A stretch of 32,000 nucleotides of DNA, from positions 75,759 through 107,758 of the forward strand of contig CAYHAA010000007.1 in assembly GCA_964354495.1 (NCBI GenBank), in the 5' to 3' direction. Source of the DNA: an uncultured archaeon (GTDB lineage: Archaea > Asgardarchaeota > Thorarchaeia > Thorarchaeales > Thorarchaeaceae). How positions within the stretch are numbered: position 1 is the first letter of the stretch; every line of letters begins with the position of its first letter. Made by a program: the position numbers and the translations under genes. Shown here in pieces: positions 1 through 32,000 of the stretch. The notes beneath the pieces were generated by a model that was given only the letters and a program-made list of their open reading frames with translations, had not been told where the DNA came from and made no database searches.

Positions 1-593
1 ACCCGCGCCTCGGTCACTATCTCATCGAGCTGTCTGGGTATCTTATGAATTCGACATGAGAGGTAGATTGTTGCAGCCACCATACCTTCAATGCTTCTGC
101 CTCTGACAAGACGCCTACCCAGCGCCTTTCGGTAGACGAGGGCTGAGGTCTCCTTTGTTTCATGAGGAATACCGAGCTGAGAGGTCAGTCTGTCCATCTC
201 GCTCATTGCAATGCTCAGGTTCCGGTGCTGAGAGCTGTGTACCAGAGTCCTGATCTGCCATTTTCTCATCCGATAGATGGCAGCCCTACTATTTGCAGCG
301 ATAGCTCTGCCGTTCGCGTCACGGTCCGACCAACCAATAGTAGTTGCGAGACCCTTGTCAGCCATGGTCAAGGTCATCGGAGAACCAGTTCTTGCTCTGG
401 CATTTCTCTCTTCAGCAGTGAAGGCTCTCCATTCCGGACCAGCGTCTAGAACGTGTTCATTCAACACGCAGCCGCATGACGTGCAGATGTTCTCACCACG
501 GGTGAGGTCTTCGTAGAAATCACTGCCGCCACATACTGAACATATCGCCATTCCATTTCGTCTGTCTGCTGTGGCTCGTATTGATTTTGCCAT
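1..593 (-). CDS. tfb: Transcription initiation factor IIB (TFB), 3' end truncated by the window edge; absent from the ORF track
   Basis: Manual translation from ATG at 593: MAKSIRATADRRNGMAICSVCGGSDFYEDLTRGENICTSCGCVLNEHVLDAGPEWRAFTAEER...RRLVRGRSIEGMVAATIYLSCR. It has a Zn ribbon (CxxC..CxxC), the B-reader GPEWRAF and the cyclin-repeat RGRS motif. GGTGA RBS just upstream. Confidence 0.97.
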   Translation of the reverse strand, partial: MAKSIRATADRRNGMAICSVCGGSDFYEDLTRGENICTSCGCVLNEHVLDAGPEWRAFTAEERNARARTGSPMTLTMADKGLATTIGWSDRDANGRAIAANSRAAIYRMRKWQIRTLVHSSQHRNLSIAMSEMDRLTSQLGIPHETKETSALVYRKALGRRLVRGRSIEGMVAATIYLSCRIHKIPRQLDEIVTEAR

Positions 594-699
594 TGCTGTC
601 ACCTTTGATTTTTCTCTTGTCATATGGCCGTTGATATGCTTCGCAGGGAATTACAAGACTGTAACTCAATAGAAGACCTTCTCCAAGCGCGATTCTAGT

Positions 700-708
700 G
701 TATATAAG
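700..708 (-). promoter_or_regulatory. Putative TATA box for tfb
   Basis: Minus strand reads CTTAAACTTATATAC about 110 bp upstream of the tfb start. Confidence 0.4.
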
Positions 709-804
709 TTTAAGCATGGAAGAGCTCTTGTACGAAACGAATCCACCTTACTTCTCTTCAAGAGAACATATCATTCTCAATAGTATGTATGCACAGTTCC
801 GGCA

Positions 805-1086
805 CTAGGGGAGAATAATCCTTCCTGACACACATGAGGAATCCTCTGTGAAACCATCAAGAATCAGTCGTCGTAGGTGAGAATTGAAGTACTCGTCTAA
901 CTCCTTTGTTGAACGGAATGTGATCCTGAGGGTGGTGTTCGCGACAGCATTTATGACCTCAACTCGTGCATCCTGTCCAGTCTGTCTGATCTTCTCCACT
1001 TGGTCCAGGGCAGAAAGCACGTCTTTCCATCGTTTATTGTAGCGTAGACAAACCTGGATATCGGCCTGTCCGCCCAGAAACGACAC
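805..1086 (-). CDS. Hypothetical protein, possibly the 3' part of a frame-broken gene starting at 1276
   Basis: 93-aa ORF with natural-looking amphipathic sequence (WKDVLSALDQVEKIRQ...STKELDEYFNSHLRRLIL). No family recognised. Confidence 0.45.
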   Translation of the reverse strand: MSFLGGQADIQVCLRYNKRWKDVLSALDQVEKIRQTGQDARVEVINAVANTTLRITFRSTKELDEYFNSHLRRLILDGFTEDSSCVSGRIILP

Positions 1087-1392
1087 TGGACAACACTCCG
1101 TGAGGTCAGAGGTTGTGTCAGAGGGACCTCACAGGTGTATTCCAGACCGAACTATATAAACACCTGTCCAACTTTGTCCAGATCTCTTGCAGCTGGCGAA
1201 TACCCTCTTCGACGGTGACCATAGTGTCTTCCCACATCTCGACAGGTGTGAAAGGATTCTTTGCTGCTTCACTCATTCCACATTCACCCGAATATGAAAT
1301 GAACTATAGTTATCTACACAATAGTTAACTTATAAGGATTCTGTCATAGGATTATATGCTCAAAATGCGACTTACAGGCCGAGGCAAGTCCT

Positions 1393-1971
1393 ATGATTGA
1401 ATATGTACTGATCATCCTGGCATCATCCCTCTTTGGGATACAGCACAGCGGAGTGTCATCTCTCAGGGTAAAATCGCGGGTCATCGACAGATGCGGGAAG
1501 AGAGGATACGCCCTCTTCTTCAATACCACTAGTCTGTTGACGCTCCTTCTTGCGTTCTTGTCAATGAACTTCTGGAACTGGCTCTATTTCCTGACCGAAC
1601 CCGCGCTTGTACAACCGATTCTGCTAATAATAGGCATCTTGCTGGCTGTTTCTGGTGTAATCATCGCTGTGCAAGCCTCGAAGATAATATCTGTCAGCAC
1701 CGTGGCAGATATGCGGACAGACCGACGACCTGAGCTCGTCACAGACGGCATCTATGCTCGGGTGCGGCATCCCCTCTATCTTGCCACCATTTTGGTCTTT
1801 AGCGCCATGGCGTTTCTCTATCCATTCCCTGTGGTCATAGTGTTTGCCCTGTCGATGATTGTCTATACAATCATAGGGGCATTTCTCGAAGAACGAAAAC
1901 TGCTGCTTCACTATGGGCAAGAATACAGGGACTACAGAAAAAAGGCTGGGTTCATTCTTCCTAAGCTATGA
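1393..1971 (+). CDS. Isoprenylcysteine carboxyl methyltransferase (ICMT/Ste14/PEMT) family membrane protein
   Basis: Several TM segments, LVTDGIYARVRHPLY motif and C-terminal EERKL...YGQEYRDY. Confidence 0.88.
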   Translation: MIEYVLIILASSLFGIQHSGVSSLRVKSRVIDRCGKRGYALFFNTTSLLTLLLAFLSMNFWNWLYFLTEPALVQPILLIIGILLAVSGVIIAVQASKIISVSTVADMRTDRRPELVTDGIYARVRHPLYLATILVFSAMAFLYPFPVVIVFALSMIVYTIIGAFLEERKLLLHYGQEYRDYRKKAGFILPKL

Positions 1972-1988
1972 GCTCAGCTAGAGCGAAA

Positions 1989-2435
1989 TCACTTCATCAT
2001 CTTCTGTATCTTTGAGAGATGTCGAGACCTCTTCACTGCCTCCGCTGAGACCTCATAGACTTCTCCCTTCTCGAGAACATAGTGCTTTGTTGAAATCTCA
2101 GGAGCAAAGTGTCGTTTGATATCTTCGACAATGTAGTGTAGCTGCACACAGTGGGGACTTCCGTCGATGGTCAGAACCGTTACTCCAGTGATGCCTGCGT
2201 ACTTGACTATGGAGCCAATCTTGAAGCCTGCCTGATTGACATGTGTCTCTTCCAGACACACGTGAAGGACAGTGAGTCCTCCATCTCTCTCCGAGAGACT
2301 CTTAATGATGTCGGGGTATCTCTCCATACAGCTCCCGATCAGCAGGAGCCCGCCTTTGTCTCGTAGCGCCTGGTCCCCAACATTGGTTCGCATGAGATAC
2401 TGGATTTCGCAGCAGTCCTTGCCCACTGTCACCAT
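1989..2435 (-). CDS. Uncharacterised Cys/His-rich putative metal- or Fe-S-binding protein
   Basis: Motifs LLIGSC, LHVCLEETH and DGSPHC; resembles the C-terminal domain of some ferredoxin-fusion proteins. Its start overlaps the stop of the upstream M14-like gene. Confidence 0.65.
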   Translation of the reverse strand: MVTVGKDCCEIQYLMRTNVGDQALRDKGGLLLIGSCMERYPDIIKSLSERDGGLTVLHVCLEETHVNQAGFKIGSIVKYAGITGVTVLTIDGSPHCVQLHYIVEDIKRHFAPEISTKHYVLEKGEVYEVSAEAVKRSRHLSKIQKMMK

Positions 2436-3370
2436 TTCCTACGTTTCGAAATCCGCTCGTCATCCTCTTGGCCAGTACTTGGTCTTGGTTCTCCTAGAGG
2501 TGGAGCAATTCTTGCTATCATATCTCCCTCAAAAACATAATTCATGCGACTTAGGGAGATCACCACACCGTCAAAGGCAGACACGATGTCTATCTTATCC
2601 TGAACCTTGCCAATGACAGTTCCATTTCTGACGTTCTCTCCAAGATTGACCACCGGGACAAAGAAGCCTTCGGTTTCAGCATTGATGTGCTGTAGCCTTC
2701 CTGAGAGCGTGACAGAGGTCTCTATTCTCTCCCCCGTGATCATGTCCTTGATTCGCATGAAGTTTAGAATCGCCTCACGGACCTCCACTGCTGCTTGTGA
2801 ATCCACCTGGTCAGCATCACCACGCATCTCAATTGAGATCACAGGGATCCCTTCATGTGCTGCTTCCGTTATCAGCGACCCTCGTTGACCTGCACATTGG
2901 ACTGTGTTGGGGAGGGCAATCTGAGATGCCAGATTCCTCACATGGATATACTCTCTGTGCATACCGGAGACGTGACTAGTACAGTTCTGTCGGTTCGTCT
3001 TGAGATGTATGATGTAGTCTGCCTGTGATGCCCTTCTCCAGATCTCCCATGCTGTTCTCTCAGTGACTGTTCCGTGCTCATCGCCTGGGAACACAGAGTC
3101 TAAGTCCTTTGAGTCTAAGGGTGAAACCTTTGCTCCTAGTCGGAAGGCAAGTGGGTTCGCCACAGGCAAAATGGTCACCGATCCGTCGACGCGTTCCAGT
3201 CTTTCAAGATGCTTCATAATCAGATAACTCGCATAGACGCCGGTAGCAGACCCTCCGTCCATTGCTGCGATGATAAGTAGATTTGGTCGGTCCTCTCCAA
3301 GTGTATAGAACCCGAGTGTTGTACCTGTCTTTAGATCGACGTCCACTGCATCAACTGTAGCCTTCACCAT
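2429..3370 (-). CDS. Succinylglutamate desuccinylase/aspartoacylase (M14) family protein with degenerate Zn site
   Basis: GSVTILPVANPLAF, SVFPGDEHGTVTER and ISIEMRG motifs plus a C-terminal hybrid beta domain. The HGxE position reads MDGGS and the DLH position reads HLK. Confidence 0.82.
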   Translation of the reverse strand: MVKATVDAVDVDLKTGTTLGFYTLGEDRPNLLIIAAMDGGSATGVYASYLIMKHLERLERVDGSVTILPVANPLAFRLGAKVSPLDSKDLDSVFPGDEHGTVTERTAWEIWRRASQADYIIHLKTNRQNCTSHVSGMHREYIHVRNLASQIALPNTVQCAGQRGSLITEAAHEGIPVISIEMRGDADQVDSQAAVEVREAILNFMRIKDMITGERIETSVTLSGRLQHINAETEGFFVPVVNLGENVRNGTVIGKVQDKIDIVSAFDGVVISLSRMNYVFEGDMIARIAPPLGEPRPSTGQEDDERISKRRKW

Positions 3371-3430
3371 ACCAAGACCTTCTATCGACTCATGGGTCTG
3401 TTGTATGCCGCGAAGATATGAAGCAGTGTA

Positions 3431-4078
3431 TCACCTCTGACCGGACTTGATGATGTCAGGGCTGCAATTGAACAGGAAGACGTCTGTCTTGAAGTCGCGT
3501 CGTAGGAAAGAGTCATGTCGGCTGAGTGCATAACGGCTCTTCAGAGGAATATGTGGAGTCTCAAACAGATCGGGATGCCCGCACATCTTGGGATTGCCAA
3601 TCCATGCGGTCGGAATCCCCAGGGCTACAATCTCAAGGCCCGCCATCGAAAGATACGGCTCCCAACTCATGAGAATGAAGGATGGTCTGTATCTCTTCAC
3701 TGATTCAATAGCATCCAATGATTCCACCCACTTGGGGTAGGCAATATCATAGCGTCCGTCCTTGGCATCTGTGGCGATGATTCGGTTCTGAATGTATGGC
3801 TGAAGGAACTCTGTGAGCCTTCCATCTCCACTCATCACTTCTAACACGGTGCTACTATTCTCAGTCATAGCAAGAGATTCTGTGACAATCGAAGCAAGCT
3901 CCTCGATGAACTCATTGCTGTATATCTGAAAGAGCCATCTCCCTGCAATGTTTGATCCATTGCAGTATGACTTGACATCATCATTTCTTTCAAGCTCCTC
4001 GAAGAATCTAACGATGTCTGCATATGGCAGAAGATTCTCGTGAACATCGATGTATTCGTCATAGGGGCCGCGTTTCAA
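3431..4078 (-). CDS. Class I SAM-dependent methyltransferase-like protein
   Basis: Motif I VLEVMSGDG, then IIATD, LDAIESV and ILMSWEP. Confidence 0.65.
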   Translation of the reverse strand: MKRGPYDEYIDVHENLLPYADIVRFFEELERNDDVKSYCNGSNIAGRWLFQIYSNEFIEELASIVTESLAMTENSSTVLEVMSGDGRLTEFLQPYIQNRIIATDAKDGRYDIAYPKWVESLDAIESVKRYRPSFILMSWEPYLSMAGLEIVALGIPTAWIGNPKMCGHPDLFETPHIPLKSRYALSRHDSFLRRDFKTDVFLFNCSPDIIKSGQR

Positions 4079-4141
4079 TCAGGTCACAGTCCAAATTGGG
4101 TAGAGAATCAGCGAACTGAAAACGCTTTTGAAGGTTGACTA

Positions 4142-4423
4142 CTATGACTCTGCTCGTTGGCCGTTCTTCGCGAGCTCTTCTTGGATTGCACTCTCAAGCT
4201 TGGCTGTTGACACGTTCCCCTCAAAGTATTGAGAGCCCACAAGGACCCCCTGCCATGACACTCCAAGCTCTTTGGCCGTCTTGCTATTGGCTAAGTCCTC
4301 ACTATACTCAACAACATCTCTGTACTTCCTAACAGCCTCGTAGATTCGTCCCAAGAAACCAGACACACTGCAGCTGCAGACCCCGACTGGCAGGAACACC
4401 TTTACCGCTACTTTTTCACTCAA
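4142..4423 (-). CDS. Small thioredoxin-fold-like protein with CxC motif
   Basis: 93 aa with VCSCS near the N-terminus; beta-alpha-beta pattern and AKELGV..GVLV segment; 28 bp downstream of acr3. Confidence 0.55.
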   Translation of the reverse strand: MSEKVAVKVFLPVGVCSCSVSGFLGRIYEAVRKYRDVVEYSEDLANSKTAKELGVSWQGVLVGSQYFEGNVSTAKLESAIQEELAKNGQRAES

Positions 4424-4451
4424 CTATTCTCACCTTGATGCAGTTATCTCG

Positions 4452-5501
4452 TTACATTGGTGTGCCTTTCCAGAATTCCTTCCTTCTGAGGTATTTGGAA
4501 AGGTATACCAACCCAAGCATAACCGGCACTTCCCAGAAAAGGCCCATTGTTGTTCCAAGAGCCGCGATGGATCCGACACCATACATCGAGATTGCTGTAG
4601 CAATGGCGATTTCAAAGTGACTAGAAGACCCAATGATCACAGTAATCGTTGCCTCTCTATAGGCGAGTCTTGCCAATCGAGTTATCAAAAGGCCATAGCT
4701 GACAGTTATCACAAAATGGAGCAATAGCGGAATTGAAACAAGTCCGAGCAGATCTGGATGTTCCAGCATTACAACGCCGTTCAGCGAGAAGAGCACAACT
4801 AACGTAGTCAGTAGAGCAACTAGGGCCAGTTTACCAACTGCTGGCTGATACTTCGTCGTGAACCAATCTTTTCCCTTCCAGTTCACAAGTGTCTTCCTTG
4901 TTACCAATCCAAGAAGCATTGGGGCACCAATAAAGAATGTTACAGAGATGACTAATAGCACGCGGTTAATAGGAATGTTGGAAATTCCAGTGAGTATTGC
5001 TACTACGGGTGCATAGAGCACTAGAATCGTTGCCGTGTTTAGAGTTGTGTTCACAATATTCTGTTCTTGGTTTCCCTCAGCGAGATATCCCCAGACCAGC
5101 ACCATTGCTGTACAGGGACTGGACGCAAGCAATATCACAGCTACAATCAACTGCTCATTGCCTGCCAGAAAGGTCCGAGCAAGTAGATATCCAACAATTG
5201 GTGCTACTATCCAATTCGATACGAGTGTGATTATTATTGGTTTAGGATTTCTTCTGAGTTTTCTTAATTCAGATCCTTGAATATTAAGCATGGCTGGATA
5301 CATCATCAAGAATAGACATATCCCGATTGGGACAGATATGCCGGCAATCTGCCATGAGTCTATAGCTTCACCAATCCCGGGCACTACTTGGGACAGGAAT
5401 ATTCCCAACACCATGCAAATGCCAATCCACAGTGGCAAGTACTTCTCAAATGTACTGAGCTTCTTCCCGCTTGCTACTTGATTTGGTTGGCTAGTTGACA
5501 A
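4452..5501 (-). CDS. acr3: ACR3-family arsenite efflux transporter
   Basis: FEKYLPLWI, LMMYPAM, NWIVAP, SPCTAMVLVW (conserved Cys), SSHFEIAIATA and EVPVMLGLV motifs; about 10 TM helices. Confidence 0.96.
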   Translation of the reverse strand: MSTSQPNQVASGKKLSTFEKYLPLWIGICMVLGIFLSQVVPGIGEAIDSWQIAGISVPIGICLFLMMYPAMLNIQGSELRKLRRNPKPIIITLVSNWIVAPIVGYLLARTFLAGNEQLIVAVILLASSPCTAMVLVWGYLAEGNQEQNIVNTTLNTATILVLYAPVVAILTGISNIPINRVLLVISVTFFIGAPMLLGLVTRKTLVNWKGKDWFTTKYQPAVGKLALVALLTTLVVLFSLNGVVMLEHPDLLGLVSIPLLLHFVITVSYGLLITRLARLAYREATITVIIGSSSHFEIAIATAISMYGVGSIAALGTTMGLFWEVPVMLGLVYLSKYLRRKEFWKGTPM

Positions 5502-5576
5502 TTTTCGGTCACCAACTATTCGTCTTATGCGTTGTGTGAGGGGGTGCTGTGAGCCGATTGACTGGAACGCATAGAA

Positions 5577-5596
5577 ATATCGGATAATCTCGATAT
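5577..5596. promoter_or_regulatory. Inverted repeat ATATCG-N8-CGATAT, putative ArsR operator upstream of acr3
   Basis: aaATATCGgataatctCGATATtt, overlapping a minus-strand TATA-like TTAAATA. The same architecture recurs at 6222-6241. Confidence 0.7.
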
Positions 5597-5685
5597 TTAA
5601 CTTTTATGTTGTTTGCGACCTGACTGCTGTTATCTAGGTTCTGAAAACAATCTGCAAGAATTGGTAGTATCTCCAAATCTCGAGT

Positions 5686-5982
5686 CTATCTGCTTGTCTT
5701 CTCATCAGCAAGTGAGCGCAGATCACGAATCATGCTACTGATGCGTGAATCACTGAGCTTGTAGAGTTTCTTGGTACCATCGCGTCTAACAGAAAGAATA
5801 CCCGATCTCACAAGTTGACTCAAGTATGAAGACACAGTAGACTGTGAGAGACCCATTTCCGGATAGATCTCACATTGACAGCGTTCACCATCTTCCAAGA
5901 GCTCCACGATTTTCAGCCGTTCGTGATTCGATAGTGCCTTGTGGAACTGCATTCGCCATTCCATTCTTCTGTCAATATCCAT
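5686..5982 (-). CDS. arsR: ArsR/SmtB family transcriptional repressor
   Basis: KALSNHERLKIVELL, ERCQCEI (ELCVCD-like alpha3 Cys pair), wHTH LSQSTVSSYLSQL and RRDG..LY; adjacent to acr3. Confidence 0.93.
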   Translation of the reverse strand: MDIDRRMEWRMQFHKALSNHERLKIVELLEDGERCQCEIYPEMGLSQSTVSSYLSQLVRSGILSVRRDGTKKLYKLSDSRISSMIRDLRSLADEKTSR

Positions 5983-6042
5983 TTGCTATCCTACTCGCTG
6001 GTATCGATTAATCCTTGTTTACAAGAACACCGACAATAACAC

Positions 6043-6059
6043 ATTTCGGATATCGATAT
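6043..6059. promoter_or_regulatory. Variant operator (ATTTCG-N5-CGATAT) upstream of arsR
   Basis: Minus strand AAATATCGA---TATCCGAAAT aligns with AAATATCGAGATTATCCGATAT of the acr3 site with a 3-nt gap and one mismatch; adjacent CTATATAC TATA-like box. Confidence 0.45.
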
Positions 6060-6221
6060 TTGTATATAGCGATTATTACCGAACCATCAATAATTAGTCA
6101 TATTTCTATACAGATTATGAAGGCCGGGATACGTTTCCGCGTGTTCTTATGTGGTTGTCTTCAAAGATGGACCTCAAGAGGGCATAACGCAAGCATCATT
6201 GGTCACCATAGAAACACTGAT

Positions 6222-6241
6222 ATATCGAAATAATCCGATAT
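6222..6241. promoter_or_regulatory. Inverted repeat ATATCG-N8-CGATAT, putative ArsR operator upstream of the HdrA-N/ferredoxin/DGC-GcvH operon
   Basis: tATATCGaaataatcCGATATtt, 20 bp before the ATG at 6261. Confidence 0.7.
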
Positions 6242-6260
6242 TTGATTGGACTTGTCCACA

Positions 6261-6638
6261 ATGAGTTCTGAAAAACCTGCCTTCATAATGTGTGTATGCA
6301 CAGGCAAATGTCCGGGCTTTGCGAAGATGGACATCTGGGATTTTATCAACACGGTTAGAATGACTCTTCCTGTTAAGTATGGAGTCATTCATCCACAACT
6401 CTGTGAACGCGATGGTGATGCCTACCTTGAGAATACCCTGACACCTGGAGAAAAAGTGTTCGTTGCTGGCTGTGCTCCTGCAATGCAATACAAGCTCTTC
6501 CGTGATTCATTCGCAAAGAAGGGACTCGACGTGAAGAAGGATCTTGTACCTATTGACGTGCGTGACATGACCACTGATGAGGCAGTAGAGAAGGTTTCAC
6601 AGGAGTTGAAAAAGCATGGATATGATGTCGAAGGATGA
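6261..6638 (+). CDS. Stand-alone heterodisulfide reductase subunit A N-terminal-like domain protein
   Basis: FIMCVCTGKC...QLCE...VFVAGCAP..LFR...GL...IDVRD parallels the HdrA N-terminal pattern (VxxCxC, MCS, VVAACSP, TFR, ANIRE). ATG 6261 preferred over TTG 6246. Confidence 0.72.
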   Translation: MSSEKPAFIMCVCTGKCPGFAKMDIWDFINTVRMTLPVKYGVIHPQLCERDGDAYLENTLTPGEKVFVAGCAPAMQYKLFRDSFAKKGLDVKKDLVPIDVRDMTTDEAVEKVSQELKKHGYDVEG

Positions 6639-6930
6639 GTCGAAGCCCAGTACAACTTTCATGGGCGTCAGTCGAGAGAAAATACCATGGTGGCCAATCG
6701 TAGACCTAGGGAAATGCGATGGCTGCAATGGTGAGTACGACTGCCTGAAGTTCTGTCCTCATAGAGTCTACAAGCCGCTTGAGGACTCCTCCAGAATCGA
6801 GGTTGAGAACCCATACAACTGCGTGGTCTTTTGCACAGCCTGTAGTAAGATGTGTCCTAGGGATGCAATCTCCTTTCCTGCAAAAGCGAACATCCTGAAG
6901 ATCATCAAAGAAGAACGTGCCAACAAATGA
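6616..6930 (+). CDS. 2x[4Fe-4S] ferredoxin-family protein
   Basis: CDGCNGEYDCLKFCP and CVVFCTACSKMCP; overlaps both neighbours (translational coupling). Confidence 0.88.
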   Translation: MDMMSKDESKPSTTFMGVSREKIPWWPIVDLGKCDGCNGEYDCLKFCPHRVYKPLEDSSRIEVENPYNCVVFCTACSKMCPRDAISFPAKANILKIIKEERANK

Positions 6931-7778
6931 GGTCGATGCGAGTGGTGAAGAAATACATTCTACCCTGTGCAGGCTATGACCGTCCGGGTGGAGAGGTTTC
7001 TAGGGCTGTTGCAGAGCAACTAGCTAGGAATCGTGACGATGTTGTAATTGGAAGCATGGGCGCGCTATACAAGGAACGTCCCGGTGAGATGCGTGACTTC
7101 AGGGCCTCAGAGGTGATTTGCCTCGATGGTTGTGGAACACACTGTGCCTCGGAACTTGCGATTGCACGGGGACGGAATGATGGAGCAGTTGTTTCTATTC
7201 CTGAGGCTGCAGGTTCAGGTGACGATTTTGAACAAAAGGTCCGCCATGTTATCGACGCCATGTCAAAGCATCTAGAAAAGAGAAAGGCGAAGGCCTCGCC
7301 CTCAACCAAAGAGATCTCCTCATTCTCTCTCGAATATCTTGAGGAAAAATTCGACAAGTTCACGCTTAGAGTCGCCAAAGGTATGTTGTACTCCGATAAC
7401 GACTTCTGGGTCAGGATTGAAGGCGACAATGTCCGGATTGGTGCTTCAGATTTTCTTCAGCAGATGATATCTGATGTATATTATGTGAATCTCGTCGAGC
7501 CCGGCCATCATGTCGATATGTTTGATGACGCAGGGAAGATGGAGTCGACGAAGATCTTAGTGGAGATAATCGTCCCCCTGACTGGAACCATAATCGAAGT
7601 CAACAGCTCATTGGAGAATAGTCCAGAACTGATTAACGAGAGCCCATATGATAAGGGATGGTTCTACGTCATAAGACCGGACGACATTGACGAACTGGAA
7701 CTGCTCAGGGATGCATCAAGCTATTTGCTTTACGCCTTGGCAAAGGCAAAAGAAGAGATTGGAAAGAAGGTGGAATAG
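6927..7778 (+). CDS. Fusion of a DGC putative Zn-binding domain (N-term) and a glycine cleavage H-protein-like lipoyl carrier (C-term)
   Basis: N-term PCAG...LDGCGTHCA. C-term DFWVRIEGDNVRIGASDFLQ...MESTK(209)ILVEIIVPLTGTIIEVNSSLENSPELINESPYDKGWF, which retains the lipoyl Lys (AAG at 7551-7553). Confidence 0.9.
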   Translation: MRSMRVVKKYILPCAGYDRPGGEVSRAVAEQLARNRDDVVIGSMGALYKERPGEMRDFRASEVICLDGCGTHCASELAIARGRNDGAVVSIPEAAGSGDDFEQKVRHVIDAMSKHLEKRKAKASPSTKEISSFSLEYLEEKFDKFTLRVAKGMLYSDNDFWVRIEGDNVRIGASDFLQQMISDVYYVNLVEPGHHVDMFDDAGKMESTKILVEIIVPLTGTIIEVNSSLENSPELINESPYDKGWFYVIRPDDIDELELLRDASSYLLYALAKAKEEIGKKVE

Positions 7779-7781
7779 AGA

Positions 7782-8165
7782 TTGAAGAAAGTAGTCATTC
7801 CATGTAGTGGAATGGGAAAAGCATTGGGAGCTGTCACACGTGAGACTATCCCACTCTTGCCAGACTCCAAGAGTCCCCATGAGTATAGGACAGTCTGTCT
7901 GCCATTGCTGATGACCGATGATGATGAGTCAAAACGAATAGTGCTAGAATCAGCTGTCTATACGATCGATGGCTGTCCAAAGAAGTGTGCGTCAACTGTA
8001 GTCAAACATGTTGGAGCAACGCCAGTCATGGAGATACTAGCGGCGAGAGTTCTTGCAGAGCATAGAGAGCACAAACCCGAAACTGTACTTGACGTCGGAG
8101 ATGGTGGACGCCTTCTTGCGAAAGATATCGTTGAGATAATCGCGAACGATGGAGGGACAGATTGA
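7782..8165 (+). CDS. DGC-domain putative Zn-binding protein
   Basis: PCSG...VCLPLL...IDGCPKKCA, all four conserved Cys present. Confidence 0.85.
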   Translation: MKKVVIPCSGMGKALGAVTRETIPLLPDSKSPHEYRTVCLPLLMTDDDESKRIVLESAVYTIDGCPKKCASTVVKHVGATPVMEILAARVLAEHREHKPETVLDVGDGGRLLAKDIVEIIANDGGTD

Positions 8166-8569
8166 TGACATTCAAACCGAAGGTTGGTCTAATCTCGTGT
8201 AGTGGTGAAGCATGTCCTGGAGGGAGAATCTCACGTGCTGCAACACTTGAGGTCCTTCATCACCTGAAACCAACTGACACAGTCACGATATGTCTCCCAC
8301 TATTCCTTGCCGGAGATGAGGGAGAGCGCGGATTTGCAAGCGTCTTTCCAACTATCACGGTGGATGGGTGCAGTAAACTCTGCGCAGCAAAGGGCACAGC
8401 CAAATATAGTAGCGAGCCTGCTGTGAGAATAAACATCGAGGACTATACAGGTGAGGGATGTACAAGTACTGATGAAGAGATGCGGACACAGAGTGACAAC
8501 AATCTGATCAAGAGAGTCGCCCAAGACTTGGCAGCTCATGTCGATCATCTTCGACAAGAGTGGGAGTGA
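8162..8569 (+). CDS. DGC-domain putative Zn-binding protein
   Basis: SCSGEACPGG...ICLPLF...VDGCSKLCA; overlaps the previous stop. Confidence 0.87.
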   Translation: MMTFKPKVGLISCSGEACPGGRISRAATLEVLHHLKPTDTVTICLPLFLAGDEGERGFASVFPTITVDGCSKLCAAKGTAKYSSEPAVRINIEDYTGEGCTSTDEEMRTQSDNNLIKRVAQDLAAHVDHLRQEWE

Positions 8570-8578
8570 TCCAGTGTC

Positions 8579-9771
8579 TTGAAGGGTAAACTTCAAACAC
8601 GCGCGCTCGATTCAGCTATCTCTAGCTTCGATATCACGCTCCTGAGCCGACTAATCAGAGATGCGGCGACAAGCGGTCATATTCGTGATACATGTGACTA
8701 CCTGCATATCGCCATGGGAAGTGCACATTCCATTAGCTCTGGAGTCTTGCGAGTAGCTGTCGTTTCGGCGTTTGAAATGTATGACTTCAAAGTTCTTGAT
8801 GTTGATCCTCTTGAGATTCTCTCTGGACTTCAGGACCTTGAACCCCAGGACATGATAGAATCTGCACGAAGAGCAATCATGTCTGCACTTGAGTTTCAAG
8901 TCCATAGGAGAAACACATTCTTTCTTGCAGTGGACAGGCTCCACAGTTCTGAAGCCGCAGTCCTTGTCAAGGATATCATCAACGCCCGGAGAACTGAGTT
9001 GGAGGAGCTCTGTCACAGCAGTCCAACTCTAGAGCAACTCGCTGCCACTTACTATGGTTTTCAGTTTCTGACCTCTCAAATCAGAAGATCGGAGCTTGGT
9101 GAAGACACTCAGAAGTTATTCGAATGCCTTGAACTCGATACCGCTCAGGATGTCAAAGTACCCTCGAATGCATTGAAACCCGAGGCGGTCGTATTTCGAA
9201 ATGTATCCGCGCAGACAGATGAGCTTCTCAGAAACACTCTCTATCTGACTGGGTATGACTCGGGCGAGCGGGCAAAGTCGGCTGCCTGTCTTGGAGAGCT
9301 GGCTGATCCCAGAGCTGGACTTTACCTCTCAAAGGCGACGAGGGATGAGTACTCATGGGTCCGGAAGGCTGCTGTGTCTGCTCTTGGGCGAATAAGGTTC
9401 CTCGAAGACCCCGGGTGTGTTGTTGATGTCTTGAAGGATCTTGACGAAGGAACCAGAAATGCGGCATTGGAAAGCGTCTGTTCCGTGGGACCCAGGCTGT
9501 TCCTCTACTCCTCAATACTCTAGAGAATTACAGGGGCATCTCCTATCCTGAAGCGATTGAGGCAGCCAAGAAGGCTCACCCGCGAGCCTTGGACAATCTC
9601 GAGGCAGTATTGCAGTATCACTCTCGTACAGCCAGAGCCTTGGCCGCAAACGCACTAGGTAGAATCGGTGACAAGAGAGCCATCTCAGCACTTGAGAGAG
9701 CTATGCAGGATGAAGAATTCGAAGTGAGATCTGCAGCACAAGACGCGCTCATTGAAATGAAAAGACTGTGA
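8579..9771 (+). pseudogene. HEAT (PBS-lyase-like) repeat protein split by one frameshift near 9470-9480 (ORFs 8579-9523 and 9589-9771)
   Basis: The first frame has HEAT repeats up to DEGTRNAALES. The -1 frame is open from 9445 and continues RLFRGTQAVPLLLNTLE...RALAANALGRIGDKRAISALERAMQDEEFEVRSAAQDAL. GGAGTGA RBS precedes TTG 8579. Confidence 0.75.
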
Positions 9772-9882
9772 TGTTAGTAGCATCACGTGGAATCTCACGG
9801 CTCTTTCCTGCAGCAACAAGAAAAGCCAATCGAAGTTGACCACAGGTCACCTCGCAGGGATTAACAGTCACTCACATATGCT

Positions 9883-10647
9883 TCAGATGATTCTCATCAA
9901 AATCATGACCGCAATCACCCACACTACAATGCCGAGCCCGGCCTTAATCTTTTGAGCTTGTATCCTCATGCTGGTTCTCGCCCCGAGATTCCCACCGATG
10001 AGGACGACAATGCCAGTCACCAAAATCAAGGGAATATCGAAAGCATGAAATGCCGCATGGCCAAGTAGACCGGAGAATGCTGAGAAGGATACAATCGCAT
10101 GCGACGATCCTGCCGCGAACTTTGTAGGGTACTTGCAGATATAGATCAGGAATGGAACGATTAGCACTCCGCCGCCAATTCCTAGCAAGCCCGATATGAG
10201 TCCTACACCGAAACTGAATAGCACGATGAGTGGGTACATGGTAGTGACCACGCGTTTTGGAAATTCATCCTCAATCTTTCCCCGTTCCCAAAACGTATAG
10301 ACCATCCTCCCTCCGAGACCAGCCAAGAAGAACACAAACAACCACAACAAGAAGGTTTCATCAACAAATACAACTAAGGCTCCGCCCATAAAAGCGCCCA
10401 GGCAGACACCAGGTATGAATAGGAAGGACGTCCTCAAGTCTATCATCTTCTTGCGATACAAGACGTAACCCGCAGACAGCGATGTTATTAGAGTCAACAC
10501 TAAGGATGTGGATGTGGAAATCGATACCGCATAGCCAAGTAGAATCAACAGCGGGGAGTACATCGACCCTCCGCCCTGACCAAACATCGAGAACACAAAA
10601 GCTATCAGAAAGACAAAGATGGTAGTGTATAGAAGTACAATATCCAT
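9883..10647 (-). CDS. Sulfite exporter TauE/SafE family membrane protein
   Basis: Two repeats of the GxGGG signature (FGQGGGSMYSPLL; LGIGGGVLIVPFL), AAGSS and about 8 TM helices. ATG 10647 or GTG 10659. Confidence 0.9.
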   Translation of the reverse strand: MDIVLLYTTIFVFLIAFVFSMFGQGGGSMYSPLLILLGYAVSISTSTSLVLTLITSLSAGYVLYRKKMIDLRTSFLFIPGVCLGAFMGGALVVFVDETFLLWLFVFFLAGLGGRMVYTFWERGKIEDEFPKRVVTTMYPLIVLFSFGVGLISGLLGIGGGVLIVPFLIYICKYPTKFAAGSSHAIVSFSAFSGLLGHAAFHAFDIPLILVTGIVVLIGGNLGARTSMRIQAQKIKAGLGIVVWVIAVMILMRII

Positions 10648-10746
10648 ATTGATGCACACCCGAGGGTTTTCGGCAAACTGGACTGAGCTGGTTGGTCAAT
10701 CAGTGGAAACGCTGCCCTTTGGGATTCGAAGGGTTCCAGCATGACG

Positions 10747-10893
10747 TTACTCACGTGTCCAATCGCCTACTCCATTTAGGATATGAAAGAGACCGTGACC
10801 TGCCTCAGCGAGTCAATATTCAACTCGTGGCGGCACCTCATCAAAGTTCCTCCGAACAAGAACTTCCAAGTCAGTAAGTTCTGTCAGTTTCAC
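10747..10893 (-). pseudogene. HxlR-family winged-helix regulator remnant with internal stop
   Basis: Manual translation VKLTELTDLEVLVRRNFDEVPPRVEY*LAEAGHGLFHILNGVGDWTRE* matches the HxlR EVPPRVEYSLT..G motif. TGA at 10813-10815 replaces Ser. No intact N-terminal half upstream. Confidence 0.75.
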
Positions 10894-11012
10894 GATAGGT
10901 CAAATAAAGATAACCATATCTCTAATAAGCAGCAATTGTTCTCAATGATGAAGAGAGTGAACTAGGATGGATTGTGTTCTCACCTATTGACAGAAACTCC
11001 TTTTACGAGCCC

Positions 11013-11018
11013 TTTATA
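11013..11018 (+). promoter_or_regulatory. Putative TATA box for leuS
   Basis: TTTATA about 55 bp upstream of ATG 11074; GAGGT RBS at 11061. Confidence 0.4.
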
Positions 11019-11073
11019 GAGGACATCATCCTGAACTGCTCCGTTCCTTCAGTATCAAGAGAGGTCACTGAAC

Positions 11074-13977
11074 ATGAGTGAATTTGCCAAGATTGAGAAG
11101 AAATGGCAGAGACGCTGGGCAAAGGACAAGATCTTCGAGGCCGACCCTGACCCCAAGCGTAAGAAGTTCTTCTTGACGGTTCCATATCCCTACGTGAATG
11201 GCGCTTTGCACATCGGGCATGGCAGGACATATACCATCGGCGACCTGATTGCTCGATATAGGCGCATGCAGGGATACAATGTCTTGTTTCCAATGGCCTC
11301 TCACATGACAGGCACTCCCATTCAGGGGATGGTAGACAGAGTTCTGGCTGGAGATTCCGCTGCAATTGAGATGTACAAACGAGACCTCCGACATTATTTT
11401 GATACTGAAGAGAAGGTAGACGCTCAACTGGCAAAGTTCAAAGATGCCACAACAACAGCGGCCTTCTTCGCCAAGGTAATCTCAGAAGACTTTGACGCCT
11501 TGGGATACAGTATCGATTGGCGAAGACGGTTCACTACGGGCGATCCAACCTACAACAAGTTCATCGAGTGGCAATACCGGAAGTTCATGGAGCGCGGATA
11601 TGTCAAGCAGGGGAACTATCCTCTGCTCTACTGTCCAAAGGATGGAAATCCCGTTGGTGAAGACGACCTGCTTGAGGGCAGCTCCGCCAAGATAAAGGAG
11701 TTCACAGCCATCAAGTGGCCCTTTGAGGATGGCTATCTAGTTGCTGCAACACTGCGACCCGAGACCATCTTTGGCGTCACCAATATGTGGATCAATCCCA
11801 AGGCACCGTATGTATGGGCTCTGGTCGATGGTGAAAAGTGGGTCGTGTCGAAGGCTGCAGTGGAGAAACTAAGGCTGCAGGCCAAGGAAGTGAAACTGCT
11901 AGAGAACTTCCCGGGGTCCAGAATCATTGGCAAGACATTCAGAGCAATCCATGACGGTCATGAGATACCTATCCTGCCAGCGGAGTTCGTTGACCCGGAC
12001 AATGCAACAGGAGTTGTGTATTCAGTCCCCGGTCATGCACCATTCGACTACATTGCGCTACGTGACTTGTGGGAGGACCCATCCGGCCTGGCTCAATATG
12101 GATTCTCTGCCGAGTCTGTCCGAGGGATCAAGATCATTGGCATGATTGCCATGAAAGACTACAGCGAGTTCCCTGCAAAGGATGCAGTCGAGAAGAGGAA
12201 CATCAAAACCCAGGCCGAGGCTGCGAAACTTGAGGAGGCCACTCAGGAGATCTACAAGGCTGAGTTCTATGATGGAGTCATGCGAGAGAACTGTGCCCAG
12301 TTCTCCGGTCGGATGATCAAGGATGTCAAGAACGACGTTGTTGCGTGGATGAAGACGATTAACAAGGTGGACGTGATCTACGAGCCGGACCAACGACCTG
12401 TAGTCTGCCGGTGTGGTACCAGCGTTCAGGTTGGAGTATTTGCAGGTCAGTGGTTCCTGAACTATGAGAGCCCTGGCTGGAAGGAAGAGGCTCGGAGGGC
12501 CCTGAAGAACATGGGAATTGTCCCTGAAACGTTCAGAAATCTGTTCGAAGCGACATTCGACTGGTTGACCCAGAGACCCTGCGCGCGACGCAGAGGAATA
12601 GGCACAAGACTGCCCTTCGACCCTGACTGGATCATAGAGTCTCTCTCCGACTCGACCATCTACATGGCCTACTACACGATTGCTCATCACATAAGAGACA
12701 ACAAACTAAGGCCAACTCAGTTGACCTATGAGTTCTTTGACTATGTATTCTTAGGGAATGGAACGCCGACATCGGTGAGCAAGGTCACTGGTATCGATAC
12801 AGGTCTGTTGAAGACGATGCATAGAGAGTTCATGTACTGGTATCCGAACGACCAACGCCATACCGCGCCATCTCATATCTCGAACCACCTGAGCTTTGCT
12901 ATCTTCCATCATGTGGCTATCTTCCCAGAGAAGCACTGGCTGAAGATGATCAGCCTGAGCGAACACATGAATATGGAGGGCAAGAAGATGAGCAAGAGCA
13001 AAGGGAATGTGACACCTCTTGTCGAGATTCCTGAGAAGTATGGCGCAGACCTCTTCAGAATGTATGCTGTATCTGCAGCAGAGCCTGGAACCCTGATGGA
13101 CTGGCGCGAGCGGGATGTGCCCCCGATGAGAAACAGGATGCGGCAGTTCATAGACATAACATCCAAGTATGCAAAGAAGACACCCCGCGTCTACACAAGG
13201 AAGGACCACCCGACAATGGTGACCAGATGGATGCTCTCTCGTGTGAACTCTCTGGCAACAATCTGCACTGACATGATTGACAGCTTCAAGCTGAGGGAGT
13301 ATGCGATTCATGCTCTTTCGGAGATGATTCGCGCTGTCAATTATTACCTGAACCGTGAGGGAGTTCCTAGGGATGAACGAGAGGGTACCATGGCATATGT
13401 CTGTGATATCTGGGTCCGCCTTGCTGCTCCCATGACGCCACACATCTGTGAAGAACTCTGGTCGAAGATGGGTCACACGGACTATGTTTCTCTGACTACG
13501 TGGCCAAGACCCGACAAGAAGCTGATCGATAGGACTGTTGAGATGGCTCAACAAGTCGTTGATTCCACCATCCGAGACATTCGCGAGATCACGAAGCTTC
13601 TGAAGGGGAAGAAGGCAAAGACAGTCCATGTGTATGTAGCCCCCGAATGGATGTTCAAGGCAATGAGCAGTATTCGTGATGCCAATATCCCTACAATTGT
13701 CGGGGATATCATGAAGCATCTGATGGCTAACGAGGAATTTCGAAAACATGGCAAGGAAGTCAAGGCAATAGTCGATCGAATTGCAAGGGAGAATGGGCTC
13801 TGGGATCACTCTGCCAGCGCCAAGGACGAGATGGCAGTCCTACTGGACTCCGCAGACTACGTTGGAGATGAACTGAAGGTGGAAGTGATTGTGCAGGACT
13901 CTGAACATCCTACTTATGATCCACAGAACAAGGCTCGGTTTGCACTACCGGGACGCGTTTCACTGTACCTGGAGTAA
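11074..13977 (+). CDS. leuS: Leucine--tRNA ligase, archaeal/eukaryotic type
   Basis: PYVNGALHIGH (HIGH), KKMSKSKGN (KMSKS), CP1 editing motifs ATLRPETIFG and GVVYSVPGHAPFD, IESLSDSTIYMAYY, C-terminal ALPGRVSLYLE. Confidence 0.98.
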   Translation: MSEFAKIEKKWQRRWAKDKIFEADPDPKRKKFFLTVPYPYVNGALHIGHGRTYTIGDLIARYRRMQGYNVLFPMASHMTGTPIQGMVDRVLAGDSAAIEMYKRDLRHYFDTEEKVDAQLAKFKDATTTAAFFAKVISEDFDALGYSIDWRRRFTTGDPTYNKFIEWQYRKFMERGYVKQGNYPLLYCPKDGNPVGEDDLLEGSSAKIKEFTAIKWPFEDGYLVAATLRPETIFGVTNMWINPKAPYVWALVDGEKWVVSKAAVEKLRLQAKEVKLLENFPGSRIIGKTFRAIHDGHEIPILPAEFVDPDNATGVVYSVPGHAPFDYIALRDLWEDPSGLAQYGFSAESVRGIKIIGMIAMKDYSEFPAKDAVEKRNIKTQAEAAKLEEATQEIYKAEFYDGVMRENCAQFSGRMIKDVKNDVVAWMKTINKVDVIYEPDQRPVVCRCGTSVQVGVFAGQWFLNYESPGWKEEARRALKNMGIVPETFRNLFEATFDWLTQRPCARRRGIGTRLPFDPDWIIESLSDSTIYMAYYTIAHHIRDNKLRPTQLTYEFFDYVFLGNGTPTSVSKVTGIDTGLLKTMHREFMYWYPNDQRHTAPSHISNHLSFAIFHHVAIFPEKHWLKMISLSEHMNMEGKKMSKSKGNVTPLVEIPEKYGADLFRMYAVSAAEPGTLMDWRERDVPPMRNRMRQFIDITSKYAKKTPRVYTRKDHPTMVTRWMLSRVNSLATICTDMIDSFKLREYAIHALSEMIRAVNYYLNREGVPRDEREGTMAYVCDIWVRLAAPMTPHICEELWSKMGHTDYVSLTTWPRPDKKLIDRTVEMAQQVVDSTIRDIREITKLLKGKKAKTVHVYVAPEWMFKAMSSIRDANIPTIVGDIMKHLMANEEFRKHGKEVKAIVDRIARENGLWDHSASAKDEMAVLLDSADYVGDELKVEVIVQDSEHPTYDPQNKARFALPGRVSLYLE

Positions 13978-13986
13978 CTGGCTCTT

Positions 13987-14658
13987 CTATGGACTCCCCA
14001 CCTTCCTCTCCTTTCTCCACACATAGAGCGAGAGGATGAGCAAGTAGCCAACTATCGAGAAGTAGATTGCCCATTCAAGTGTCACGACCATATTGAAGGT
14101 GGGACGTGGATCAATGTCACTGAGTTCCTCCCAAGGTCCGTACAGGAAGAGCGCAAAGATTGCCGTGTTGATGAATCCTCCCAGTGAGAATATCTTTGGT
14201 ATTCTGACCTCCTTCTGAGCAAGAATACCGAAGGCCCAGAGCAATGTCATGACAAGTCCGCTGAGAAAGAACGAGATTGCGGCTAAACCGTGTTCTGCGC
14301 TGAAGTTCATTGGAAAAATGCCGACCATATAGATGGCTATTGCTGAAAACACGCCTACCAATGCCGCTATTTTGCTGACGATGTTCTTCAAATACAGTCC
14401 TAGGCCTATCATAAAGGGAAAAAAGAGGATGCCTGCCAGCATCAATCCCAAGTTGAACATCATTGCCCACTCTGAGACTCCAAGCTCTCCAAGTTCTGAT
14501 ACATAATGGTTGAACATTGAGAAGGGCTCACCATGACTCCCCACATAGACCGTCTGGGGAGTCAGAATAAACACAAGTCCGATGATTGAACCCATCATTC
14601 CCCACGCTGGAAAGTGTTCCTCGTTCACAAGTTTGCGGCACTCTTCTCTGATTCCCAT
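13987..14658 (-). CDS. DUF998 family membrane protein
   Basis: FSMFNHYVSELG, AMMFNLG, VGIFPMN and HGLAA..FF; about 6 TM helices. Confidence 0.8.
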   Translation of the reverse strand: MGIREECRKLVNEEHFPAWGMMGSIIGLVFILTPQTVYVGSHGEPFSMFNHYVSELGELGVSEWAMMFNLGLMLAGILFFPFMIGLGLYLKNIVSKIAALVGVFSAIAIYMVGIFPMNFSAEHGLAAISFFLSGLVMTLLWAFGILAQKEVRIPKIFSLGGFINTAIFALFLYGPWEELSDIDPRPTFNMVVTLEWAIYFSIVGYLLILSLYVWRKERKVGSP

Positions 14659-14817
14659 GTTTCACACCCTGCCATGCTGATGGGGAACTGCCTGATAGTC
14701 CTGCCGTTTCTTGGCAAGGGATGCGAACTTCGCCCTGACAGTCTGAGTTGATTCATTAGGGAACAATTATATCGCACATAGATGAGAGCATAGTCGAAGC
14801 TCAATGGTGGGAAGACA

Positions 14818-15051
14818 TTGATAGTTGCATTCATCATGGCCAAAGTTGAGTCGATGAAGTCTCGCATCGTCCTAGAGGAGATTCGGAAGATGGACGAGGT
14901 AGAAGAAGCGTACTTGATCTATGGCGCTTACGACCTATTGATCAAGTGCACCTTCAAGACACCAGAGGCCCTCAGTTCGTTTGTCGTCAACGAACTCCGC
15001 AAACTGGACGGAATAAAGGACACTGTCACGAACGTCTGTGCGCCCGATTGA
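14818..15051 (+). CDS. Lrp/AsnC ligand-binding (RAM) domain protein without HTH
   Basis: AFIMAKV...EVEEAYLIYGAYDLLIK...LRKLDGIKDTVT; 77 aa. Confidence 0.87.
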   Translation: MIVAFIMAKVESMKSRIVLEEIRKMDEVEEAYLIYGAYDLLIKCTFKTPEALSSFVVNELRKLDGIKDTVTNVCAPD

Positions 15052-15121
15052 GGAATAGAGACGGATTCTGATCAACCGCCGCCCGATACGGGTTCACCGG
15101 GAATAGTGGGATCCATTCTGT

Positions 15122-16981
15122 TCACTCGAGCCCAAGACGCTCAAGAGTCTCTTGCAGGGGCAGACCGGTGACTAGGTTCCACCCTCTCACCGAGTAGTAT
15201 TCATCAAGCATCTGGTCGAGTTCTACGACTTCACCAGCGGACGGTCCAAGTGGCGCTTTCTCCTTCGTCAGACGCTCGGGTAAGCAGTCATCTTTGCGCG
15301 TTACGCCGAATCGTGCATTGAACAGACGATTGAGATTGACGATGCGCTCACCTATCTCCTGTAGATCTGCGGCCGTGAGGTTCAGTCCGTTATGCACCTT
15401 GAGAGCAAGAGCCACATCATCATAGTAAAACTCAGGCGGTATCTGGGTCCCATACTTGCAGAGACCGACACTCTCTATCATGACCATAAAGTCCTCGCAC
15501 TCTTTCACCATGATTCCTTTGTACTTTGGATTCAGTCTATCTGCCATCTCTGGTAAGTACTTCTCTCCAAACCGTTTCTTGATGTCCTCATCGAATCCAA
15601 CCTCATCGAGGACTGGGAATCCATAGAGATGGTCTGCACCTCTCGCAGCAGTCGCTGCGGCAAGTCCCATAGACTTCTGCGCTCTGGGCTCTTGACCTGC
15701 AATCTCCTGATTCTTGACCGTCATGACAAACTTGTCCGTACCACGACCAATCCTCTGAGCTGCACGTGCGCTACCCTCTGCGAGTATGTTTCCGAATCCT
15801 TCTCTAAAGGCAATCATCTTAGTCAGCTTAATGAGACTCTCATCATTGCCCCAACTCAGGTCGATTCCGCCAGTATCCTCTGCTGTGAGTAGACCCTCAT
15901 CCCAGGCCTCCATCGCCCATGAGATAGTCCCACCCAAGGATATGGTGTCCAATCCATACTGGTTGGCAAGATGATGTCCAAATAGGACCGCCTCTAGGTT
16001 ATCGATCCCGCATCGCGAGCCCATAGCCGCTTGGGTCTCGAACTCAGGTGCCCCTCCCTCATAGGAGTAGGGCCCGCTTCTCACAGCGGTATATCTTCCG
16101 CACCTCTGGAGGCAAGACCAATCAGCTCTCGCCTTGACAAGATACTTCTCATTGATAGCATCCCCACCAATCTTCTCGTAGCCATCAAAGACACCCTGGC
16201 GCATGTTGTAGCTTGGGAGTCTTCCAATGTGCTGCATTAGTTCAACAAGACTCGTTGTACCGTATTTCACACGCCCCGGTGTGAATCTGTTTGACATCAT
16301 TCTCCGATAGAACTCGTCCATCTGTTTGAGATAATTCTTGGAATCTGCAACCTCAATCTTGCCCGTACCCTTCACGGAGATTGCCTTCAGTTTCTTTGAG
16401 CCCATCACAGCTCCGAGGCCTGACCGAGCAGACGCACGGTCCCTGTCATTCATGATGGCTGCAAAACGTACCAGATTCTCTCCTGCCTGCCCAATCGAGA
16501 GCACTCTGCATTTCCTGCCATGTTTCTTCCGGATCATGCTGTCAGTTTCGAAGACATCCTTCCCCCAGAGCTGAGAGGCATCTAGGAGCTCGACCATTGA
16601 GTCTTCGATATGAAGGTAGACAGGCGTTGACGAAGACCCTGTGAACATGATGGCATCATAGCCTGCAAGCTTCAGTTCTGGTCCCCAGAATCCTGCTGCG
16701 TGACTCTCTCCCCAGATATTTGTCAGAGGTGATAGTGCAGCAATGACATGTCTCGAGGACTGCGGGAACATAGATCCAGTGAGCAGGCCGGTGGCAAATC
16801 CGAGAACATTGTCTTTTCCTAGTGGATCTGTTCCTCCTGGAATCATGTCATAGAGGACCCTCGAGAGATACCCAGCTCCCAGGAGGTACTTGCGGACTAG
16901 CTTCTTGTCAATGGGCTCTTTCTTGATGCTCCCCGTTGTCAGGTCAACCCAGATGATCTCCCCGCCCATGCCGAACATCAA
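15122..16981 (-). CDS. aor: Aldehyde:ferredoxin oxidoreductase family (W/Mo-pterin) enzyme, paralog 1
   Basis: GPELKLAGYDAI, RSGLGAVMGSKKLKA, PEFET, YGLDTISLG, RGADHL and GLCKY. The Fe-S motif reads DWSCLQRC. Confidence 0.95.
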   Translation of the reverse strand: MMFGMGGEIIWVDLTTGSIKKEPIDKKLVRKYLLGAGYLSRVLYDMIPGGTDPLGKDNVLGFATGLLTGSMFPQSSRHVIAALSPLTNIWGESHAAGFWGPELKLAGYDAIMFTGSSSTPVYLHIEDSMVELLDASQLWGKDVFETDSMIRKKHGRKCRVLSIGQAGENLVRFAAIMNDRDRASARSGLGAVMGSKKLKAISVKGTGKIEVADSKNYLKQMDEFYRRMMSNRFTPGRVKYGTTSLVELMQHIGRLPSYNMRQGVFDGYEKIGGDAINEKYLVKARADWSCLQRCGRYTAVRSGPYSYEGGAPEFETQAAMGSRCGIDNLEAVLFGHHLANQYGLDTISLGGTISWAMEAWDEGLLTAEDTGGIDLSWGNDESLIKLTKMIAFREGFGNILAEGSARAAQRIGRGTDKFVMTVKNQEIAGQEPRAQKSMGLAAATAARGADHLYGFPVLDEVGFDEDIKKRFGEKYLPEMADRLNPKYKGIMVKECEDFMVMIESVGLCKYGTQIPPEFYYDDVALALKVHNGLNLTAADLQEIGERIVNLNRLFNARFGVTRKDDCLPERLTKEKAPLGPSAGEVVELDQMLDEYYSVRGWNLVTGLPLQETLERLGLE

Positions 16982-17475
16982 TAATCCTCCCCCTCGCCGT
17001 ACAGCTCTGTCCTATGCTCCTCGTACAGTGCCATCATTCGTCCCTCCTTATCCCTCTTGGCAAGGTCCTCTCTCGTGGTCATGAACAGCGCGTCTGCAGG
17101 GCAGCGGTCCACGCATTGGCCACACTGGATGCACTTGATGGCCTTCCCTGTGTCCGGATTGATGTGGATGGCATCGTACGGACAAGCCTCAACACACTCA
17201 CCTGTACCATCACACCTGTTATTGTTCACGATGACAGTTCCCTTGGAGGTGCGGCTCAGGGCAGCCGATGGGCAGGCATCGATACAGGGTGCATCTTCGC
17301 AGTTGCGACAGAAGAGTGGGAAATCCAGACCTGGCTCAGTTCTCACAACTCGCACGCGTGACCGTGTTGGGCTTATCACCTTGAAGTAATACATGCTGCA
17401 TACGTTCACGCAGATCATACAGCCTGAACAGACTTCCGGGTCGCCAAAGACAAACTTGAGTTCAGTCACATTCAT
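16978..17475 (-). CDS. Polyferredoxin (DmsB/HycB-like 4Fe-4S) partner subunit of AOR paralog 1
   Basis: CSGCMICVNVC, CRNCEDAPCIDACP, CDGTGECVEACP and CIQCGQCVDRCP; stop overlaps the aor start. Confidence 0.92.
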   Translation of the reverse strand: MNVTELKFVFGDPEVCSGCMICVNVCSMYYFKVISPTRSRVRVVRTEPGLDFPLFCRNCEDAPCIDACPSAALSRTSKGTVIVNNNRCDGTGECVEACPYDAIHINPDTGKAIKCIQCGQCVDRCPADALFMTTREDLAKRDKEGRMMALYEEHRTELYGEGEDY

Positions 17476-18881
17476 TCTCCTACTGGTCGTTCTCCGCTTC
17501 CCATGGCCTGAAATTCACTCCGTCCTGGTTTGACGAGTATCTTGCCATCGCCAAATACCTGCCTTCCCCGAACGAAGGTCATCTCCGGGCAGCCCTTCAT
17601 TGTCATTCCCTCATAGAGAGTCCATTCACACTTCGAGAACATCATCTCTGCAGTAATCTTCTCCTCTCTGTTGGGGTCGATGATGACGAAGTCTGCATCA
17701 GAGCCTATCCGCAATGTTCCTTTCTTTGGATAGAGACCAAAGATTCGTGCTGGATTTCGTGCTGCCACCCTGAGCAGTCTTGTGTACGAAAGCCTTCCCT
17801 TGTTGATTCCCTCTGAGAGCAGGACCCTGAGAATCATCTGAGTTCCATCGACTCCCGCCCAGGCCTCTCTGATATCATCCCTGCCCGCCTCTTTCTTCTC
17901 AATCGGGCAGGGCGCATGATCACTTACTGTGATGTCAATCATTCCTCGGAGCAGTGCTGACCAGAGTGCAGCTCTGTCCTCCTTTGTCCTCAGAGGTGGG
18001 TTCATCTTGCTTCTTGGACCCAGCCGGTTCATATCATCCCGGTAGAACACAAGGTGATGCGGACACACCTCTGTGGTCACCATGATGCCGCGCAGTTTTG
18101 CATTCTCAATCTCACTCAGACCCTCTCGCGTCGTGACGTGCGCTATATGCAGGTGGCCTCCTGTCTGTTCTGCAAGGGAGATATTTTGCCTTACAGCAAG
18201 CTGCTCAGCAAGATTGGGTCGTGCTAGTGAATGACTGATTGGAGCATCCCATTCACCATCCATGTCTTTCCTGAACTCATCAAGAACACCCTGGTCCTCA
18301 GAGTGTACTGTGAGATGTCCTCCATACTCTGAGACCTCACTCAAGGCCTTTGCGATTACTCCGGATCCTGCCTGATATGGTGCGCAGGTAAATGCCTTGA
18401 AGGCTGCAATTCCTTTCTCTAGGAGGGTTGGGATGATAGATACGTTGCCAGAGTTGATCATCCCTGCATAGAAGGTGAAATCGACTACTGAGTTTGCCTT
18501 GCCCTGCTGTATCTTCTCTTCGACCGACATGATAGAGTCAACTTGACTTGTCAGAGGCATGTCGATGACTGTCGTGACTCCCCCTCCTGCTGCAGCTCTG
18601 GAGCCTGATTGAAAGCTCTCGTGGGATAGCATAGCTGGGTCATGGATGTGTGCATGCCCATCTATCAATCCGGGCATCAGGATTCTTTCACGTGCGTCGA
18701 TTGTGACATCCCCCTCGGGGAGATGCTCATCAGTGGCGATGATGCAGATGGTTCCTCCTTTGACTCCTAGTCCTCCTCTTACAAGTCCAGACTCCATCAA
18801 TAGTTGCGCGTTTCGTACGACGAGGTCCACACTTCCTCTGCCAGTCTCTTTCCTGTGTTTTGATGTGAGTGAACTACTCAT
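17472..18881 (-). CDS. Cyclic amidohydrolase, allantoinase-like (allantoinase/dihydropyrimidinase/dihydroorotase family)
   Basis: IDGHAHIHDP, GGVTTVIDMPLTS (allantoinase-type DMPL), FKAF, HSE, HIAH, EVCPHHL, KMNPPLR and VSDHAPC. Start 18881 preferred to 18974 because it avoids overlapping moaD. Confidence 0.9.
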   Translation of the reverse strand: MSSSLTSKHRKETGRGSVDLVVRNAQLLMESGLVRGGLGVKGGTICIIATDEHLPEGDVTIDARERILMPGLIDGHAHIHDPAMLSHESFQSGSRAAAGGGVTTVIDMPLTSQVDSIMSVEEKIQQGKANSVVDFTFYAGMINSGNVSIIPTLLEKGIAAFKAFTCAPYQAGSGVIAKALSEVSEYGGHLTVHSEDQGVLDEFRKDMDGEWDAPISHSLARPNLAEQLAVRQNISLAEQTGGHLHIAHVTTREGLSEIENAKLRGIMVTTEVCPHHLVFYRDDMNRLGPRSKMNPPLRTKEDRAALWSALLRGMIDITVSDHAPCPIEKKEAGRDDIREAWAGVDGTQMILRVLLSEGINKGRLSYTRLLRVAARNPARIFGLYPKKGTLRIGSDADFVIIDPNREEKITAEMMFSKCEWTLYEGMTMKGCPEMTFVRGRQVFGDGKILVKPGRSEFQAMGSGERPVGE

Positions 18882-18882
18882 C

Positions 18883-19164
18883 TCATCCACCCCCAACAGG
18901 TGGGAACAGCGCCACTGCATCATTGTCTGAGAGTTTCGTTTCATAGCCATCAAGCAACTCAATCCGTCTACCATTCACCATGCAAGAATAGAACTGCTTC
19001 AGATTGCCGGTTCCCCTATCGAACACAGCGTCTGTGAACCTCTCTCCATAGACCACTTTCAAGCTATCAAGGAGGTCTCTAATAGTGTCTGCCTCCATCT
19101 CTCTACTCTTTGCCCCTGTCACTTCTCTGACAGTAGCGAAGAATTTCACAGTGACCTGAGCCAA
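18883..19164 (-). CDS. moaD: MoaD/ThiS-family ubiquitin-like sulfur carrier
   Basis: VKFFATVRE...MVNGR...VALFPPVGGG with the C-terminal GG; same operon as an AOR. Confidence 0.9.
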   Translation of the reverse strand: MAQVTVKFFATVREVTGAKSREMEADTIRDLLDSLKVVYGERFTDAVFDRGTGNLKQFYSCMVNGRRIELLDGYETKLSDNDAVALFPPVGGG

Positions 19165-19293
19165 GATTGTGCACCCAATGCGATAAGATGCCCAAAAGCG
19201 ATTAAAACAATTGCCTTATGCACAGAATCCGCTTTTCAGCGCATAAGTTAAAGGTACCATCCACATCGGACGACTCCTCTGAGTGCTCGGGTC

Positions 19294-20202
19294 GTGACAA
19301 GTCCATTGGAAATCGTTGTTGCAGGTCATCTTAGCAGAGACCTCATCGTAACACCTAGTGCTACCAAGGAGGCACTTGGTGGAAGCACTGCCTATGCCAT
19401 GCTCGCCCCATCTATTGGTGCCTTCGGGGCTGGGATCGTCACAAAGGTGGGAACTGACTTCGAGCAGAGCTATCGTGAGACCCTGCGTTCCTCAGGTCTC
19501 GATCTCTCTGGATTACTTACTGAGGGACCAAAATCGACACGGTTCGTGAACAAGTATGACACTTCTGGAGCTCGTGTTCAATACGTTGAGGCACTGGCTC
19601 CACCGATCAGGCTAAGAGACTTCACCGATGACCATCTAGAGGCTAATATCATCCACTTCTCTCCGCTCACGGCTGAGGAGATCAGCACTGAGTGTATTAG
19701 ACAGGCCCGCTCAAGCGCCGCCCTCACGTCTCTCGATGTTCAGGGCTTCACTCGGTCAATCGATCGTAGTGGGATGGTCACTCCCAAGAATTGGACAGAG
19801 CGAGATGAGATCATAGAACTGGTGGACGTCGTGAAGTTACATGTGAGTGAGTTGTTCACCATTGTCAAGGCCGAATCTGAGTTGTCCGCGGCCAGTCAGA
19901 TACTCAGTCTTGGCCCGAGAATAGTCCTAGTGACTCGTGATCGACGAGGTTCTGTCATCTACACTCGAAACTCGCAGGTGAAGATCCCATTAGTGCTTGC
20001 AAGGGTCCAAACGGACACGACTGGTTGCGGCGACACCTACACGATTGGTTTCCTGCTTGAGTACATGCGGTCAGGCGATGTCCGACGCGCAGGCCTGTTC
20101 GCGGCGACTTGTGCGTCCTTCAACGTTGAGTCTGTCGGACCCTATGATATGCCCACGCGGTCGATGGTCGAGTCCCGTATGCGGGCGTATATTCAGGCGT
20201 AG
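19294..20202 (+). CDS. PfkB family carbohydrate/nucleoside kinase
   Basis: GHLSRD, LGGSTAY, TKVGTD, LDVQG, VTRDRRGS and DTTGCGDTY. Confidence 0.9.
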   Translation: MTSPLEIVVAGHLSRDLIVTPSATKEALGGSTAYAMLAPSIGAFGAGIVTKVGTDFEQSYRETLRSSGLDLSGLLTEGPKSTRFVNKYDTSGARVQYVEALAPPIRLRDFTDDHLEANIIHFSPLTAEEISTECIRQARSSAALTSLDVQGFTRSIDRSGMVTPKNWTERDEIIELVDVVKLHVSELFTIVKAESELSAASQILSLGPRIVLVTRDRRGSVIYTRNSQVKIPLVLARVQTDTTGCGDTYTIGFLLEYMRSGDVRRAGLFAATCASFNVESVGPYDMPTRSMVESRMRAYIQA

Positions 20203-20252
20203 ACGGAAGCTTTTTTCATGATGTGCCCCATCATCGGGCCGAGGAAAGTCGA

Positions 20253-21437
20253 ATGTACGATGACCTAGACCCACTCATGGAGAAGTATGGGATTGACGCA
20301 CTGCTGACGAGCGGTAGTGCCTTTGACAATCCCAGTATGTATTGGCTGACAGGATTTCTCTCCACTGACGAGATAATCTATCTTAAGAATCTCGGAGACA
20401 AACCTCTCGTAGCAGATTCATTTCTCGCACTTGAACGGGTCAAAAAGCAGAGCTTCATCCCTCGCACACATGACGTCACCGATGTTGTTCTGAAGCTACT
20501 TCATGAGAACAAGAAGGTCGATGACAACATGGACCAGATCTATGGCTCCCTCTTGAGAGCTCAGTTCTCGGGAAAGATTCTTGGTGTTCCTGATGAGTTT
20601 CCTGCAAGTCTGCTTCTGATGCTTCAGAAGATGGGGTACACAGTCAAGGTGGTTCGCGACCTCATTCTTGAGGCACGGGCCAGAAAGTCGGCGAAAGAGA
20701 TTAAGACCATCAAGAAGGCTGGTGATGCGACGACTGGCGCTATCATGCAGGTCGTAGAGATGGTGAAGAACAGCACTATCGGCGCAAACAAGGTGCTGAT
20801 GCACAAGGGGAAACCCCTGACTGTGGGAACGATCAAACTGGCCCTGGAACACTTTCTGCTTGACAAAGGGGCAGAGTCCTCTGAGGATGCCATTGTTGCA
20901 GTTGGAAGCAAGGCCTTTGACTGGCACTACCTTGGCGTACAAGGTGACAGGCTCAAGAGCGGAGCTCCTGTCATCATGGATGTGTTTCCAAGATTGAAAC
21001 TGGAACGATACGTTGCGGACGTGACTCGCACTGTTGTGAGAGGACCTGTTCCAAAGCGCGTGCAGGAGATGTTCGATGCTGTTGCTGCTGCTGCAGGAGC
21101 ATCCGTGGATGCTCTGACTGACGGTACCCTCATCGATAAGGTGAACCTCGCCTGTGTCAACACCCTGAAACAACATGGGTTTGACTCCCGTCGGCTCAAT
21201 CCAGATGCGAAGGACGGCATGACGCATGGGCTCGGGCATGGTATAGGCCTTGAGGTGCATGAATTGCCCAGCATGTACAGCCGTGAGGAACCATTCCTTG
21301 AGGGACACGTCATGGCCATTGAACCTGGTGTCTATCTGAAATCCGTTGGTGGTGTACGTATCGAGAACGACTATGCGGTCACCAAAGGGAGAGCTAGAAG
21401 ACTCACCACTGGCATCGATGATATCCTCTTTGTCTGA
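20253..21437 (+). CDS. M24 family Xaa-Pro aminopeptidase/prolidase
   Basis: Intact metal ligands: IMDVF, YVADVTRT, HGLGHGIGLEVHE, IEPG and RIEND. ATG 20253 preferred to GTG 20223. Confidence 0.93.
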   Translation: MYDDLDPLMEKYGIDALLTSGSAFDNPSMYWLTGFLSTDEIIYLKNLGDKPLVADSFLALERVKKQSFIPRTHDVTDVVLKLLHENKKVDDNMDQIYGSLLRAQFSGKILGVPDEFPASLLLMLQKMGYTVKVVRDLILEARARKSAKEIKTIKKAGDATTGAIMQVVEMVKNSTIGANKVLMHKGKPLTVGTIKLALEHFLLDKGAESSEDAIVAVGSKAFDWHYLGVQGDRLKSGAPVIMDVFPRLKLERYVADVTRTVVRGPVPKRVQEMFDAVAAAAGASVDALTDGTLIDKVNLACVNTLKQHGFDSRRLNPDAKDGMTHGLGHGIGLEVHELPSMYSREEPFLEGHVMAIEPGVYLKSVGGVRIENDYAVTKGRARRLTTGIDDILFV

Positions 21438-21509
21438 GGACTGTAATGATCTGATGCATCAAGTCCGCTCAGACAACTGCTTGCGCTTTCAGAGGCAATC
21501 GGGAAATGC

Positions 21510-22601
21510 TCAATAGCTAAGAGCATAGTATGGGCACACAGAAATACACATTCCACAGGCCTCACACTTGTCAGCGTCTATTGCAAAGAGGTTCTCTGAT
21601 TTCTTCACTGTGATTGCTCCATAGACACAGGACTTCTCACATAGACCGCACCGTGTACACTTGTCCAGGTCTACTGTGGGTGGTGGCTCCAGAGAAACCC
21701 CCTGTTTCAAGTGCTTAAGCGCCATTCCCTGGACATCCTGTATGGAAGAGTAACCATGTCTGTCCAGCCACTCCTCAACCTGTCCTGCTATCTTTCCGTA
21801 TACCGTATGCCCCTCAAGGATCGCGGCTGTACACACCTGAACTGCTGATGCTCCTGCCATGAAGAACTCGATGACATCTTCGCCTGACATCACACCGCCC
21901 ACTCCAATTATTGGGAGTCTGATGGCATGCGCTATATCCGCAACACATCTCAGTGCTATGGGTTTCAGGGCGGACCCGCTCATCCATCCGTAACCGTCAC
22001 TGCTCCCAAGCATAGGTCTTCCTGACTCCAAGTCTATCCTGAGACACGGGCCAAAGGTATTGATTGCAGCTATAGCGTCAACGTAAGGCTCCAGTGCTCG
22101 CGCCACCTCTGCTACATCCACCTTCGGGCTCAGCTTTGCAATGATGGGGATGTCCACGGCATCTCTCAGTGCCTTCGCGATCTCAACATGGCCTCCGACA
22201 TAGTGTGTGCTGAACTCAATCGCCTTCACACCCGCCTTCTCTAGTTTTGGAGCAATAGTGCTGACGTCCTCCGGAGTGTACCCAACACTGGCAATCAGCG
22301 GCAGTCCAGAGCTCAATGCTATCGGATACTCTCTTTCGAGCCAAGTCTTGAGGGGAAGTTCACTCCAGAGTTCTGCATTGAGTATCCCCATTCTTGATCC
22401 CACTCTTCCCTCCTTGAGAGCAGCCATATTCGGCCTTGGGACATCTGCAGGCTTGATGCTCACAGTTTTAGATACAAGCCCACCAGCTCCACCTGCAGCT
22501 GCATTGAGGAGAGTCATGCCATCTCTCGAGGCAGGTCCAGCTGCAGTGAAAATCGGGTTCCTAAATCTGAGTCCAAGCAACTCAACACTGATGTCTGCCA
22601 T
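21510..22601 (-). CDS. Dihydropyrimidine dehydrogenase PreA / class 1 DHOD-like FMN protein with C-terminal 2x[4Fe-4S], non-canonical active site
   Basis: NPIFTAAGP, LVSKT, AKLSP, AINT, SGSALKPIAL, IGVGGV and VQVCTA; C-terminal CTRCGLCEKSC and CEACGMCISVCP. The active-site loop reads EFSTHY. Confidence 0.88.
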   Translation of the reverse strand: MADISVELLGLRFRNPIFTAAGPASRDGMTLLNAAAGGAGGLVSKTVSIKPADVPRPNMAALKEGRVGSRMGILNAELWSELPLKTWLEREYPIALSSGLPLIASVGYTPEDVSTIAPKLEKAGVKAIEFSTHYVGGHVEIAKALRDAVDIPIIAKLSPKVDVAEVARALEPYVDAIAAINTFGPCLRIDLESGRPMLGSSDGYGWMSGSALKPIALRCVADIAHAIRLPIIGVGGVMSGEDVIEFFMAGASAVQVCTAAILEGHTVYGKIAGQVEEWLDRHGYSSIQDVQGMALKHLKQGVSLEPPPTVDLDKCTRCGLCEKSCVYGAITVKKSENLFAIDADKCEACGMCISVCPYYALSY

Positions 22602-22663
22602 AGAGGTGACCTACAGCTCTATCGAATTAAACCATTCCCCCTAAGAGACAGCAGGGAGGTACT

Positions 22664-24592
22664 CTAGCGTGTCATTCCCTTGGGCTTGAGATAGTCAATA
22701 ACGAAGTTCAGCTCCAGCTCCTTGAGCTTTAACTCCTTGGGGTACCCGGTCTCTCTGTCGCAGCCACGGTACTCGTAGTACTCATCAAGCATCTCGTCAA
22801 GGTCTGGAAGTCCACCCTTTGCAGGTCCGGTTGGCATCGGCTCATGCAGCAACCTCGGAGGCAGTGTCTCGTCTTTCCGCGTGATTCCAAGCCTGTGATT
22901 GAAGGCTCGTCTGAGGTGGCTTATCCTCTCCGCCGTCTGCCGCACGTACTTCAGGTCTGACCACTCCTTCATGCCAGTCAGGGACGGAATAACATTGACG
23001 AACGTGTCATAATAGAACACTGGAGGCCACATTGTTGAGTACTTGCAGATCACTGCAGAATCGACCAAGGCATACAGGTCCTCCATGTCCCACACAACCT
23101 GACCCTTGTACTTTGGTGACATAATGTCTAGGATTGCATCCGCCTTCTCTTCGCCAAACCGTTGGATGACGATATTTGGATATCCCAGTTCTTCCAAGCT
23201 TGACAGGCTTCTGAGGTGGTCTGCTCCGCGCACGTTCGTGGCATATGTCAGACCAACGCTCTGATGTGCCCGTGGATCCTGTCCCGATGCCTCGAGCCCT
23301 TTCACATGGACTGCATACTTCCAGGCATCACCACCTATCTGCTCGGCTGCCTTTCTGACCCCGTTTGCGAGAATATTGCCAATGCCCTGCCTCTTAGCAA
23401 TCATCTCGACAAGCTTGACCTGCGCCTCCTTGTTGCCCCAGGTCAGGTCAATACCTCCCGTGTCCTTCTCCGTCAGGATGCCCCTCTCAAAGAGTTCCAT
23501 CGCAAATCCGATTGTCTTGCCGCATGATATGGTATCCAGACCGAGCAAGTCACACCTCTTGCCCAGATGGAAGATGGACTCAATATCGTTATTCAGACAG
23601 TTGGAACCAAAGGCCATGATTGTTTCGTACTCAGGGCCACCAACAGGATCTGTAGCATAGTCGCCGTCCTTCACTCGGAGGATGTATTTGCACCCAACAG
23701 CACATCCATGGCATGCCTCCTGTGCGATCCTGTATTTCTCCGCAATGATCTCAGGACCAATATCACCAGCCTGTTCATAAAAGCCGGTCCAGTGGTTCTT
23801 TGTGGGCAGTCTTCCAATCTCATTGATGACTGCCACAAGGCCTGTCGTCCCATACTTTCTGAGTGAGGCAAGTGACTCTTTCCACAGAGGGTCGTTGAGC
23901 TTCGCCATCTCGTGTGCACTGGCCTCGAGGAACTTGTCCATGTCATACGCCTCCAGGCCGATGGCTCCAGAGGCTGCTATGCCCTTCAGATTCTTAGACC
24001 CCATCACCGCTCCAAGACCTGCTCGTCCCGCTGCACGGTAGAAGTCCACAGTGATGGAACCATAGAGTACGCCATTCTCTCCCGCAGGCCCAATGACCGC
24101 GGTCTCAATCGAGGGGTCCTTATGCTCCTCACGGATCATCACTGTTGTAATATTGGTTTCCTGCCCCCAGATGTGCGAGGCGTCTCTGAGCTCTGCATGT
24201 CCGTCCCTCATGAAGAGATAGACGGGCTTCTTGGAACGTCCATTGAAGATGACGAAGTCGAATCCCGCGTACTTCATCTCGGGACCCATGAATCCGCCGA
24301 CATGAGATTCCGCCCAGACACCTGTTAGGGGACCTCTTGCTGCGAACATCATTCGTCCCGATGGTGAGAACAATGCCCCAGTGAGAGGCCCTGTCCCTGC
24401 AATCAGTATGTTCTGAGGCGACAACGGATCTGTCTTGGCATTCGTTCTCTCCCAGAGTATCTTCGAGGAGACCCCGCTACCTCCGAGGAAAAGCCTCGCC
24501 CACTCCTTCTCCATGTCTTTCACATGGACTATACCCTTTGTGAGGTCGACATCCAGGTATTTCCCTGCATAGCCCTTGTATGGAAATGTCAC
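22664..24592 (-). CDS. aor: Aldehyde:ferredoxin oxidoreductase family (W/Mo-pterin) enzyme, paralog 2
   Basis: GPEMKYAGFD, GRAGLGAVMGSKNLKG, CHGCAVGC, PEYET, LGLDTISCG, RGADHL and VICKY. True start is GTG 24592, overlapping the upstream TGA; the track's 24709 start is over-extended. Confidence 0.95.
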   Translation of the reverse strand: MTFPYKGYAGKYLDVDLTKGIVHVKDMEKEWARLFLGGSGVSSKILWERTNAKTDPLSPQNILIAGTGPLTGALFSPSGRMMFAARGPLTGVWAESHVGGFMGPEMKYAGFDFVIFNGRSKKPVYLFMRDGHAELRDASHIWGQETNITTVMIREEHKDPSIETAVIGPAGENGVLYGSITVDFYRAAGRAGLGAVMGSKNLKGIAASGAIGLEAYDMDKFLEASAHEMAKLNDPLWKESLASLRKYGTTGLVAVINEIGRLPTKNHWTGFYEQAGDIGPEIIAEKYRIAQEACHGCAVGCKYILRVKDGDYATDPVGGPEYETIMAFGSNCLNNDIESIFHLGKRCDLLGLDTISCGKTIGFAMELFERGILTEKDTGGIDLTWGNKEAQVKLVEMIAKRQGIGNILANGVRKAAEQIGGDAWKYAVHVKGLEASGQDPRAHQSVGLTYATNVRGADHLRSLSSLEELGYPNIVIQRFGEEKADAILDIMSPKYKGQVVWDMEDLYALVDSAVICKYSTMWPPVFYYDTFVNVIPSLTGMKEWSDLKYVRQTAERISHLRRAFNHRLGITRKDETLPPRLLHEPMPTGPAKGGLPDLDEMLDEYYEYRGCDRETGYPKELKLKELELNFVIDYLKPKGMTR

Positions 24593-25080
24593 TCTTGACC
24601 CCCCTCTACCTGGATTCCCAGCGTTCGAAATGCTGGCACGACCCCTCTCCTGCGTTGATCGAACCCTCCTGCATCTGATGTGCCTAGACTGATTGCGGCG
24701 TATTGGCATGCCTTGGCGCAGGCTGGATCTCCCCTACACAGGTCACACTTCACGGCCTTTCTAGTTACGGGGTCGATAGCAATTCCACCGTATACGCATG
24801 CTGTCACGCAGTTCATGCAGCCAATGCATTTCTCACTCTCAACGTATAGGATTCCCTGCTTGTTCTCCACGATCGCACCATTCGGGCACGCCTCCTGGCA
24901 GAGCGGTCGTTCGCACTGCAGGCAAACCATGGGTACAACGAGATTTCTGACCTCTTCCTTCAGAATCTGAATCATCGACCTCTTCGGGTTAAAAGAGCGC
25001 GTATGGGCAATAGAGCATGCAAGCTCACAGCTGCGACATCCTGTGCACAGTTTCAGGTCAATGGTGAGTATCTCTCTCAC
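24589..25080 (-). CDS. Polyferredoxin (4x[4Fe-4S]) partner subunit of AOR paralog 2
   Basis: CTGCRSCELAC, CLQCERPLCQEACP, CIGCMNCVTAC and CDLCRGDPACAKAC. Confidence 0.93.
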   Translation of the reverse strand: MREILTIDLKLCTGCRSCELACSIAHTRSFNPKRSMIQILKEEVRNLVVPMVCLQCERPLCQEACPNGAIVENKQGILYVESEKCIGCMNCVTACVYGGIAIDPVTRKAVKCDLCRGDPACAKACQYAAISLGTSDAGGFDQRRRGVVPAFRTLGIQVEGGQE

Positions 25081-25253
25081 AGGGTGTTCTCTCCTGTATT
25101 CAGTAAGCCTCTACGCAGATGTATGGTCGGCTCTTAAGTTGTTCCTCTTGGTCATATACATCATACAAAGATATTAGTGGTTCAATCAGTTATCCCAGTC
25201 TGCGCCCAATCGATTTGGGGCATATAGTGCTGACCATCAAAGCCTGTAGATGC

Positions 25254-27062
25254 ATGGCCATGAAACAAAGACGCCGGCGAGAGCCGCTCCCGGACAGAAC
25301 ACGATTCCACGAAGTAGCAGATACGATGCTGATTCCGGTAGTAGAGATCGACCTAGATTTCATGCTGACCTATGCAAATCCTTCTGCGGCAAAACTACTG
25401 AACCTGGATGATTCTAGGATGGCTGCGGGAGTTCATATGGATTCCCTAGTCATCCCAGAGCAACACGCTCTGGTGCATGAAGGACTGAACCAGCTCCGCG
25501 AGGGTGCAACACCCACATCAATCTCACTTCGTGTAGTCACTACTAGTGGTGTGGCTGTTCCATCACAAGGCTACGCTGAAGTGATCAAGGCCGATGGAAA
25601 GGTCAAAGGCTATGTTGCTTATGTTGTTGATTTGACTCGTAGGGAGGCCGTTGAAGAGAAGGCACTCTCACAAAAAGAGATACTGGAGTTCATTGTGGAC
25701 TACAATAGTCTTAGCGGGACAATCATAGTCGGCGATAATTACAGATTCAAATACGTGAACGACAAGCTCTGCGATATCCTTGGAAGGCTTAGGAGCGAGG
25801 TCGTAGGCCATGACTTTCGTGAATTTCTTCACCCCGATAGTCTTGAACTAGTTTCAGAGCGATACATAAAACGCCGGCGGGGAGAGGAAGTCCCCTCTAT
25901 CTATGAGTTCAAGGTGGTACGCAAGGATGGATCATTGCGTGACATCCGCATGGCTGTTGGAGCCATAAGAGGCAGAGACGGTAAGGTTAGAACAGTCGCA
26001 CAGCTCCTCGATATTACTGAGGAACTGAAGAGTGCTCATGCGCTCGAAGAGTCAGAATATCGCTATCGGTCGCTCGTGGAGACAATGGACTCGGGGTTGA
26101 GTGTCGATGATGGCGATGGCATGATGGTTCTGGTCAATAACGCACTGTGCCGTATGCTCGGATATGACTCACCCGATGAACTAGTCGGGCGTCCCATAAC
26201 AGAGATTCTGCACGGCTGGACTGAGAACAACGTGCACGAAAAAGTCCAGGCACGAAAAGAGGGAAAGTTGGAGCACTATGAGGCTCAGCTCATTCACAAG
26301 AAGGGTGGCCTTGTTCCCGTCATGGTCTCAGCATCACCAGTACTGAACCGAGATGGCATATATGCTGGAAGTATGGCCGTATTCACTGATATCTCCGATC
26401 TGAAGAAAGTCGAGGCTGAGGTGCATTTCCTGCTAGACCTGCTTCTCCACGATGTTGGCAATCAGCTGCAGCTCATTGTTGCGGGGAGCGATTTCTTGGA
26501 TGTCGATTCCAAGCCTGACCAGATAGTCCGCTCAAAGAGATATATCATGGATGGAGCCCTTCGTTGCCTTGAACTCATTCAAAAGGTGCGTCGCGCTGAG
26601 GAATCAAAGTCGGAGCCTCTCATACCTGTGCGTCTTCGTCCAGTAGTAGAGGCTGAGGCTGAACTTCTCTTCAAGCAACGTGGCGTCCGAGCCGACCTCA
26701 GTGGATTCAAGGGTGATGTTGTAGTCTTTGCAGACCAAGCACTAAGTCAGCTCATATGGAATATCTTGGAGAACGCAGTTATTCATAATCCGAAGGTAGA
26801 ATCAGACAAGACCGTCAGTGTTTCAGGGAAGTCATCTGGGAAGACCTACACGCTCACCATTGCTGACAATGGTCCTGGAATTCCAGATGCAAAGAAGATT
26901 GATTTCTTCGACCCAACTCGCAGGTACGGAGGCGTTGGGCTTCATCTTGTCCGACGTCTCGCGGAGAAATACGGTGGTGCCTATCCGACGCTGTCCGACC
27001 GTGTAAAGGGACATCCTGAAGAGGGTCTCTCTATAGACCTTAAGTTTGAGCTGGTGAAGTAG
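25254..27062 (+). CDS. PAS-domain (x3) sensor histidine kinase, cytoplasmic
   Basis: PAS starts YANPSA, YVNDKL and LVNNAL; H box LLHDVGNQL, N box ILENAVIH, DNGPGI and GGVGL; no TM segment. ATG 25254 or 25260 preferred. Confidence 0.92.
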   Translation: MAMKQRRRREPLPDRTRFHEVADTMLIPVVEIDLDFMLTYANPSAAKLLNLDDSRMAAGVHMDSLVIPEQHALVHEGLNQLREGATPTSISLRVVTTSGVAVPSQGYAEVIKADGKVKGYVAYVVDLTRREAVEEKALSQKEILEFIVDYNSLSGTIIVGDNYRFKYVNDKLCDILGRLRSEVVGHDFREFLHPDSLELVSERYIKRRRGEEVPSIYEFKVVRKDGSLRDIRMAVGAIRGRDGKVRTVAQLLDITEELKSAHALEESEYRYRSLVETMDSGLSVDDGDGMMVLVNNALCRMLGYDSPDELVGRPITEILHGWTENNVHEKVQARKEGKLEHYEAQLIHKKGGLVPVMVSASPVLNRDGIYAGSMAVFTDISDLKKVEAEVHFLLDLLLHDVGNQLQLIVAGSDFLDVDSKPDQIVRSKRYIMDGALRCLELIQKVRRAEESKSEPLIPVRLRPVVEAEAELLFKQRGVRADLSGFKGDVVVFADQALSQLIWNILENAVIHNPKVESDKTVSVSGKSSGKTYTLTIADNGPGIPDAKKIDFFDPTRRYGGVGLHLVRRLAEKYGGAYPTLSDRVKGHPEEGLSIDLKFELVK

Positions 27063-27133
27063 GAGCCAGCGGCACCACAATCATTATGTTACTCTAGAGG
27101 CAGATGTTTCTCTACACTGGAGATATTCTGCTG

Positions 27134-28528
27134 ATGTCCTCAGACTCAATACTGATCAAGAATGCATATGTTCTAACCCTCAACCCCAGACGCCAGATAG
27201 TTCGTGATGGTGCTATCTACATTGAGGGTACAGAGATAATCGAGGTAGGAAAGACTGAGGCCCTGAAGGCATCTGGAGCTGAAACAGTCATCGATGCCAA
27301 GAACAAGATTGTCATGCCAGGTCTCATTGACACCCATGTTCACCTCTCTCAGGCTCTGATACGCGGTTGTGCGGACGATGTATCTCTTGTTGATTGGCTC
27401 AAGAAATATGTCTGGGTGCTCCAGGGCAACTTCACCAAGGACGATGGTAGGGTTTCTGCAGATCTCTGCATGGCAGAGATGATCCGGACTGGCACCACCT
27501 CCTTTGTTGACTGTATGATTCACACACGGTACGGCTTCGATGGAATCGCCAAAGCTGTGGAACAAGCCGGGATGCGTGCTGGACTCTCAAAGATTATCAT
27601 GGACTCAACAGGCTATGCCGATAGTTCAGATATCATGTATCCCGGGATGGTAGAGAATGCTGATGCCTGCCTGCGTGAAACCAATCAGATGTACAAGAAA
27701 TGGCACGGGAAGGCAGATGGCCGAATCCATATCTGGTATGGTCTCCGGTCTTTGGGTGGCGTGACTCCCGACCTGTTCATGGAGGTCGCCCAGAGGACTC
27801 GGGAGAAGAAGACTCACATGACCATGCACCTCGGAGAGGTCGTGGATGATGTCAGGTATGTCCGGGACAACTTCGGCACAAACCTCACTGGCTTTGCCCG
27901 GAAGCACAACCTGCTCGGCCCCGAGATGGTCTTTGCTCATGGCATTCATTTCGACGACACTGAGTTGAAGATCCTCGCTGAATCACGAACCAACATCAGT
28001 CACTGTCCAGCGAGCAATACGAAACTTGCCTCTGGGTTTGCAAAGATTCCGCAGATGTTAGAACTGGGTGTGCCTGTGTCCCTCGGGTGCGACGGTGGAC
28101 CCAGCAACAATACCTATGACATGGTCCGCGAGATGCGTCTTGCTGCCCTCATACACAAGCCCGTTGCCAAGAATCCCCTCGTGGTAAGTGCTGAGGATGT
28201 GATCGAGATGGCAACCCTTGGAGGCGCTGTTGCTATGGGCATTCGTGACAAGGTGGGCTCCCTTGAGCCTGGGAAACTTGCTGACATCATCATCATAGAC
28301 ATGCATGAACTGGGTCTCACGCCTGCAGTGAATCCCGTATCCAATCTGGTCTATAGCGGGAGTGGTCAGAGTGTCGATACAACCATTGTGAACGGGAAGG
28401 TTCTGATGCGCAACAGGCAACTCCTGACGCTGAACATGGACGAGGTCATGGACAAGGCAAAGACCCATGTCATCAAGCTTCTGGAGAGAGCTGATGTCGA
28501 TATCTGTCCCAAGTGGCCAGTACTCTAA
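27134..28528 (+). CDS. Amidohydrolase, nucleoside/purine deaminase (MtaD/SsnA/GuaD-like) subfamily
   Basis: MPGLIDTHVHLSQ, GTTSFVD, HLGE, FAHGIH, HCPASNTKL, LGCDG and GSLEPGKLADI. Confidence 0.92.
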   Translation: MSSDSILIKNAYVLTLNPRRQIVRDGAIYIEGTEIIEVGKTEALKASGAETVIDAKNKIVMPGLIDTHVHLSQALIRGCADDVSLVDWLKKYVWVLQGNFTKDDGRVSADLCMAEMIRTGTTSFVDCMIHTRYGFDGIAKAVEQAGMRAGLSKIIMDSTGYADSSDIMYPGMVENADACLRETNQMYKKWHGKADGRIHIWYGLRSLGGVTPDLFMEVAQRTREKKTHMTMHLGEVVDDVRYVRDNFGTNLTGFARKHNLLGPEMVFAHGIHFDDTELKILAESRTNISHCPASNTKLASGFAKIPQMLELGVPVSLGCDGGPSNNTYDMVREMRLAALIHKPVAKNPLVVSAEDVIEMATLGGAVAMGIRDKVGSLEPGKLADIIIIDMHELGLTPAVNPVSNLVYSGSGQSVDTTIVNGKVLMRNRQLLTLNMDEVMDKAKTHVIKLLERADVDICPKWPVL

Positions 28529-28614
28529 CACACAGTGCGCTTCGTCACAATCTTGCTTACTTCTAGCTCTATTTTAGATGCTGGTGTCTATGTATCTCTA
28601 GACTATAGAAGTAG

Positions 28615-29394
28615 GTGACTCATGTGGCGACAAATGTCGATTTGGAATTGGCCCGCAAGCTGCTGAGAAATCAGGCCTTCCCGCGCACCTGCAAATATGA
28701 TCCAGATTGGATGGTCAGTCTCGATATGGGATGTCCTACTCTTTGGCTACTGGAGCGACTCTGTGAAAAGATGGATCTGAAACCAGGGATGCGCGTCCTC
28801 GATCTTGGGTGCGGAAAGGCAGGAGGAGCGATATTTCTGGCAAAGGAATTCGATATCCAAGTCTGGGCAGTCGACATCGCTGTCAGCCAAACGGAGAATT
28901 GGGAACGAATAAAGCAGATGGGTCTTGAGGCGCAGATCTTTCCACTCAGAAGCGATGCCCGTGAGCTTCCTTTCCCAAGAGATTTCTTTGACGCTATCAT
29001 ATGTGTAAATTCCCTCTTTTTCTTCGCTACTGAAGACATCTATCTAAAACACCATCTCATTCCACGAGTGAAGCTCGGTGGACAGATAGGCAGTGTTGTT
29101 CCTGGATTCTACACCGAGTTTGAGGGATTACTATTAGACGACATTCCAGCGCATCTGAGGCAGTATTGGGAGTCCTGCATGCTCTATGCATGGCACTCAG
29201 CGGCATGGTGGAAGAGACACTGGCTCAAGACAGGGCAAGTGGAGGTTGAAGTGGCCGACAACTTTCCGAGCAGAGAGGGATACCTGACGTATCTTGAGTG
29301 GGAACGAATCATAGGATATCCAGAGAGGATTGCTCAAGACGACGAGGGACGGAATATAACATTCTCTCGCCTAGTCATTCGAAGGCGAAGATGA
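28615..29394 (+). CDS. Class I SAM-dependent methyltransferase
   Basis: RVLDLGCGK, VWAVD and DARELPFPRDFFDAIICVNS. Confidence 0.9.
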   Translation: MTHVATNVDLELARKLLRNQAFPRTCKYDPDWMVSLDMGCPTLWLLERLCEKMDLKPGMRVLDLGCGKAGGAIFLAKEFDIQVWAVDIAVSQTENWERIKQMGLEAQIFPLRSDARELPFPRDFFDAIICVNSLFFFATEDIYLKHHLIPRVKLGGQIGSVVPGFYTEFEGLLLDDIPAHLRQYWESCMLYAWHSAAWWKRHWLKTGQVEVEVADNFPSREGYLTYLEWERIIGYPERIAQDDEGRNITFSRLVIRRRR

Positions 29395-29498
29395 GTAATC
29401 TGGATAGGGGCACATTCAATGGAAAGTATAGCCATAGCTCGTTAAGTCTGAGTGATTAGGTAAAGAACGAGTGGTTTCAATGTCAAACGGGTGTCTCA

Positions 29499-30296
29499 AT
29501 GAACCCGATAGATGAGATTGCAGTCCGCAAAGCAGGAATGGAAGATGCAGAGGTTCTGACGGGAATATGCAAGAGGGCATTTGACTCTGACTCAGAGGTA
29601 GGAGCTCCCGGCCCAGGCGGTCCTCCGGGCTATGACTCAGTCGAATGGAATAGAAGCATAATCGGCAATCCGTACCTGCGATACTACAAGATTCTCAGAG
29701 GCGATAAGATCGCTGGGGGATTCATTGCAGGAGATAGGGGCCCGGGATATCAAGTGTGCGAGAGGATCTGGGTGGATCCTGACCACATGAGAGAGGGCAT
29801 AGGCGAGAAGGCATTCAAGGCGGTCTGGCTGGGATATCCCTCAGCGGACCTGTGGGCTCTCGGAACTCCGGAATGGAATATCAGAACCAACCCATTCTAC
29901 AGGAAACTTGGATTTGTTCAGATTGGAAAGACACACGACCTCCCTCAATGGAGTGGCAATTACTACGAAAAGAGACTCTCGGACAGATTTCCGCGAGCAA
30001 TGTCAATGATAGGTGACCTCCACAACGGTCAGAGTCAAGTGGTTGTTGAAGGACATGTCGAACGTATGTCTAGCCCGCGCACTGTCTCATCAAGAAAGAC
30101 AGGAGAGGCATTGAAGCTAGTCGATGCAATATTGGCGGATGATACAGGTTCAATCAAGATTATCCTCTGGAACGATCAGATCAGACAGGTTGAGGTGGAT
30201 TCAAGAATCCGGATCGAGAACGGCTATTTGAAGGAATACCGGGATGAAACTCAATTAGCCATCGGTCAGTGGGGCGTAATAATCACGTTACTCTGA
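29499..30296 (+). CDS. GNAT N-acetyltransferase fused to a C-terminal SSB/RPA-type OB fold
   Basis: GNAT: IWVDPDHMREGIG, TPEWNIRTNPFYRKLGF. OB fold from about 30006: IGDL...VVVEGHV...AILADDTGSIKIILWN...IRIENGY..EYRDETQLAIG. Confidence 0.88.
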   Translation: MNPIDEIAVRKAGMEDAEVLTGICKRAFDSDSEVGAPGPGGPPGYDSVEWNRSIIGNPYLRYYKILRGDKIAGGFIAGDRGPGYQVCERIWVDPDHMREGIGEKAFKAVWLGYPSADLWALGTPEWNIRTNPFYRKLGFVQIGKTHDLPQWSGNYYEKRLSDRFPRAMSMIGDLHNGQSQVVVEGHVERMSSPRTVSSRKTGEALKLVDAILADDTGSIKIILWNDQIRQVEVDSRIRIENGYLKEYRDETQLAIGQWGVIITLL

Positions 30297-30386
30297 ATGG
30301 AGAAGAGTATCTACCTGAGAGTCAATGGACGGCTACAGGGTGACGCCCCTCGACTCACAGAAGTACTCGGTCTGACCCTAGGTTCT

Positions 30387-31589
30387 CTACGATATTATTG
30401 CCTCTCTCTCGAAGAGCTTCGCTCCAATGAGCAGGAATACTACTGTGAAGGCTATCATATACCCGACATTGATGGATAATCCGACCAGAGTTCCAGTCCC
30501 GGCAAGAACTGCGTTCAGAAAGAGGACTGCATGACTGAACGGGATGGCCAGGATGATCCACTGTAGAACTCCACCGTACTGAAGCAGACTCCCAGTGAAG
30601 CCGAGTATCCCGATGATAAAGGTCGGAAGCAACATGACCATGCTGTTCACCGACTCTGCTGTGGCTCTGTCTTTTGCTAAGCACGAGATTACGACTCCAA
30701 TTCCGATGGCGCATAGCAGTACAAGGAACTGACAGAACATGATGAGCGGAATCGTGTTTGCATTCACAGTGTAGAGGTTGATGTTCGCCTGCTGCAGTTC
30801 TGGAGCCATGTTTGCAACGCGAAGGATGATGGAGAGATTATATGACAGGATTCCTACGGCTGTGAATACTGAGTAGATAGCGGTAAGCGCAAGACCTGCC
30901 ACAAGTTTGGAACCAAGGATCTTCACTCTGCTCATGGGCACGACAAGGAGAGCCTCGAGTGTCTTCATCTCTCTCTCTCCAGCGAAGGACTTGCTGATGT
31001 ATGGGGCAGGTGCCAGAACTGATGTCAGCATGACCAGAAATATCGCCAGTTGATGTCCATAGTTTGCCTCGGGTGAGATAGTGTACCAGTTGACCTGAAG
31101 TTCCCTTATCACAGTAGCCGCGTTGATGACATCCTTTGCAAAACTGTCAATGCGTGCAGCCGAGGCAGTAGCCCGGAAGCTGGCTGTGTTGACCACAATC
31201 TGCAGAGTGCTCTTTGTTGTAGTATTCAGCTGCTGCGTGAAGTTCTCCGGTATAAGCACCCACACTGAAACAGTCTTATCAGCGACCATACTCATTCCCT
31301 CTTCAAACGTGACATTCACAAGAGGGTCAATGAGGAGCTTGGTCCTATTCGCAAAGATCTCCTCATAGAGTGTCCGCCCCCATACGCCATTGTCTTCCAC
31401 GGTGATGAAGACCTGCTCAGGTTCCTCTGAAGTCTGCCCCACGATGAATGATAGAAACGCCCCCTGGAACAGCCACGCGAACATGGGGCTGATGATGAAT
31501 CCAAGAATGAGCCACCGCGACCGGAAGACTTCCCTCGCCTCTTTCCGTATCATCCACAGGGTCTTTACATCCAGTCTAAGTCGCCTCAT
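30387..31589 (-). CDS. ABC-2 type transporter permease
   Basis: MIRKEAREVFR, N-terminal TM helix, extracellular domain, FAGEREMKTLEALLVVP..ILGSK and six C-terminal TM helices. Confidence 0.92.
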   Translation of the reverse strand: MRRLRLDVKTLWMIRKEAREVFRSRWLILGFIISPMFAWLFQGAFLSFIVGQTSEEPEQVFITVEDNGVWGRTLYEEIFANRTKLLIDPLVNVTFEEGMSMVADKTVSVWVLIPENFTQQLNTTTKSTLQIVVNTASFRATASAARIDSFAKDVINAATVIRELQVNWYTISPEANYGHQLAIFLVMLTSVLAPAPYISKSFAGEREMKTLEALLVVPMSRVKILGSKLVAGLALTAIYSVFTAVGILSYNLSIILRVANMAPELQQANINLYTVNANTIPLIMFCQFLVLLCAIGIGVVISCLAKDRATAESVNSMVMLLPTFIIGILGFTGSLLQYGGVLQWIILAIPFSHAVLFLNAVLAGTGTLVGLSINVGYMIAFTVVFLLIGAKLFEREAIIS

Positions 31590-32000
31590 GGTGTGCTCCC
31601 TCCATAGACGCCCTCTCCTGTCACGAGACCGGTAAAGACCTCCTCTAGATTGGCAGCCCTGAACTTCTCTTCGAGCTCGCTCGGTCTCCCGACTGCAACG
31701 AGCTTGCCATCATTGAGAATTGCTACTCTATCGCAGAGCTCAGAGACCTCGTTGAGGTCATGCGTTGTCAGAATGATGGTTCGTCTCTGCTCAGAGCTCA
31801 GTTTCTTCAGGAGGTTGCGCACCACTCTTGCTCCAAGTGTGTCAATGCCAGTGGTTGGCTCGTCGAGAAAGATAATCTCTGGTTCTATCACAAGTGCTCG
31901 TGCAACCAGTACCTTGCGCTTCATTCCTCCACTGAAGCCCTTCACCTGGTAGTGCTCCTTGTCCTTCAATCCAACGATCTCAAGGAGTCTATCGGCCCGC
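31586..32000 (-). CDS. ABC transporter ATP-binding protein, 5' end truncated by the window edge
   Basis: FSGGMKRK signature, IIFLDEPTTGID (Walker B/D-loop) and LTTHD; the frame stays open to the window end. Confidence 0.95.
   Translation of the reverse strand, partial: RADRLLEIVGLKDKEHYQVKGFSGGMKRKVLVARALVIEPEIIFLDEPTTGIDTLGARVVRNLLKKLSSEQRRTIILTTHDLNEVSELCDRVAILNDGKLVAVGRPSELEEKFRAANLEEVFTGLVTGEGVYGGSTP

Follow-up and report, generated by a model that had tools for sequence, protein, structure and literature searches.

Classical ars operons (arsR-acr3/arsB-arsC) share with the locus described here a CxC-type ArsR, a palindromic operator, and an ACR3 pump, and they likewise co-regulate accessory thiol-redox genes with efflux. 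However, the present operon contains no arsC, and its accessory genes encode a lipoyl-carrier fusion, three DGC domains, an HdrA-N-like protein, and a ferredoxin, for none of which was an arsenic-resistance role described in the papers searchable for this work. In Pseudodesulfovibrio mercurii ND132, a DGC gene (PF08859) and a Thioredoxin_3 gene lie in an ArsR5-ArsP operon that was reported from RNA-seq to be up-regulated by arsenic (bioRxiv 10.1101/2022.10.17.512643). That operon, ArsR5-ArsP-ArsE(Thioredoxin_3)-DGC, resembles ours in placing a DGC gene together with a gene for a small thioredoxin-like protein under ArsR, but its DGC gene is single, it lacks GcvH, the HdrA-N-like protein, and ferredoxin, and it relies on ArsP instead of Acr3 for efflux.

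Lipoyl carriers that serve as cycling dithiol reductants outside glycine cleavage, as we propose here, are known from the Lpd/lipoyl-protein/Ohr-OsmC relays of Xylella (Ohr) and of the Trichomonas hydrogenosome (L-protein, H-protein, and OsmC), in which protein-bound lipoyl groups reduce the disulfides of Ohr/OsmC (PMC5384416 and references cited there). A bacterial variant of our module with an unfused carrier shares OsmC with these relays and, at one locus (L031), Lpd as well. In contrast, the window (i.e., the whole 32 kb stretch of DNA analyzed) contains neither Lpd nor OsmC, the input is apparently ferredoxin plus Fe-S proteins, DGC proteins that are absent from those relays are constant partners, and control is by an arsenic-type repressor. 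GcvH-L of Staphylococcus aureus and Streptococcus pyogenes (5a35; PMC12440151) is likewise an extra, non-GCS paralogue of the H-protein in a stress-related operon, and our GcvH domain superimposes on 5a35 with Z 15.7 and rmsd 1.7 over 112 aa. However, the partners of GcvH-L are SirTM, a macrodomain protein, and LplA2, whereas here they are DGC, Fe-S proteins, and ArsR, with no ADP-ribosylation genes. HdrA of heterodisulfide reductase (5odc, 7bkb, 9sfi) is the remaining point of comparison, since a 130-aa protein of the locus aligns to its N-terminal [4Fe-4S] domain, four cysteines included. The match spans only ~95 residues, however, and here there is no thioredoxin-reductase-like FAD domain, inserted/C-terminal ferredoxin domain, or HdrB/C partner; the protein is not an HdrA. 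The module as a whole is undescribed in the papers searchable for this work, in agreement with the original prediction, which knew of no account of the arrangement.

Organization of the locus and its predicted operators

The locus lies on a contig of an Asgard archaeon, and the coordinates below are positions within the window:

4142..4423, minus strand: p93, a small CxC protein of 93 aa downstream of acr3, with homologues in Asgard module loci
4452..5501, minus strand: ACR3-family arsenite efflux permease, acr3 (NCBIfam TIGR00832)
5577..5596: operator-like palindrome ATATCG-N8-CGATAT, copy 1, 76 nt upstream of the acr3 start
5686..5982, minus strand: ArsR/SmtB repressor whose CxC motif (RCQCE) stands where the type-1 As(III) site would be expected (Pfam HTH_5, NCBIfam HTH_metalloreg)
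6222..6241: operator-like palindrome ATATCG-N8-CGATAT, copy 2, 20 nt upstream of the ATG at 6261
6246..6638, plus strand: stand-alone protein like the HdrA N-terminal domain, predicted [4Fe-4S] (profile matches, alignment); the ATG at 6261 is the likely true start
6616..6930, plus strand: 2x[4Fe-4S] ferredoxin, 104 aa, eight Cys in two cluster motifs (Pfam Fer4)
6927..7778, plus strand: DGC domain fused to a GcvH-type lipoyl-carrier domain, 283 aa (Pfam GCV_H 100 bits, DGC 37.5 bits)
7782..8165, plus strand: DGC2, DGC-domain protein (Pfam DGC 46.4 bits)
8162..8569, plus strand: DGC3, DGC-domain protein (Pfam DGC 54.2 bits)
8579..9771, plus strand: HEAT-repeat gene, split into 8579-9523 and 9589-9771 (Pfam HEAT_2)
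9883..10659, minus strand, convergent: TauE/SafE-family membrane protein (Pfam TauE 147 bits)

The six plus-strand ORFs from 6246/6261 to 9523 overlap or are separated by gaps of at most 9 nt, and the additional ORF at 9589-9771 follows after 65 nt. The genes therefore stand where they had been placed and are tightly coupled, as had been claimed, and the domain assignments (ferredoxin, GcvH with DGC, two more DGC proteins, HEAT repeats) were upheld by Pfam and NCBIfam. A unit of six genes had been described; five of these form the conserved unit, namely the HdrA-N-like, ferredoxin, DGC-GcvH, DGC2, and DGC3 genes. A 1-nt difference near 9494 divides a single HEAT gene into the two ORFs; a contig of run X7 has an additional G after 9494 that joins them into one 397-aa frame. 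Although this gene is co-directional with the module here, only one of the 20 Asgard loci had a homologue, oriented the other way, and the gene was rejected as a module member. TauE is indeed convergent at the far end, but with homologues at 1/20 Asgard and 1/20 Bacillota loci it is not a conserved member either. Conversely, p93 was missing from the earlier gene list and belongs to the module in Asgard archaea: in most surveyed Thorarchaeota loci its homologues lie directly 3' of DGC3, and in other Asgard loci they lie beside ArsR.

ArsR and Acr3 are encoded divergently from the module genes. ArsR scored 47 bits against HTH_5 and 69 bits against HTH_metalloreg (cut-off 55), and a CxC motif recurred in each of the 31 ArsR homologues listed for module loci. 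The acr3 product scored 282.3 bits against TIGR00832 (cut-off 282.8) while covering model positions 1-326 of 327, and the Pfam families SBF and SBF_like were found on a 72% identical homologue. The palindrome matched exactly twice in the 32 kb, before acr3 and before the first module gene, and had no match in shuffled sequences. Allowing up to one mismatch, it was centered 13-33 nt upstream of the aligned start of the HdrA-N-like gene at 10 other Asgard loci, in two families, and it also occurred upstream of acr3 at three loci (L004, L124, L130). An identical palindrome thus precedes both acr3 and the module and is kept in related loci, in line with the claim of a shared operator. Judged from these sequence features, the locus may represent an arsenite-controlled regulon of two divergent units (arsR-acr3-p93 on one side, the five-gene module on the other), each preceded by the same predicted ArsR operator.

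It had also been stated that the window holds no other glycine-cleavage, 2-oxoacid dehydrogenase, or HdrB/C genes. A search of the whole contig found no CCG/HdrB and no E2 match, and gcvT lies on another contig. There it is adjoined by a canonical gcvH, indicating that the DGC-GcvH copy is extra and does not simply serve as the H protein of the genome's GCS. Genes of the lipoate-ligase family and a lipoyl E2 are also present in the genome.

Features of the encoded proteins

Five cysteines of the HdrA-N-like protein (C16, C18, C22, C53, and C76) were invariant in an alignment of nine sequences, which are 54-81% identical across archaea and bacteria. It matched no Pfam family, the sole family matched being the HdrA N-terminal domain: NCBIfam HdrA was hit with E 0.006, and the profile matched residues 1-93 in the HdrA structures 9sfi, 7bkb, and 5odc (E 0.009-0.26) and the N-termini of HdrA-sized frames of 650-1150 aa in Asgard genomes (E 1e-6 to 1e-9). 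The HdrA-N assignment made originally therefore holds weakly but consistently. The gene was always adjoined by that of the ferredoxin in the surveyed loci; the latter scored 23.2 bits against Fer4 (cut-off 21.1) and also matched Fer4_7, Fer4_9, and Fer4_10.

Homologues of DGC-GcvH number ~100, chiefly from Thorarchaeota. The AF2 model (pLDDT 85.5) superimposed its GcvH domain on pea H-protein 1dxm with Z 23.7 and rmsd 0.8 over 131 aa. The lipoyl lysine K209, noted as intact in the original prediction, was invariant in 57 homologues, and the protein is presumably lipoylated at this residue. Three cysteines are invariant in its DGC part (C14, C69, and C73), while alignments showed four each in DGC2 (C8, C39, C65, and C69; 12 sequences) and DGC3 (C13, C44, C70, and C74). 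DGC3 was modeled as a flavodoxin-like alpha/beta fold (AF2; pLDDT 85, pTM 0.82), with cysteines at or just past the C-terminal ends of strands 1-3. Structure searches found no specific solved relative of the DGC fold, a search of AlphaFold DB with DGC3 returned DGC clusters only, and hhalign detected no homology between DGC proteins and the HdrA-N-like protein. From sequence, these Cys3/Cys4 sites would suit Zn, Fe-S, and As(III) indistinguishably. Modeling further suggests a probable pairing of DGC2 with DGC3. The complex scored 0.50 (best control, 0.00), a result classed as weak support; runs agreed in at least 92% of contacts, and partner pLDDT was at least 74. Of 80 solved complexes, 58 passed the mark applied, as did 2 of 110 mismatched pairs; those that passed with scores of 0.60 or below were only 7 of the 80 solved complexes and both mismatches.

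In p93, C16 and C18 were invariant in 17 sequences, and this CxC stands after the predicted first strand. The protein matched no Pfam family and no PDB sequence. ESM Atlas features linked it to Thioredoxin_3 (0.90, 179 shared), which is a lead and not a test, and p93 may possibly adopt a thioredoxin fold of that type.

Distribution and linkage to arsenic genes

We surveyed 20 Asgard loci and 401 evenly sampled Bacillota species. The HdrA-N-like gene was carried by 22 of these species, and 20 of the corresponding loci were examined. Bearing in mind that loci from related genomes are non-independent samples, the five-gene core was found at 18/20 Asgard loci, ArsR at 17/20, and Acr3 at 12/20; the Bacillota loci carried an ArsR-family gene in every case (20/20), Acr3 in 13, and a pI258-type ArsC-like gene in 10. 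Homologous operons that mostly lack arsR/acr3, which the original prediction had named as evidence against itself, were thus not what was observed. In both archaea and bacteria, the module is repeatedly linked to arsR, acr3, arsC, and arsM, with gene orders rearranged, and since the order around the core varies by lineage, the linkage appears to be maintained and not merely inherited. The association of the module with arsenic genes is strong, although at one locus, in Eubacterium callanderi, the module sits among ABC-transporter genes and its sole ars-type neighbor is an ArsR-family gene. That the module accompanies arsenic genes both in archaea and in several phyla of bacteria points to an undescribed step in the way anaerobes cope with arsenic.

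Wherever the DGC-GcvH fusion occurs, the HdrA-N-like gene and ferredoxin co-occur, whereas in Chloroflexota and Proteobacteria a variant with unfused GcvH and OsmC was found, and this Fe-S pair was absent from the four unfused-GcvH loci. OsmC directly follows DGC3 in three of them (L020, L026, L031), two encode an RnfB-type Fe-S protein (L020, L031), and L031 also has Lpd after OsmC as well as Thioredoxin_3. Lpd additionally lies directly upstream of the full module at two loci (L145, L153). Such swaps among Fe-S, RnfB-type, and Lpd partners indicate that the lipoyl arm is redox-cycled and that its electron inputs can be exchanged for one another.

Proposed function and alternative explanations

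As a whole, the original prediction was partly confirmed in its observation and partly supported in its interpretation. The explanation that we tentatively prefer (probability roughly 0.42, regulon included) is an arsenite-derepressed relay, from ferredoxin through Fe-S proteins to a lipoyl dithiol, that would give reducing power to arsenic detoxification. As(III) would free the CxC-type ArsR, so that the Acr3 pump and a low-potential thiol-reducing relay are made together. Electrons would pass from reduced ferredoxin to the 2x[4Fe-4S] ferredoxin, the HdrA-N-like [4Fe-4S] protein, and then the DGC domains, which as Cys3 or Cys4 metal/cluster sites on a flavodoxin-like fold would in turn reduce the lipoyl disulfide carried by the GcvH part of the fusion. 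The dihydrolipoyl arm would thereby be a dedicated dithiol for arsenic detoxification, most likely keeping thiol partners reduced, i.e., the CxC thioredoxin-like p93 and, via p93, ArsC- or ArsM-type enzymes. In the unfused bacterial variant, Lpd and the RnfB-type Fe-S protein would replace the ferredoxin input and OsmC would be added as an acceptor. In this scheme we infer which cofactors the HdrA-N-like and DGC proteins carry, which way electrons flow, and what finally accepts them, and since the ArsC-like and ArsM-like genes of this genome are unlinked to the module, the acceptor is a guess.

An unlikely alternative, close to one of the roles first suggested, is an As(III) trap or metallochaperone, in which the dihydrolipoyl arm and the cysteine sites of DGC1-3 and p93 would bind arsenite and pass it to Acr3, as ArsD hands arsenite to ArsA, with the Fe-S proteins only maintaining thiol reduction. 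Dihydrolipoamide, like other vicinal dithiols, binds trivalent arsenicals, and the exactly three invariant cysteines of DGC1 equal the usual coordination number of As(III) (e.g., the ArsR, ArsD, and ArsA sites); the invariant CxC of p93 and the co-regulation of the module with an often adjacent acr3 are also consistent with binding. However, we know of no chaperone requirement for Acr3, which is missing within 9 kb at 8/20 Asgard and 7/20 Bacillota loci, p93 is not detectably related in sequence to ArsD or to any PDB chain, and the OsmC of the unfused variants and the Lpd of one suit redox cycling better than stoichiometric binding. Quite unlikely, in our estimate, is a ferredoxin-driven reductase, with DGC reducing As(V) or methylarsenate and the lipoyl arm recycling the disulfide, that replaces or supplements ArsC/thioredoxin in strict anaerobes; this proposal places the DGC cysteine after strand 1, in a glycine-rich loop. 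The Thorarchaeota operons do lack arsC, and PF03960 ArsC was not found in the genome (completeness 97.7%). Arsenate reductases of the LMW-phosphatase type appeared among weak DGC fold matches (8p5n: Foldseek E 0.03; VIA Z 6.4, rmsd 3.5, 108 aa), but dozens of unrelated flavodoxin-like folds matched equally well or better (best Z 8.5). Moreover, a pI258-type ArsC-like gene with the catalytic triad C10/C82/C89 lies on contig 27, and arsC adjoins the module at seven loci (L007, L016, L031, L142, L144, L149, L150), which speaks against simple replacement and weakens the earlier suggestion that the module acts in place of ArsC.

A peroxide or oxidative-stress defense co-induced by arsenite, i.e., a lipoyl-dependent peroxidase-type relay whose archaeal version lost or outsourced OsmC, seems less probable again. 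The OsmC and Lpd genes of the unfused loci fit such a role, as do the OsmC-like genes on contig 15 of this genome, the function of lipoyl proteins as physiological reductants of Ohr/OsmC (PMC5384416), and the oxidative-stress resistance promoted by the GcvH-like carrier of S. aureus (PMC12440151). Nevertheless, none of the 40 Asgard and Bacillota loci that combine the HdrA-N-like gene with ferredoxin contained OsmC, regulation is by CxC-type ArsR proteins that share an operator with an arsenite pump and not by peroxide sensors, and the hosts are strict anaerobes. It is improbable that the fusion is a spare or decoy carrier, an arsenite-induced extra H protein that protects or re-supplies the lipoyl groups of As(III)-poisoned E2 and GCS enzymes. 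The genome's canonical GcvH, E2, and lipoate-ligase-family genes offer would-be targets, and GcvH-L is a lipoyl donor and stress-protected reservoir in S. aureus (PMC12440151), but the strict co-inheritance of three DGC domains, ferredoxin, and the HdrA-N-like protein would be left unexplained, and none of the examined loci has a lipoyl amidotransferase/ligase gene. Least credible is sulfur trafficking of the sHdr/LbpA kind, e.g., for thioarsenates with TauE exporting sulfite; the combination of a GcvH-like carrier with an Hdr-related domain resembles LbpA-sHdr systems and TauE is convergent in the window, yet with no HdrB/C-type gene nearby, TauE at only 1/20 Asgard and 1/20 Bacillota loci, no flavin domain on the HdrA-type protein, and no sulfurtransferase (DsrE/TusA) at any surveyed locus, this earlier suggestion is unsupported.

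One observation counts against the preferred ferredoxin-to-lipoyl relay: at 10 Bacillota loci, only ferredoxin and the HdrA-N-like gene stand beside arsR-arsC-acr3, without GcvH or DGC, suggesting that the pair may have an arsenic-related role independent of the lipoyl arm.

Gene layout, regulator and candidate operator

The regulator, the pump and p93 are encoded on the minus strand and the module on the plus strand, where its five genes either overlap or are separated by gaps of at most 9 nt.

Genes of the locus (window positions, strand, product)
4142-4423, minus, p93, a 93-aa CxC protein
4452-5501, minus, acr3, arsenite efflux permease very likely of the ACR3 family
5686-5982, minus, arsR, Pfam HTH_5 at 47 bits, with a CxC motif
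6246-6638, plus, HdrA-N-like protein, 130 aa; start by homology, ATG at 6261
6616-6930, plus, ferredoxin, 104 aa, eight Cys
6927-7778, plus, DGC-GcvH fusion (DGC1 fused to GcvH), 283 aa
7782-8165, plus, DGC2
8162-8569, plus, DGC3
8579-9523 and 9589-9771, plus, HEAT-repeat ORFs, after DGC3
beyond the HEAT-repeat ORFs, convergent, TauE gene

ArsR contained the ArsR/SmtB winged-helix HTH_5 domain according to both Pfam (HTH_5, 47 bits; cut-off 22) and NCBIfam (HTH_metalloreg, 69.2 bits; cut-off 55). It reads GERCQCE at the CxC position, and a CxC was found at the same position in 31 of 31 ArsR homologues listed from module loci. In a type-1 As(III) site the CxC pair belongs to the helix just ahead of the recognition helix, where R773 ArsR reads ELCVCDL; the third Cys of R773 ArsR is absent from the window's protein. 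Acr3 scored 282.3 bits against the acr3 equivalog TIGR00832 (cut-off 282.8) over model positions 1-326 of 327. With a shortfall of 0.5 bit, the protein is very likely, on sequence, a member of the ACR3 family.

There are exactly two copies of the palindrome ATATCG-N8-CGATAT in the 32 kb, where none would be expected by chance. One precedes acr3 by 76 nt, the other the ATG at 6261 by 20 nt. Allowing one mismatch at most, the N8 palindrome was also present 13-33 nt before the aligned start of the HdrA-N-like gene in 10 other Asgard loci, a different family among them, and before acr3 in 3 other loci, and it was kept before the module also where acr3 is the gene immediately upstream in the same orientation. 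As a phylogenetic footprint, this supports the original prediction that the module and acr3 sit behind the same operator, for which the palindrome is the candidate. A third, shorter-spaced relative with a perfect 10-nt palindrome (ATATCGATAT) was seen at 6043-6062, 61-80 nt upstream of arsR, and may be a site of arsR autoregulation.

At the far end of the locus (8579-9771), a contig from the public sequencing run X7 shows one more G behind position 9494, in a run of Gs, with which the HEAT-repeat frame reads through as one 397-aa protein. The HEAT-repeat ORFs thus make up a single gene, and because the additional G restores one frame, the window must contain a genuine frameshift or else an assembly error at ~9494. 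No RNA dataset was listed for the 5.6-kb stretch of the locus. Two metatranscriptome libraries contained short contigs identical or nearly so to 6762-6985, 8001-8107 and 9603-9771; since DNA carry-over is possible in those libraries, these contigs are no more than a hint of expression, and the uncovered parts are uninformative.

Conservation and linkage to arsenic genes

Of 400 Asgard genomes, ~65 had the stand-alone HdrA-N-like gene, as did 8 of the 27 genomes of the window's own genus; the gene is therefore accessory in Asgard archaea. An accessory resistance trait would be expected to show this kind of patchy distribution, which also has a bearing on arsenic cycling in anoxic sediments. Among 20 Asgard loci drawn from several families, the five-gene core was intact in 18, ArsR was present in 17, and Acr3 lay within 9 kb in 12. 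Gene order varied, with one locus (L001) reading acr3, module, p93, arsR on a single strand. In most Thorarchaeota loci the gene directly after DGC3 is that of p93, which in other lineages lies beside ArsR. HEAT-repeat and TauE genes were each found in 1 of the 20 loci. The original prediction, an ArsR-controlled lipoyl-carrier/DGC/HdrA-N/ferredoxin module at 6261-9771, was right about the genes and the module, but it was confirmed only in part, since the HEAT-repeat gene that it had counted in and the TauE gene at its far end are not members and p93 is.

Larger arsenic islands surround the module in four Thorarchaeota loci (L124, L130, L132 and L004). All four have an RnfB-type Fe-S protein; a true Thioredoxin_3 occurs in L124, L130 and L132, and an ArsM-like methyltransferase in L124. 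The window's genome (97.7% complete), which the names of homologues assign to a Thorarchaeota-type Asgard archaeon, has an ArsM-like gene on contig 2 and an ArsC-like gene on contig 27, i.e., on other contigs than the module.

In Bacillota, 22 of 401 species in an even sample had the HdrA-N-like gene, and the 20 loci examined were divided between 10 with the full module and 10 with a minimal unit. ArsR accompanied the full module in 10/10 loci, Acr3 in 4/10, an ArsM-like gene in 3/10 and ArsC in 3/10, and Lpd lay directly upstream in 2/10. The minimal unit consists of ArsR, ferredoxin and the HdrA-N-like gene, with no GcvH or DGC; in these loci (L154-L163, from genomes G633, G691, G638, G769, G792, G496, G536, G606, G665 and G717) the ferredoxin gene precedes the HdrA-N-like gene. 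Both arsC and acr3 were nearby in 7 of the 10, and on the tree the minimal units formed a separate, long-branched clade. Since the pair stands beside ArsR with neither GcvH nor DGC, ferredoxin and the HdrA-N-like protein may have an arsenic-related role of their own.

Chloroflexota and Proteobacteria have an unfused variant, in which GcvH is separate from DGC. The order in one such locus (L031) is ArsR, ArsC, ArsM-like, Acr3, RnfB-type Fe-S protein, GcvH, DGC2, DGC3, OsmC, Lpd and Thioredoxin_3, and two others (L020 and L026) are similarly arranged; OsmC occurs in all three and Lpd also in L031. The DGC-GcvH fusion, in turn, was strictly paired with the HdrA-N-like gene and ferredoxin. The concern that homologous operons might mostly lack arsR and acr3 was not borne out by the surveys of Asgard archaea, Bacillota and Chloroflexota/Proteobacteria, since linkage to ArsR and Acr3 was recurrent in the loci. 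We conclude that this is a real, conserved, arsenic-linked module.

Proteins of the module

Five Cys of the HdrA-N-like protein are invariant, and its archaeal and bacterial sequences share 54-81% identity. The protein's profile matched residues 1-93 of the solved HdrA chains 9sfi, 7bkb and 5odc (E 0.009, 0.013 and 0.26), with four Cys aligned, and also the N-termini of HdrA-sized frames of 650-1150 aa in many Asgard genomes; the match to the HdrA N-terminal [4Fe-4S] domain is thus weak but collinear and repeated. Against the NCBIfam HdrA model the protein, of only 130 aa, scored 14.5 bits (cut-off 1400). It has neither the FAD-binding thioredoxin-reductase-like domain nor the ferredoxin domains, and there is no CCG-domain gene on the contig. 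As judged by these profile comparisons, it is a stand-alone HdrA N-terminal domain and not an HdrA. In-frame TGA codons flagged as possible selenocysteine in four Asgard genomes proved to be natural stop codons.

The eight Cys of the ferredoxin form two cluster motifs ending in CP. It matched Pfam Fer4 (23.2 bits; cut-off 21.1), and dicluster families at E ~4e-5, below their own cut-offs. Its best NCBIfam matches were HgcB-type mercury-methylation ferredoxins, at 33-36 bits and far below their cut-offs. In Pseudodesulfovibrio mercurii, hgcAB is reported to be under an ArsR-like regulator (bioRxiv 10.1101/2022.10.17.512643); the HgcB resemblance may be a coincidence of small ferredoxins. Sequence searches for p93 as an ArsD or thioredoxin returned no PDB match at E <= 10 and no Pfam family, leaving an ESM Atlas likeness to Thioredoxin_3 as the only lead.

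The GcvH half of the fusion superimposed on the pea H protein (1dxm; VIA Z 23.7, rmsd 0.8 over 131 aa) and is a genuine H-protein fold. K209, the lipoyl lysine, lies in the ESTK motif of the lipoyl hairpin and was invariant in 57 archaeal and bacterial homologues. The fusion does not belong to the GcvH equivalog TIGR00527: its score is too low (101.6 bits; cut-off 115.85) and the gcvT link belongs to another copy, a canonical gcvH (147 bits to Pfam GCV_H) that adjoins gcvT on contig 3. Considering that it falls below the equivalog cut-off and that a better gcvH stands beside gcvT elsewhere, DGC-GcvH is an extra lipoyl carrier, a paralogue fused to DGC, and not the housekeeping H protein. Lipoate-ligase-family genes and a lipoyl E2 were also found in the genome. 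A third, orphan gcvH copy is located on contig 1 (435092-435427 / 438189-438782 region; 176-aa frame, 121 bits), and a gene encoding two CCG (HdrB-type) domains is found ~3 kb away; the two could form a pair of the LbpA/Hdr-like kind that has nothing to do with the arsenic locus.

All three DGC domains matched Pfam DGC (PF08859) at 37.5, 46.4 and 54.2 bits (cut-off 27), and the D-G-C motif was invariant or nearly so in each alignment. Four Cys are conserved in DGC2 (C8, C39, C65 and C69) and DGC3 (C13, C44, C70 and C74), the putative metal site noted for the Pfam family; the fused DGC1 keeps three (C14, C69 and C73) and has an almost invariant Ser in place of the fourth. In confident models the proteins are alpha/beta domains of flavodoxin-like fold, and the conserved Cys are predicted to sit at or just past the ends of strands 1-3. 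Foldseek gave no PDB match at E <= 0.001, and the best hit of a wide VIA search (3pu6, an uncharacterised protein; Z 8.5-8.9) was tied with many unrelated flavodoxin-like folds. The AlphaFold DB matches were DGC clusters only, none named for function, and neither HdrA nor MvhD was among the fold matches listed. Distant homology between DGC and the HdrA-N-like protein found no support, hhalign having aligned only the GGC/DGC motif with a probability of at most 0.3%.

Complex prediction for DGC2 with DGC3 scored 0.50, the best of the controls 0.00. In calibration, 58 of 80 solved complexes reached the mark, as did 2 of 110 mismatched pairs; only 7 of those 80, and both of the mismatched pairs, did so with a score of 0.60 or under. 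Between runs at least 92% of contacts agreed, the partner had a pLDDT of 74 or more, and the model lends weak support to DGC2 and DGC3 as a pair. DGC3 has an extra C-terminal domain of ~90 aa in an Acidobacteriota locus (L016:11373-12059) and in two unfused Chloroflexota variants (L020:10872-11588 and L026:2441-3154). This extra domain opens with a further vicinal Cys motif, CAC or CC, and matches no Pfam family.

Possible function and alternative roles

Across the variants, an interchangeable electron input would feed a constant middle with variable ends. The input would be either ferredoxin, the HdrA-N-like protein and fused DGC1, or an RnfB-type Fe-S protein with Lpd; the middle, always GcvH with DGC2 and DGC3; and the ends, p93/Thioredoxin_3, OsmC and ars enzymes. 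Lpd is the enzyme that reduces lipoyl groups. OsmC relatives are reduced by lipoyl proteins (PMC5384416), and the occurrence of Lpd and OsmC in variant loci argues that the lipoyl arm is redox-cycled. On this argument, the window's module is most likely an arsenite-derepressed relay in which electrons would pass from ferredoxin through Fe-S proteins to the lipoyl dithiol, a dedicated dithiol for arsenic detoxification; the steps from lipoylation onwards are those that we infer.

Several other roles were weighed against this relay. The module may bind As(III) directly, or may reduce arsenate or organoarsenicals. The proposal that it serves as the reductant in place of ArsC was weakened by the pI258-type ArsC-like gene elsewhere in the genome and by arsC beside the module in several relatives. 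A role in peroxide defence may also be considered, by comparison with the Lpd/lipoyl/OsmC-Ohr relay, in which the carrier is joined by Lpd and an OsmC/Ohr peroxidase; however, OsmC was absent from the window and from the 40 loci in which the HdrA-N-like and ferredoxin genes occur, and Lpd was adjacent in only 2 of these 40. The carrier of the sHdr-LbpA system is encoded with sHdrA/B/C and sulfur-carrier genes, whereas contig 7, which holds the module, gave no CCG (HdrB) match and none of the sHdrA/B/C or sulfur-carrier genes was seen in the surveyed loci by tblastn and Pfam, so that the partners which would define a sulfur role of the sHdr type are missing. The original interpretation was supported in part: the arsenic link was retained, replacement of ArsC lost ground and sulfur trafficking was left without its partners.

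A more far-reaching reading, to which we give about three chances in ten, would make the five-gene core a self-contained arsenic-detoxification machine of anaerobes, distinct from all ArsC/thioredoxin/glutaredoxin chemistry and present in Asgard archaea and several bacterial phyla. The DGC domains would be a new class of thiol enzymes, either Fe-S proteins or binders of arsenic. Driven by ferredoxin via the HdrA-N-like protein, they would use the lipoyl dithiol on arsenic itself, e.g., to reduce As(V) or pentavalent organoarsenicals or to pass As(III) to efflux. Lipoyl dithiols are a textbook target of arsenite; with a dedicated lipoyl carrier in arsenic regulons, the victim of arsenite would become a tool. 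Strict anaerobes rely on ferredoxin and not on NAD(P)H-linked thiol reductases, and the module may show what powers their arsenic detoxification.

Our literature search found no paper describing a module of GcvH, DGC, HdrA-N-like protein and ferredoxin. An ArsR-ArsP operon of P. mercurii, reported as up-regulated by arsenic, has PF08859 and Thioredoxin_3 genes, and its DGC protein was given no assigned function (bioRxiv 10.1101/2022.10.17.512643). The module gives the DGC domain and the free-standing HdrA N-terminal domain a concrete, testable context, and since it occurs in cultured acetogens, Eubacterium callanderi and Acetobacterium malicum, it can be tested at the bench. Each of these has two full copies (E. 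callanderi G400, contigs 16 and 5; A. malicum G401, contigs 22 and 11). One E. callanderi locus (L006) was considered as an ars island and rejected: it is surrounded by genes for ABC transporters and a nitrogenase-like protein, and an ArsR-family gene is the only arsenic-type gene to which this copy is linked. In A. malicum there are additional solo DGC genes, and one of its module copies has two pI258-type arsC genes ~4 kb upstream.

Follow-up and report, generated by a model that had tools for sequence, protein, structure and literature searches.

A DGC-GcvH fusion, candidate lipoyl carrier of a conserved five-gene thiol/iron-sulfur cassette linked to arsenic resistance genes

Introduction

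Dihydrolipoyl groups are textbook targets of arsenite poisoning: As(III) binds avidly to them and prefers three thiolate ligands. Protein-bound lipoyl groups also have non-canonical uses, as in the sHdr-LbpA system of sulfur oxidation, with its GcvH-like carrier, and in the Lpd-DlaT-AhpD-AhpC relay of Mycobacterium tuberculosis, a lipoyl-dependent peroxidase. Arsenic resistance, on its side, is served by ars operons with thiol accessory proteins, whose genes include those for ArsR, ACR3, ArsC, ArsD, ArsE/ArsF, and ArsP; ArsD hands metalloid to ArsA, and regulators of the ArsR family respond to other metals and to persulfides as well. Such operons have been seen to include DGC genes, one having been mentioned in passing in an ArsR5-ArsP-ArsE operon of Pseudodesulfovibrio mercurii (bioRxiv 10.1101/2022.10.17.512643). 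In the literature searched, no described ars gene encoding a lipoyl carrier was found, nor any paper describing the block of five genes considered below; this iron-sulfur/thiol cassette is apparently undescribed.

The window analyzed here is a stretch of 32,000 nucleotides from an uncultured archaeon of the Thorarchaeaceae (GenBank assembly GCA_964354495.1, contig CAYHAA010000007.1, positions 75,759 to 107,758 of the forward strand). This article focuses on a protein in which a DGC domain is joined to a GcvH-type lipoyl domain, on the conserved operon that encodes it, and on the arsenic-type genes that surround this operon (Table 1).

Table 1. Features of the operon and its surroundings (positions in the window).
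Feature	Position	Strand	Basis or remark
Small 93-aa protein behind acr3	4142..4423	-	CSC motif, from sequence
ACR3-type arsenite efflux permease	4452..5501	-	Pfam SBF, 141 bits
Second operator copy, upstream of acr3	5577..5596	.
ArsR-family repressor	5686..5982	-	Pfam HTH_5, 47 bits; CxC pair (RCQCE) in presumed alpha-3 helix
Palindromic operator ATATCG-N8-CGATAT	6222..6241	.	directly 5' of gene 1
Cassette gene 1, 125 aa	6261..6638	+	five invariant Cys (CVCTGKC, HPQLC, AGCAP)
Cassette gene 2, 2x[4Fe-4S]-type ferredoxin, 104 aa	6616..6930	+	Pfam Fer4, NCBIfam HgcB/AprB-like
Cassette gene 3, DGC-GcvH fusion protein (P0001), 283 aa	6927..7778	+	single ORF without stops
DGC domain core, residues 11-79	6957..7163	+	Pfam PF08859
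C14 codon	6966-6968	+	invariant in 117
S43 codon (Cys2 position)	7053-7055	+	Ser in 105/117, Cys in 12/117
C65 codon	7119-7121	+	Cys in 87 of ~95 Thor-type sequences
C69 codon	7131-7133	+	invariant in 117
C73 codon	7143-7145	+	invariant in 117
Flexible inter-domain linker, ~residues 118-135	7278..7331	+	pLDDT dip
GcvH-type lipoyl domain, residues 154-266	7386..7724	+	Pfam GCV_H PF01597
Lipoyl lysine K209 codon	7551-7553	+	within MESTK
Cassette gene 4, free-standing four-Cys DGC	7782..8165	+	Pfam DGC, 46 bits
Cassette gene 5, free-standing DGC	8162..8569	+	Pfam DGC, 54 bits; four Cys + frequent fifth (CSGEAC)
HEAT-repeat protein	8579..9523	+	Pfam HEAT_2; 10 nt 3' of cassette

The Fusion Protein and Its Domains

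The preliminary description of this DNA had proposed an in-frame fusion of the two domains through a linker, and this proposal stands. One intact ORF carries both Pfam domains, PF08859 (DGC) at 37.5 bits (cut-off 27, profile positions 2-69 of 106) and PF01597 (GCV_H) at 100.1 bits (cut-off 22.2, E 1e-28), and the linker of about 15 residues, variable in length and sequence between relatives, coincides with residues 120-133, the sole disordered stretch (pLDDT <50) of an AlphaFold model whose mean pLDDT is 86. The start codon of the fusion overlaps the stop codon of the ferredoxin gene (ATGA), and neighboring genes of the cassette either overlap or lie 3-10 nt apart. About 100 orthologue clusters from Thorarchaeota contain both domains (46-95% identity), as do more distant bacterial and archaeal relatives. 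An assembly artefact is ruled out, since over 100 independent contigs, drawn from several sources, carry the fusion.

The motifs MESTK and PYDKGW, said earlier to be retained in the GcvH half, are indeed in place: the former holds K209 within the lipoyl hairpin motif E-S-x-K (E206-S207-T208-K209), and the latter spans residues 240-245. When conservation was counted over 117 full-length relatives, K209 (117/117), E206, and W245 proved invariant and S207 was present in 113 of the 117. The domain superposes on the H-proteins 1htp and 1onl with TM scores of 0.94-0.95 and an rmsd of 0.8-1.1 A (Foldseek); for the whole fusion, the pTM of 0.57 gives no confident prediction of the geometry between the two domains.

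Modeled alone, the DGC domain is predicted with pLDDT 89.6 and pTM 0.83 as an alpha/beta fold in which C14, C69, C73, and position 43 lie at or just past strand ends. The ESM Atlas, queried with the DGC half, returned DGC clusters exclusively (scores 0.84-0.85); fold searches with the domain matched generic alpha/beta folds alone, and none of the solved structures matched in a profile search. Low-molecular-weight protein tyrosine phosphatases (LMW-PTPs) appeared among many other alpha/beta folds with Z 6.3-7.2, a generic resemblance; hhalign gave a probability of 0.2 between the DGC profile and the LMWP protein of this same genome, and the DGC loop reads C-x-G-x-D-(K/R), vs. C-X5-R in the ArsC of LMW-PTP type. 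Zinc binding by the DGC domain is a proposal made in the description of family PF08859.

A Cassette of Five Genes in Fixed Order

The fusion gene is always the third of five genes that follow one another in a fixed order: a protein with five Cys, a dicluster ferredoxin, the DGC-GcvH fusion, and two free-standing DGC proteins. This order is kept in 20 of 20 Asgard loci (26-70% identity) and in every complete locus of a further 80 recovered by a genome-wide scan, 49 of which are bacterial and belong to at least six phyla. In species-representative genomes, the carrier recurs at 343 or more places distributed over several phyla, and many anaerobes have the cassette next to arsenic sensors and pumps. 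The present genome encodes its three DGC domains within this one operon. A split form also exists, in which a free GcvH-like gene precedes two DGC genes, one such locus adjoining ArsR and ACR3. The HEAT-repeat gene that follows the cassette in the window is a local addition outside the conserved core, with a homologue near the cassette in loci L048, L077, and L079 alone.

The first two genes, both of iron-sulfur type, are the most conserved members (60-85% identity across domains) and adjoin each other in all loci. Gene 1 starts at the ATG at 6261, in agreement with its orthologues (the ORF list gave TTG 6246); its product has a mean identity of 70% across Asgard and of 60-72% in bacteria, forms more than 1200 clusters, and goes under the NCBI name of hypothetical protein with no Pfam family. 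Its similarity to the N-terminal domain of HdrA is weak (NCBIfam HdrA positions 4-90, E 0.006). A sequence search of the PDB with gene 1 gave chance matches alone, and a search of a plasmid collection gave no match.

The Cysteine Pattern of the Fused DGC Domain

The preliminary description had also pointed to three of four Cys in the DGC half, a pattern borne out by the comparison of relatives: of the four Cys that characterize the family, C14, C69, and C73 are kept, and the Cys2 position reads GS (S43), against CLP in the paralogs encoded at 7782-8165 and 8162-8569. In the D-G-C motif, G68 and C69 never vary, and D67 is Asp in 101 of the 117 relatives, otherwise Asn. Both free-standing DGC proteins keep the four Cys in every aligned row that reaches the column (gene 4, 88-89 of 89 orthologues; gene 5, 73-74 of 74), and gene 5 has an extra C18 in 48 of 74.

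The four-Cys fused DGC is the widespread form, shared by every bacterial copy and by most of the Asgard copies outside the Thor type, and Ser occupies Cys2 in every Thor-type fusion. On a tree where the state of Cys2 was assigned by motif, the replacement arose at least three separate times, each time by Ser, and it is confined to the lipoyl-tethered DGC, never occurring in either free paralog. Random loss of the Cys is thereby ruled out, the change being always to Ser and fixed by clade. An extra Cys, which the earlier description did not mention, stands four residues ahead of C69: Cys65 is replaced by Ser, Val, or Ala in about eight Thor-type sequences and by a hydrophobic residue in other clades, a distribution that leaves a role as strict replacement ligand unsupported. 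From the sequences compared, the Thorarchaeota fusion is a derived variant with Ser at Cys2, usually plus Cys65, and in most Thor proteins this extra Cys might refill the site. The Cys patterns are also consistent with a possible open coordination site in the fused DGC, to be filled by a lipoyl thiol or by As(III).

Arsenic-Type Genes Around the Cassette

In the window, the cassette has an operator in common with a divergent arsR-acr3 arm: the 20-bp palindrome occurs there in two exact copies, against none expected from 100 shuffles. Similar palindromes lie directly 5' of gene 1 in seven orthologous loci, and ACR3 is likewise preceded by similar sites in L045, L047, and L052. ArsR is encoded near the cassette in 25 of 39 archaeal and 44 of 49 bacterial loci, with the CxC pair in all 25 archaeal repressors so linked; ACR3 homologues are found in 22/39 and 16/49, respectively, and any ars-type neighbor in 30/39 and 46/49. 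About a quarter of the archaeal loci have no ars neighbor within the flanks that were fetched. Recurrent neighbors are the LMWP-type ArsC, ACR3, ArsF, ArsE-like proteins, and ArsP; roughly half of the bacterial cassettes are flanked by ArsF and ArsE-like genes, and ArsF (NF040494) stands with a DsbD_2 membrane thiol transporter immediately 5' in 24-26 of the 49.

The small CSC-motif protein encoded behind acr3 in the window follows the fifth cassette gene directly in most Thor-type loci (tblastn); it had no Pfam or NCBIfam match, and its sequence search of the PDB yielded chance matches. In one Bacillota locus, a gene for dihydrolipoyl dehydrogenase lies directly 5' of the cassette (TIGR01350, 508 bits, cut-off 409) and an AhpD-like gene directly 3', and a second Bacillota locus carries a homologue of the dehydrogenase, a neighborhood that points to lipoyl redox cycling. 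A TauE gene of sulfite-exporter type converges on the operon in the window. This genome holds a separate LMWP-type ArsC candidate, and the cassette is thus not required to explain arsenate reduction.

Proposed Role and Alternative Readings

The fusion is probably, at a rough probability of 0.55, the subunit that carries the lipoyl group in a conserved thiol/iron-sulfur module of five proteins, placed under an arsenic-type repressor. The best reading of its function is that of a lipoyl swinging-arm subunit in a ferredoxin-fed thiol relay serving arsenic defense; with the cassette standing beside arsenic sensors and pumps, lipoic acid may serve against arsenic. In such a relay, K209 would be lipoylated, low-potential electrons would enter through the ferredoxin and the five-Cys protein, dihydrolipoyl dehydrogenase could be an alternative supply of electrons in the two Bacillota loci, and the lipoyl arm would move as a dithiol/disulfide shuttle from one DGC Cys center to another. 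Arsenic detoxification would then draw on this reducing power or on the dithiol directly, the candidate roles being to feed the ArsE/ArsF thiol pathway of bacteria, to reduce an arsenical, or to hold As(III) for ACR3. A more specific proposal, which we hold to be rather improbable, has the lipoyl thiol replace the Cys2 ligand in cis within a new lipoate-based arm of arsenic resistance. The site of the fused DGC, whether for a metal, an iron-sulfur center, or As(III), would thereby be completed by the cofactor arm, with the protein-bound lipoyl group acting as direct ligand or resolving thiol, beyond its role as a diffusing dithiol; such a substitution would explain why the Cys was lost repeatedly, to Ser only, and in the lipoyl-tethered DGC only.

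The strong GCV_H match, the near-identity of fold with solved H-proteins, and the names given to relatives by JGI and NCBI, among them "glycine cleavage system H protein," would suit an ordinary H-protein of glycine cleavage that carries a structural zinc domain. This is nonetheless very improbable, for a canonical gcvH adjoins gcvT on contig 3 of the same genome (gcvP being on contig 21), the fusion has no linkage to gcvT or gcvP and in the loci examined always belonged to the five-gene cassette, and its scores fall under both equivalog cut-offs for GcvH (TIGR00527, 101.6 vs. 115.85 bits; NF002270, 105.9 vs. 117). Moreover, DF stands in place of the HE of the HEW/HEY motif (NDFW in the fusion vs. 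EHEY in the canonical GcvH of the genome), position 160 being F, C, or V across the fusion family; in pea H-protein, the His-Glu of HEW is said to hold the aminomethyl-lipoyl intermediate. The distribution is also patchy, with the fusion in some 6 of 24 congeneric genomes. Like the H-protein of glycine cleavage, the fusion has the fold (TM 0.95), the lipoyl-lysine hairpin motif, and PY-x-x-GW; unlike it, it has an N-terminal DKF extension, a C-terminal helix, and the attached DGC. The genome yielded LplA-like genes but no canonical lipA.

The remaining alternatives accept the cassette as a unit and differ in its chemistry. A metalloid chaperone or sponge, in which the three-Cys site of the DGC, with or without the dihydrolipoyl thiols on K209, binds As(III) or Sb(III) and sequesters the metalloid or passes it to ACR3, would make net electron transfer unnecessary. 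It is unlikely, although it agrees with the liking of As(III) for three thiolates and for dihydrolipoyl groups, with the exactly three invariant Cys of the fused DGC and the recurrent, lipoyl-tethered exchange of the fourth for Ser, and with the linkage of the cassette to ACR3 and a CxC ArsR; pure binding leaves the highly conserved iron-sulfur-type genes 1 and 2 unexplained, the widespread form has four Cys, and the dihydrolipoyl dehydrogenase adjacent in two loci speaks for redox turnover. More doubtful still is a function in sulfur or persulfide handling akin to that of sHdr-LbpA, with persulfide-sensing control by the ArsR-family protein and export of sulfite through TauE. A GcvH-like carrier does stand beside an Hdr-like iron-sulfur piece, some ArsR-family proteins do sense persulfides, and TauE, convergent here, is near the cassette in L065, L106, and L113, yet TauE is rare overall (about 4 of 100 loci), HdrB/HdrC CCG-domain genes, full-length HdrA, DsrE, and TusA are all absent from the window, the operator is common with acr3, and the recurrent neighbors are of arsenic type.

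Among the observations weighed against the relay reading are the weak similarity of gene 1 to HdrA, the lipA result, the convergence of TauE, the breadth of sensing in the ArsR family, the archaeal loci lacking ars neighbors, the generic fold matches of DGC, and the separate LMWP-type ArsC candidate.

Implications

A lipoyl carrier under an arsenic repressor would, if confirmed, mean that the very chemistry by which arsenic finds its target has been turned to the defense of the cell. On the rather improbable reading given above, the whole cassette would amount to a hitherto unknown lipoate-based arm of arsenic resistance across Bacteria and Archaea. With sHdr-LbpA and the DlaT-AhpD relay as the first two, such a carrier would bring the non-canonical uses of H-protein-like carriers to three. 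Solving the cassette would reveal what the DGC family does, and likewise the strongly conserved "hypothetical" iron-sulfur protein of gene 1, and the Cys/Ser variation that nature offers in the fused DGC constitutes a ready experiment on the role of the Cys center.

Comparison with Known Systems

The cassette resembles sHdr-LbpA in combining a GcvH-like lipoyl carrier outside glycine cleavage with genes for Hdr-related iron-sulfur proteins, the carrier being in both cases a paralogue of the housekeeping H-protein. However, it has neither the CCG domains of HdrB/HdrC, nor a flavin-containing HdrA, DsrE, or TusA (Pfam and NCBIfam scans found no CCG-domain protein and no full-length HdrA in the operon and flanking ORFs); its carrier is joined to one DGC domain and encoded with two more, and its context is one of arsR, acr3, and other ars genes instead of sulfur oxidation. 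With the Lpd-DlaT-AhpD-AhpC relay, the cassette would have in common a protein-bound lipoyl group that acts as dithiol electron shuttle to a small Cys protein in stress defense, and the Bacillota locus with dihydrolipoyl dehydrogenase before the cassette and an AhpD-like gene after it adds to this likeness. In contrast to that relay, most cassette loci, including the one in the window, have no adjacent Lpd, their likely electron source being the ferredoxin and the iron-sulfur protein, and the partners of the carrier are DGC domains under ArsR regulation. To the ars operons with thiol accessory proteins, finally, the cassette is tied by the divergent arsR-acr3 arm with its common operator and by the DGC genes that both contain.

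The DGC-GcvH Fusion Protein

The in-frame fusion of a DGC domain to a GcvH lipoyl domain reported in the preliminary description is borne out by a single 283-aa open reading frame (ORF; see the table), in which Pfam places DGC at residues 11-79 (37.5 bits, cut-off 27) and GCV_H at residues 154-266 (100 bits, E 1e-28). Its ATG start codon overlaps the stop codon of the ferredoxin gene before it; 3 nt separate its own stop codon from the next gene, and the gene after that overlaps by 4 nt, a packing typical of an operon. The AlphaFold model of the whole protein, based on an alignment of 117 relatives, has a mean pLDDT of 86 and a pTM of 0.57, i.e., the arrangement of the two domains is not fixed in the model; the proposed linker (residues 120-133) is its sole disordered stretch besides the first four residues. 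The C-terminal half aligns with solved H-protein structures at TM 0.94-0.95 (rmsd about 1 Å) and contains both expected motifs, MESTK, which holds the presumed lipoyl lysine K209, and PYDKGW (residues 240-245). As previously noticed, the DGC half retains three of four Cys (C14, C69, and C73) and reads GS where both downstream paralogs read CLP; Cys65, four residues ahead of C69, had been overlooked. Residues C14, C69, C73, W161, E206, and K209 are invariant across the 117 aligned fusions, 105 of these have Ser and 12 have Cys at position 43, and Cys65 is present in 87.

Modeled alone (pLDDT 89.6, pTM 0.83), the DGC half is a three-layer alpha/beta domain in which C14 and S43 come immediately after strands 1 and 2, respectively, Cys65 lies within strand 3, C69 lies in the loop that follows it, and C73 opens the next helix. 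Ligand sites form at strand ends in such folds. The fold search returned generic matches only, namely an uncharacterised Wolinella protein (Z 8.9) followed by sugar isomerase, LMW-PTP, and HybD-like folds (Z about 7), and no solved structure matches DGC by sequence profile. Profile comparison of DGC with the LMWP/ArsC of the same genome was likewise negative. The DGC site may accordingly bind Zn, an Fe-S cluster, a metalloid, or no ligand at all.

Coordinates of the features discussed (window, unless another sequence is named)
Feature	Sequence	Positions	Strand	Remarks
93-aa protein, CSC motif	window	4142-4423	-	behind acr3 on the divergent arm; no family match
acr3	window	4452-5501		divergent from cassette
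arsR	window	5686-5982		divergent from cassette; CxC pair
DGC-GcvH fusion	window	6927-7778	+	cassette gene 3
HEAT-repeat ORF, 314 aa	window	8579-9523		begins 10 nt past cassette
HEAT-repeat ORF, 60 aa	window	9589-9771		separate ORF
TauE/SafE-type exporter	window	9883-10659	-	converges on operon end
Aldehyde:ferredoxin oxidoreductase gene (AFOR_N, AFOR_C)	window	15122-16981 and downstream		with its neighbors, a separate cluster unrelated to cassette
Third GcvH-family gene, 176 aa	L002 (contig 1, same genome)	1357-1887		48-residue N-terminal extension; alone between Rad51-like and AAA ATPase genes
Divergent fusion paralogue	G176:C222	510-1307		window family
Divergent fusion paralogue	G245:C631	1141-1938		window family
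Dihydrolipoyl dehydrogenase (Lpd)	L112 (Dehalobacterium MAG)	4499-5917		directly upstream of cassette
AhpD-like CMD protein	L112	8837-9160		directly downstream of cassette

Distribution of the Fusion and its Five-Gene Cassette

An assembly artefact does not account for the fusion, as both domains recur at the same length in about 100 clusters (46-95% identity; Thorarchaeota or Sifarchaeia where named) and in about 30 remoter full-length fusions (27-37% identity) retrieved from 1.84 billion representatives. Among 300 sampled genomes of the phylum, copies fall into two tiers: close copies are patchy and confined to the window's own family (about 6/24 genomes of its genus), and six further Asgard families have full-length copies of 28-36% identity. 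Some genomes of the window family hold a second, very divergent paralogue (~35% identity; protein P0102), the loop of which reads GSIC, i.e., Ser and, two residues on, Cys.

Within a fixed block of five genes, the fusion comes third, after a 125-aa protein that bears five invariant Cys and weakly resembles the HdrA N-terminus (gene 1; E 0.006) and a 2x[4Fe-4S]-type ferredoxin, and before two free DGC proteins; all three DGC domains of the genome (97.7% complete) are encoded within this operon. The same five genes occur in the same order in 20/20 fetched Asgard loci, the fusions of which are 26-70% identical. Across a set of prokaryotic genomes with one per species, a scan with the gene 1 alignment confirmed 343 stretches, and among the best 80, 49 of which are bacterial (Acidobacteriota, Actinomycetota, Bacteroidota, Armatimonadota, Bacillota, and Planctomycetota), every locus long enough to be judged keeps the five-gene order, including the fusion. 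Gene 1, labeled as a hypothetical protein by NCBI, forms more than 1200 clusters without a Pfam family and is 60-85% identical across both domains of life. Contig L128, binned as Nanopelagicaceae, bears a Loki-type cassette near-identical to that of Promethearchaeota contig L134, and L119, binned as Alphaproteobacteria, matches Bacteroidales L108; both probably reflect misbinning, not recent transfer.

The two HEAT-repeat ORFs past the cassette may be separate genes or the pieces of one gene interrupted by a stop or frameshift; besides the window, only Thor loci L048, L077, and L079 have a HEAT homologue close to the cassette. The CSC-motif protein directly follows gene 5 in most Thor-type loci (those of the window protein's own Thorarchaeota clade), making a six-gene unit there, and was not found adjoining bacterial cassettes with this 93-aa sequence as query.

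The closest free GcvH-like proteins (about 158 aa; Bathyarchaeia where named) are encoded on metagenome contigs directly ahead of two DGC genes, with ArsR and ACR3 preceding all three in one locus. Such a pair, fused in one lineage and encoded side by side in another, is the classic mark of parts that act jointly, here DGC and the lipoyl domain.

The Second Cysteine and Cys65

The four-Cys pattern, in which the second position reads ICPV, is shared by every bacterial fusion and by most Asgard fusions outside the Thor type. A tree of 101 fusions unites the Thor-type sequences, all with Ser, in a single long-stemmed clade of strong support. Ser is also found in a second clade of nine (PS type) and in a separate pair, and hence this Cys changed at least three times. 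Far from varying randomly among orthologs, as the preliminary description had allowed for, the residue is replaced by Ser in every case, and the three-Cys state is a fixed, derived feature of the Thor clade. Since the free DGC paralogs keep all four Cys (88-89/89 and 73-74/74 orthologues covering the column), the second Cys is dispensable only in a DGC with a lipoyl domain in cis; its change to Ser is recurrent and limited to lipoyl-tethered DGC. This pattern is what the proposal of the preliminary description would predict, with a lipoyl thiol standing in for the Cys, and equally fits a lost resolving Cys in a thiol-disulfide cascade. About eight Thor-type members have Ser, Val, or Ala in place of Cys65, which hence is not a strictly required ligand; it is a frequent but non-essential gain in Thor sequences.

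Arsenic Resistance Context

The shared palindromic operator ATATCG-N8-CGATAT has exactly two copies in 32 kb, one ahead of acr3 and one immediately ahead of gene 1, against none expected from shuffles; seven orthologous loci carry a similar palindrome directly before gene 1, and three carry one before ACR3. Within the fetched flanks of 88 non-redundant loci (39 archaeal and 49 bacterial, counts slightly blurred by the binning of L128 and L119), ArsR is found near the cassette in 25/39 archaeal and 44/49 bacterial loci, ACR3 in 22/39 and 16/49, and any ars-type gene in 30/39 and 46/49. The bacterial cassette is often embedded within an ars operon: LMWP ArsC, ACR3, and ArsR adjoin it in an Acidobacteriota locus, and an ArsF-family protein (NF040494) and a DsbD_2 membrane thiol transporter are encoded immediately upstream in 24-26 of the 49 bacterial loci. 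A DGC gene, with no function given, also belongs to an ArsR-ArsP-ArsE operon of Pseudodesulfovibrio (preprint, bioRxiv 10.1101/2022.10.17.512643).

Proposed Role

The most likely reading, with a probability of roughly 0.55, is that the fusion contributes, as a subunit, the swinging lipoyl arm of a thiol relay serving arsenic detoxification, into which electrons would enter from the ferredoxin or, in some Bacillota, from Lpd. The architecture, its conservation, the gene order, the operator, and the ars context are established, whereas lipoylation, the electron path, and the substrate are inferred. A role as an As(III)-binding chaperone is unlikely. A sulfur or persulfide role is more doubtful still; TauE homologues, present here and near the cassettes of L065, L106, and L113, might point to a connection with sulfur or thioarsenate.

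That the fusion is an ordinary H-protein is highly improbable, and it is not the housekeeping copy. The genome holds a canonical gcvH beside gcvT, a gcvP on another contig, and LplA-like genes, and the fusion scores under both NCBIfam GcvH cut-offs. It reads NDFW, whereas canonical GcvH reads EHEY, the Glu of which presumably holds the aminomethyl intermediate (a lead from pea H-protein work). A canonical lipoyl synthase (TIGR00510) was not found in this 97.7%-complete genome, although it encodes LplA-like ligases and three H-protein-like proteins; salvage or an archaeal two-protein synthase may account for lipoylation.

Neither the fusion nor the cassette is described in any paper found in the literature searched. 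The Thor-fixed three-Cys state, the recurrent Cys-to-Ser changes restricted to lipoyl-tethered DGC, and the frequent, non-essential Cys65 gain are established here. The Lpd of the Dehalobacterium locus is a true dihydrolipoyl dehydrogenase (TIGR01350, 508 bits, cut-off 409), and a homologue is present in a second Bacillota locus, Desulfofundulus L124. With Lpd upstream and an AhpD-like protein downstream of the cassette, the Dehalobacterium arrangement resembles the mycobacterial Lpd-DlaT-AhpD relay.
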